From Psilocybe cubensis (taxonomy: Eukaryota), in the NCBI GenBank assembly GCA_017499595.2, contig CM039001.1, forward strand, positions 3,038,001 to 3,102,000: a DNA stretch of 64,000 nt. The letters run 5' to 3'. Of the stretch, positions 1 through 64,000 are shown piece by piece. The notes beneath the pieces were generated by a model. It made no database searches, was not told the origin of the DNA, and worked only from the letters and a program-made list of their open reading frames with translations. Made by a program: the position numbers and the translations under genes. The first letter of the stretch is position 1. Each line of letters begins with the position of its first letter.

Positions 1-577
1 GGGCGCTGTTGGGATTCTAAAAATCGTCTAAAGGGCGTTTTATATGCACGGGTGTGGTGGGCACATAACTGTGTACGTGATCGTTGCATTGATTGTGGAT
101 CAAGATAGGGTCGCAGAAACCAGTAATCCGGTGGACATAATTGCAATGCCAGTGAATACATTCACGGCATTAGGCAACGTCGACTTGCCAGGATGCTGAT
201 TCGGAAACGTCATAGCGAGACCACGATTCTTTGCACAAAGGTCGTCAAAGAAGATGACGTTTTAACTCGGAGACTGACCGAATGCTCGAATCAGCATAGA
301 TGACAGGACTGTCATTTTCATGAGTTTCCTACGATATAGAGTGGCGATTCGGACGAACGTCATGCGAAAGAAGCAAAGCGCGAGAAACTGTTAGCGTATC
401 CGGCTACTCCCTTGGTAGCACCGGCTACTTGCAGTAGCCGGTTATTTATTGCACGCTCAAGTTCAACGCCAGCGACAAGGCGAAAGCAAAATTGACTAAA
501 AAACGGCAAGGCCGGAGTAGCATAGACGAACCTCGAATAAAAAAATTATCTAAATGCACAACGGGTTTACAACGCAG

Positions 578-2001
578 CTATTCTACCTTTTTCTTTTCTT
601 TCACCGGTTCTTTCTTCTGACTACCGATAGTATAGCCGACAGTCCCCAGCATAACCAAGAACGCGCCCGCCCACATCATCCTGTTATCGACCTGTGGGCG
701 GCGCTTTGTAGTCTCCACGCCCACTAGCGTCCCACCAACCGAGCTCATAACAGAACGGAGATCCGTTCCAAACATATTCGCCGACCAACCGTCCTCGAGG
801 ATGGTCAATCCAAGCGACGAGGCGATGTACTTGAGACCGCGGATTGTAAGATCCCAAGTTTCTGCGCCGACTTTGGATATACCAATCACACTGATGATGA
901 GGCTCGCAGCCTTCCGCACGACGAGGACGAGGGTGACGGTCAATGCGCTGACACGCGTCGTCAGCCTGTGCACGCCCGCGACGCAGAGAAGCTGTGTCAC
1001 GGTGTTCAACACAAGGGGTAAGTAGATATGCGGAAGAGAAACAGATACGAGGATCGCGTTCGCGTTGGAGTTGGCATCTTGAGTGATTGATAACAGTGAA
1101 GCGTTTTCTGATTGTTGAAAGATCTGAATCGGGAGGCGAGGGAGAGAATATGGTGGGATGATATTCATGGGGAATGCAGTTGTTAGGTTTGCCGTAGTCG
1201 GAATGGGAATAGGAAAGTCAAATTGAGATCGCGGGCCTACGCTGAGCTCGTGCATTTGGCCTGCGAGCTTTGGTAGAAGAGGTAGAAACATAGGAAGACC
1301 AAGGAGATGAAGGTAAAACATAGACTCTTTCCACTGAGGTGGGATGTCTGAGGATTTAGAAGTAAGGGTTGGTCGTCCGTATTTAGTGAACGACCAATCC
1401 TGTACCAATCCTAATGCACCTGAAAGGACAAGGGCTAATGTCAAGATTCCAATGCCTTTGGAATATGTATATGTGTCTGCAGTCATCTTTCCTTTCGATG
1501 AAGGCTGGGCAGAGAAGGTCGTCAGAATAACCCCCAAAGTCACCAAAAAGACCGAGAGAACTTGGGTCGCCGTGTATCTGAACAATCGAGGTGAAATGTT
1601 CTGTTATAATCAGAGAAAAATACATACCTCTTCTTCGATATTAACCATCCAAATAACAAGCTTATCATGAGACCCCCACTTCTAAAGATGATATGGACGG
1701 CCATAGGAATTTGGTATGCAAATGCTGCATTGTTGAGCAGAGAAATGAGGTAAAACAACGCGACTTGAACGATATATGCAGTGATCGGAACTCTTCGCGG
1801 TTTAAACCTGGGACCTAGCCGTGTCCATATTAGGAAGGTTGGTAGTCCGTGAAGCGCAATGATTAAAAATTGCAAAAAGGTCAATATAGATCCAGCGTGT
1901 GGGTTCTGCGATGTGATTTGTTCCAGAGTGATTGCATTGCTACAGCAGCCGCCAAAGATGAGAGAAAGGGTAGTGATCCAGCCAGATAGTGATGTTAACA
2001 T
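578..2001 (-). CDS. YEA4: UDP-GlcNAc/UDP-xylose nucleotide-sugar transporter (UAA family, YEA4/SLC35B4-like), 2 exons
   Basis: Exon 1 (2001-1628) reads MLTSLSGWITTLSLIFGGCCSNAITLEQI...NNAAFAYQIPMAVHIIFRSGGL. GTATGT..CAG intron at 1627-1578. Exon 2 has multiple TM segments, WKESMFYLHLLGLPMF and LTTRVSALTVTLVLVVRKAASL, and a C-terminal KKKVE dilysine-like tail. The FGGCCSN motif is typical of YEA4/SLC35B4. Confidence 0.88.
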
Positions 2002-3062
2002 TGCCCGTCTAGGATCAGGAATCAATGCGGATGACTTTAAGAAGACTCAATTAGGTAGATATGTTGTGTCAGCGATAAGAGACATTGTCGCAAGTGGTCG
2101 GTTATAAAGGTGAATCCAATGCCAAAAAGCAAGGAAAACACGTAGCTATAGATCACGTGGTATGCCTGGGCCACATTCTGGATGTGCTGCGTCCAGGGGT
2201 ACTGGACGACGACTGGACAACAGCCAGGGGAACATATTGGTGTCTGGAAGCTGTGAGGCAGGTGTTTGGTATTAATTTACAGGAAAAAGTATATTATAGA
2301 GAACGTTTCATGTTAATTTGTTAGTACCAGTGGTTGTCTTCATTTATCTTCATTTAATGACCAAGTGATCACTGAAGTCTTGATGCTGGGTTGGTTAACA
2401 TAAACATACGGTCATATAAGGCCAATACGCGTATGGCAGCGAGGAACTAGAGGCACCTCCCGTTCTGAGAATTTAAATGATTTGCAAAGTGGTGGAGGCA
2501 AATCCTGGAGGGCTCGGAGTTTTACCCGCGCGGAATATCAAATTATTGAGGCGGAGATATGTGCGCAATCTGGCATTCTCCGCTGACGGCGGGGTCGTCA
2601 ACGCTCTCTCTCAAGACTTACGTCCACCTTGCTCGCCAAAGTCTGTAAAAAACTCAGAGAATGGCAAAATCGTTGACTATTCAATTTTATCCCGGTTCTT
2701 TCGCTCTATTCTGCCGACGACTTTCAAACTTTGGATCGAGCGAATGATTCCAAAATGATCTCTCAGTGGACTTTCGCTGCAATGATGCCATATGGTTCAA
2801 CCCTGATTCAGCATTAGCTCAACCACATGTATTGCCAGCCTTGACAGTGTGGTCATGCTTTAAATTTGTGGTGACGTCTCCCATGTATCTCAAAGGCATC
2901 CGCATAAGGCTCTCGAATTCCGAACTGGGGCCAGTATCCGGAACCAGGTATGATGTCAGATTTGCGTGTATTGCGTTTTATGCTCCTCACACCAAACTCA
3001 GATTTATAGACATCAGCTTCAACGCGCCGATGCTATCCTGGATTCCTAGAACTATGCTCTAA

Positions 3063-4619
3063 ATGGGACGACTGTTTAATCCGCGACAACCTCAGGCATC
3101 GTCAGCTATACCAGTGCTACCCCAGGAAATAGTTAATCTTGTCATCGACGAGGTCGCGTCATCCCTTCAATCATCTACGGAACCAAGACGTGCCGCACTT
3201 TCTACTCTCAAGGCTTGTACCCTCGTGTCCCACTCTTTTCGACAACAAGCTCGGAAGCACCTTTTTTCTCAAGTTCACGTTCGCATCGACAAGCATGGTC
3301 ATCAACACAATGGCCGAATTCAGAGTTTAGGCATGGCGGAAAGTGACGGGGTAGTCCATTTTTTCCGAACCCTGATCTTCACTGTCGACCTACCTTTCAG
3401 GAAAAAATCATTCGTAAACCTACCCTTCAGTGGCACAGGGGCTATTAAACCCAAGACGTCTCGGTGGTCGGTCCTTCGGTTTGTCGATGTTTTTCGCCTA
3501 CGAGGCACAGACGCGGCGAATACGATTGCCGCCTTGAACACGGCCTGTTTGCACACTTTGGAAATTGTTGGAAGGCAATCTTTCTACGTATGGGACTGTA
3601 ACGGCAAAATAGGTCACGGATTGGGTGATATATGCGCCAAAGAAACGCTCAGATCTTTGCGAATCAGTAAAGTCGTGGCGCTTCCGTCTTCTATTTTAAA
3701 GGATGCCATTCAGTCGACCCATTTATACAATTTGACCCTCTCTCAAATCAGCATAGCCAACATTCAATCAGACCATCCAGATTCTAGCTACGGACAAGGC
3801 ACCTCATCGGGACGAGTCTCTCATCTTGGACAACTCGAAGCTACAGGCTTCTCGTGTTCAGCTCTCCTCAATATCTTGAAATGCGATGGGCATGCTTCGA
3901 CGCCGAGATATGTTACATTCCCCTACTTGCGAAAGTTGGCGATATCTGTCCCAACCCTTCCCTCGGAAATGGACGAGCTTTGGAGTTTTCTGCAACATAT
4001 TTCTCAAACGTTGGAATGCCTTGAATTACAGCAGTACAAATGGTCAAGTGCGTACAAGGTTTCGAGATCATCAGCTGACTTTTTTCATGAGCTTATCTTT
4101 TTTATCTCTGCAGTGTATGACGCCCTTTCCCAGGGTTCATTTCGTCTCAGCGATTTAAGTTCGTTGTGTTCTCTGAAAATCTGCACGACTTCCTTCGACA
4201 TCGGTAAAAACTTCTGCACAAAGCAAGAAATGATAGCAAAGCTCCTTGGATCGGATACCGCGGCGAATACGTTAACGTCCGTCATTGTGGACATTTATGT
4301 GCATCGCAGCGTAAAGCACATACGTAGGGACTCCAACCTGACCTGGAGAGATCTAGGTCCGCTATCTGGGTGGGAGGCAATCGATACTGCCCTGTTTACT
4401 TCTGCATTTCCAAACCTGAAGGAATTTATTTTCAATCTTAAATTGTTTTATTACATCAAGGACACCGACTCTTCCTCGCCGCAGTCCCGACAAACAGTAA
4501 ATATTCCTACTAAACTCCTCTTACCAAACATTACTTCATTGTTATCAAATTCTGTCAAACTCTATCTGGATGTCTTATGTAGTCACCGTCCATTTTTAGA
4601 TCACTTCAATGTTCTTTGA
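3063..4619 (+). CDS. F-box-like / LRR-like hypothetical protein (agaricomycete expanded family), copy 1
   Basis: N-terminal LPQEIVNLVIDEVA...TLKACTLVSHSFRQQARKHLF motif followed by LxxLxL-type repeats. A probable 66-nt phase-1 intron at 4048-4113 (GTGCGT..TGCAG) is stop-free, so the ORF track reads through it. Confidence 0.75.
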   Translation: MGRLFNPRQPQASSAIPVLPQEIVNLVIDEVASSLQSSTEPRRAALSTLKACTLVSHSFRQQARKHLFSQVHVRIDKHGHQHNGRIQSLGMAESDGVVHFFRTLIFTVDLPFRKKSFVNLPFSGTGAIKPKTSRWSVLRFVDVFRLRGTDAANTIAALNTACLHTLEIVGRQSFYVWDCNGKIGHGLGDICAKETLRSLRISKVVALPSSILKDAIQSTHLYNLTLSQISIANIQSDHPDSSYGQGTSSGRVSHLGQLEATGFSCSALLNILKCDGHASTPRYVTFPYLRKLAISVPTLPSEMDELWSFLQHISQTLECLELQQYKWSSAYKVSRSSADFFHELIFFISAVYDALSQGSFRLSDLSSLCSLKICTTSFDIGKNFCTKQEMIAKLLGSDTAANTLTSVIVDIYVHRSVKHIRRDSNLTWRDLGPLSGWEAIDTALFTSAFPNLKEFIFNLKLFYYIKDTDSSSPQSRQTVNIPTKLLLPNITSLLSNSVKLYLDVLCSHRPFLDHFNVL

Positions 4620-4973
4620 ATTTTCCTAGAGTTGATAAACTCGGGTGCCGCCATACTAATACAGTGTTCTTGTCGACCAGCGCCCACTGCATCAGATGAG
4701 GTCAGGATATACGTTAAGATCCCTGTATGTATGGTGTTTTGTTTTCTGTTCGGAGACAGTCAAAAAATAGAACACAAATCTGCCACGACTCTTTGCCGCG
4801 ATCAAGCCGAGTGACAATGAACGAACAATAACCCTGTCAGATGCTCAGAGACAGACCTCACGTCCGCCCACAATTACCATCGATGAACAAGGATGAGGTG
4901 AGATTTGTGGGCACAGAAAAGTGTATAAAAGCTGGCCTGATAGGTGCGATAGCCGCATTTTGGCCAAACTCTG

Positions 4974-6502
4974 ATGGCCGCCCCCCAGTCAAACCACTCG
5001 GCGCCGCTGGAGTTGCCACAGGAAATCGTGCACATCATCGTCAATGAAGTAGCGGCTATCTCCCTGCCATCGGATTCAGATGCAGCTACAGACCATTCTA
5101 TGGACATCGGCACTCTCAAAGTTTGCTCCTTGATATCGAAAGCGTTCTATTACGAAACTCGTATCCATCTCTTCAATCGTGTCGATCTCCACTTTGGCCA
5201 GGGAGACTCCACATTTTCAACACAAAAACGTGCTGCAAAGTTTGTAAAAATCTTAACACGGAACCTATGCGGCGCCAATCTGGTTTCCACCATTCGCTTC
5301 CTGACCATCACCATTCACGTTCCCAATCCTGATCCACCCACTTTGATGGGCAAAGTTCGCTTGCGGCTTGAAGGCAAACCACACCAGATAATGTCACGAG
5401 CGGGACTCGTCAAGGACAACGTCATGAAGCTCCTGGAAGTTATGGCTTGCAGTAAAACATTGGACTCCTTCAATTTACATCAAAAACCAGTTGGACGACA
5501 TGCTTGGGATAGCAAATACAATCCTTTCATTGCGCGGATATGTTCAAACCCATTACTAAAGTCTTTGACTCTCAATGGCATTACCGACCTCCCGTTCTCG
5601 ATTCTTCTCAATATATTCACCTCGGATAGTCTGCGTGAAGTGACCTTCTCAAATATGTACTGGCTCAGGCAGAATGCAAATGAACTACGAAACCTTATTA
5701 TTGCCAAGTCGCCAATCATCTCAAAAATCGAAAAACTGGACCTTTCCAATACCCCGTACATGTACTTTCTGCACGCTCTTGGGGCTGGTGACATTTTTCC
5801 ACCATCGCAAAACCCTGTTGAATTGATTGTATCATTTCCTCGATTACGGGAACTAGTGGTTTGTGTCCCAACAAGAATCGAAGAAGAACGTCATTGTGTT
5901 CAAAAATTTATCTCGCACACTGCATCCACCATAGAATACCTCGAGTTTCAATACGAATGGACACGTAAGTCACTCCTCCTTACTCTTTAGCCTTCCCCTG
6001 AATAGACAACCCAACTATAGAACGTAGCTCTACTGTCTACATGCCGGTCAATCAACTCGAGCGACTACGTGACCTAAAATTTACAATATCAGCATCATTA
6101 TTCGAGACTGAAGCAAGTCAGCTAGCCATGATACAGCTACTTCCTTCGGAATCGTCCATTCCGTTAACCTCCATAACTGTCGAAATCGAAGTAAACTTGA
6201 TGCAGTTCCGACCTCATGCCTCTACATATTATGAGGAATTTGCCCGTGTATTTTTTGCCCCCGGCTCATCCTGGGAGGTTTTGGACGCTGCCTTCGCTCG
6301 ACAAAGTTTGGAGAATCTGAAAAAAGTTGTATTTGAATACAACCTTGTGCATTTCCAGGTGCAGGGCACCACAGTTTCTTTACCACAGAAAGAGGCTCCT
6401 ATCGATCCCCATATTCTATTTCCAAGGTTATCCAGCAACCCATCAATGGATGTCCAAATCAACGTAACTTCAACCTTTTTACCAGTGATAATAATGATTT
6501 GA
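4974..6502 (+). CDS. F-box-like / LRR-like hypothetical protein, copy 2 (2 exons)
   Basis: LPQEIVHIIVNEVA...TLKVCSLISKAFYYETRIHLF motif. Intron 5965-6020 (GTAAGT..ATAG, phase 1) joins ORF 4974-5990 in frame to ORF 6041-6502. Confidence 0.8.
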
Positions 6503-6780
6503 TGTACTTTACCGCTTGTGTCAATGTAAGATTTAGAACGTAGCTAGTGCCTCGATTATGGTTCGACTAGGTAACATGTCATGTAAAAACAAGTGTACCG
6601 TAGTTTCAGAACGTTGACTGCCCCGACTTGGATGACGACCTCGTTCAGTCCCCGTGTAAACTAAGTTGAGAATTATAATACTTATGTACAAAACTCTCAC
6701 GACTCGCCTCTACCCTTCTCGTCCATTATCTGTGAGCCGACACTCAGGTCCGGTGAATAGGTCCCAACTCTCTAAGCGAC

Positions 6781-7371
6781 ATGACAATTTGGAGCCGCTC
6801 TCGCAAAGCAGCTCGCCTACCACAGGAGCTTCTAGATGCCATCGTCGACTGCGTAGCCTCAAAGGGTGACAAGTGCACTCTGCGGACCTGCAATGCTACA
6901 TCATGGCTCTTCCGCCCACGAGCTCAAAAACGACTCTTCGAGGATATCCAACTGGTGGTGGACGACAACGTCCTGAAAAGGATGGAGAATTTGCGGCAGC
7001 TTTTGGACAGCAATCCAGCTCTCTTAAAGCAGATGCACTCATTCAAGGTTTCGGTGCGCGGAGTTGGGAACCTAGTACCACTATTACGATGGCTTAAGAT
7101 CGGGAGGGAATCACCTGGTTTATTGTCGGTGTTATGGGACCTCAAAGCTTGGTTGAAGGCGGAAAACAGTTTTCTGTGGTTACTCCATACCATCTCGGCA
7201 ACTCGAGTCGAGAAGTTCTCGTTCGTCCTCGAAGAAGCGTATCTCAACTGGACATCGCTCAACGATGAGACCCAAAACCTCTTTCTATCCCTTCAGTCCA
7301 GCTCCCGTGTAAAGCGCCTACAGTTTGTCAACATCATCAATGTCCCGCCTTCCATAACCTCAGAAGGTTAA
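6781..7371 (+). pseudogene. Truncated F-box-like paralog, copy 3 (probable pseudogene)
   Basis: Same LPQELLDAIVDCVA...TLRTCNATSWLFRPRAQKRLF motif, but it stops after 196 aa versus ~490 aa in its neighbours. The same frame continues *MYFEELRD* with further stops, and splicing 7367-7412 adds only ~50 unconvincing codons. Confidence 0.55.
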
Positions 7372-8356
7372 ATGTACTTCGAAGAATTAAGAGATTAATT
7401 CTTAACCTTCAGGCTTCACTCTTCAACTCTTCGACTACAAACCTGCGACTCAATCTTATCATCTTGAACCCCTCGGTCGTTATTCTGTACACTGGTCATT
7501 TCACCATACAGGTATTCCTCAAACCTCTCTCATTAGTCTCATCGCGACTAATTTTGCACAATGAATACCTTTTCCCGTCTATGCACTACAGAGTTTCTAA
7601 CGATCTGTCAGCTCCCAGCCTAGCATCCAACAGGGAGATGATCAAACTCGGCCTCGTGGCCTTGCGGAAGGACCATTATATTGATAAAATGATCATGGTC
7701 GCACATAACTGGTTCCAATTAGCTCCTATATCAAGCTCCTCTGTCTGCTAATTATTTATATCTTCTATATCTATGCATTGGGGAAAGTACTCGGGTCCGG
7801 CTTTCCCTGCCAACGTTTCTTTTGGACTGTAGCCTGTAGAACTGGTAATTGCTGTTTCCCACATATACCGTGTATTTATCTATAGTAAGCTTTTTAGAGA
7901 CGATAGGTACCTTGCCTAATTTCTAACGTAATGGGTATGCAGTCTGGAAGACGGAACAAGGGAGAAACTCCAAAGATATCTATCTAAAAATAGATTGATG
8001 GCCAAGTAATGATATAGGCGCCATGTCTTTGACGCTGAAGCACGCGCGCGGCATTTGCGTGGCTCGTCCATTTCTACAAAAAGTGGCCTAAATCAGAGTT
8101 AAAAGCTCATGGCACTAAGTCTAATAAAACGTTTAATGGCCACAGAATCTCATGTTTAGAAAATCACACAAGCACTGATCAAGTTTCCACACTGGTTGTA
8201 TTTTTGAATTGCAAAAATATTGTAGACATATAAGAAGCCGACTATGAAAACAGATATAACTAGTTGTATCGCTACATACTATTATACAAGTACTATTAAG
8301 ACATCAGAGACCGGTAATTTCAAGTTTTCCGAAACAATCCCAACGCCGGTTCAAAA

Positions 8357-9537
8357 TTAGCGCCAGCTTGACGCGATGGCTGGGGAATCACAGCTGGATG
8401 GGACAGTGTACGACCTGTTGGGGTCGCTTTCCCAAGAGACGGCGCCGCTGCTGGACACCTTGATAAACTTGTACTGGAATGATGTACCGGCGGGAAGGGT
8501 AGCTGTAATTGACCACAAGGGGTTGCTGCTAGTGTATCCCGAGGAAGAGAGGGGAACAGCGGAGGAGGGGTTCCATGAGCCGAGTTGAGGAATGGATCCG
8601 ACGAGCTTGATGGATTCGCCGTAAACTGTAGAAACTTTGTGGTTGAAGGTAACGGATACGGTGGAGCAGGTAGGAGATGTAATGACAGGGCCGCTCGATG
8701 ATGTAGTAGAGGATGGGGAGCCACCGTTTGAGCCTCCGGTGATGGCAATATCGGCGCAGGACGTATAGATCTGTCCGGTTTGGAAAGAATTCCAGCGGAG
8801 GGAGAGAAGAGTGTGCTTGGAGCTGTAGTTGGGGATTTTGATTTTTTTGGTGACGGTGTAGCCTCCAGCAATGCTGGTGTAACACGATCCAAGACGAGAA
8901 TTGTCAACTCCCTGGCATCTGCCGTTGCCGAAGGGGGCACAAGTGAACCAATCGTTGCGCCAGCAAGGCTGGCCAGGGGAGCAATCGCCGCTGAACTCGC
9001 AGGACTGGCCAGATACGTCGGTGCATTTGAGTGTACCGGCCTCGAAGCAATCTTCCGCCGCTTGCTTCTCAGCAGCAGTGGGGATGTAGCCAGGAGTCTT
9101 CAGCTTGTCGACGATGGCCTGATCTTGACAGATGCGGTAGGCAAACATCCCTCCATGATCACCGTTGTGGTCGACACACCACTCAACGTCGACGGTAGAG
9201 CCGGCAGTGTAAGTGACAACAGGAGAATAGCCCCAAGTGTTCGCAGGGGTGTTGTAGTCGACGTTGACTCTAGCGTTGTATCCGCAAGGACCACTTCGGC
9301 CAACAGGAGCAGCAGTGAGGTCAGGCCAGGCCTCTACGGGCTCCAAGATGGCGCATTCAGGGCATGTATCTATTCCAGACTGTGGAAATTTCAGAGGTTG
9401 GACGACCGAGATGTAGACAAATACGCTACCTCAGCTCCAAGACGACTGCGACTGTGTGGAATAGTCATATAACCATGCCCATAAACCGATGTGGCGAAAG
9501 AGAATGCGGCAGCAACGAAGATAGTGATAGACTTCAT
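8357..9537 (-). CDS. Secreted starch-active lytic polysaccharide monooxygenase, CAZy AA13, with Ser/Thr linker and C-terminal CBM20 (2 exons)
   Basis: Exon 1 (9537-9430): signal peptide [20 protein letters not shown], then mature His1 [16 protein letters not shown]. Intron 9429-9380. Exon 2: [70 protein letters not shown] (AA13 signatures), then CBM20 [30 protein letters not shown]. Confidence 0.95.
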
Positions 9538-12114
9538 CTCAGACGGTGGTGAAGAGGATGATGGTCGATATGCTGCAAATATGCATCCTCTTTATACGTT
9601 TTGAAAAAAAATCATAATGGTCCGAGGCATTTCTATAATCATGCTTGGGTTGTATCAGCTGAGGTACGGCGTTGATTCAGCCCAATGTTTTGCGTATCCA
9701 TGCAAGGGAAACTTCGGCCCAGAATATCTTACCGAAACTGCTGCAAAATTTAGTCGAAGCTGGAAGAGCACCAAATATCTAATCACATAACTACGGGAGT
9801 TTTTGTGTAGCATCTTGGCGTACCTTCCATAGAACACTTGAAGAAAACTGATCAAGTTCAACAAGTCTGGCAGGCTCTGACGAACCAGTATAAAACTTCC
9901 GCGCAAGTCATCGACCGCAAAATATGTGTCCAAATGCTCTTCCTGAGAATATCGGTGGTCTATGGTAAATGGTCAAAAAAGTTGGCTACAGTGTCCCAGA
10001 ATAGAAAATGAAGTCATGTTTTCCGCAAGATGTCCTCCCTATAGGCAGAGTCACCGATAATCGGTTAATACGGATGTGGGCGTCTTTGGAGGTTGATTAG
10101 GCTTTAGCAGCAACTGGACATCATCGCGAAATTACCTCAATACCGTTTACGTATGCCATGTGGGGTCAATCCTGGTCAAGTGTTCAGAAAACTTTGCCGT
10201 GCTCCGCTCCCCCGTCCCACATGGCCCTCGCGTGGTAGGTCGGATATAGCGGTCGAAGAATAATTGCACGGGCATATTGCCCTCCCGAGACGAGGGCAGA
10301 CGAGGGCCCAAGTGCTTTTATCATTCGCACGTGGCAATAACATGCAAATTAGCTCCATAGCTGGGCAGATGACCTGGGGATTTGCTGGGGATACATCTAG
10401 GATGACCTACCCATGCGTGTTGAAAACATATAAAAGCGCGTTCGATCAGAAGAGGAACGTCAACTGGGGATGGGACAATAGCAGCCGTACCCCGCATGTC
10501 CGGGGTAGAAGTTGATATGTAGCAACAACAGCGCCAGACCTGAGCACGACCTGGAGAAATTTGGCGATATTAGCGTTTTGGAAAACCGTGTCGTTTCACA
10601 AGTAGAATTGATCGGTTCATGAGATCCCACTGAGGTCCACCGATAGTACGCATATGAAAGAAAAATTCGGATGGGTATAGATGGCTCAAAATCGAGACGC
10701 TACATATTGTGCTCCCTCAGGACATCCGCTGCGTAATTTGCGAATACTGCCAGCGAACCAATGTCATTCCATCCACCTAGCACGGACATTCTGAAAAGAA
10801 AAAAATTGGTTACTTCTTGAACAGATCTCGAAAGACAAAATCGGCTTCAGGACCGAACACAGGTTCAACAAACGAAGAGAGTCAAACACAAACTTTAAAA
10901 ACCCCAACAGACAGCGAAAATCAAGGTTACTATCCGAAAAAACCATTTCCTCATCGGTCAAAGGATGCACAATCCGGACCTTGAAAGCTGTAGATGGAAA
11001 GCAGTGATTTTGTAGTCCACAATCCAAATCGTCGGGTAGTAATATTGAAAGAAACGATGACGACTGGCGATATAACTTACTATTGCAAGCGTCTCGCGTT
11101 GACTCGCGTCCGATCCGAGGAGTGGAAAAGCTTCCAAATCCAGCCAAATCCATGCTGTTACAAAAGGATAAAAAAATCTCTGCAAGTTAGCAAAAGTAAA
11201 TGAGGATAATGTATAGTTTTTGGTGCATAGTTGGTAGAACTGGTAGAATCCAACAAAGCAGAGTCTAAGCGGTACCTCGGAGTCTCACATGGCGAAAAGG
11301 GGCCAATTACGTAAGAAAAGCGTCCAAACCGTAGCCAACGTCGAACAAGGCATTTAAACGACGTTGAATATGAAAGGCACACCATTTCATAACAAATCAC
11401 ACATAACGCATAAACCACCAACGAATCCCAAAGCAGAATATAAAACTCAATTGCATATTTTTCTAGTTTCCTTTTGAACATCGTTAAACTACGTGATATT
11501 AATGTCGATTGTAGTACAGGTTACAAATACACAGAGAGCAGCAAAAATTGTTTTTGTTTTAAGCCGACAGTTGCGCGTGTTGCGTAGAGAAAGGGGTATG
11601 AGGTAGGTCGATGATGCCAAAAAAAAACGAGAGAGAAAGAGAAAGGAGTAAGAGAAAGGAGAAAAGAGGAATAATGAGAGACGAAGATGGAAAATAAAGC
11701 TACCGGAAAGAAAAGGAGAGAATAACCAAGGCGATTAAAGGAAGGACAAATGTAAAGAAGGTGTGGGCATGATTACGAGAGAGAGAGGTAGAGATACAAG
11801 GAAGGTTAAGGTTGGAGGGGTGTTTTACTGCAGAGGGGAGTGGATATGCGGCAAAAACAAAAAAAAAGTGTAGCGGGCAACGCGGCACGAACGACAAACT
11901 TGTTCACCTACAGAGATTGCTATTAAGTAGTTTGGATCATGAAGAGAGAAAAAGGAAAAGAGATAATGCAGGCTGGTCTAGAGAGAGAGAGAGAAATAGA
12001 CGAAAGAGATGTCGAGGAGGACACGACGAATATCCATGGACTGAATGTGAATGACTCCGGTGACGATAAGTAGTAGAAAGACAGAATGCAGTGGCCCGAC
12101 CAGCGGGGGATGAT

Positions 12115-14162
12115 TTACGGTCTCCAGATTTTGATCAGCTACAACGGAGAGAATCCGATTAAAACCGGGGCCCAACGCTATAGCGAATTTTGGAGGAAGA
12201 CGCACCTTATCTGTTCCGCCTGTAGCCACTACATTCACAATCCGGTCTGAATCGTCACTTCCTTCTGTTACAGGTGTTGGACCCCATGCTACACATTGCA
12301 CGAATGGATTATGTGCTTCGACTGAGGTAACCAAGATAAGATACACTGGATAGAGTGATATATACAGGAGGGACGTACTCTTCTTTAGACATCTTCCTGT
12401 TTTCAGATCCCATACACGCATAGTATGATCATCGGCGGCGGAAAGAAGGAATTTCCCGCATGGGTGGAAAGTAAGTGCTTGTACCCAACCGTCATGGCCC
12501 ACCTAACATTCATTCAATTGTAAGCGTTGGAGATGTCCGTATGAACAAGGATCAAGAAAAGAAACGCACAAAGGTCCACAAACATTGCCCTCGCAGTGCA
12601 TCCCAAAGTTTGATGGTCTTATCTCTCGACCCAGTTATCACGAACGAGATACCCAGAGAATCGACCTTTGCTGATTGGACAGTTGCCGGCTGAGCAGATA
12701 AAAAGGAAACAGACGTTTCAACATCAGCATCATATCACGAGGGTGAAGTGGCAACAGACGGCATTACCAGAGCAACCAGTTCTCGAACTGCGGGGATCGA
12801 GGCTTGAGGAATGAACACTGCGCATTCGATACGATTGTCGTGCCCTCGCATTTCTATTTTCATCGCTCCGCTTTCCATGTCGGTTATACGAGCGGTCTGG
12901 ATAAGGGATTATTTCAGCGTGACGACATGGGTGTTCGAAAAAAAGGGGGGGCATACATGATCGTCTGAGCATGTCAACATCAACCGTCCATCTGCACTAG
13001 GCAACGCCGACCGGATCCATTCTGTATGTGGCTTCAACACTTTTATACAATGACTGCATTGTACAGGTCAGAGTGTATCCGTTTAAGATCCGAAAAATCA
13101 ATCGTCGCACCTCGTTTGGACGTCCCATACGCGAACGGTGTTATCGCGACTGGCTGATATCAGTTGAGCGTCCCCTGGCATGAAGTTGACGCTTGAGATG
13201 GAATGTTCGTGTCCGCGCAACGTCGCATAATTCTTATAATCGTCTGGGACATTCCACAGCTTGATGAACAAATCATCCGAACAAGTAGCTTGAAAAAAAA
13301 AAGTCGTTAAATTTAGATGATATAGGCATGGACGATAGCAACGCACCCAACACCTTGCCCGTTGAATCGTACTGGCAGTCCGAGACAGCCTTCGTATGGC
13401 TCTTGAGCGTGCGCTCGCACTCGCCCGTGTCCCAGTCCCAAATCTTCACAGTAGCATCCACCGACGCGGAGGCGAGCACAGAGTACAGCGGGTGAAAGCT
13501 GATCGAGTTAATCTTGTCGCGATGGCCGACGAGGGTGTTCTTGGGCGTCGAGGACGGAATCCACTCCTTGTTCACGCGTTTCGCGCTGTCGGACGCGGCT
13601 GGGCCTGCGTTCGCGAGCTCCTCGTGCGCTTGTGCCAGGCGGGCCTCGAGATCCATCACCTTGCAACACCAACCAACCCCGATTGTAAGTGAGCAGAGGA
13701 AGGGGAGAGATGGGGATACGTGTGCTTGGTTACCTTGCGCTGCATCCGGATTATGCTCGTCCATTTCTTCACTAGTAGGCCGCTGGCTGGCGATGTAGGA
13801 TCCGGCACAAAATCTGCCTTTTTCGCATCACCGAAAAACGTAAAAAAACAACGTCAGCAAGTGGACGTGAAGCATGCAAAAATTCGCGTTTCCAAGTAGA
13901 AACAACGAAGAGAACGAGCGAAAGTGAAGCGAGCTGCTTCCAAAGGCAAAACCCAATTAAACGGAAAAAAGAAAACATACCAGCTCAGGCACTTCCGAAC
14001 GGAACTCGTTGAACGTCTTTGTGAATCCGGCGTTGTAAAGGTAATCAAGCATCGATTTGTGCCTGCAAGGTTTACAAAATCGACGTTAGACCATATCGTA
14101 TCAGGAGGGTTTCTCGGACACGCGTACAGATCCAGTTGTTGCCGGCTCGATAGCTGCGCCAT
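12115..14162 (-). CDS. PAC1: LIS1/NudF/PAC1 dynein regulator homolog (LisH + coiled coil + WD40), multi-exon
   Basis: Spliced exons give [25 protein letters not shown] (LisH)..[108 protein letters not shown]. Confidence 0.9.
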
Positions 14163-15644
14163 GGTAGATAAATTCCAAAACGCTGTGATTTTTGTAGAGA
14201 CATCATCCCCCTTGCCCCAATACGCCCTTGATTAAACTGAACCGATGACTAAGCATATTGATGCCAATCAGAGATAAACACCGATTGGTGACCAATATTT
14301 TCGCACGGAATAGGGTCCTCTTCAGACTAAGGCTTGTATTAGTATAACAAACCTTTAGGACTATTTTCTTGTTTTCGGTACGACAAAAAATCATGGTTTC
14401 ACTGCCCAACTTACAATTGTATTGTTTAGAACAAAGCGATTCGCAACACATGAGCCCGGGGGGCCTGAATACAAACTCACTCCATCTCCACTTGCAATAG
14501 CCATACTACAACCTCACCAGTCTTGAGTCCGAATCCAATCAACCAACATCCTCCATATCCAACTTTCCTTGCTCAAAAAAAAAAACCCGGCCCACTCTGA
14601 ACTCAATTTAAAAGTAAGTACATAATCCCGCCGCTCATCTCCTAGCTTAAAGAGACTAAAACTTGGCGCTTAAATTTAAATTTAAACTTTGACGGACCCG
14701 CACACTTCATATCTCAAACTAACCAGTGGCACCGGCATTGGCAGTGCGGCTCCGAAGCTCGAGCTTCGAGCTGGACTTCGAGCTTCAGGGGTACGCCACA
14801 ACACGACGCGTCGCGTCGCGTGACATCATCATCATCACCACCACCTTCTCCACCACCACCACCTCCTCCTCCTCCTCTTCCTCTTCTTCGCTCGAAGCCT
14901 CGAAACCCCGAAGCCTCGAATAAATAAGATAGAACTTAGAAGAGTGTGTATAACTTACAATTTAAAGTAAGAGAAGTATCATATGCATCGCATTCGTATT
15001 CGTATTCGTATTCGTACTCTAAATATACCTGTAATCTGTATCTGTATCTGTATCTGTAATCGTAACCATAATTGCAATTCCTTCAAAGTTGAAAATCGAA
15101 AGCGGAAAGTTGAGGGTGGAAAATACAAGTTAAAACCGTCCATAAGAAGTCTGACAAACAGAAAAAGTTCTAAGTAAAAATGCAAAAAATGCAAAAAGTG
15201 AAGAAAATGTAAGAAAAAGAAACAGAAAAAGAAACAGAAACAGAAAAGCAAGCAAGCAAGCGCCTATCACATATCGCCTATCATATCACGTATCGCAGAT
15301 ATATCACATACACACCAACACCCACAAACCCTCTCACCCTCTCACCAAACCCACCTTCTCACCCTCTCACCCACCCTCTCAACCCTCTCACCAAACCCTC
15401 TCACCACACACACAAAAAAGAATCGAAAAAAAAGAAATCATTAAAAACCACAAAGAAAAAAACATTATCATGCCAATGTACACTACACCCCTCCCATTGC
15501 CCTCCTCCTCCTTTCCTTTCCAATCCCATTCCCTTCCCACTCCCTCTTCCTTCCTCCCCACTCCTCCTCCTTACCCATGTCCCCATCCTACCCCTCCTTT
15601 TCCACATCCCCCCCCCACTAAACCTAAACATCCCTCCCCTAAAC

Positions 15645-18266
15645 CTAAACATCCCCCCCATACACACTCCCCGCCACACTCCCAGCAACACTCCCATGCG
15701 CACGCACAGTCGGCTCCTCATCCGTACTCGTGCTCGTGTCCGTCTCTGTCTCTGTCTCCGTCTCTGTGACATCTGTCCCTGCATCCGTGCTTGTTTCTGT
15801 TTCGTTTTCGAGGTCGTTTTCGAGGTCGTTTTCAATGTCGTCGTCCTCCACTTCCGCTTCTACTTCATGCTCGTTTTCATTTTCGTTTTCGTTTTCATGC
15901 TCGTTTTCTTGTTCTTGCTCGTATGAGTTTTCTTGTGAATGTGAATGCGACCGCCCAGGCGAAAACATCACACTATCCTCGTCCTGATGGGGCGTATAGC
16001 GATGATACGTCCCAGGCCCCGCGTACATTCTCTGCTGCTGCTGACTCTGCCCATGCCCATGCACCTGCGCATGCGCACCAAACACCGGTGTCCCCTGTCC
16101 CTGTCCCTGCCCCTGTCCCTGCCCTCCTTGTTGTCCCTGTCCCTGCCCACCCCCATACCCACCCTGACGACCCTCATACCCCTCATACCCTCCATAACTA
16201 GAATACCCTCCATACCCCCCATACCCAACATGCACATGCCCCCTCGAATGCGGCGGATGCGTATGCGGCACACCGCGCGGGTGACCCATCGCATTCATAC
16301 CCGGATTCGGAGGTGGGGGTAAACCTCCAAGAGCGTCGATTGGGCGCGCGGGGGTTTGTGTGTGTGGGTGCGAGTGTGGGTGCGAGTTTGAGTGTGGGTT
16401 TGAAGTGGATGTTGAACCTGAACCTGATGCAGAAGAAGAGGAATGGGACGAAGAGGAAGAGGATGCAGATGTATGGGAGGAATGCGAATGCGAATGGGAT
16501 GAATGAGATGCAGAGGAATGCGACTGCGAATGCGATCCAGTATGGGAGGCGGAAGACGAGGCAGAGGGAGAGGTAACGACCACATATGGCTGATGCGGCG
16601 TCGGTGCGTCATTCACAAGTACAACCGTCTGACTCGACTCTCCAGAGCCGGAGCCGGAGCCGGAGGAGGACGCAGCGGACGGCGATGTAACGTCGTTCGT
16701 GTTCGCATTCGCATGTCCATGACCATGTCCATGCCCAGATCCATGCCCATGTCCATTAACACCACCCAACCCCACCGCCCCCGCCCCTCTCACCTCCGCC
16801 GCCCCCGCCCTCACCTCCGCCCCCGACAACGAAGAAGAAGAAGACGACGAGGCAGACTTGGAAAACAACATCAGCTGCTCCGCATACTGCTGCATCTCCG
16901 CGCCCGAAATGACCAGTCTAAAATCATTAAGAAGCAAAAACTGTAGCTCGAGCTGGTTGAGTTCTGGGAGGGGGAGGCCGCCGACCTGTGTGTGTGTGTG
17001 ATAGATAGATAGATAGGGTGGAGTGGAATGTGGAATGTGGGATGTGGGATGTGGGATGTGGGATGTGGAATTTGGGTGTTAGTTATGGTGTATACAGATG
17101 GAAATGAGAAATGAGAAATGAGAAATGAGAAATGAGAAATGAGAAATGAGAAATGAGAAATGAGAAATGAGAAACGAGAAACAAGAAACGAGAAATAGGG
17201 AATAAGAAATAAGAAATAAAAAATAAGAGATAAGATTGAAGACGGAATGGAATGGAATGGAAATAAGACGGCGGGTGAGGGAATGAAATAGCCGGTGATG
17301 ATTAAAGGGGTGAAAGAGACGAGACGAGACGAGGCGAGACAATTGGTTTCGCGGGGTAACCGAAGGGAGATAAGATAAGTTTTGCGCAGTGCGAAACAGC
17401 CACTGCCCCAAAAACAACGCAAGGCAACGCAAGGTAAACCCGCAGTGGCATACCGTAGAAAAAAAGAACGCAAAGAGAAAAAAAATAGATGATAAGGAAG
17501 AAGAGAAAAAACGAACCTTTGCATATCTCGAATTGGTATAAAACACATCACTAAAAAACTTGCTCGCGACAGTGACACCAGCAATAACCAGCCGATGGAT
17601 ATTATACGAGTCAATCACAAACGCCTTGCCCACCGCATCATCGCCCAACTTGGACATACGATCAAAGTACACCAACAAGGAGAGGAAGACGTGGTTCGTC
17701 GTCGGGCAGTATTTGAGGATGCGGAGGAGGTAGGCTTCGAGGGAGATGGTGGGGATGTTGCGCGCGTGGAAGGTGAGTGTGGATGCGGGAGTTGATATGG
17801 CGTTCTTCGAGGCTGTGGTGAGGGTGTGCCAGATTGGAGGCGCGGAGGAGGGGTCTAGGGGTGGCATTGGCCCGTGGGTGGCAGAGGAGGAGGAGGAGGG
17901 CTCGAGGCGGTCGTTGGTGGTGGCGATGTGGGTGAGGAGGAGAGCGAGGAGTTTTAAGAGGTCTGCGGGCGGGTAGGAGTGGATGTCGAAGGGTGCTGCG
18001 TCGGTGTCGGCGTCGGTGTCATTGGGGGGCGCAGGCGGCGGCGGGGTGGGAGTCGGTGCGCGCGGCGGGTGGTGGTGGTGATGCGTGTGTGAGTGGGAGT
18101 GTGCGGGCGCAGAGACTGCCGGGGGCGCAGTCTGGTGGCGCTGCAGGGACGGAGGTGGATTGGGAGCCAGATTGGAGGGGGCAGATCGAGAAGAAGCGGA
18201 AATGTTGGATCTGGCGCGATGGGCGACATCAGGCGAAGGTGAATATGGCTGCACTACCGCCAACAT
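15645..18266 (-). CDS. Pho85-associated (PHO80/PCL6-7 type) cyclin with long low-complexity C-terminal tail, 2 coding exons
   Basis: TLTFHARNIPTISLEAYLLRILKYCP..HRLVIAGVTVASKFFSDVFYTNSRYAK, then a 531-nt intron (17516-16986), then VGGLPLPELNQLELQFLLLNDFRL. The tail carries S/H/G/Q/E repeats. Confidence 0.9.
17101..17170. repeat. (GAAATGA)10 heptanucleotide microsatellite in the cyclin intron
   Basis: Ten perfect copies read directly. An adjacent (GTGGGAT)n/(GTGGAAT)n tract lies at about 17022-17070. Confidence 0.95.
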
Positions 18267-19497
18267 CCAGGTCTATATCATAAGACAACCACAAAAAACA
18301 AATTAATAACAAGAGATTATGGAACAGAAACAGGAGTTTTGCTTTTGCCTTTTGCTTTTGCTTTCTACGCTACACTGTCACACCCAAACAACATATCCAC
18401 TCTCACGTGCTTATTGCGCTTTCTGCACGTGCGCTTTCTCCTCTCCCTCCATGCACACGTTCGAAACTCACTCACTCCAGCGCGGGGTATCATTAGCCAC
18501 GTTGTGTATGTGTCCGCTATGCTCACAGGCTCTGCCCGAGGCCTATCAATTCGCTTCCTATCCGCCTGCCAATCTGACCCCGACCCGACTCCATCTCATG
18601 CCCATGCCTTGTCTCCGAAATAGCTCCTTCGGCCCCATATTTCGTCAACAGACTCCATATCCATAGCCATAGCCAACTCCGAGGGCAACCCCACATTACA
18701 GCGACCGACGAAACCGCTACTTGTAACTTGTTGACAAAGACTCTTCACAACTTCCGAGTCGATTACACACGGTTCTTCCTGCTTCTGTGATTCTTGATTC
18801 TTGATTCTCCGGCCCGTAACTTATCGTGTACATACTCGGCTGTTGGCGAGGATTGACAATGACAAGCGGAATCTCGCCCGACGCCTTAGCTGCTCTGATC
18901 CAGCGAGCACTCGCACATATACATGTCCCTGATATCAACTTACTCGACGTCGCAAACGCACACGCACACACACAAGGTACGCTCGCTACCCATACCCATT
19001 CTAAATCTAAATTTAAATCTAAACCCAAACTCACATCTAATCTAATCTAGACATGTTCTCGTACAAAAAATAAAATACCACATTCACATCCCATCGTTTT
19101 TACAACTTATCTCAACACTCGAATCAAATTCTTCCGATTACTTCACACAGTGCATGTATATAAACATATCCCGGGTCCTCGATTCCGGCGGCTCGACGAG
19201 TGCGAAAATGGCAGAGACAAGATGGACCGGTCCCCGAGCTCGAGACTGAGGCCTCGGGGCGGATGTGTACCATCCTACATCCTACATCCTATAACCATTA
19301 CATCATATCACAGGCTATTTTCTCTCATGACGTGCTTCATCAGTGCAATGCCAACCTCCTCCGAACGGAGTACCTCGTTCAACGTTCGTGATCAATACCA
19401 GTGACTACTACCTACAACGTTCTCGCACTCCGTACGCCCACATGTACATGTACTTATACTTATACTTATAGGCCACAGCCAAACAAATCAATGCTCA

Positions 19498-22400
19498 TCA
19501 CGCGCGATTCGACTTTGACGCGCCTTCGCCGCTTTCCGCGCTCGTGCTCGTGCTCGCCATCTCCATCTCCACATCCACCATCTCTACCTCCATCTCCACC
19601 TCTTTCTCCTCTTTCCCATCCTCTCGCTCCTCCTCCTCCACCTCTTTCTCCTCTTTGTCCTCCTCCTCCTCCTCCTCCTTCCCATCCTCTCCCTCCTCCT
19701 TTCCATTTAACTCTCCATCCAACTCTTCATCTAACCCCTCCTCCTCTCCATCCTCCCCCTCCCCCTCCCCCTCCCTCCAACTCATACACCCCCTCCTCCC
19801 CCCCTCGCCCTCATCATCCGAGTCCGAGTCCGAAACACCCTCATCCCCATGCAGCGCCTGCACGCGCGCATCGAGGATGTGGATAGGGCGGCGCGTGTCT
19901 TTGTGTGCTTCGTCGGGGTCGAGGTCCATGGCCTCGGAGGAACCTGCATCCGAGTTGAAGATGGAGTTGGAGCGGGAGTTGGAGTTGGACCTGTTGATGG
20001 AGTTGGACCGGGAGTTGGACCGGGAGTTGGAGTTGAAGATAAGGGGCGAAAGCGAGGAAGCGGAAGACGCGAAGAGATCGTCCATCTCCTCGTCGAGCTC
20101 GGGGAGGGGCGGGATGTCTGTTGTATGTAATAGTATAGTACCGTTGTTTGTCAGTTAGTATGGCTTTTATAGGAAGCAGAAAAACAATGAAAATAAAAGG
20201 AATGAAAAGAAAATTGAAAAAAGTGAAAAATGAATGCAAGACCCCAACCTCCAACCCAACCTCCAAACACTCATACATAGCACTTCAACGTTCGGCACTT
20301 CGATACTCAAGTACTCAACCCGTACTCCAACAATCAACTCAAAACCCAAAACCACACCCACTCACCGAACATCTGCACACTCGGCCCCCCACCCCGCCCA
20401 ACCTCCCTCAAATACTCCAACACCACCCGCTTCGTCCGCGCGATCGAGTGCGGGGTGTTCATGTCTTGTGCTGTGGGGGATGGGAGGACGTCGAGGGTGT
20501 TTGAGGTGGGCGAGAAGGAGGAGGAGAAGTAGGGTGCGTATTCTGTTTGTGGGATTTCTGGTGCGAGGGTGTGAGGGTCGCGTTAGCTGGAGAAAGAGAG
20601 AGGGAAAGCGAGAGAGGAAAAAAGGAGAGAGAGAGAGGAAAGCAAAAGAAAGACAAAGGAGAACGAGAACGAGAACGAGAACGAGAACGAGAACGAGAAC
20701 GAGAACGAGAACGAGAACGAGAACGAGAACGAGAACGAGAACGAGAACGAGAACGAGAACGAGAACAAGAACGAGAAATAGAACGAGAACGAGAACGAGA
20801 ACGAGAAATAGAAATAGAAATAGAAATAGAAATAGAAATAGAACGAGAACAAGAGCGCGGACAAAAAAATCCAAAAATCCAAAACTCAGTACTCACCACC
20901 CGCCAACTCAACGCCAACCGCAACACCCGTCTCATAAGCCCACGCACGCGCAACGTTCCGCATCGTGTATCCACCGCCGCCTAGTATGAGAAGGGGCTTG
21001 TCGAATTTTTTGATGAAGCGGAGGCAGTTCGCGTGGCCTGCGAGTCCGAGTGCGAGCGCGAGCGCGTGTGCGAGGGCGAGGGCGAGGGCGAGGGCGAGGG
21101 CGTGTTGTTCAAGTTTTGAATCCGTTGTTAGTGTCGATTTGAATTCGTTCATAGTGTCGATTTGAATCCGTCATTAGTGTCGATTTCAAGAATCCGTTCA
21201 TTTGGTAGTTCGGTGGTTGGATAGATAGATGTATTTGATCAAACAACGTATTTTCACGACACGACGCGACGCGACGCGACATATACAGACAGGGGCCAAT
21301 TAATAAACATGGGGTAATGATCAGCAAAAGTGAGCTATAAATAGAAACAGAAATAGAAATAGAATCTACCGCCGCCGCGGTGGGGCAAGGGGCAATGGGA
21401 AATGGGCAAGGGGAAGGGGGAAAAGGGCAAGCGTAAAAAAGCGAATAAAGGGGAAATGGGAAAGCGTAAAAAAGCGAATGAAGGGGAAAGGGTAACTTAA
21501 CAACTACCCACCTCGCATAGACAGATTAAAGCACCCCAGCCGATCGCCCGCGAGCGAGTCGGCGCCGCATTGGAGGACGATGGCGCCTGGGTTGTATGTC
21601 TCCATTGCGCTTTGTACGATCTGCCGGTTAGGATGTCAGGGTGCGTTGGGTTGGATGGGTTTAGGATGGGTTGGTGTGGGGTAGGAGACGGTAGGCTTAC
21701 AGTTTCGAATATATCTTTATAGTTCTCATCTGATATGTTACTGTGCAGAGGCACGTTGATGGAGTAGTATCGTCCTTTCTTGACGCCTATGTCCTGTAGA
21801 ACGGTAAAGACATGAAGTAAGGAATAAAGGGAGTGAAATGAATGAGGTATCGTTAGCAATAGCCCAGAACATCACACAACAGTAAAAAAAAAATCAAAAA
21901 AGTCCACAGAAAGAAATCCACAGAAAAAAACCAATCACAGAAAACCCAAACACAGAAAAAGCAAGCAACACCTACGCGGATATGTCCCGTTCCCGGAAAA
22001 TACTCTCCATACTTATGGAAGCTGATCGTCATAACTCTGTCCGTGGCGTAGAACGCCTCTTCGACGCCGTCGCCGTGGTGCACGTCGATGTCGATGTACA
22101 GCACGCGCGTGTGGTGCCTGGTTGCGGATGCAAATATTTATGTTTATGGAGTTCCGTGGGTTAGTGAGTTCGGGGAAGTGGTAGGGGTAGTGGAAGATGT
22201 CAGTACGAAATTCAAGTTAAAGTAGGGTGTAGGGTGTGGGTATTATTTTTTTAAGGAGAGGACAATTAGAACTGCGAACTGCCTGCCTTTAATAAAGCGG
22301 TGGAGAGGTATTTTACTCACCGTAACAACTCGAGTATCGCCAGTACAATATCTATAATCATTCAAAAAAATGCAAATGGATTAACTTCACATGTATATGT

Positions 22401-23508
22401 GAAGGAGTGGCTGACTGACTGACCGTTTACATAGCAAAACCCACTCGCCTCGCTTTTCTTAGCGTGGTGGAGGCCTCCCGCCCAATTGATCGCAATATCG
22501 CATTTACCCCGCGAGAGCCGCGCAGCGCCCTCTATAAGTAAATTTAAATAAGTAACCATGTTATTGTGTTTATTGTGTTAGAAGAAAGAAAAAGTAGCAA
22601 AAAAGAAAAAGTAGGAAAAAAGAGAAAGTAGGAAAGAAAGGAATGAAGGATATATAGATTGATTGTATTAGAGTTGGCTGAGAAAAAAAACTGTAAACGC
22701 ACCTAGAGATCCGCCAGCTGAGATGGAGCAGTACTGGAAGAGCCCGTCGAAGACGGGACAGTCTTGGACGAGGTTTCCGACGTTGTCTGTGTGTCGGAAA
22801 AAGGAGGGCAGGACAGGGCAGAGAAGTGTCAGTTATGCGTCTAGGAAAAAAAGAAAGAAAGAAGGAAGGAAGGAAGGAAGGATTACATTTATACTGCTCC
22901 TGTTTATTAGACCGCAGACTATTCGGGCTGACGCGCGCTAAGAAATCGATATATTCCGCCGAGTGAAATTGGGTCATTTCACGCTTTGACGCCGGCTTAG
23001 CTCTCTGAGATATAACGAAATAAAAGGCAATAAAAGGTCAGAAAGTCTGAATTCTAGGAAGGATTGTGAAGATATAAGAAAACAAAAATCTCACGAAGAT
23101 CTCCATCTTTTTGTATAACCCGTAGCTCATCACGAGGGAGTGGCACATCCGGATACGAGTGGGCTTCATACTGCATCATCATTAAGTCAGTCAAAATCAG
23201 AATCGAGTGGCTCTGGGGTAGTACTAATAGTAATGCCACAATATGATGTGGCAGATACTATACTAGTAAATGAAATTTTGAACGGAGAAGAAATATTTAC
23301 CAATGTCCTTCGCCATAATGGAAGCCGCCGATGTCTGAATCGTAAAAGTAGGACTAGAGAGGAGAGAGAGAAATCATATCAGCCATCCCACCATGACAAT
23401 CACTAAAGAGCCTAAACATCAGATATTGCAACTAGGGAGTGGACCTACAACTCGTTTCTTCCGTCCGCCTTCTTCATCAATAGGAACGAATTTTTCAGGC
23501 GGTATCAT
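19498..23508 (-). CDS. Class I histone deacetylase, RPD3/Clr6-like (diverged), multi-exon, with acidic low-complexity C-terminus
   Basis: [176 protein letters not shown]. All zinc and catalytic motifs are present. Confidence 0.92.
20659..20850. repeat. Compound microsatellite, (GAGAAC)18 followed by GAGAAC/GAAATA variants, in an HDAC intron
   Basis: Eighteen perfect GAGAAC units at 20659-20766, then mixed GAGAAC and (GAAATA)n. Confidence 0.95.
21115..21200. repeat. 23-nt minisatellite, about 3.5 copies (TTTGAATCCGTnnnTAGTGTCGA-like), in an HDAC intron
   Basis: Units at 21115-21137, 21138-21160 and 21161-21183, plus a partial fourth. Confidence 0.85.
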
Positions 23509-24651
23509 TGCAATTCACTTTCCAAGGTAAAGTCCAAAAATTCAGGATCGAGATTTAGTAGTGTGTAGTAGTGTGTATCCAATATTCGAATATCGAGGTG
23601 AAAGGTTCGGGAAAGAGAAGCTTTCAGGATCACGACCAAATTATATGGAATTGGATGGATGGGTGCCACGACTCGGACTCACGCCCATCACATCACATTC
23701 CATGGTCATGGCTCCATGCGGCTGCTTTATTACTTGAAAGCCCGATGTATTCTCGACGACATGTCAGAAAATGGCTCATGCTGCGGCCTGCCTGCCCAAA
23801 GTTGAGGTCTATTTGGGGCGCACGCCATTTGTCACTACAGTTTGCAAATAATAGTTTTGATCCACGGCATAATACTAGCTTACTGTATATTTTTTGTAGA
23901 TGGAAATTTTTTGGTTATGGATGGGTGTTAGATAGCATGGATAATTGCGTTGCAGACTTGCCGTAGTGTTTGCCCAAGACTCGAAAATCAGCCTGAGCAC
24001 GAGTTTGGCCGGAGAGCTATCACTCACTACGCCGGCATACCTCGGGAACTCAAGCTTTGTGTATATGGGCCGGGCTTTGAAAGGACTTGTATATCTTTTT
24101 GCGGATATAATTTGTCGCAGCCTTTGTTTTGGGATCCCAGGATGTAGGACAATGAGGCTCTTTATCAGTTGATCTAATAATAGATCAACACTGCCGGTCC
24201 TCCCAGAATCCTCAGCCGAGAGTTCAAAGAAAACGTCAAATGCAACACGCCCCTGCATCGCCTGACTGGATTGTTATGGATTATGACCCACGAGCAGTTC
24301 TGTGTGTCTCCCATTCCGTGACGGATGAATATCCTAGAGACAGATATTTATAACACCTTGAGCGCTTGATAATGATGAGTCAATATACCGGCCGATCGGT
24401 TGACTGCCAAAGAAAGTGACATTTTCGAGCAAAGCTAACAAGCAATATACCAGAGTAGAAATAAATTCAAAAGTTTGCATACAAATAAATGGATGGGGGG
24501 TTGTTAAGAAAGCTGGCTAAAATATCTAAAACGCTCTACGTACAAGAAAGCAATACGAAAGCAAGCATTAGTTTTTCGACTATCCTAATTTGATCTGAAC
24601 CTTTCTTATGAGATGTGGTGTTTTCAACATCACAAAAAGTACGGGTGCGCA

Positions 24652-27203
24652 TCACGGGTGTTCAGACCGTGGTTTGAAAGTCCGTATGCCCCAAGCCCGA
24701 GCGGCCTTCCTGGCGAGTGGCCTGAGCCCTATTGCATCTTCGCCGGGAATCTCTTTGGCCGGTAGGGCCATGATGGCAAACACTGTGCCAGCAACAGAGG
24801 ATGTAGGAGCTATATGTCGGTGGTTGTCGTAGATGCCTTGAAGAGCCTCTTTCATTTCCAGAAGGTCCTACAAACAACACAGTCAAAACACTGGAACTCA
24901 ACCAACTGTGAATACGCACCCGTTCAAGAAACCTTTTCTTCCCTTTCACAAGGGAACGCAAGGCAACACTCCAAGTTTCAATTTGACGGGCAAGAAAGCG
25001 AGGAGCGGTGGCAGTGGGTTCGTCGCGTTGAGAAAAAGAGATGTTTTCTCGTTTACGTATAACGCGAAACCCCTTTGCTCGTTTGGATGGACTGGCGCTG
25101 AAGTCGGAGTCCCGATAATCGCCAGTGTCACTATCGGACTCAAGCTCGTCAAATTCTTCTTCTTCCTCCTCCTCTTCCTCCTCTTTCACATTCGATTCTT
25201 GAACGAAGATATGTATTCTTCCGTTGTTGACATACTGCTCCCAAATCTCCCCGATTACCACGTTGTTGGCTACCCAAGCAGATTTATCTTGAGCCCAACG
25301 ATTCTGAGACCGAATGGTACGATACGCCGGGTCAAACACGGTCGAGTGGTGACCATGTACAAGTCCCTCTTCTTCTTCTATATCGGAGATATCGAGAACA
25401 GCGGTAGGAACACTCGCAGGAGCAGCTCCCGATTCATCAGGCAGATCGATGAACGAATTTTCTGGAGAGTGAGTGGGCAATTGATCGGCAAGTGGAATAT
25501 CTGGTAAGCCATCATATTGGGATGAAGATGTAGAGGCGACTCCAGCGCCCCAAGAAAGATCTTCCGGTGGATTGAGGATATCCTGGACATGGTTTGATAG
25601 GGAAAACAAAGAGAATGATGATGTGCTCTCTTTGGGAGGGACATTCGGCATAGCGAGTGCAGAATCTGGGTTAAGAGTGAACGTCAGCCCAGTCGGCATA
25701 GGCTGCGTCGGTGGAGGTGAATTGGGAGCCAAATTGCGAAGCTCCATCACCATTGGGCTAACGAGTTCAACAACATCTTTACTAGGAGATAGAGGGATGA
25801 CAATCGGCTGCTGCACTGTTGGTGATGTTGGAAGCGCGAGTTCATTTGTAGGAGTCGGAGGCCTAAGCTCAATAGTGACATTAATATCATCGTTAGAAGC
25901 CTCCTCGGAAGCCACATGGCCATCCAGCAGCGCCTCTCCTGTCGAATGTTGCCTTTGCGATTCATATAAACCATCCTCATCAGCTGAATATGTGCGTTCT
26001 TCGACTGGCTCCGTGCTATCGACATACAGAGTCGTAGACGATGAAGGAGGGGATAATCTGCGTTTGAGCCCTCTGGCGTATGGTTTGAACCTGTGAATTG
26101 ACCGAGAAAGGTTGCCCCTTGTAGGAACATCTGAATCCGAAGTCATTTCGTCGCTCGTGGTTGGAAGGTCTGATCCAATGCTATAATACAATCTGGATTC
26201 GTCGGACCCGCTACTCGATTTTCCTATTCTCGAAGCCTGGAACAGGTCAGCGAAAAGGGATTGGTTAATAGGAAAGGTGACTTACCGTAAATGGTGAATA
26301 AATTGGAACCTGAACGCGCTCTACACCAAAGATGTCCTTAAATAATTGTTTCCTTTGAGCCGCCCGGGATATTGTGGGAATGGCAGCATCCCCCGAGGCA
26401 TGGTGTCGTTGAGAAATTTCGGTGAAGTCTGGGATGTTACTTTGACCTTCTGCATTCCGTAGCATTTCCAAGTTCATCGCCAAAATATCTGGGCGTTGCT
26501 GAAGGTCAACAAATTTCCTCTTCCCGAAGACTACAGGAGAGACGTGGGCATGAGTGAACGTCTCGAATTGTTCCATTGTCACTCCATGGCTATCATGAAA
26601 GACATTGATTTTCCTGGCGAGTTGAGGTCGATGCTGATTTATATACGGATTTGAGGATACCGATTCAGGAAATGCTGAAAATCGTGGATGAGCAATCAGT
26701 GAAGGCAGATCGCCGTCCGATTCTGAGTAGCTTTGGTTGGAGTGGTTCAAAGTTTGACTCTTTGGGAGGATGCCACTGACGCGTTTCGAGAATGGGGGTA
26801 TTTTAATTTTGAAGCCATTTGCAGGAGCCACTGCCCCTACATCTGCGTTGGAGGGGCTGGACATCGGCGCTTGACCGCCATCGTCCAGAGTCGAGTTGGA
26901 AGTCGATGCATCGAGGTTGAAAGCACTCGCTGGCCGTATTATTCTTATTTTTAACGGGTTTGCTGGACTTGAAACATTCCCATCTGTTTCTAAATCCACC
27001 ATGTCGACCGATCCTTCGACCTGCGGAGGGCGGAGCTTTCGGTGTTCGACCCGTTGGCCCTGGTCGACATCGTCGTACTGAGGAAGTTCATCGTCGTCGG
27101 CGTTATAATTTGATCCTGTTTCGGCAGTTATACCCATATTTGGAAGGTGCGTCCATGTCAGTAATTCGGGTTTGCAGATATGCCTTGGTGTATCTGACAT
27201 CAT
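24652..27203 (-). CDS. Large mostly disordered hypothetical protein (3 exons) with acidic tract and a C-terminal helical domain resembling TFIIS-N/LEDGF-IBD-like domains of fungal PWWP proteins
   Basis: ORFs 26265-27203, 24662-26191 and 24652-24855 join in frame via introns 26285-26237 and 24919-24868. C-terminus WSVALRSLVKGKK..DLLEMKEALQGI..VAGTVFAIMALPAKEIPGEDAIGLRPLARKAARAW. The domain call is by eye only. Confidence 0.65.
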
Positions 27204-27239
27204 ATGTGGGTTGGCTGAAGGAAACAGTGGATTTGGTGT

Positions 27240-28520
27240 AAAAGTGTGAACATCTGGAAAATAATATCAGAGTAAGAAAGAGAAAAAGATGCAAATAACA
27301 GAATAAAAAACCATTTAAATGGAATGTGCTTGAGTCCATTAATCTTGAATTGAGCTTCAAGATCCCAAGAAGAAAGCTCAAATAACCCAGAGTAATGCAC
27401 AATGCCAAATAGTATGTTGAGTTTTAAATCTATACAGAAAGTGAGGAAGTGGAAAAGTCAAGGTAAATATACTATTAGTAACTTTAAGAGAGAATAAAAT
27501 GTAAATTTGAAAAACTTGCCTTTTTAGCTTCTACAAGCTTTGAAACAATATTAGTGAAATGATTCCTACTAATATAGTGTCCTATTAAAGAATATATCAG
27601 TATAAATCAAAATAAGATAGCCAATAAATGTAGTCTACTATGAAAATAGTGGAAAATATATAATACAAATTCTATATGTTAGAATTTATAAATTTGCAAC
27701 TAGAACAATAATAGCTACTCTATAAAGCAAATAAAATAGAATGAGAAGCATATCAAGTAAAAATGGATTAAAAATTTTATAAAGTAAAACAAAATAAAGA
27801 AATTGACATTTATATAAAAAAAAAATCAAATGCAATAAACGCTGAAAGAATGGTAAACAGAATGCATATTATAAAACAGAATAAAAGAATAAAAATAAAA
27901 GGCATTTCAAAACCTTAATGATCAAGCAGACTTTTGAAAGAAGTTTGGGATTTGCGTTAAAACGCAAATGTTCATATTGAACAACGCAAAGTATATAAAG
28001 GATTTGAACACAAGCACATTACGAGCTTATAAAAAGGGAAAAATAAGGCAAAGTAGTAAAACTCACAGTATAAAGTCACAGTAGGAAAAGGATGCTTGAG
28101 AAGATATGCAGATGATAGTCAAAGTTCAGGAAGAAGAGAGGGCTGTGTGACAGCTATGTCACATATTTGATGAAAAGCTTCTATTGACATCTATAGCTGT
28201 TGACTAATAAGGACCAAATAGTTATCAACACAGTTACAATTCTTATAACTTCTTAAGAATTAGTGCTAGTTGTATTGAAAATCTATTTGTGAATCTAACT
28301 GGAAGTCTGGCTATGTACTATATATTAATTCCAGACTGCATCAGTTGTCAAGTATGATATGTTGGGAGCATTTTGGTACAATCTGAAGCAGTTTACACCA
28401 AACTAACCGTTGATGTTAGCCTATTATGGTAACTTTAACTATATATAGATATATTATGTCATTATTAAATTTGTACGATTATACCCAATTCTTCCATAAC
28501 CTTTCTGACTAAAAAGATCT
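27240..28520. other. AT-rich, CpG-poor island without long ORFs; possible decayed transposon or repeat remnant
   Basis: Abrupt compositional shift relative to the flanks, very few CG dinucleotides, and no ORF of 60 aa or more in the supplied track between 27409 and 28941. Confidence 0.5.
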
Positions 28521-28776
28521 TAATTTGGAACTACTTCAAGGTCGAAAGGGGAGAGTGGTAAACCATCCAAACGTTTAGGCGTAGTATCAGTGCTGGATCC
28601 GCAATGTATACAGTCGAGAGATGGTAAGTTCATTAATTACTCAATTTGTTGCCCTAGGCAATAAACATATACATCTTAGTACGCAAGGCCGTCGATACTC
28701 GATACCGTCTACGAAGGTATAGTCATTAATAGAAGCATTAGATGTACAGATAGCAATGATGAATACTATGTATCTT

Positions 28777-29590
28777 TTAGATTTTACCAATGAGAAGATT
28801 TCCGATCATCTCCCTCCCAGTTATTCGTACAGTGTTGTAAAGAGTCCCAACATCGAGCGTCGAAGTTAGTGTGTCGGCGAACCCGAAAGGCAACATAAGG
28901 GGGATCCATCCTACAGCACCATTAAACAGAGGTCGCAATCTTCAATGTTCGAAATACATACCTCTCGCATATTCCATGGCCCAGCACCCTTCATGCATTT
29001 TGTACTGCTTCACAACGCCTCGGGGCATCAGGTGAACCATTCCGGGGGTATATCTCTCCATCACAAGAGCTCCTGGCTCGAAAGCCCACTGTTCACCGAC
29101 CAGAATGTGGAAGTAATCGTCCGCTGTATGGACGCCGCTATGTCCTTCTGTACCCAGAGGGGTGCCGAAGATAATGAGGTACTCCGTGATGCTCGCGTGA
29201 ATAATATACATAGCACCCATGGCGCCTCCAGCGTTGTTGAATACCCATTCTTCGTGAGTATTGAGGCGGATGTCGTTGGAAGGGTACGTCTCGGTAAGGT
29301 TCTTGACGATATGTGATATCATACCAGCGGTGTCGTTCGGTGAGGCAGCGATGGCTGATTGTGCGAGCTCGTGCAGCAAAACGGTGTCCAGGACATACCA
29401 GCGGTCCTAATGAGTACTACGCGTCAAAAAGGATTTTAAAAGGAGGGTACCATGTACTCACTTTGATGGTATCAAGCCACGCGCAAGTCGCGAGCAGAAT
29501 ACTGAAAATGCCTAAACGCTTCCCCCAAGTCACAAGCCAATTTTGAGGTGGTTTAGCTTTAGCCTTCGCGTTTTTTTGCCCGGAACCCAT
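28777..29590 (-). CDS. ERG2: C-8 sterol isomerase (ERG2/sigma1 receptor family), 3 exons
   Basis: N-terminal TM, then [99 protein letters not shown]. Confidence 0.95.
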
Positions 29591-32500
29591 TCTTACAGAG
29601 CTTCGGCGCGTGAGGATAGAGAATGCGGGTGAGTATCAGATGATGGCGGTTTAGAATGGGAATTTCTTGAACCTTTTAAAGTTCTGACAGATTAACGAAG
29701 GTCGTACGACAAAACGATCACATGATTTCATTGCTCTATATATTTCATAATCCCCTTCAGGCACGAATTTGCTTAAGCGCCCTCACCGGCAACCAAAATG
29801 CCTACAAGTCGTTTCTTGAAAGCGTTGAACACAACGTAGTTTAGTTGACATTGAAGGTCAATCAATTATACAGCGCGGTAATATTTCCAGTTTGTCATGG
29901 TCTCTTATCAGTGTTAGAATGGTTGGGCTTCTAAGCGTACTAAAAGCCTATAACATTAACAATACTAAATGAAATCCTCCTCGGAGTATTACCATAAAGT
30001 CGGTAAAGATAGTCCTGATATCGCACACACCAGAAATTACAAAGAAAAACGTAGTTGTAATGATCAGAAAAAAATTAACTCTGGATAGATACATCGGAGT
30101 AACAGTGCTATAAGAGCAACGTCGAGCGGCACCAATCCCAGCCAGTTAAAGATGGAAAGACTCACAACTCTAGCATTGCAGATGTTGAAGATACTGCGTG
30201 AATCAATTCAGAAATCTGGGCGTAACCTATAGGTTCAGCAGCACCGGTAACGATGATGTCCGCGCAAGAAATGGTGAGACTTTATAAATCATCATAACTA
30301 TCGAATAAAAAAATGGAACCACATTTACAATTGGTAAGGTATATACCTCACACCTCGGTTAATATTTCTGTCGAGTTGTTATCCGTTCTGCTATACTTCC
30401 CTAAATCCACGATTGTCAAAAATCAGACATCAGCAAGCGGTTTTTGAGTTCAAATTCTCGTCACCTGTTGATCAGTCATTTTCTACCACCGCAACAGCTT
30501 CGTCACTGGCTGTCCTCCATCTCCGGTAGAGGCCTTGTAGCCGATACACAAGGAGGTCGATATCAAATTTTCCTACTGCATACTTTAACAACCCAGAGCC
30601 CATAGCATTATACCCCGCTGAGTTAGCTGTGAGTTAAGTTTCCTGAATTATATCACTCAACGCGGAGGATAGTAGGCTCGGAAAAGAGGCCGAAGTGAAT
30701 CTGCAGTATGTGAAATCGTCCTAGAAACGGGGCATGGTATAACAAGAATGATAAATGTAATATTGGCCAGTTAGTTAGTACCAATGATGATCCTAGAGCA
30801 ACCTAGAGCACTTAAGAAACTGTCTTGGTGGGTACATGCTGACAGGCCCTTCAGCTGTGGCTCTACATCTTTCGGTATCCAAGACTGATGGAGCAAAGTA
30901 ACCCACGGAAGAATCAAATAACCGGTCAGCTAGGATAAATCGTCAAATACTGCAGTCTGCACGTACTGCTAGATTCTAATATTTTCCACACTTTCGTACG
31001 CACAAGGCCCACTCTCATGCTGCCCCGAGAAGCCCGCGACCAGCATTAGCTCGGGCCCAGAAGAATACTTCCTGGCAATGATAAAAAAAGCCAATACTCA
31101 AAGGCGGGTAAACACCAAAATGCGGAATCAACAAGCGACACAAAAAGGTAGGCGGATGGTTGCTGGGATATAGAGAGCGGGCAAGAACCCAGACAAGTTT
31201 TGGAGATTAATGCAATAAATACAGACCAGCGGCTTTGAATCGATTGCACGTCACTGCTGAAGGGATCGGCGGAGGAAATAGATTGTGCACAGCTTGAATA
31301 TTGCTTCTATAGTGCTGATAATGGATCTCCTGATGATAAAGAAAATTTCGAGGGACATGGGCACATACGGGAGGATCATGTATTGAACCCGAGCTGATTT
31401 AGAGTAAAACCATGGTGTAAGTCAACAAGCAAAGAAGATACAGAGAATCATGAACTTTTCGAGTAAGAGGCAAAAGACCAAGAATGCAGGGTACACCATC
31501 ACATGAGCGTCAGATATTGGATGGTGTTCTTGAATCTGTGAGGCGTCCATAATCTTGGAGCACATGGACGAATGGCCTGACACAGGTTTCACCTTACACA
31601 GACATACAGATTATCAGTGGTCAGAGTTTATGACACATCGGTGATTTTGCCGTGTCCTAAAGAAAGCTGGAGAATTGAGCCCAGGGGTAGATGAACGTAT
31701 TAGAGCACACGCTTGAACAATCAAGTTTTCTCTCTTCCCAGCGAGACCTCCGGTCTATCCCCGGGTTCTTCATATACAGTCACCAGCTCAATGGGACGTC
31801 CTGTAATGCCGGTGGTATTCTTTGAGATCTAATTCAAGTTGCCACGCAGCATATAAACGAGTTGAACCGGACTACTTGTGAACCCGAGGTGAAGAAGTTC
31901 GGATACATAGTACAGACCTTCATTCCAAGGTCATAACAATTCAACTTCCTGGCAAAACCTTTTGCCATGGGCCAACAGTCGGGTTTCTTCTAGTCTGCAT
32001 CGGCCTGCATCGCGGGAGAAAAGAGATGTCTGCAAAGCTTCTCCAAAAGAGAGTGTGCGTCTCAGAATAGAAAATAAGTTGAAAAGAGAGGTTAAGTGAG
32101 AATAGGCAGAAAAAGTGTTCAAGATTAACAAGGACAACTGATGAATGAGGTTGGTATGAAGGCAAGCAAGTGATTGCACAAAGTTGCGCGCGTTGATGTG
32201 AGACCTCTTTTGGGAATCTAATTTTGGCCCCCAAACCACGTGCCCCGTTTTATACTTAAATTATTACCAGCTACGCGTCAAACGCGCGACGCGGTCTATT
32301 TATGTATAGTGACATATCTTTTACTCTTGGGCGCCTTTCTTTCCAATGGAGAAATTGCCACGAATCTTACAACAAATGAAAGGAGACCTTTGTTTGGGTA
32401 TACAAAAAATATTGGTATATTAACTAACTATGGTAGTACAATTTAGCATCTCCTTAGGATGTGGAACAGCGTGTACCCAAAACTCGGCATATGTTGGTGA

Positions 32501-32625
32501 AGCGGTAACAAAATAGTATATAACATAGAATCTCAACTGAATGGCTTAAAACCCATCCTAAAGCAAGCAATACTAACCAAAAAACAGAGATAAATCTTAG
32601 CTCCTCTAAATAGACCTGTAAGGCC

Positions 32626-35600
32626 TCATCCGCCATGTGTAGGATTTGAACTGGTGGTATCAGTGGGTCGGTCCTTCGGTTCCGCATTGTGAATTTCCTC
32701 TTCCTTGATGCAGCAGGACTGCCATGCGAACCACATCATGGTCCGAAGCTGGAGCACATCTTCCTTCCAGACCTTACTTTGATTTTGCTCCCTGAACTCC
32801 TTCGTCAATTTCTCACACCGGTCTATGTTCTCGGGGCTGACAAAATCGATAGCGATCTTCATGCAGTCAGACATGTTGGCGACCTAAGTCAATAGAAGTT
32901 CCATTAAACATTAAAAATAACAAAAGGGGACACGATAACCACAAACCTGGTGTGCACAACCGGCCGGAATAAAAACTCCGTCGCCGGGCCTTTGGTAAAT
33001 CCTGATGCTCTTCACTCCACACTCGTCAAAGAGCGCCTTGCGTAGCTCAACGTCGAGATAAAATTGTTGGTTGTGAATTGGGTCAAGCCCAATCATAACG
33101 GAAGCAACACTCTTGTCTCCCGCACTAAAACCGATCAAGGTGAATCCATGATACCATTTCATCTCCGCCAATAGTAAACATACCTCTTCGAATTAGCACC
33201 ACTTTGTCCGATCGCTCCATTCGCTGAGGGTTGGCCGAACCTCTTCTTCAAGAACCCCCGTATCAAATCGCTGTCTTCGGCCCTGTACAAGTCCCATACT
33301 GCATAGCCTTCGGTTCCATCTTCACATGCTTCTGCATGCAACATGATGTTCAAAGCATCGGCCATGTCCATATGCAGTCGAGTGGAACCTTTACTACCAG
33401 GTTCTTGAGATGAAGCCATTGAGTTGTACATCTTCGGGCCTGGAAAAACGTCAGTCAGCACAGCATCGTTCAAAATGGCAAGTTGAAAACACAACCATAC
33501 CCAAATCTGGCCCAATAGCATTTTTGGGGAAATGAGACCCAATGTTATACACACCGTCTCGTCTCACATAGTCGGGGACGGGCACAGCGTTGCTAAAGTC
33601 TTCGTAAAGGTCAGGAAAGGCTGCTTTGAATTCAGCCGTGGGTGGCCAGTCCTATATTCATCGGAGAAGAGAGCAATGGGAAGGATATGAGAGTGATGGG
33701 TGGAAAGAAAACGTTGAGAGACAGACCTTAAGTTTCCAACATTCTGTCCGGCCTCCATACTTTCCAAACCATCCAAAAAAGTCTTTGATAGTGACCTTTT
33801 TGACAATGTCGCTCTGACACTCCACAACAAGACAATCCTTATCACCGTATCGCTCTATAAAAGATTGAGGCGTCCATGGTAATTTGAACCTGGGAAGAGC
33901 ATTTTTGACAAGGAGCGGCAAGCCTTTGCGCCACAAACAAGAAAACATAGGGATAGGCCCGTCTACTTGTGAATGCCTGATATCGGGTAGGTTATCGTAC
34001 AGATGCGCGGGAATTATCTGAGCGCGGAATATAGGTATATCGGAAATACGGGAAGAAACATTTGGAGGCGTATAGTCATCGTAAATGGGAGAAGTCAAAG
34101 GATCTGGGAAATCCTTTGCGGAATAGTCGCGTTCAGCATAAGTTGTAATCTGTGAAGGTACGGTTGGAGATACATTCGAGGGTTGTGTGAAAGAATGATC
34201 CGGCGACGAAGAGACTGATGCCGCCGTAGGGTGTATGGGGACAGGGTGTGTTGATGAATGGCGTTCGGTTGGTTGCACTGAATCGGCCATATTAGAAATA
34301 GCGAGCCCAGATGTGCCAGGACGTCCTGCAGGTACTGGGCTAGCCTGGGTCTTTTCTTTGTCCTGCGTCAAGATTTTTTGCATCTCATTGATGGATTTTT
34401 GTAGCTCATCGTTACTGAAGCGAGTGACCCGGATAAATTCGCTAACTCCATGTTCTATCCTCTTTGTGCAAGCCAAAAAGAAAGGATTTGAGTGAGCATG
34501 CTTCTCCCTCTTCATCACGAGCGCAGTCAGCTCCGAAGGTGTTGCTTGAGTAGGTTGTTCAGTAAGTTCGCGGACTTGTTGGTAACACTCGTTGCAAACT
34601 TCTCGACCACATATGCGGCACATGAACGTTTCTGAGAACAATGAAGTCATACAAGTGTCTAATGATCACGCGTCAGAAAACAAATGCTAATACATGAATA
34701 AAATAACAACATACCACATGTAGCGCGAACATCAGATTCGCGTGGGCGGCGCACAATAACACTCACAGACAAGTGATCTTGCTCCGCCACTAATATGGGG
34801 AAAAGTGCCTTCGCTATTGATAACTATTTTGTATGTGAGTGTAGAGTTCGGTACCTTAAGAATGTCGGTGGACAAACCTTGATACGTGTAATCTGTTCAA
34901 TCTTAAGGGGTTTATTCCACTTGGAAGGGAATTCCATCGGAGTAGCTGAGTGGCCTACTTCGTTGAAGCTTACACCGCACAGCTTTCTCTGAGAATCACG
35001 CAAAAAATATCGAATGCCTTGAAAACGACACGTATCGCCGGCCCACCTCCGCGTACATGATACACATCTAGGAAAGTCTTCCTTTTTGTATCGGTTGGAC
35101 ATGCAACGCGCAAACTGGAGTTCCGGGATATATTGTGAACCATCAGCCGTGGTTAGCGTTCCGGGAAGATCCCCTGTCGGTGTGATTTGAATGAGCTGTT
35201 TTTACAAGGTTTCGCATATGAGCAATACACTGACCAGCACCTTGGGACTGGCGTATGTCACTACCTCCTTGTTGAGCTTTCTGGAACGCATCTGCTGGGA
35301 AAGATATGTAATCAATATAAACGTCAGACGAATCGAGCAAGGTCGGAAAGTAAAAAAAGACAGGAAAGCGCCCCGACCCAGCAGGCGATGTAAGACTGTA
35401 CAACGACTCAAAATAATATCATGCATGAAGTCGAGACCAGTAATCCGTTGGTATCGACACAAAACAACTGTAAAACATACCATTTTGAGCAGAAATGATA
35501 GCGGCTTCGCTGCGCTTTTTAGCGTTATATCCACGCTTCGATGGACCTAGAGTTTGAGTGAGATGTCAGTTACGGTTACTAGTACTTCTGGACCAAGCCA

Positions 35601-36827
35601 GAATAAGACCACACTGAAGACGTGCAAAAATGTTATTTTAAGCATTCGGAAAGTGAGGGAGGTCAAGGGAACACGACTGGCCAGGTGCCATCAAAAAGTG
35701 CCACAGGTTACAAGAGTCAAAGATGACAGAAGACTCCCAAATATGAGCAAAACCTACACGCACCAGGTGTGGAGGACTCAGAACCGGTCGATTTAACCTT
35801 TGGCTTCGCCCGTTTAGCCTTGGGCGCTGGTGTGGCCTCGCTATCAGGAAGCCGTCTCTTCGAAGACGATGAAGATGACCCGGACGGTTCAACCGTTGAA
35901 ATTTGAGGTGAAGCCGAAGAGGGAATAGAAGTGGGCGGCTGCAAATGGGAATTATATTCGGTGGGATGGGTGTACAGATTCTGTTGGTCGTAGCCAGAAC
36001 CCGACTGGTTGTATCCGTGGTTGTTGGCGACTTGAGAAGGTTCCTGTAACGTCCCCTTGGCCGCGATACGGACAGATGCCCTTTCTGTTGATTGCCACAC
36101 AGGATTAGGTGCTAATAGTTCAGAAGATGAGCGAAAAGATGTCAGTAAAGATGGAGAATCTAACCCGGAATCTCAGACGGAACGTTGTTTGGAGTGAATG
36201 ACTCTGAAATAAAGTATGTGATGAGGTCTTGCGATGAATACGACAACAACATTATGGACCTTGATTTGACATGGGATACTCGGCAGTGAGCGCTGTAACA
36301 GTATTAGTCTGAGCTCATCAACGATACATTGATAATTTCTGCGCACTTGGTCGTTCATCTCTCTGAGCCTGTCCATATGACACATGTGAACCAGAAGGTT
36401 GGTGCGATTGAGGTCGCGGCTGCCAGTCGGGTTGTTCAGCAGGATACCCATTAGAATGGCCCACTCGTGTTCTCGCCGTCGTTGGAGGGTTGAGTGGGTA
36501 CGAATAGCCGTTAGATTGTGGATGAGCGACGGCTGCCATTGCCGAATGGGATTGCTGAGGGTATTCGTGGTGATACTGAACACCGGAGCTCACAGATTTT
36601 TGCTGTGAAGACTCTGAAGTAGGGTCCCAGTTCGCCGCACGAAGATTGTATACGGGCGATGTCGTGTAAGGTGAATCGTAGAAGGCGGACGGTGTTTGGG
36701 TCGGACCATGGTTTATGGAAGGGGAATTGGAGTTGTTGAGAGGGGATGAGTGTAATGCAGAGGCATTCTGTGGGTTCAGTAATGAAGTGATGGAGGTCTT
36801 CTTCGTAGGATCTTGCAAGCCATTCAT
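32626..36827 (-). CDS. JmjC-domain histone demethylase, KDM3/JMJD1-like, with Cys-rich zinc-finger region, multi-exon
   Basis: Disordered N-terminus; Cys motifs CVSCTRRWAGDTCRFQGIR and RATCDTCMTSLFSETFMCRICGREVCNEC; JmjC [86 protein letters not shown]. The Fe-binding HxD..H triad is intact. Confidence 0.92.
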
Positions 36828-37743
36828 TACGGTGGAAGAAAGCAATAAGGAAGGGACAAGTGACGCGGAAGTTGTAACACAAGACTGGCTTCAAACTTTT
36901 ATGGACTCCGCCAAATTGAACAATCGCGATACCCACGTGTACCGCGGCTCTGGGTCTTTAGTGCCTCCAATCAATCATCATCTCGCCACAAGATATCCAC
37001 CCCATTATCAAAATACTTGCACTGTGGGGACACACATACTAAAATACACTGCCTCTATTCAGTCTTACTCTTTCTAATTTGTAACTTTAATCAGTCACTT
37101 TCATCGCTAGGGCTGACTCGGTAGGAATGTCGGATCGATGGCAGATCGAAAACTTTTGTGTTCCTCACACAAACCGAACGCAACCATGCTAGGTGAAATC
37201 AGAAAACATCTCACGAACAACCTTTTCTCACAACCTCTCTTGGAATGTAGAACCTGGATGGACGATAATTGTTCGGGCATTACATATATCTCCGAGCCAA
37301 CCAGTACAACCAAAATACGTTAAGCATAGTACATAAGCCCGTGAGAAGCTCAATAAAAGAAGATGCCGGCATAGTATCCCAACCGAAGAAATCAGGACTC
37401 GAAATAGATTTAAGTCTCAGCAAGAACGAGCATTCTTTTGCTGGGGTGCCATCTACTGAACGAATGCAAAGAATATCAATCCCGAGTTCATCAAGCCCAA
37501 TGTAATTAACCACACAGATGGTAGTCCATTATACTACGCAGATCGAATGGCTGTTGTCACTGGTTCTCGGTGTGTCCAATAAACTTTCTAAAATCCACCT
37601 GATGACTCACTTGTTCCATGGACATTCGTAGGAAGCGCAGCTAAAAAATGTAGGGCCCGTGCTCCTTTGAGCATATACTTAAAGGGAGACCCCGCGACGC
37701 AAAAACGAGAAACGCGATTGTCCAGTCACCACTTCCATCTATA

Positions 37744-38391
37744 ATGGCCAGAACTAAACAATCTGCTCGAAAATCGACGGGAGGTATGAAATCGATTAAT
37801 CCATCAATGCGGCACGGAACCTGACTTTCAGCCAGGGAAAACACCTCGAAACCAAATTCTAGAACACATTGTATCCAAAACTCCTAGGGATTCAGGTTCG
37901 CAAGTGGCAAAAAAGACCACCAACAACTTCGTAAGATATTTCTCTAAATTTCCTTCTGTAAACATTAACCAATATCCTTCCTGTCTTTAGGCAAAAAAAT
38001 CGGTTTCCTATGGGGGAGTGAAGAAACCACATCGTTTCCGCCCTGGCACCGTTGCTCTGCGCGAAATCCGTCGCTATCAGAAGTCCACTGAGCTCCTTAT
38101 TCGCAAGCTTCCGTTTCAGAGACTTGTGCGAGAGATAGCTCAGGATTACAAGGTGTGTCATTTTCTTTTTTCATACACTTGACATAACAATAGCGTTATA
38201 ATTCAAAATCCATCTAGACAGACTTGCGGTTCCAGTCGTCTGCTATCATGGCACTTCAGGAGGCATCCGAGGCTTATCTTATTTCGCTGTTCGAAGACAC
38301 TAATCTAGCTGCTATCCACTCTAAAAGGGTTACCATTATGCCAAAGGATTTATACTTAGCCCGGCGCCTCCGCGGAGAAGTTCGCCATTAG
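37744..38391 (+). CDS. Divergent histone H3 variant with altered and extended N-terminal tail (4 exons; not represented on its own strand in the ORF track)
   Basis: Exons 37744-37783, 37836-37930, 37991-38152 and 38218-38391 give [156 protein letters not shown]. All introns are GT-AG and the frame is intact. Confidence 0.93.
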
Positions 38392-40361
38392 ACATACAGC
38401 ATTCTCCAATGTGCGGTAGTCAAATTTTATAACATAAATGCATTCCAAAACTCGGATGGCTCATTTTCTCACTACTATCGTAGCTCCCAGGGACGAGAAA
38501 CGGTGCTTAATTTTACTGTTGTCGATGACATGCCTTTAGGAACAGCCTTGAAATTTACTCGCCGAGGTCATTAGTACCATGCGGACAAAGGACATCGCAT
38601 CCCGACTACTTTTCAGCTACCGTTAGCATTTGCTCTCTAAGTGCAAAAAGCACCCTACCTCGGTCACTTGCCGTGTATGCTTGCAAGCTAATAAAGATAC
38701 CTTTTATTCCATTAGACTATAGTATTAAATCCTTTAGCGTAATGGTAACCCTTTTGGTATCCTAACCCTTCCAATCGCATGCCTCGACTCCAACAAGGTC
38801 GATTATCGGGCTTTGGGGCTAAGTATTCTGTATGCCTTGTAAAGCGAGAAGGGATCCTGGATATAGATTTTGTACAAAATTTACTTTTTCAATATTATAA
38901 TTTGTCGACATCGGAAAGCCGGACAGAGTAATCCGAGGAAGCGTCAATCGGACATTTAGATGTTGTCATTAGATTACATGGAAGCGATGAGAGAAACCAC
39001 AACTAACAACCTCGTCGACATTTCAAATTTCAACTCTTCCCAAACTATACCACTCTCTTTGAATCGTCAACGGTTCATGACTTGGTCAAGCTCTGCCATT
39101 TATAATGGCGTCTCTTCAGCATTCCTTCGAGTTTGCCTTCATACGAATTTTGATCTGGGTGCCAAGTAGCACTATGCCGGCGGATTAAAATTTTCTGTTT
39201 GTTCCTTGAGTCTGAAAACTACTACCACGTGTGATGTTACCCCACCTCCACATACAAATCCCCAGATGGCGTACTGCTAATGCGGCTAACATGGTCCGTT
39301 CTTCTTTCTTCGCCTTCCATCTCCCTCCACTGGGTAACGGTACTTTTACGGTATTAGCATCTCGATTAAGTATATCTTAGCCTTGACATAGAGCGAAAGC
39401 AAACCAAAAACTGGAGTTTGAAGCAACCTTTTACGAAAAAAGCTGTTGAGAGAAAGTTCAACGGTGACCATACACCTCGACAAGGACAATATATGAAGTC
39501 TTCCCCTAGGCTCCGCGCAATTTGTTTTTTCATCGATAATCTGTTCCTGTTTGCCTCGGATGCGTGTTTAACTAATTAAAGTTTTAAATTTTAGAGGTGG
39601 CAATATACCCTGTCCAGTTGTCGGAGTCCTAATATCGAACAAGCGCTTTCGAGTCCCAACTGCGTCTATCCGGGTCTACCGTTTCCTACACACTACTGAC
39701 TTCAGATCGATCTACCTAAATCAGAAAAGATGAACAGAAATTTTATAAGATTGACTTGATAAAGTCGCGGCTATAGACGTTACGCGTCCGGGAGGTTCTC
39801 TGTGCCAGAGGTAATATCTATGGTCCGACGGTTCCCCGAAAGTTGTGTGTGATCCAAGCACGCACTAAATTTAAGTCCCACGTGTACTTCACGTTTCCAA
39901 GAACTCTGTCGTCACCGGTTCGACTGGTTGATATCAACCAAACTTACATCCCGACTCATTTCTAAGCCCAAATACCTATATCTTCTCTCACAAATCCTTC
40001 CATCTTATCGGATTCAATGATGGCTATGGGTCCCATGACCTTCAAATTTTAGCGCCATTGGGCACTCAGTCGTAAGCTGGCTTGTCAAATGATCAAATCG
40101 GCATTAGAGAACGTGAAACGAAATTGCTCCCCAGAGCAAACTCAACCTCTGTGGTCACCGAGAACTCTACCAAGGCAGCGTTAGGTCGGAGTCTCATGAT
40201 ACTCTGCAATATGCGTAATTTATTTTCGATCGTATTCGTTTTTGCAAAGCGGACACCTCGAAATCGCAAGCACCGGAAGGACAGTGAAGTAAATGAGTTA
40301 AATACCGAGTTGTTTCTGCGAATGTAACAAGCTGTTCGCCCACTGCCTTTGGTTTTTCAGG

Positions 40362-42985
40362 ATGCGCTTGCTTACGCTGTCTGCTTTCTTTGCGCTACTC
40401 CCGTACGCTCTTACGAGCCCGGTTTTCCACAACTCCACTGTTCACGATGATATCAATGCGCGTGCGCCATCCAGCTCTAAGTCTGTCATCATTCAAATGT
40501 TCGAGTGGAACTGGGACAGCATCGCTGCGGAGTGCACAAATTTTATAGGACCCGCTGGCTATGGTTATGTTCAAGGTGAATATTGCATGCTTTCCCGTAA
40601 CTTGACTAATATTGTATCTAGTTAGTCCTCCTCAAGAACATATCAAAGGATCTCAGTGGTGGACAGACTACCAACCCGTCTCCTACATCCTGACTTCAAA
40701 ACGTGGAAATCGAGATCAGTTCAAAAAGTATGAATCTTCTTCCTTGAAATGTATAAACCTGTTCATTTTGATCCCAGCATGATTTCAACATGCCATGCAG
40801 CTGGAGTCAACGTTATTGTCGGTAAGCATGCCTTTTCGTTTATTATTCATTATTTCTGAAATATGTTGGCTAGACACTATCTTCAATCATATGGCTGGGA
40901 TCGACTCCGGCACCGGCACAGCAGGAAGCTCCTTCACACAATACGTCTATCCTGGAATTTATCAGTACCAGGTCAGTTTCTCTTTTCTGTTCACCGCCTA
41001 TTGTCTCATCACGGTCTACTTAGGATTTTCATCATTGCGGCCTTACAAAGGGAAATGATATTGTCGACTATTCCAATCGCTACCAGGTGCAAAATTGCGA
41101 GTTGGTAAATTTGTCTGAGTACGTTTCAAAACGTTGCGTCAATTTGTTGTGCAACTAACACCATTGTAGCCTTGCAACTGAGACGGAATACGTTCGTTCG
41201 CGTTTAGCTGCCTACGCTAACGACTTGTTGTCGTTGGGGGTTGATGGGCTCAGACTCGATGCTGCGAAGCGTAGGCACCATTTTTAACCTATGGCGCGGT
41301 ATACTCACCCGCTTTACAGATATTCCAGCCGGGGATCTAGCGAACATTGTGAACAGGCTTTCACGCCGTCCTTATATTACCTCCGAGGTAATTTGGGGTG
41401 GTGGGGAACCCATTCAACCTTCAGAGTACACAGGCATAGGTGAATGGTGTCTATAATATATCTCTTGCAACATTTTTAACTGGTAAAATTAGGCGACGTT
41501 CAAGAGTTCGTGGAATAAGTTTCCATAATGACGTCATGTAGAATAACTCGTTCTATTTTTAGATTCCGGTACACCACTGCCCTCAAAGACTCGTTTTTGG
41601 GCGGAGGAATTTCGAATCTGCAAAATTTGGAAAATAGAGGTGAGTTTCTGGTATATAATTTATAACTAATCTTAAATCATTGTGGTACAGGCTGGGTATC
41701 CGGATCGCAAGCAAACGTCTTTGTCGCTAACCATGATACAGAGCGGGTTAGCTATAATTTTATCGACACATTCGCCCTGGATATTGAAATGCTTAACCAC
41801 AGAACGGCGCCTCCTTAACTGTTAACTCCCCTTCTAATACCTACATTACCTCTCACGTATTTTCTCTCGCCCACCCTTATGGAACTCCTACCATCCTTTC
41901 AAGCTATTCGTTCGGAGGACATGAAGAAGGGGCTCCTAATGGAGGTATATAAAAAAGTTCATCGATATAAACAAATCTCACACCGAATACTCCAGGGGTT
42001 GCATCATGCTCATCGACGGGAGGTTCCGGAGGTTGGCTCTGCCAACATCGCTATATTGCTATTAGTGGCATGGTCGGTTTCCGCAACAATGTTGGCTCAG
42101 CGGGCCTAACAAACTGGGTTTCTCCTCAATCCAACAGAATTGCTTTCGGAAGAGGTATATCACTTGTTGAAGCATGCATTCCGCTTCACTCATCTGTATT
42201 AAATCTAGGCGCCCTTGGCTTCGTAGCCATTAATAATGCCGATTCTGCATGGAGCACTACATTTTCAACTTCTTTACCTTCGGGGTCGTACTGCGATGTG
42301 ATTAGTGGGAAAAGCTCCTCAGGATCTTGCACTGGCAACACGTATGTCTTGGTAAATTCCATGTATACTGACTTTAACCGAACTATTTTTATAGGATTAG
42401 TGTTTCCAACGGCCAATTCACAGTTACCGTTCCCGCTCGAAGCGCTGTCGCCATTCATACCGGTGCCACAAGTTCTTCTCCTGGAACTGTTGACCCTGGC
42501 ACTGGCAATCCTAATCCCGGACCTGTTTCCGTGACATTCCAAGTCACTGCCACGACAACATGGGGCCAGGTAACTATATTTCTACTGCTTGTGTTAAATG
42601 TGCTTCCTGATTCTGATACATTTTTGAAGAATATTTTCCTCGTTGGAAGCCTCTCGCAACTTGGATCTTGGACCGCAGCTTCAGCGGTAATTCTACAATC
42701 TCACCACGATTTTTTGTTTAACTCACACAAGCACCAACTTACTCATAGGTCGCTCTTTCGTCTGCAAATTATCCTGTGTGGAGCGCGACAGTTTCAATTC
42801 CTGCGGGCACGAGCTTCGAATACAAGTTCATTAAGAAGAATTCAGACGGAAGTGTACGCACATACGATTACGTTGTTGTTCATTTAACTCACTTTCTCTC
42901 TTTATAGATTAACTGGGAGTCAGATCCCAACCGCCAAGCAACTGCTTCTGGAGGAGCACAGACTTTGTCCCAGTCCTGGAGATAG
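40362..42985 (+). CDS. Secreted GH13 alpha-amylase with C-terminal CBM20, about 16 introns
   Basis: Signal peptide; [63 protein letters not shown] (nucleophile Asp); YITSEVIWG (acid/base Glu); [20 protein letters not shown]20 [38 protein letters not shown]. Confidence 0.93.
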
Positions 42986-44578
42986 AAGCACATGAATTGA
43001 ATTACCGTACAAATGTATAATTAACAAGACCGGCGTATGCCGGCTCGACTATGAAACTTGTGACTTATAAACATCTTTCGAAGTCGGAAGACTGAGTGAT
43101 TCCACTACTAAATGCATTCCTATCTCGTTCGGTGACAATTCTAGAAGTATCAACAAATAGCTTGGTAGGGCCGTAGTAATGGTAGAAAAGCTTCGCTGAC
43201 AAACCTACAGCCATTCCATCATACTCTGAGCTCAAACAAGTCATTTTATGATCCAATAGAGACTTGCGAGATACTTCGATAAAGGCGACAACAATAGGAG
43301 ATGCGTTTCCAGAATCACGGCGTAGTTGGCGAGAAACGAAGGGCACATATTCTTAGCCTCGCGTATCTCCAGAGAAAGGTCAGTAGGTTGATGTCAGGCC
43401 CGAAAGAAGGGAAATGGGTAGAACAAAAAAACACCTGATGCATGCTGTGAGGCTTCAAGCGCGGATCGAAGACCGGGGAAATAGAGAATCAATATAATGT
43501 CACTGTATGCCGTCATCCAAAGCATCTCTCGTGAATTATCATCATGATCAAAAAAAAAAAAAACCAGCGCGCCCCAAATATTCCAGTATTGCCAAAAATG
43601 TAACGTTGACCTGTAGCAATAAATGTCGAGAAAACCTCTAAGTAGCGGCAGTCGGCTATGGTGGAGCGCTTAATTTGAGCGGTGGTGGCCCTAAGTGTAG
43701 TCCCTTAATATTCTTGAACCTCATGAAGCTTTTCCTATGATATGAAAGGATCGATGGAGCTAACCCAATAAATTATTTTAAAACTCTGGAATCCCTTTTC
43801 CCAACGGTAAGTTAACACCTCGCGATCGTCGGAAAAGTATGCCAGCCTGATGATCAATGTACATGTACCGTGAATACATTTGAAGGAACCCCGATTCGGA
43901 GCCGAGCTTCTGTCATCGCAGGTATGGTTATGAACAGCCTCAGGAAGTTAGAACCATGTATTTGAGGCAGTGCGCACCACTTCGGTAGACCTCGGTACTT
44001 AGCTTCTAGGATGCTAGCAGTGAAAGTGGTTGGAAACTTGAAACATAGGTGGGAAAATTTGGCGCCAACGTCATTCGGCAATCACCCGACCTGCTTAAAA
44101 AGGGAATTATTTCTGTTTATGGTATAGTAGTATGTGGCCATTCGCGGAGAATACTCGGGTCCATGAAAGTGGAACCAGCAGACAAAGTGCTAAAAGGCAT
44201 AGAGGTGCACGACTAGATCTTGATTTAAATATCACATTTAATTGACCGTACGGTATTTATCTTCTCTGATACACAACTTGAAGTGCTTTGAATTGACATA
44301 CCAGGTAGTATACCCTTTGCTTACGTATACGTTCTTCCCGCAAATAGATAATGGTTTAGCAGAAAAGACCGAATGTACGTACATATTCTAAACACCCAAG
44401 CAACAGATGAAGTTAAGCGCAGAGAAAATAAATATTACAGACGCAGATTTTGCATCATGCGCAGCGGGCAGGCAATGACAAAACAATGCATGGGTATCAT
44501 CCATAGGTATACAATGCGTCGGGTGTCTAGCGTGGTGCGTCCTTGTCACTCTTCTGTGTTTCAAAAAGTTTTGTTAAA

Positions 44579-46776
44579 TTATAGTTCGTCCTTTTTCTTG
44601 CCATTTCCGTTCTTCTTATCTTCCTCGGGTGGAAGGCAGAGCGCTGGAGAAGTTCCTGTGATCTCGTATTCACATTTCTCGAGCTCTTGCACAGTCAAAA
44701 GAGCGTTTTCAACTCCACATGATAGACGGAGCTGTTTAGAAAAAAGGGCCGTCGAATCCTGTCCTCGTATATAAATTATGAAGAGAGGAGACTTACAACA
44801 ACATTACGCTCCGGACCGTTCCAGCATCTTGTGCCGTGTTTGTAAACTTGCTTTTGATAGAATTCTGGTTGACCTGGTTGAACATCTGAAGACGGGTTCC
44901 AAGATTCAAATTTGCTATGAAAAGAGTGTGAGTTTCGAGATAGTAACATGAATCGTACACATATAAAATCTACTCACCCAAGACTGAATGTTGTTCCGCC
45001 GTTGTTGGGCTTCTGCTTGACTTCATTGAAGAGGCAAACCTCGTATGTGTAGCTAAGCGATGTCAATCAGCATTCGGTAAGCAACCCATAACGAGTCGTT
45101 CACTCACTCTCCTGTATCCTTCTCGAGGCAGGTACCGTCAAGCTTCTTCCATTCTCCTTTAGCACCGAAACCATTAATGTTGAAGATTTCTTTAATATCA
45201 TTCTCCTTTGTGTCCAACTCAGTCCTCATGCGATCCAGTTCGTTCTTGGCGTCGTTGTATGCTTGTTGAGCACGCGATGAGTCGGCTACAAAAATCATTT
45301 AGGTGATAGAAAGGAGATAGAGAATAGGACTGGTTGGTTACCTGCTCCATCATCGCCGCGTACAATACCAAACTTCTGCAGCCAAGACACAAGGGTATCT
45401 TTGACATCCTCATAGACAGGGATGAACGAATCTGGAAGATATGCAGCGAGCTCAAAGACTAATGAACAATGACGTCAGCAATAGCTTTCAGCATGTGCGA
45501 GGCTCCTCACGAATTGAGCCCTCCTGGGGGCCATTAATATATTCTTCGTGTTCAAGTAAAAGGGAGAGATAATCAGTGCTGATGAGCCCATCAAGCTGAT
45601 GTTCAAGTTGCCCGGCATCCCACATGCCCTCCTCCAGGGCCTCCTCTTCCTCTTCGTCTGATTCATTTTCAGAGGGCTTCTCCGCTTCAGAATCTTTGCC
45701 AACGTCGTTAATATGAGGAAGTTTGGCGAGCTCTTCCCATCCGCGAACGGCTTCGAGAACCGCCATGTCCTGGTAGTTGGGATTGTAGCCAGTGCGAAGA
45801 GCATCAAGGATCTGGCCTAGGGCTTTCTCGCGTTCAAGGTGTTTCTTGTGTTCCCGCTGAAGTGATTTGAGGGCATTGTTGTGGATGATTAATGACTTGT
45901 ACAGAGCTGTTTAACCATTAGAACGAAATTGAAGGATTGTGTTAAGGGACATAGGGCATACGCGATTCTTTCTTGTGTTCCAAAGCAGCTTGTGAGAGTG
46001 ATTCGGTCCGTTCGGCGATATCTACGAGCAAATATTTTAAACGGGTACCCCTTATCTGTGCATATGACTTACCTTGAAGACGATCAACCTCCTTTTCCTT
46101 TGCTTTGATCTCTTCAGCCAATCTTTCTACTTCTCCTTGGAGACGTTTCTTTTCCTGATGCGCAAATGCAATGTAACCGGACCGAACTTTAGCACCCTAT
46201 TGATAAACAGATGAATAAGATTCATTGGAGAGGCTTGGTCTCCTTACGGCTCTTTGCAACTTCAATTCCGCGTCTCGCTTCTTCCTATACTCTTCTCCAA
46301 TTTCCTTACAAAGATTGGGGCAGACTCCTGGCTGTTCATCGGATCCGTCGCAACACTGCGTTTCTGAACTTCGAGTAAGACTAAACATAGTGCTCAATGT
46401 CGCCTAATTCGTACCACATAGTCCGTCATTAACCCTCGAACTTGAAATGAACTCGCCGATGTGTCCTTCGTTCTGACAATAGAATTTATTATTCGGGCAT
46501 GCAGAGGTTCCTGTAATGAAGATAATAAGTAGCCAAAATCGCCAGATAAATGATCCCAATCCGACCTGGCTCATCGCTGCCGTCTGGACAGTCACAAGAG
46601 TCGTCGTTAACGAAATCCCAGGGAATTTCCTTGGAACCATCCAGGCATTTCCAAGTATTCGTTTTTGCTATTGGAACATATTTGGAGAGTAGGTTGGGAG
46701 ATACTCCGAGAGTCTTTGTTGGTTTAGAAAACGCAGATAGCGGTAGAGAACAGAGAAGTAGAGCCCAAGGAACCAT
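44579..46776 (-). CDS. GTB1: Glucosidase II beta subunit (GTB1/PRKCSH), multi-exon
   Basis: Signal peptide [11 protein letters not shown]; LDLa-like [30 protein letters not shown] and CCDGSDE; MRH domain [43 protein letters not shown]-terminal KDEL*. Confidence 0.93.
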
Positions 46777-46936
46777 GGCCAGTGTGCTAGACGAGGGAAC
46801 CAATTTCGATCGACGTGTCCCAGTCGCGTCGGTGTCTTGGCTGTCGATTATGTAATCCGACCAAACAAGGCACGCACAAGGTCTTCCTTGCAAGACCGCT
46901 CTGTCTGGTGCTCATCATCGACGGTCCAACTCTACT

Positions 46937-47471
46937 ATGGTGAGTAGCTCTTCGCCCTCTTTATGCTCGCGGAAGGCTGCCGGGGTGTCGTACGAATGGA
47001 TAGATATCGAATGAAGGCACATTTGCCTCGATTTCAGCTGGATGCCACTTTTCGGATTTGGATGAACTTGGGATGAAATGGATGTTGACTCTTTTTGATC
47101 CTCTAGGCCAAAGCAAAAGCAGCCCCCGCTGCGTCCAGCGGTGGTAAATCCGCGAAGAAGAAGAAGTGGTCCAAGGGAAAGGTCAAGGATAAGGCCCAGC
47201 ACGCCGTCTCGCTCGACAAGGCCACCTACGACCGTATCATGAAGGAAGTCCCCTCCTTCAAATTCGTCAGTCAGAGCATCCTCATCGAGCGTCTCAAGAT
47301 CAACGGATCGCTCGCTCGTGTTGCTATCAGACATCTCGAGAGGGACAAGCTCATCAAGCGGATCGTGCACCACTCCGCACAGCTCATCTATAGTGTGTAT
47401 CGCCTACCGACGCAAGGTTGAAAGTTTCTGACAATTTCACTTATTTAGCTCGCACCACATCACAAGAGTAG
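46937..47471 (+). CDS. RPS25: 40S ribosomal protein eS25 (3 exons; first coding exon is ATG only)
   Basis: ATG|GTGAGT intron at 46940-47106; [67 protein letters not shown]. Confidence 0.96.
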
Positions 47472-47877
47472 ATGCACCCTTACACTTTTTCCGCTCTCGT
47501 TATGCTTGCTAGGCTATATGTATTCCACTCAATGCACACCACATAAAATCGCAAATGGCAAAACACACTCTATTCGTGAATCCTGAGTAAATTTTCCTGC
47601 CAAGTAGAGTACGTCACATCAAAACTGCTAAATGACCGTACCTACGTCTGAGTCGGTCTTATGTGGTATTGTCAATTTGTGTACTCACAAATGTGTACCA
47701 TCTGGTTCTGATCATGCGACCTGAGTTTCTCTAAATTTGCAAGAGATAGCAAGCCGGACCGACACCCTTCCTTCATGATATCAGAGCTCTCAATAACGCC
47801 TCTTTCCTTTACACTGATCCCACCTTTTGGTCTCCCTTTGTCAACTATTCCTGCGCAACTCTGCCCAGCGCTAAATA

Positions 47878-50151
47878 ATGATAGGATTTAACGTGGGCGA
47901 TTCTAGTTATTACATCGGTATTGACGTGGGCACAGGCTCCGTCCGGGCATGCCTGGTCGACAATAGCGGTCAAGTCAAATCAATATCAACACAGAATACC
48001 AAGACCTGGCGTGATTCACACGACAGCAATATCTTCGAGCAATCGACGACGGACATATGGGCAGCAGTAGGCATTGTCATCAAGGCATGCTTGAAGGAGA
48101 CGGGTCGCTCCTGCCTCAGTTAAGGGTTTGGGATTTGACGCTACGTGCTCGTTGGCCGTTACAGATTTTGAGGGTGAGCCTATAGCGGTCACAAAGGGCG
48201 AGACCCTTGGGAGGCATGGGGAAAGGAACGTCATTCTTTGGGCAGATCATCGCGCAGAAGCAGAGGCTAATTTTATCAATGGCACTGGATCAATCGTTCT
48301 GGATTATGTTGGGGGCAAGATGAGTGTAAGTCGTTTTCGTACTTGTGAAATATTTGCATATCGATTATTCTAAACTTTGCCAGTTGGAAATGGAAATTCC
48401 AAAAATTCTGTGGTTGAAGAGGAATATGGATCCCCAGTTGTTTGCAAGATGCCAATTCTTTGATCTTCCGGACTTTCTGACGTATCGCGCAACGACGGAT
48501 AGCGCACGGTCGTGCTGCTCTCTCACTTGCAAATGTTCTTACGTGCCTACAACTGGCTGGCAGAAGGATTTCTTCAAGCAGATCGGACTGCAGGAGCTTG
48601 TTGAAAGGGATTATGCACAAATTGGCGTCCGGGAGGGCGACGAAGTATTGATCGCTGGAATGCCAGTAGGTCAAGGTCTTTCAAATACGGCGGCAAAAGA
48701 ACTGGGCTTGGTTCCCGGAACCCCCGTTGGAAGTGCACTCATTGATGCGTAAGTTTTTGTGTCTTTCTTTATCGCCATTTGCACGCTTTTGTGACTGCGA
48801 TTCCAGGTATGCAGGTTGGTTGGGCACCATTGCAGCGCGCTATACGGAGAATGGCGTACTTTCGAATGAAATCCCGTCCATAGAAGAATCTGGGAGACGA
48901 TTGGCCGCAGTTGCTGGCACGAGCACATGTCATATTGTACAGGTGAGGTTCTACCTTGCCATGAGCGCCGTATACCCATCCTCAAATGTTTTTGCAGAGC
49001 CAAAAAGGTATCTTCGTTGATGGAGTATGGGGCCCGTATAAGGTTACTTTATTGTCTCTCTGAAACGAAACTTGTTTAAGATCTGGATTAGGACCCTATC
49101 ATCAATGGATGGTGGATGAACGAAGGAGGACAATCCTCTACCGGCCAGGTCTGCTTCTATGTTTTTCATCATCTGTAGCCAGTTCTAAGGTGGACGTCAT
49201 CAGCTCATTGATTTCGTACTAACAAATCATCCTGCATATCCTGAAGCTGTCAAAATCGGGAAAGAAGAAGGAAAGAATGTACATACGCGTGAGTGATTCA
49301 TCTTGTAATGCATTTCTGTTGATTTAATATTGTGCTTCTGCGAGTAATAGTTATCCAAGAGCGTCTTGAAAGACTAAGAACCACTTACAAAGTGGACACG
49401 TTCACCGAGTTGACCAAGGACCTACACATATACCCTGATTTCCATGGTACAAGAATTAAACCTTATTTTGGGCGTTAAAATGTATCGCCTCATCTTCGTT
49501 CGTTCTAGGAAACAGGTCTCCAATTGCTGATCCCCGTATGAGAGGAGTTATGTTTGGAATGGAATTGGTATGGTCGTCGCTTCCAAGAACATTAAAATTC
49601 TACGCTAAACGTTGTCTGTCCAGGACAACTCGCTGAATGACCTTGCCAAAAAGTATCATGCCACACTTATGGCAATTGCATTGCAGACGCGTCATATTGT
49701 CGATACGCTCAACAGTTCGGGCCATCAGATCGCGTCTATCTTCATGAGCGGTGGTCAGGCGCAAAATAGACCACTGATGCAGCTCTTTGCGGATGTTTGT
49801 GGAATGCCTGTTGTGCTCCCGGCGAACAGTGACCAGGCTGTGTGCTTGGGTGCTGCCATGCTCGGTCGATTCGCCGCGGAATTTGGAAATTCAGGGAAAG
49901 AAGAACAGGCAAAAAAGTTGTGGGAAATCATGGTGAGTCTGATGTCATAGCAAATGTGATGATCCTTGTTGTTGATTGCCTATTTCGTTTTGCTTGTGTT
50001 CTAGGTCGAGATGACTCCCGCTGGTACAATGATATCCCCTAGTTGCGATGCGAAAGAGAGGAAACTGCTGGAAGCGAAATTCAAGATTTTCTTGGAGACC
50101 ATTCAAATACAGAAGCGCTGGCGACAGGAGATGCAGGAAGCTTCAAAGTAA
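47878..50151 (+). CDS. FGGY-family carbohydrate kinase (pentulose/D-ribulokinase-like), multi-exon, with an apparent frameshift at about 48102-48104
   Basis: YYIGIDVGTGSVRACLV; FEQSTTDIW; GLGFDATCSLAV; NVILWADHRA; LEMEIPKILWLK; FFDLPDFLTYRAT; AAVAGTSTCH; GVWGPY; NEGGQSSTGQL; PDFHGNRSPIADP; IFMSGGQAQN. Confidence 0.9.
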
Positions 50152-50693
50152 CACCGTCAATGCCCTTTTGGGGTTGTTCGCTGCCTCTGGACATTTTATA
50201 TTCCAAATTTGAATGATTCGAGTATTGATTATCGACCCTGCCGTATTTTAGGGACAAATGTAACAACTGAAATGTGTACCCTCGAAACGCGCCGCATACA
50301 AATGAATTTTTGTGGATGACAAGTCTCGCAATTCTTCTGTTGGCGAAAATTTGACGCGTACCCTCAATTTCCAACTCAGGCGAGATCAGTTGCCGTTACA
50401 GGAATGCGTTCCCTATGTTTACTGTATGGTATCTCAGTTCGGTGTATTGTTACTGCTGCTAAAGCATCAAGATCACTGGCAACTCATTCTCCTGACGATG
50501 AAAATATATATGATTGTCTCCCTAGATGATCGCAGTTTGTATTACTGTCAGTCGAAGAGTGAATGAACGAATGATGGCAAAATACATATTTGGATCACGA
50601 TTACTGTCAATCTCCTACCATTGCCATGGAGCACCGCCCTCCGCAAATAATCCTGAAGTAAAAGTCCTCGTTTCCGATGCTTCTCTTTCACCG

Positions 50694-52219
50694 ATGACCT
50701 CTACACAAAGCTACAATAACCTCCATTTACCGCAGGAGATCCTGGATTTGATTATTGACGAGGTTGCGCGCTTAAAACCCGTACTCGACTCACAAGCTGC
50801 CCTAAGGACCTGCACTCTCGTATCCAGAGCCTTCTGCAGACGCTCGCGAAAGCACCTATGGGCTGACTTCGTCTTTTACATGGACAGGTCTTCTAGGAAA
50901 CGTGCCACCGATCTCATACACATGCTTCGACGAAGAGACAACAGATCATTGGTAGCCCATGTCCGATCAATGCAACTCGTCTTCAACACCCCTGTAGAAG
51001 ATGAACAACACCGACTTGTACGTGCAAAGAACACGCTTAGTAAAGCGATAAAGCGGCCCTTTCAAAAATACTTTAAACCACAGTACACTGTCCTGGATGT
51101 TCTTCAGCACATACAAAATTGCGATTTTGAACATTTTAGTGTCAATTCTCTCGAACAGACTAGGCCTATCCACTGGACCAAGGACGAATTCAGCAAAGTC
51201 ATAAAGCCTACTCTGCTGGAAGTCCTGTCAAGTAACACGCGCATCAAGTCCTTCTCGCTGTGCAATATCGGATCGATATCTAAGCAGATGGTGGCAGCTG
51301 CTTTCTTTTCACCAGAAATGGAGGACTTGACCATGCGGAATTTACAGTTTGGGGAAGACGAGCTCGTCACTTTCACAGTCGAACGAGATTGTGTGCTCGC
51401 CGATCTACGAAAGTTAGAGATGATCAACGTACCTATGCTACCATTGCTCTCGTTGATCCACCTATTGGTGCCACATTCCTGGCCTTCCGGCTCTTTATCA
51501 AGTTCAGACTTCACTTCTTCTGATCTGGAACCACAACCACTATTCCCTCGACTTCAAACCCTTGTTGTGTCCGTACCGTATCCCGAGGATATGAACCCTC
51601 TTTGGAAATTGATTTTGGGTGGGGCGTCATGCCTGGAAAATCTGGAAATGGAATATCACTATAGAAGTAACTCTTCGATTCCTTTGCTAGTTTGTTCAGG
51701 GTGTCTTATCTGACACAATGTCTATTTATAGGATATGGAATACCAGAACTGGGTCAACTTTCCCTCCGCCGCTTAACAGCCTTGCGAAATTTCAGATTTC
51801 GAACAGTCTCACCAGATGATATCGTCTGGGTCGAAGCAAGCCAGCGGGTTTTGCTCAATATTTTTACTTTCCCCTGCTTCACCGAGAAATTGAGATCATT
51901 TGAGCTTCAGTATTTATTCAGCGCTGCTTGGGACACAAGTGACCACACTAATGGTAAACCGCTCGAACGACTCCGAAACGCAGCGCACTGGGAAGTCATC
52001 GACGATTGGCTCGTTAGTGACCATTTCCGTAGCTTCGAAACGCTGCAGCTCTCGGTAAAAGTAGTTCATAGTATGGGCGGAAGCGACGCGGTATACTACA
52101 TCCCAGCTGACGAGATGCTGGCCGCGGCTTTGCTCATGTTCCCCAAAATGACCGCGAAAGCTCATATTGAAGTTATCATGGAGGGTCAGATATTCTTCCG
52201 TCTGAATCCGACAATGTAA
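50694..52219 (+). CDS. F-box-like / LRR-like hypothetical protein, copy 4 (2 exons)
   Basis: MTSTQSYNNLHLPQEILDLIIDEVA..ALRTCTLVSRAFCRRSRKHLW. A phase-1 intron at 51667-51731 (GTAACT..ATAG) joins the two ORFs in frame. Confidence 0.8.
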
Positions 52220-52869
52220 TACCCCAATTACCAACGTAAACAATCTTCGATAGTATTAGTCCTGATATTCATTTATTTTAGTTAGATTTGCCACCAACGT
52301 TTCGCAGCAACTCATAGTAGTCCCAATGTGACAAATATAAAACGAATACTGGTCAAGTGTGTATTGGACTAGCATGGTAGCAATAGCGTACTCCACTGTA
52401 CATTTCTCTTCCAATACTAGGCTCAGAATGTATTTCCGGAATGTCCGCCGGCGAAGCAGCACTTTTTGTGTCTACGGTTACAGTTACACATAATTTGTAT
52501 GATATCATCTTACCAAAGTTGGACAATCTAACGATTAGTTCAGTACTTACACATATCCGATTCGGTCAGATACAAATGAAACTTGATAGGTAGATCCGAA
52601 GGTACATGAAAAAGGAGGGAGGCAAAGGGCGTATGCGGACTGATGAAGAGAGGTATTCTGGTATGCGGTCGTTTCTTGCCAAAACCGAGAGGCTTGGATG
52701 ACTTGTCGTGTCATCTCCATCATAATACCGCAACAACCGGAGATATGTATCTAGATGAGATGCTTGAAGTACACACATACTGTAGTAGGAGCTTCATGTA
52801 CGAACGGCTGGCCACGCATTCGCCTCCAGACCATAGGGGGTTGTACACACACTCACAGATCAAGATGAT

Positions 52870-54525
52870 TCACAGAAGCTTGACATACGAAGCCGGGAAT
52901 AGGCCCTTCTTCCCGTTGACTTCTCCAGTCCACCTGTCAGATAAGAATGAGTACCAAGATATTTAGAGACAAAAGGCGAGCGCGATGTCGTAAGGAATGC
53001 GTAAATGGATCTCAAACGAATTAGGAAGTAAGGACTTTTGAAAGTGACCGCGAGTAAAACAGGAGGCATTGAAGCGATCCATTTCCGGGTATGATAGGAG
53101 TGGTAGTGGTTGGGCAGCGCTGGTATATAAAAGCGTGGAGTTTCGGAAAGAGAAACGTACCAGTCGTCTGACGTCCTTTCCACCACCAAAATTCGGTCCC
53201 CTTCCGAAACCACTAGATCCCCCGCTTCCTAAGCGTATGGTCAATCACCCCGCCTAAACCTTTCATGATAATATACGCACTCCAGAATTATAGTCATACA
53301 GCGCCTCTGCCCATTCGCCATGTACTTCTGGTTCTGGTTCCGGCTCTTCGTATTTTGGTTGTTGGAAGCGTGGAGCGGGAGGAGGGGGCGGGGTTGCAGC
53401 GGCAGGGTCCGGCGTAGGCGTACTTGTCGACGAAGAAGTACGCCTAGGCGGCGGAGCGAAATTATTCTGCCTTGGCGCAAAAGCAGGCGGAACTGCTACC
53501 TGGGGAGGCGATGCGGGCTTGCTGCGTAGAGACCCGATGAAGCCCTTGCCTGAGGACATGTCGACAGAGTTACCGAATTTCTGTGGATGAACGTGGAATG
53601 GAGATCAATTGTCAGAGAGGGCAATGATTGAAAAAGGTGATAGCATCAGTAAGGGGGAAATGAAAGGGAAATGGGCAGAAGGACGGAGGAGACAAGCCCA
53701 GCGAAGCTCCCAAAGAATGGAACCGCACAATCATTTCAAGCGAGCGTACTTACTTTCACAGAAACCAGGCTGCTGGCTGAAGATGGCTTTTCAGCAATTT
53801 GGGAAGAACTTGCGGATGAGGGCGTGGGTTGGTTATTTCTGGCGTTTGCAAATGCGGCCACCCGGCCTGCCACACTAGTGACCGCCTGGCCCTCGTTATC
53901 GGAATCCTGTGTTCATGCGAAAGTTCGGAATCAGGCCATGCAAATTCCAAGCCCCCGAGGATATGGGTGAAATAAAGGACAGAAGATAAACCAATAAAAT
54001 GGAGTGATCAGAAACCAGTCGCGATACCCAGGATACATCTCTGTCTCTGATTGATGGGGAAGGACAAGAGACATGGTGTATCAAGCCAGAAACTCACCCC
54101 AGCTCCGGCGCTTGCATATGCACTTGAACTTGGACCACCAGCACTAGTACCAGAAGAACGAGCACTGGAGATCTGTTTCAGACCAGCTGACATAAACTTT
54201 GCGGTTGCCTCTGGATTGGAAGCCATGGCGCGACCAACTGCAGACACGGCTGCCCCCTGGGGAGTGTTTGTCGACGGGGGAGCATCTGAATGAGCGGCAT
54301 TGGCAAATATCTCAGGCCGTGCTGAGAAGTACCTGGAAGACAAGATTGATGAGCAGGTGGCGCAGTTGGATCACAAGGGAAGTGAAAGGGAAGGAAAAGA
54401 CACAGGGGCGGCCAGAACAGCAACGCCCGTGAGCCGAGCCTTCGAAATTGTATAAAAGGAACTCACTCATCCAACAGCGAGAAAAACGCCTCCTTCTCAT
54501 GCGGCTGTAGATTGGAAAAGACCAT
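52870..54525 (-). CDS. Proline-rich protein with C-terminal SH3 domain, multi-exon
   Basis: MVFSNLQPHEKEAFFSLLDE|YFSARPEIF..polyPro..EWAEALYDYNSG|EAGDLVVSEGDRILVVERTSDDW|WTGEVNGKKGLFPASYVKLL* (ALYDY, WW and GLFPxxYV SH3 motifs). Confidence 0.88.
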
Positions 54526-55089
54526 TCCGGTGAGTGTGTTTCGTATCCGACACAATGCAAGATGACTGATTGAGATAAAGCCTAGTACCCGGGTCCAATA
54601 GCCCGTCCCAAGTCACAAAATTGGATCATTTACTTTTAACCGACCATACAATATAAAACGCGGTACACGATTCCAAGTGAAATAATAGGACGGACACAAG
54701 AGAAAAAAGGCCAAGCAGTTGATAACAAGGTGAGCTAGCAGGACAACTACATTTACGCAAAAACTGATTTTTGGGGCATCACGTCAAGAAAAGAGTCGAA
54801 GACAGAAAAAGAAAAGAAACGCCGAAAAGAAAGAGAAAATGATATCTTCTTCAATAACAAGCAAATAAACAGAGAAGCAGAGAGAAAAGATGAAATAATA
54901 AACCAACGGGCAGGTTTTTAGCAAGCCCAGATCAGCAATATCGTAAGTTACAATGTTCGTTGGTTCACTCGTTGTCTACACTTTTTGACACATGACGACA
55001 CCAGGGGTGTGCTGTGATGGAGAGTGGGGGAAATAGAAAGTATAGTGTTTGGAGGAACCAGTCAATAATTTTAAAAGGCACGTCGCAGA

Positions 55090-58000
55090 TCAAGCATTCC
55101 AGTTGAACAAGTCGAAATCATTCGGCAGGATCTGATCTGAGGGAGGGGTATGTTGCGGGTTGATATGTTGTTGTTGTGGTGCAGGAGTGGCAGACATATG
55201 TCGTGTATGATCGCTAGCCACTGGTGACGGGGCGAACGGGTACCCAGAGCCACCACCACCACCCTGGGCAGGTGTACCCCAATTTTGGCTGTTCGTTGGT
55301 GAAGGCGCGCTCACATTTCCGCCTCCTCCACCACCACCCAGGAATGGTGTCCCTGATGCGCTTCCAGGCGGCGACATACCATAATTCGATTGCTGCTGCT
55401 GGTTCGACAACATCTGTTGTTGTGCTGCGTTCATCATCTGCTGGTTAAACCCGGGGCTTTGCGACGACATGGCGCGCGCAGCCTGTTGTTGCTGTTGTTG
55501 GACCAGCATTCGTTGGTAGTCCTCGTGGCTGGAGGACGCTACTCGAGATGGCGGCCCTCGGGATGTCAGAGGGGAAGGTGCTCCTCCATCGGACGGCGAG
55601 CGTGTGCTCCTTGCGATGCCCGGTATTGTAGACCCCGACCGCATCGACGCGGCAGAAGAGGGCCCTGCGAATCCAGAATCAGAGCCTAGTGGAGAACCTG
55701 CATGGGTCGGAGATGAGGCGTTCATTTGATGCTGTAACTGCTGTTGCTGTTGCTGCCGCAGACGCTCTTGTATCATCTGCTGCTGGTTAAGTGTCATGGA
55801 CACATTCCCAGATCCCATTCCTCCCATTCCTGCACCAAATTGAGGTCCGCCTCCACCTCCTCCGCCAGAGTTCATGCCGGCTGGGCCACTGCCACCAGGA
55901 CCCATTCCCATCGCTACGTTGGCAGCATTACGGTTCTGTTGCTGTTGCAAAAGCATGAGCTGCCGTTGCTGAGCTTGTTGCGCACTTAGGTTTCCAGGTC
56001 CACCAGCGCCAGCAGTTAGACCCATACCGCCGCCTTGCATGCCCATATTACTAGTTAGCATGCGGGGGTCCATACTGCCTACACCTCCCATACCCATACC
56101 ACTAGGACCACTACCACCGCCTCCGCCCATCATACCGCCCATTCCACCACCACCACCTCCGCCTCCGCCACCTGCGCCACCAAGACCGAACATTTGGTTT
56201 TGCTGGTTCGCCAGTGACTGAGCCTGGACAGGTGAAACTGGACTGTTGCCCATGCCATTGTTCATAAACCCTGTTCCACCTGTATTTTGCTGGAGTTGCA
56301 TCTGCTGTTGGGGCGACAGACCGCTCATTTGCATATTCGGAAGGGTGGCTGAGCCAGATGAACGGTTCATGGCAGACAACGCCTGTTGCTGTTGCTGTTG
56401 CAGCTGCGATGCGTGGTCCGGTTTTTGCATATTCTAAAAAGAAATCAGCAATTATACCGAGTTATGAGAGGAGAGATGCCGCATACCCTCATGAGAACTA
56501 TGAGCCTCTGAATCTGTGCATTCACTGGCATACTCTCAAAGTTGGGGATATTATTTTGAAGGTACTGATAAGCGGCGTGGTTGGGGTTGTTGAGGATGGC
56601 CATCGCCTGTTGATATTGCGCAGGAGTTATTGGGAGCTGAGGACCGGGTCCACCAGCACCAGGCATATTACCACCAGGACCGCGTACTCCAGGACCTCCT
56701 CCAGGCATCATGCCCCCAGCACCGCCAACGCCGCCGCCGTCTCCTCCCATCCCACTTGTCCGCCGCATCCCAGCGACCATTGGGTTGGCTCCGCCCCCAC
56801 CACCACCGATCATATCCGCGTTCTGCGATCTTGGGCCACCCATGCCACCGCTTCCATCCATATGCCCCTGCTGCATCTGTCCGCGCTGCTGCTGTTGCGC
56901 GGCCTGCATCATGAGCTGCTGCTGGCGCATCGCTGCAAGGCGTGCTGGATCCATCGGCCCGCCTCCAGGCATACCAGCGCCCACACCAGCGCCAACGCCA
57001 CCTAAACGCGCAGGGTTCATCCCGCCGCTTGTGTTCATGCCCATATTGATGCCCATCGCGGAGGGGTTGACACCACTCATGTCCATGCCCTGCATCCCGC
57101 CTCCGCCTCCGCCGCCCTGCCCACCACTGACTCCTCCCATTCCACCCATGCCGCCGACGCCCATCCCTTGCTGAAGTTGTTGTTGTCTGGCCATCTGCAC
57201 CTGCATCATGCGCTGACGTTCCCTCGTCTGGGCATTCGTCTGCGCCTCGGAGAGGTTAATTCCGATATTGTTCAGCGCCTGCGTATTCTGCTGTTGCTGA
57301 TTGATGCCTTGGTGTTGAGGAGGTTGCTGAGAAGTTGAGGCGTCGGATGGCCCCGCTACAGATCCAGAGGCCGACGGAGAGGGCGAGGGCTGTTGTCTCT
57401 GCTGGCCAGCATTTTGCATCTGCTGCTGGTGGCTAGGCGAATGGTGATGGCTTGCAGAGCTAGGCGATGCTCTCGAGGACGAAGATGGAGGGCGAGGCGG
57501 TTGCTGCTGCTGCTGATTCTGTTGCCGAGGCGACAACTGCACCTGCTGTCCTTGTCCTTGCCCTGCACCGTTGACAGCCCCTGACATGGGCAGAGAGAAC
57601 TGCGTCGGGCCGTTCACGTTCACATTGATACCTCCACTTCCACCACCATTTTGTTGATGTTGCTGTTGTTGCATCTGTTGGCTTTGCATTTGCTGCTGCT
57701 GCTGTAGAGCCTGCATTTGTTGGAAATGCTGCTGTTGTTGCGACAACCCCATCGATGATGACGATGTTGCGGAAGCTGGTGTTGACGCAGAAGACGAGGC
57801 AGAATTGGGTATCGAAGATGGTGGAGGCATGAGCATGTTTTGGTTCTGGTTGGTGTTGTTCCCACTGGGCGTCGGTGTCCGGTGCTGGTTTGGATTCTGG
57901 TTCTGATTCTGCTGCTGCTGGGCTTGTTGATGGGATGTTGGCGCAGGCGATGTAGATGACGGGGGCACACTGCCGCTACTCGCTCCAGGCCCGGAAGAGA

Positions 58001-60706
58001 TCTTGTTCTCCCCTGTATCCCGGCGCTTGTAACTAGGCACCCCTCCTCCCATACCGTCCGCTCCCATCCCGCTACCAGCGCCTCCGGAACCAGAACCACC
58101 CCCAATGCCCAAAAGGGAGTCATCGGCAGGCCGCTCGCGCTTGAGAGCGTTTTGCGCATGGTTCATCCCACCGAGGATGGCCATGTTCGCCACATTGGCC
58201 ATGCCTGCGCCCATGTTGGCGGACGCAGCCGTGGAGGGGTTTATTGGGTTCATACCGCCCACGTTCATATTGCCCATGTTGACGTTCATGCCCATTCCCA
58301 TGCCCATCATATTCCCACCTACCCCCGCACCCGCAACTCCAGGGTTCCCAGAGGCACCAGCACTGGCAGGTGGCGAACCTGCACCTCCCATTCCACCCAT
58401 GCCCTGCGCACTCGCACCAGCACCACCCATCATCATCATCATCTGCTGTCGCTTCGCCACGTCCTTCGCGAAGACCCCTGGAAGCTCGGCGTAAATCTGG
58501 CGGATACGCTCTGCGTTGGCAGCCACGCTGGGTTCATCTTGGAACATTTCCGGTATGGTGTTGAGAGAGGAGGGGGGCTCGAATACCGGGAGTGACTGAT
58601 CATGTCGTATTGGTGGTGATCGAGGTATATTATTTGGTTATAGGCGGACAGGTAGGTAGTAAGAGGGATAGAACAAGGGCGGAGGGGAAGAAAAAAAGGA
58701 AGATAAAGATAAAGAAGGTCAGTGGATGGTGAAGGGAAGAAGTGAATAGAGTAAGGTAAATCGGAGGAACGTACAGATTGACGGCCATGGTCGACGATGG
58801 ATGCGAGCCATGTGAGATTTGACTGCATGCGATTTGAGTATCTATCGTGTATTTCAGGTAAGCGGATGTTTATTATTTCCGGTGCAAGCAAGAAAGTAAG
58901 TGGATGCAATGGATGGAGCTTGATAATAGAGGTATGGGGATGGATGGAAAAGAGGGTAAAATGGTTGTGGTAAGACGTGGACGAGGGAATGTATGGATAT
59001 GAGAAAGGGTAAATGAGAAACTTACTGTATGAACCGGGGGTCGCTGGCCTGAATGCCTTTATTCTGGAATAACATACACATTCTGGGGTTAAGAAGTCAG
59101 CGATCAGTATGGGAAAAATAGAAAAGCCGATAAAATATCAGAGTTTGGACAAGGGAAGTCAGAATAGGTAGAAGCAAAACCGATGCAGAAAATGAAGCGT
59201 ATCTTGCACGATAAGATGAAAAGATTTTAGGGCGAGGAAAAGGGGAGATATTGAGAGAAGTAGTCATAAAACAACCAATGAAGAAAGGGATAATAGTGTG
59301 GCATTGGAAAAATGAAATTAGTGGGAAACTTACTTGAACAGTTCAACATTCAGGTCTAATATCAGTGCCGCTCTAGGATCTTCCGAGCTTTGATTCGTGT
59401 TGGTGGCATTGCTGCTGCCAGTCGGTGTTGTAGAGTGTTGTGTCGTGGATGAAGGTGGGTTCATGGCATTTGCAGAGGCGGGGTTGATACTTGAGGATGC
59501 AAAGGAGGAAGAGGAAAGAGAATCATTGACGTTGGTTGAAGAGGATGAGGAAGCCAGGTTCGAAGAAGGCGTGGGTGGATGTAGCGGCTGGTGCTGGAGG
59601 TGTTGGGAATGATTTGAGTCCAAATTCGGCTGTGAGGCCGGACTGGGTCCTGCAGTCGGAGTAGGGTTAGCAGTGGGATGTGGATGGGAATGTGACGGCA
59701 ACAACGAACTCGACGACGATGCATGTGGTATTGGAGTGGAACCTGTCGCTGTGTGGCTGGCTGAACCGTTGCTGGTGCTATGGTCGCCGCCGCCGAAGTG
59801 GATGCTGCCGCTGCCGCTGTGATTACTGCTGCTGCTGCCTCCAGACTCAGTTGTCCCACCATGTCCGCTTCCCCCGTTCCCGCTACCGCCAATGCCAACA
59901 CTGTGGTTATCGAGCAGACCACCGGTCATGCTCATTCCTAGGTCAGTAAAATCCATATCTATGCCGTTCATGGCGTGCTCAACGTGGTCCAAAGGAGCCG
60001 GCATGTCCATAGGCATGGAGATATCGTCTCCGCCCAAAGGGATGTCCATGGAATCGAGAAGCGTGCCAGCACCGCCGGCACCAGCACCCTGCTCGTGGGG
60101 CTGCCCCTGGCCGCCGCTGCTGCCCTCCCCGTCCCCTTGTGTAGTTGATTCAGATTGTTGGAGATCGTCGACGTGGGCGCGTTTGTGTCCGTGGTCGATC
60201 CCGTTGCTGGATGAGGTGGTGGCGGTCTCCGGAGGCGCTTCGTCGTCGTCGTTCTCGTTCTCGTTCTCGTCGTCCTGGTCGGGAGGCGGCTCGCTGAGGG
60301 GCGTGGAGACGCGCGAGGATTCGTCGTTCTGCTGCGGCTGCTGTGCGTTCGAGATGTCCTCGGACGCAGGCTGTGGCTGCTCTGAATGGCCTGTCGTTGG
60401 TCTTGTCGTAGTGGAGGGCAAGTCGGAGCTGTCCCCGGGCTGCTGTTCCCTCTGCACCTGGCCATCGTCGCCGTCCTCCTCCTCCTCTTCCTTCTGCGGT
60501 GTCTCCTCCGGGGCCTCGTTCTCCTGTGGCTGGGGGAGTAGCGAATTTGAGTCTGCGGGTGTGTTTTGGTCAGGGGATTGTATGGATACGACGGCGGGTT
60601 TGCTGTCGGAGCCGTCTATGCGTAGAAAGTCATGGGTGTGGGTATCGTCCCAGTGGTGGTGGTGATCTTGGGCAGACTTTGGAGAGAGATGGTCTAGACG
60701 AATCAT
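55090..60706 (-). CDS. Very long Q/G/M/N/S-rich low-complexity protein with an internal SSXT (SS18/GIF/Snf11-like) domain; putative SWI/SNF-associated coactivator
   Basis: Exons 60706-59334, 59082-59026, 58841-58775 and 58595 downward join to give RAALILDLNVELFKMCMLFQNKGIQASDPRFIQYSNRMQSNLTWLASIVDHG, matching the LDxNxxLI..Q...QY...LQxNLxxLAxxxD SSXT pattern. It continues through ORFs 56445-58547 and 55090-56430. Confidence 0.72.
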
Positions 60707-61067
60707 AGCCCGGCTCTCTGCTAGTTTTTCGCTGCAAGTGCAAGTTAGCCTTAAACAACCTGCCAACACTCTGCCAGACAACAGCGGAGTCTCAATTCTG
60801 TGCTCTCTCTGCCGTTCTTTCGCTCTGCACCATGGTATCCTCACTGGCAATTAGAAAAACGCATACAGCTGCCCAGCGATGCCCCCGTTCGCCAGCTTTC
60901 AATTTTATTTAATCAGCCATCGTCACCGTTGTCTGCACAGCGCCAAGCATGCATATGCCCGACAACCTGCTGATGTAATCCTTTGGCCCTGTTTGCCATC
61001 AGAACCCATCCTCTCATAGGTGTATCCGTCCAACCCTCCAAAACGTTCCCTCAAGACACTCAAGGAT

Positions 61068-61269
61068 GTAAGTATGCCCCTCCTCGCTCTGGATCTGGTC
61101 TATATCGCCTGCTGTGTGTCCCTCGAGCCCTGCTGGCCAGCAAACGCGGCGAGAAACGGTGGATTTTGGGTGGATTGCGATGGATGGGCTGGGATGCACT
61201 TGGCTTGACCCCGGACTCGACTTTTTCTTCCTTCCCACTCGTGCTGAAATCGTCTTTCTTCCTCTGTAG
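61068..61269 (+). promoter_or_regulatory. Probable 5'-UTR (leader) intron of RPL2
   Basis: Consensus donor GTAAGT at 61068, a pyrimidine tract, and TGTAG ending at 61269, 8 nt before the ATG. Confidence 0.65.
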
Positions 61270-61277
61270 AAAACGCA

Positions 61278-62214
61278 ATGGGTCGGGTTATCAGGGCACA
61301 AAGGCGCTCGCACGCCATCGTACGTCCCGCTGTTTTCATCGAACCTTGAATCTCCAATAACACTCTGCATTAGTTCAAATCCCACACTCACCACAACAAG
61401 GCCCCCGCCCGTCTGCGTAACCTCGACTTCGCAGAGCGCAACGGCTACATCCGCGGTATCGTTAAGGAGATCATCCACGACGCCGGGCGGTATGTCCACA
61501 AACTGCTCAATTTTCTATATATTTCGATAAATTAATCGTCGTATAGTGGTGCTCCCCTCGCCCGTGTAGTCTTCCGTGATCCCTACCGCTACAAGCAGCG
61601 CACCGAGACCTTCATCGCCACCGAGGGCCTCCATACCGGCGCCTTCGTTTACTGCGGCAAAAAGGCCACTTTGGCCGTCGGCAACGTCCTCCCCGTCGCC
61701 CAATGCCCTGAGGGAACCATCATCTGCAACGTCGAGGAGAAGACCGGTGACCGCGGCGCGCTTGCCCGCACCTCTGGCAACTACGCCACCATCATCGGCC
61801 ACAGCCCCGACGACAACAAGACCCGCATCCGTCTGCCCTCTGGCGCCAAGAAGACCGTCTCGGGAGACGCCCGTGCCACCGTTGGAATCGTTGCTGGAGG
61901 AGGAAGGATTGACAAGCCCTTGTTGAAGGCTGGTCGTGCGTACTACAAGTTCAAGGCCAAGCGCTACAACTGGCCTCGTACTCGTGGTGTGGCTATGAAC
62001 CCCGTGGACCATCCTCATGGTGGTGGTAACCACCAGCATATCGGAAAGGCTTCCACCATTGCCCGCTCCGCTGTTCCTGGACAGAAAGTCGGTCTCATTG
62101 CCGCTCGCAGGGTACGTATCATGATCATAGTTTTGTACACGGCGTTTTGGAAGCTCACTATTCGCTCCATAGACTGGTCTGCTACGTGGTACCGTCAAAG
62201 TCAAGGAAGTTTAG
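61278..62214 (+). CDS. RPL2: 60S ribosomal protein uL2 (yeast L2 / mammalian L8), 4 coding exons
   Basis: [114 protein letters not shown]. Confidence 0.97.
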
Positions 62215-63161
62215 ATATCTTGAATGTCTATCTTTTTTTCCACTCTTACTTTGTCTTTGCTCTCGTCCCACTTTTTTTCTCCTCATACTGTGGCGTCGGT
62301 TGAAATACACTCCGTCATCGATGCACCCACCAGCACATTATACGATCCCATCCCCATCACTGCCCCGACCCATTGTGAACCTTACGTTCAGAAAAGGCAC
62401 GTCTTGGCACGTTGTACGCTTTTATGCGTATGGTTTCTGGTTATCCCAGCCAGTCTCATACATCTCACAAAAATTATGCTTGATTATGCATTTTTATGAG
62501 TCCTTCTGTCGTATGGTTTGAAACGATTGAGCGAGTGAATTGCTTTTATGCAGCCAATGTGGATGGAATTTTACCAATAAGGGTATTTAAGTTCACTTTG
62601 TCCGGATTTGGTGTATCGATGTCCTTTTTAAGCGAAACTGCGTTCAAGGCGTTGGGTGAGTAACCCTCAAGATGCTTAGAAATTTAATAGGAGAGCGCGG
62701 GGTGGCAATGTCGGTAGCTTCAAGTATGTTCATTAAAGCTGTTCGCTGCCAACACCGATGACCGCTTGAAGTCGGTTTGTATAGATGTACTCCAACGTGA
62801 TTGGCAAATCGCTCGGCGCTGGACAGTGTCAAAATCTTTTTGTTTCTGTTGTACTTGTAGTAGTAAGAACATGTTTGGTAAAGTCTAAACAGAATGCAGG
62901 AAAGTATTTTTACGAGAACATAGTAATTGCCGCGACAAGCTAAAAAAAAAGTAACGGAAACATTTCCAATAAATAAATAAAGGTATATATTCAAACAAGC
63001 CATGTATGGGTTTTATGTTTTTACAAGAGAAACCTAAGGATCTAAAGAGACAAGCGAGCTATAGAGTGTCCAATAAATAAAAATAAAAAGTCCAGTCAAG
63101 TCATAAGAGTCGTGTCGTAGCTATAATAAAACCATACCAATACGTGCAATAGTTAAATGTG

Positions 63162-63326
63162 TAATCGTGCAAGGGGAAAATAATCGTGCAAGGGGGAAAT
63201 AATTGTGCAAGGGGGAAATAATAGTGCAAGGGGGAAATAATCGTGCAAGGGGGAATAATCGTGGAAAGGAAAATAGTCGTGCAAATTGAAATGGTCGTGC
63301 AAAGTGATATAATCGTGCAAATGGAA
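63162..63326. repeat. 18-19 nt tandem repeat, 9 copies (consensus TAATCGTGCAAGGGGGAAA), progressively degenerate
   Basis: Units start at 63162, 63181, 63200, 63219, 63238, 63256, 63274, 63292 and 63310. Confidence 0.9.
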
Positions 63327-64000
63327 CCTTTGTGCAAGAAACTGTAATGAGACACTGTACAGTGAAAAACTGCAGTTAAAACCTTGCAATGAAAAACTTT
63401 AGAATGACTAACCTGTGGGCGAGTTCACGAAGATCTGGAAATGGATAAGGAGTTCAAACACTCGTCAGTGCCGAACCCCGATGTTGCTTCCATCTTCCCG
63501 AAGGTGAGCGTCGCCGCCAAAGTGTGTACTTGCCATAGTACCATCCCCCGAAACAAACTGTACCAAGAGAGATATCCTGATCACTGAGAATATTCCAAAC
63601 AAATACTGCGCCGTGGGGCTGTGTGGTGCATACCATGTCCCGGTCCATCCACAATGAAAAACAAACAGACCTAGCTGGACGGGAAATCCATCGACAGCCT
63701 GGTAGGGTTGTCCTTCGACAATGGCCATTGTCCTTGAACGACTCTCTTGCCCTCAACAAAGTCCTTGCCACTGGCGATACATGTTGACCGTGGCGTGGAT
63801 CTTGGAGCGGCTGTTTGGGAGATTGATTGAGGCCATGTGTGGGGTTCGTTGACTTGAATAAATACGGCAAATGTTTGGGTATAAAGGTGCTCAGCGGTGT
63901 TGCGAGTTGTGTACGAGTTTGATGACGAGGAGGTCGCGTTATCAATCATGTTGGATCTAGGAAAATACAACGTGTAAGCTGATGAAAAGCGGATCATGTG

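Follow-up and report, generated by a model that had tools for sequence, protein, structure and literature searches.

The 64,000-nt stretch of Psilocybe cubensis DNA analysed here (the window) carries on its forward strand, at positions 37744-38391, a histone H3 gene with four coding exons, the 471-nt coding sequence of which encodes a protein of 156 amino acids. Judged by its sequence, the protein is a non-centromeric member of the histone H3 family. We regard it as likely that the locus represents a genuine, transcribed and selectively maintained H3 variant, present beside the ordinary H3 and with orthologs in at least five other species, spread over three families of Agaricineae; it probably functions as a chromatin protein specific to this lineage. 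We rate it as an undescribed fungal H3 variant of a generally known kind. A literature search (the main survey of H3 variants, Waterborg 2012, was outside its reach) found neither a description of this variant nor a characterised basidiomycete H3 class that matches it.

The gene is transcribed and spliced exactly as modelled (Table 1). Record 1 of the RNA-type contig X1 (1260 nt) contains four joints, all GT..AG, by which the three modelled introns and an intron in the 5'UTR are removed exactly and the whole of exon 2 is retained, and a contig of X2 shows the removal of intron 1 independently of X1 (X1 and X2, both from one study, were classed as RNA by guess and, as assembled contigs, are informative on splicing but not on strand, stage or level of expression). 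In the genome-sized runs X3 and X5, all four introns are present and no joint occurs along the whole stretch. X1 extends at least 386 nt upstream of 37400, where it may merge with a neighbouring transcript, and does not imply a start site. Letter for letter, the spliced product matches an NCBI entry, 'Histone H3 [Psilocybe cubensis]' (P0001). Two other ways of joining the exons were rejected: an alternative acceptor of intron 1 (tttcag, ending at 37831), read by hand, leads to a stop codon, and skipping of exon 2 breaks the frame, because exon 1 ends in phase 1, within the second glycine codon, and meets the phase-0 start of exon 3.

Table 1. Features of the H3 variant gene in the window (all GT..AG introns; X1, RNA-type contig)
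Feature	Position	Strand	Evidence
5'UTR exon, upstream part	37400..37569	+	X1 record 1, positions 387-555 on 37400-37568
5'UTR intron, 62 nt, GT..AG	37570..37631	+	X1 joint 37568/37631 (cut +1); joint absent from DNA-type runs X3 and X5
5'UTR, proximal part	37632..37743	+	X1 piece 37631-37781 and sequence reading
Coding exon 1: Met and 13 tail residues (K4, S6 for T6, K9, S10)	37744..37783	+	gene model, X1
Intron 1, 52 nt, GT..AG	37784..37835	+	X1 joint 37781/37834; independently 153-nt contig of X2
Coding exon 2: K14 to F44	37836..37930	+	gene model, X1
Intron 2, 60 nt, GT..AG, phase 0	37931..37990	+	gene model, X1 joint 37930/37991
Coding exon 3: AKKS module, GGVKK (K36/K37 equivalents), alpha-N, alpha-1, K56, Y78-K79	37991..38152	+	PF00125, E 2.8e-15
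Intron 3, 65 nt, GT..AG, immediately 3' of K79 codon	38153..38217	+	gene model, X1 joint 38150/38216
Coding exon 4: alpha-2, alpha-3, C-terminus GEVRH, stop codon	38218..38391	+	PF00125, E 4.4e-21
3'UTR up to RNA-type contig end	38392..38512	+	X1 record ends at 38512 (contig end, not a mapped poly(A) site)

The intron after K79 recurs at the same site in a canonical-type locus (L052). Canonical agaricomycete-type loci also contain a phase-0 intron, located two to three codons before GGVKK (in the metagenomic canonical-type loci an in-frame intron of 54-57 nt just ahead of GGVKK), whereas intron 2 of the variant lies seven codons ahead of the GGVKK codons. Exon 3 of the variant begins 4-5 codons earlier relative to GGVKK than in the canonical-type loci; this was noted when exonisation of the canonical intron was considered as a possible way for the tail to have grown. 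Using tblastn with canonical and variant H3, no further H3 gene was found in the 64-kb window, as both matched this locus only. A partner H4 was not found among the ten flanking ORFs of the window; these yielded the C-terminal domain of an alpha-amylase, a CBM20 and, below threshold, a FYVE match.

Exons 3 and 4 matched PF00125 with 57.1 and 75.8 bits (curated cut-off 26.4), and exon 2 alone matched no family in the Pfam search. The best PDB matches were H3.2/H3.1 chains of nucleosome structures (E about 3e-63), with query residues 1-24 aligned on H3 1-24 and residues 46-153 on H3 27-134, gap-free. Of 100 aligned fold positions, 93 are the same in the variant and in canonical agaric H3, no indel separates the two, and the K56 and K79 equivalents are retained; together with the complete frame this bears out the intact H3 variant with near-canonical fold that had been proposed from the letters alone. 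The changes in the fold and C-terminus comprise Y78, S114 and the GEVRH end, and further substitutions relative to the canonical agaric fold are V89I, A96S, V101I, Q120M and A125Y. A replacement variant of the H3.3 type is recognised by residue 31 and the 87-90 signature and by its replication-independent expression and deposition; at positions 87-90 the variant reads SAIM and canonical agaric H3 SAVM, i.e., one H3.3-type signature position has moved. An AlphaFold2 monomer model (mean pLDDT 54.7, pTM 0.30) was too weak for a structure of the tail, where pLDDT stayed under 50 all along residues 11-17 and 19-55.

Psilocybe cubensis also encodes a canonical H3 of 138 aa (P0174), and canonical H3 is likewise present in Hypholoma sublateritium and Pholiota conissans (P0181). 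The variant is identical to the canonical H3 of its own species at 116 of 153 positions with 17 gap positions, its tail being 17 residues longer. Compared with canonical agaricomycete H3 in general (isoforms of 137 and 138 aa; P0174, and P0155 and P0180 of Coprinopsis cinerea), the first 20 residues are alike save T6S, A15T, K18N and L20I, and a block of 12 residues as well as agaricomycete-specific residues (e.g., A110 and L130) are common to both. The variant differs, however, at each of the canonical marks T6, K18, K23, F78, Q120, A125 and the GER[ST] end: it has lost K18 and K23, has gained lysine modules and hydrophobic residues in the tail, and shows Y78, M120, Y125, S114 and the GEVRH end. 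H3 tails are normally almost invariant, and among the canonical agaricomycete H3 we found near-identical tails and a fold identical in 8 species, whereas the variant fold is measurably evolving.

The ARTKQ start and the K9-S10-K14 block are kept in the tail of the variant, which has S6 and N18, no lysine at 23, and AKKS directly ahead of GGVKK; the K36 equivalent is displaced by +19, to mature position 55. All residue changes listed in the original prediction (including Y78, S114, GEVRH and the kept K56 and K79) could be read in the spliced protein. Its claim that the context of K27 had become AKKS held in part: the AKKS before GGVKK is present, but exon 2, which encodes N18, the hydrophobic stretch ILEHIV and the first AKKT module, also places a lysine at canonical position 27 (within VSKTPR). 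Because of this lysine, which is kept at position 27 or 28 in all seven members of the clade described below, the K27 equivalent is ambiguous in the alignments and may be K27 in place, K39 (paired by BLAST with the species' own canonical H3) or K46 (by its spacing to K36). The internal repetition noted earlier was recovered, with two copies of KTPR (mature positions 14 and 27) and two of AKK (37 and 45). Among 20000 composition-preserving shuffles of the segment K14-Y51, an exact repeated 4-mer occurred in 98, and a repeated 4-mer with an independent repeated 3-mer in 7; the repetition therefore exceeds what composition gives. Recent tandem duplication was rejected as the source of the KTPR and AKK repeats (the units are identical at only 14/30 and 13/30 positions at the DNA level, and the second KTPR is missing from the six other clade proteins).

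A feature screen of 152 proteins identified 11 with S6 or Y78, seven of which showed the full signature. The clade is defined by S6, Y78 and M120, by a bulky hydrophobic side chain at 125, by a C-terminus that is altered and extended by at least one residue, and by an altered segment from residue 20 to K36. These seven proteins, from six species (P. cubensis included) of three Agaricineae families, constitute the variant clade, and the window protein carries all six features. In a fold-only tree (37 rows), the six full-length variants were united in one clade (support 96/90) and the window protein stood outside the canonical group; the eight canonical agaricomycete folds were identical (branch length 0), while the end branches of the variants measured 0-0.12. 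Relative to the canonical fold, F78Y was present in 7/7 members, and Q120M, a change of A125 to Y, I or V, and rewritten positions 134-135 with at least one extra residue in 6/6; K122R occurred in five of six (not in P. cubensis) and V89I in four of six. In the tail, K18 was lost in 6/7 members and K23 in all five long tails, each of which contained two [KR]K[STA] motifs (one in canonical H3), and 7-8 hydrophobic residues were counted in the long mid-tails (none in canonical H3). The motif PRNQI was found in six of the seven proteins.

Conservation along these proteins was uneven: mean pairwise identity (14 pairs) reached 0.95 in residues 1-20 and 0.87 in the fold but 0.20 in the mid-tail, and the mid-tail comprised 14 residues in Hypholoma and 28-31 elsewhere. 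This uneven constraint argues against a pseudogene. Six of the seven proteins have complete reading frames; in the seventh, from Pholiota molesta, the gene model wrongly runs on through intron 3. A second Hypholoma copy (P0134), with 16 fold changes in the first 100 positions, may be decaying. Run X5 differs from the window at four coding sites, of which three are synonymous and one, R155H, falls in the variable end of the C-terminus. Selection was inferred from the pattern of protein conservation and these four polymorphic sites; as far as the protein data allow, the transcript, the canonical H3 alongside and the conserved clade are at variance with a recent pseudogene or neutral divergence, the outcome that would have spoken against the original prediction. 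Searches retrieved no copy of the variant from Gymnopilus, Panaeolus, Agrocybe or further members of Psilocybe, which could reflect loss or only missing gene models. A metagenome scan with the variant protein yielded 591 stretches that matched a pattern, 501 of them confirmed relatives; the best 80 loci were all generic or canonical-type H3 (65-76% identical), and the 12 translated among these 80 had canonical-type or otherwise short-tailed H3 sequences, with no variant-type H3 among them.

Could the long tail simply be intron sequence wrongly included in the model of an ordinary H3? Many agaricomycete 'H3' entries of 143-170 aa (P0096, P0110, P0112, P0120 and P0163) do consist of a canonical fold with odd inserts at the intron site, and the in-frame intron of the metagenomic canonical-type loci is located at that very spot. 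Such an artefact is, however, very unlikely for the present gene, since the RNA-type contig has exon 2 in full and lacks precisely the three modelled introns, neither the joining of exons 1 and 3 nor the other acceptor of intron 1 gives an open frame, and residues of the fold outside the tail differ from canonical H3 in a clade-wide pattern. We consider it extremely unlikely that the protein is a centromeric H3 (CENP-A/Cse4) or another non-nucleosomal histone-fold protein. CENP-A/Cse4/CenH3 proteins have a divergent N-tail without the ARTK start, a divergent fold and a longer loop 1, whereas the variant retains its ARTKQ start and K9-S10-K14 block, lacks an insertion in loop 1, aligns gap-free on nucleosomal H3, and differs from the canonical agaric fold at 7 of the first 100 fold positions, so that its designation as non-centromeric stands. 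Weak matches of exon 4 to the Pfam families CENP-S and CENP-T_C (E 0.0013 and 0.0026) were both below the curated cut-offs and far below the scores for PF00125.

More serious is the possibility that the gene is a transcribed but redundant or slowly decaying H3 duplicate, in which selection against dominant-negative histones holds the fold while the tail drifts and its repeats and modules are meaningless. The low identity and variable length of the mid-tail, a fold that evolves faster than the invariant canonical one, the more degenerate second copy in Hypholoma, the dissimilarity of the repeat units in DNA and the lack of the second KTPR in the orthologs are all consistent with it. We nevertheless think it unlikely, because complete frames prevail in the clade (the one exception being an error of the model), the first 20 residues are 95% identical and include the clade-specific S6, PRNQI, the lysine at 27/28 and the paired [KR]K[STA] motifs are kept, the derived residues at 78, 120 and 125 are common clade-wide, three of the four coding polymorphisms are synonymous, and the four introns are correctly spliced. 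Another proposal would place the function in the core, with Y78, M120, residue 125 and the C-terminus altering nucleosome stability, H3-H3' pairing or the choice of chaperone (maybe in spore compaction, repair or meiosis) and the tail as a tolerated spacer. The most consistent clade-wide changes do lie in the fold and C-terminus and the mid-tail is the least conserved part; V89I, moreover, touches the 87-90 patch, which decides between H3.1 and H3.3 chaperones in animals and plants. In plant H3.3, residues 87 and 90 have been linked with HIRA (PMC10426802). Against this proposal, which appears quite improbable to us, stand the loss of K18 and of K23, S6 and the lysine modules, which are found throughout the clade and indicate that the changes of the tail are not random either.

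If the locus encodes a maintained H3 variant, as we favour, the protein would be expected to pair with H4 and to enter ordinary nucleosomes in place of canonical H3. Nucleosomes of this kind would keep the K4, K9-S10 and K14 block, the K36-K37 block, K56 and K79, and would be devoid of the acetyl-acceptor lysines K18 and K23. The spacer between residue 20 and K36 would be 17-19 residues longer than normal and would hold seven hydrophobic residues, unusual for an H3 tail, and three A-[K/R]-K-[S/T] lysine modules (a count that leans on a short, gappy alignment). The altered K18/K23/K27/K36 region should then shift which writers and readers act on variant nucleosomes. Y78 (beside K79), M120, the bulky residue 125 and the rewritten positions 134-136 may tune nucleosome stability or variant-specific handling, as these residues are located near the nucleosome dyad and the H3-H3' interface. 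Much of the mid-tail, given its 20% identity and variable length, may be unconstrained spacer and not functional modules, and the faster evolution of the variant fold could reflect relaxed constraint rather than new function.

A bolder interpretation, which we consider unlikely, is that this group of mushrooms evolved a dedicated H3 in which the 'A-R-K-S/T' methyl/phospho module of K27 is reiterated two to three times and the acetylation sites K18 and K23 are deleted. The resulting multivalent, acetylation-poor tail would, together with Y78, M120 and residue 125, mark a special state of chromatin (perhaps a silenced or compacted one in spores or basidia, or one of Polycomb-like memory), with the spacer co-evolving quickly with its readers. 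If true, it would be the first tail-rewired H3 of a fungus to be deployed in development, and nature would have provided an experiment in which K27-type modules vary in number and spacing, with their effect on writers and readers. The original prediction likewise proposed that the variant could evade or multiply K18/K23/K27 marks and might be stage-specific; Supplementary Table S16 of PMC10282164, a list of developmentally expressed histone orthogroups, may be relevant to the latter. The maintained variant offers a natural handle on the effects that copy number and spacing of the tail modules have on histone writers and readers, and on chromatin organisation during development in mushroom-forming fungi, through its pattern of change: it retains the K4/K9/K14 and K36 blocks, has lost K18 and K23, and has a longer interval from K27 to K36. 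In practical terms, antibody-based assays of H3K27, H3K18 and H3K23 as well as mass spectrometry will read the variant unlike bulk H3 in these species.

As a rule, fungi are regarded as having few H3 variants; non-canonical ones are known also in Basidiomycota and Zoopagomycota (PMC6703697). The same paper describes H3VCTG of Candida albicans, likewise a clade-restricted fungal H3 variant beside canonical H3, which differs from the latter at three positions only (31, 32 and 80), whereas the mushroom variant and its canonical counterpart disagree at about 37 of 153 aligned positions, the tail expansion of 17 residues among them. Outside the fungi, H3.15 and H3.10 of Arabidopsis are likewise lineage-restricted, non-centromeric H3 variants in which an altered tail changes what is writable around K27, and their deposition reprograms chromatin, that of H3.15 in callus formation and that of H3.10 in sperm (PMC10426802). 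In H3.15 K27 is replaced by histidine, and in variants of this type PRC2 cannot methylate this position (PMC10426802). The mushroom variant is not a K27-less variant of the H3.15 type, since every member of its clade has retained a lysine at position 27 or 28 and further A-K-K-[S/T] modules resembling that of K27 are added. Compared with H3.15 and H3.10, its tail is lengthened, the lysines lost are K18 and K23, and it is of independent origin, in a fungus.

The variant H3 gene at window 37744-38391 (+) consists of four coding exons, whose 471-nt coding sequence is translated into 156 amino acids. Exons 3 and 4 match the core histone family; a Pfam search with the tail exon alone matched no family. 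A protein search with the stop-to-stop frame surrounding exon 2 returned a single protein, P0001 ("Histone H3 [Psilocybe cubensis]", 156 aa), which is exactly the spliced product of the window gene. The product spliced in the original prediction is identical to this database protein, and the statements made there on individual residues were all borne out; the fold also carries changes beyond those named there.

Features of the variant H3 gene and flanking frames (window positions)
Feature	Position	Strand	Remarks
5'UTR intron	37570-37631	+	62 nt; GT..AG; spliced out in X1
Coding exon 1	37744-37783	+	
Coding intron 1	37784-37835	+	52 nt; GT..AG
Coding exon 2 (odd tail)	37836-37930	+	
Coding intron 2	37931-37990	+	60 nt; GT..AG
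Coding exon 3	37991-38152	+	PF00125, E 2.8e-15
Coding intron 3	38153-38217	+	65 nt; GT..AG
Coding exon 4	38218-38391	+	PF00125, E 4.4e-21
Amylase ORFs	41971-42884	+	alpha-amylase C-terminal domain PF02806, E 1.3e-8; starch-binding CBM20 PF00686, E 6.4e-8
Open frame, 334 aa	33658-34662	-	weak FYVE zinc-finger match, E 0.00098, under Pfam cut-off

The variant stretch is contained in five public sequencing runs, four of which were aligned over 37400-38750. Runs X3 and X5 (assemblies of ~45 Mb) each hold it in a single unspliced piece, and X1 (~20 Mb, its RNA label being only a guess) has one 1260-nt contig from which the 5'UTR intron and exactly the three modelled coding introns are missing, all four gaps being GT..AG. 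In X2, which comes from the same study as X1, a further contig, of 153 nt, spans the intron-1 joint. Because the introns are retained in the genome-type runs X3 and X5, the spliced form in X1 is a processed transcript, and exon 2 with its odd tail is therefore part of the mature mRNA (the X1 and X2 contigs are uninformative on expression level, strand and stage). Upstream of 37400 the X1 contig runs on for 386 nt or more, which implies that the leader exceeds 650 nt; alternatively, it may be merged with the transcript of an upstream minus-strand gene (ORFs 36318-36957). Intron 3 lies immediately 3' of the K79 codon, a site that also interrupts L052, a canonical-type metagenome locus, and is read through in the Pholiota molesta model. 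Intron 2 shares phase 0 with the canonical intron, yet stands seven codons before GGVKK instead of two to three; given this offset, part of the extra tail sequence (AKKSV) may have arisen at the splice boundary.

The canonical query consisted of two H3 proteins of canonical type, obtained by translating metagenome loci (exact-sequence look-up, 90% clusters). One cluster includes P0174 ("histone H3 [Psilocybe cubensis]", 138 aa) and also P0181, which is common to Hypholoma sublateritium and Pholiota conissans. P0174 has an ordinary tail (T6, K18, K23 and one ARKT module) and a fold identical to the canonical agaric fold; the variant is identical to it at 116 of 153 positions, and the 17 gap positions between the two fall exclusively in the tail. 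The presence of P0174 in the same species makes the window gene a true additional H3 variant. No second H3 was found across the 64-kb window besides the variant locus, and nothing next to it is related: downstream lies an alpha-amylase with CBM20, and upstream, on the opposite strand, a FYVE-like ORF. The amylase gene is multi-exon and lies ~3.5 kb from the histone gene; several other long frames on the minus strand, reaching to ~36957, are without Pfam match. Canonical H3 itself occurs as two isoforms in Agaricineae (clusters P0155/P0156, 137 aa, and P0170/P0180, 138 aa) with identical folds, differing only near tail residues 21-33 (ATKAARKTAQTAT vs ASKSAARKTATNAA); Laccaria bicolor and Coprinopsis cinerea have both.

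Relatives of P0001 were collected by database searches with the full length and with residues 1-62, followed by alignment. Over-long agaricomycete H3 entries fall into two kinds, mis-annotations (most) and true variants. Most of the former (e.g., in Lentinus, Trametes, Schizophyllum and Lactarius) combine a fully canonical fold with an odd insert at the canonical intron site, where eight metagenomic canonical-type loci have a GT..AG-compatible phase-0 intron of 54-57 nt, two to three codons before GGVKK; these long entries are therefore retained-intron mis-annotations. Of the public agaricomycete entries of 143-170 aa named "histone H3", many (P0096, P0105, P0108, P0110, P0112, P0118, P0120, P0163 and P0060) are canonical H3 with retained-intron or duplicated-segment errors in the tail model. 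Length alone is a poor guide to genuine H3 variants in agaricomycete genomes.

The true variants have derived residues in common with P0001: S6 or Y78 was present in 11 of 152 screened proteins and the whole signature in 7 of those 11. Besides P0001, the clade comprises P0074 (Flammula alnicola, 153 aa), P0092 (Hebeloma cylindrosporum, 161 aa), P0098 (Pholiota conissans, 154 aa), P0121 (Pholiota molesta, 132 aa, the model reading through the intron after K79), and P0115 and P0134 (both Hypholoma sublateritium, 139 aa). Its six species belong to three families of the suborder Agaricineae, Agrocybaceae (Psilocybe), Strophariaceae and Hymenogastraceae (NCBI taxonomy); the sole database match in Gymnopilus (Galerinaceae) has a canonical fold. 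The two Hypholoma copies are of a short-tailed form, and P0134, with additional fold changes relative to P0115 (E73G, D81N, A110V, R129K, G132S), may be diverging or decaying. Lengthened tails also occur in environmental metagenome H3 proteins (P0124, P0125, P0127, P0132, P0136, P0140), none of which fell within the mushroom clade on the fold tree; P0124 and P0125 have a second APRK..L.SKAA unit, and in P0140 the tail is short and otherwise canonical, but S6 and Y78 are present and the C-terminus is extended.

The maximum-likelihood tree was built from 37 rows spanning GGVKK to the C-terminus, without the tail; P0121, whose model is truncated, was left out, as was every fused or doubled H3 entry. 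The six full-length variants formed one clade, supported at 96/90; these values are rough, as the bootstrap was still short of full convergence (correlation 0.982). No differences separate the folds of eight named canonical agaricomycete H3s, whose branches have zero length; the end branches of the variants range from 0 to 0.12. Relative to the canonical fold, the clade has F78Y (7/7 members), Q120M, A125 to Y, I or V, and a rewritten 134-135 with at least one extra residue (6/6 each), K122R (5/6, P. cubensis being the exception), D77E/Q (5/7) and V89I (4/6).

The opening of 18 letters is common to all seven proteins, with N18 in six. K23 is missing from all five long tails, and K24 is present in one of the Hypholoma copies. 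The interval that runs from residue 21 up to GGVKK measures 28-31 residues in five species, 14 in Hypholoma and 13-14 in canonical H3; each long mid-tail contains two [KR]K[STA] motifs (canonical, one) and 4-5 lysines, carries +4 to +6 net charge, and includes 7-8 hydrophobic residues (canonical, none). A lysine at position 27 or 28 in the context [A/S/T]-x-K-[T/S/N/D] is present in 7/7 members and corresponds, as homolog by position, to canonical K27/K28. Each of the three modules of the P. cubensis variant (VSK27T, VAK38K39T, FAK46K47S) is a candidate K27 equivalent: HMMER pairs FAK46K47S with canonical K27 because of the nine-residue spacing to K36, BLAST pairs VAK38K39T with ARKTATN of the P. 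cubensis canonical H3, and ortholog position favours VSK27T. The exact KTPR repeat, seen only in P. cubensis within the clade, is improbable from composition (98 of 20000 shuffles), and DNA-level comparison of the repeat units gave no support for a recent duplication.

The variant is expressed, intact, conserved and additional to canonical H3, with a near-canonical fold; the predicted intactness holds in its complete reading frame, correctly spliced transcript and conserved clade, and the description as non-centromeric also stands: the gene is not a CENP-A, its product keeping the ARTKQ start and a fold free of indels. Averaged over 14 pairs of clade members, identity reaches 0.95 in residues 1-20 and 0.87 in the fold but 0.20 in the mid-tail, a pattern (two regions at 87-95%, a third at 20%) not expected of a neutral pseudogene, which argues against that reading; a tolerated, drifting duplicate we consider rather unlikely. 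Between X5 and the window there are six differences over 1351 aligned bases (two in intron 1, three synonymous third positions, and R155H at 38384, the penultimate residue of the odd, variable C-terminal end), which is consistent with purifying selection, the sample being far too small for proof.

A functional nucleosomal variant is the probable explanation. Paired with H4, the protein would form nucleosomes that retain the K4, K9-S10, K14, K36-K37, K56 and K79 sites, could not be acetylated at K18 or K23, and would carry a K27-type module in a changed setting, present two or three times and set 17-19 residues farther out from the core. Core residues altered throughout the clade adjoin the K79 site and fall in alpha-3 and the C-terminus, the part of the nucleosome around the dyad and the H3-H3' four-helix bundle. 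Stability or pairing may also differ; a function centred on the core, as a rival explanation, is very unlikely in our estimate. Provided that the variant is nucleosomal and functional, tail marks as the main point of its action are a tentative reading, given roughly one third. The observation behind the original prediction is thus confirmed and its interpretation supported in part; the biology is testable, with any function, stage specificity or modification putative.

Non-centromeric H3 variants that are restricted to a lineage and altered in the tail are of an already-known kind, e.g., Arabidopsis H3.15, in which K27 is replaced by histidine, blocking PRC2, and H3.10, with a role in sperm reprogramming (PMC10426802). 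Three positions separate Candida albicans H3VCTG from canonical H3, and non-canonical H3 variants are stated to exist in Basidiomycota (PMC6703697), a remark that may refer to the near-identical 137/138-aa canonical isoforms. For agaricomycetes, a review gives 14-40 histone genes in each species and four orthogroups of histones with developmental expression, its text containing no description of the H3 variant (PMC10282164); in the passages concerned, Vonk & Ohm 2021 describe only small S28T/P30N-type differences of the canonical tail (PMC8046757). The window gene thus encodes a fungal H3 variant that is restricted to one clade, undescribed in the literature searched, and of this already-known general kind.
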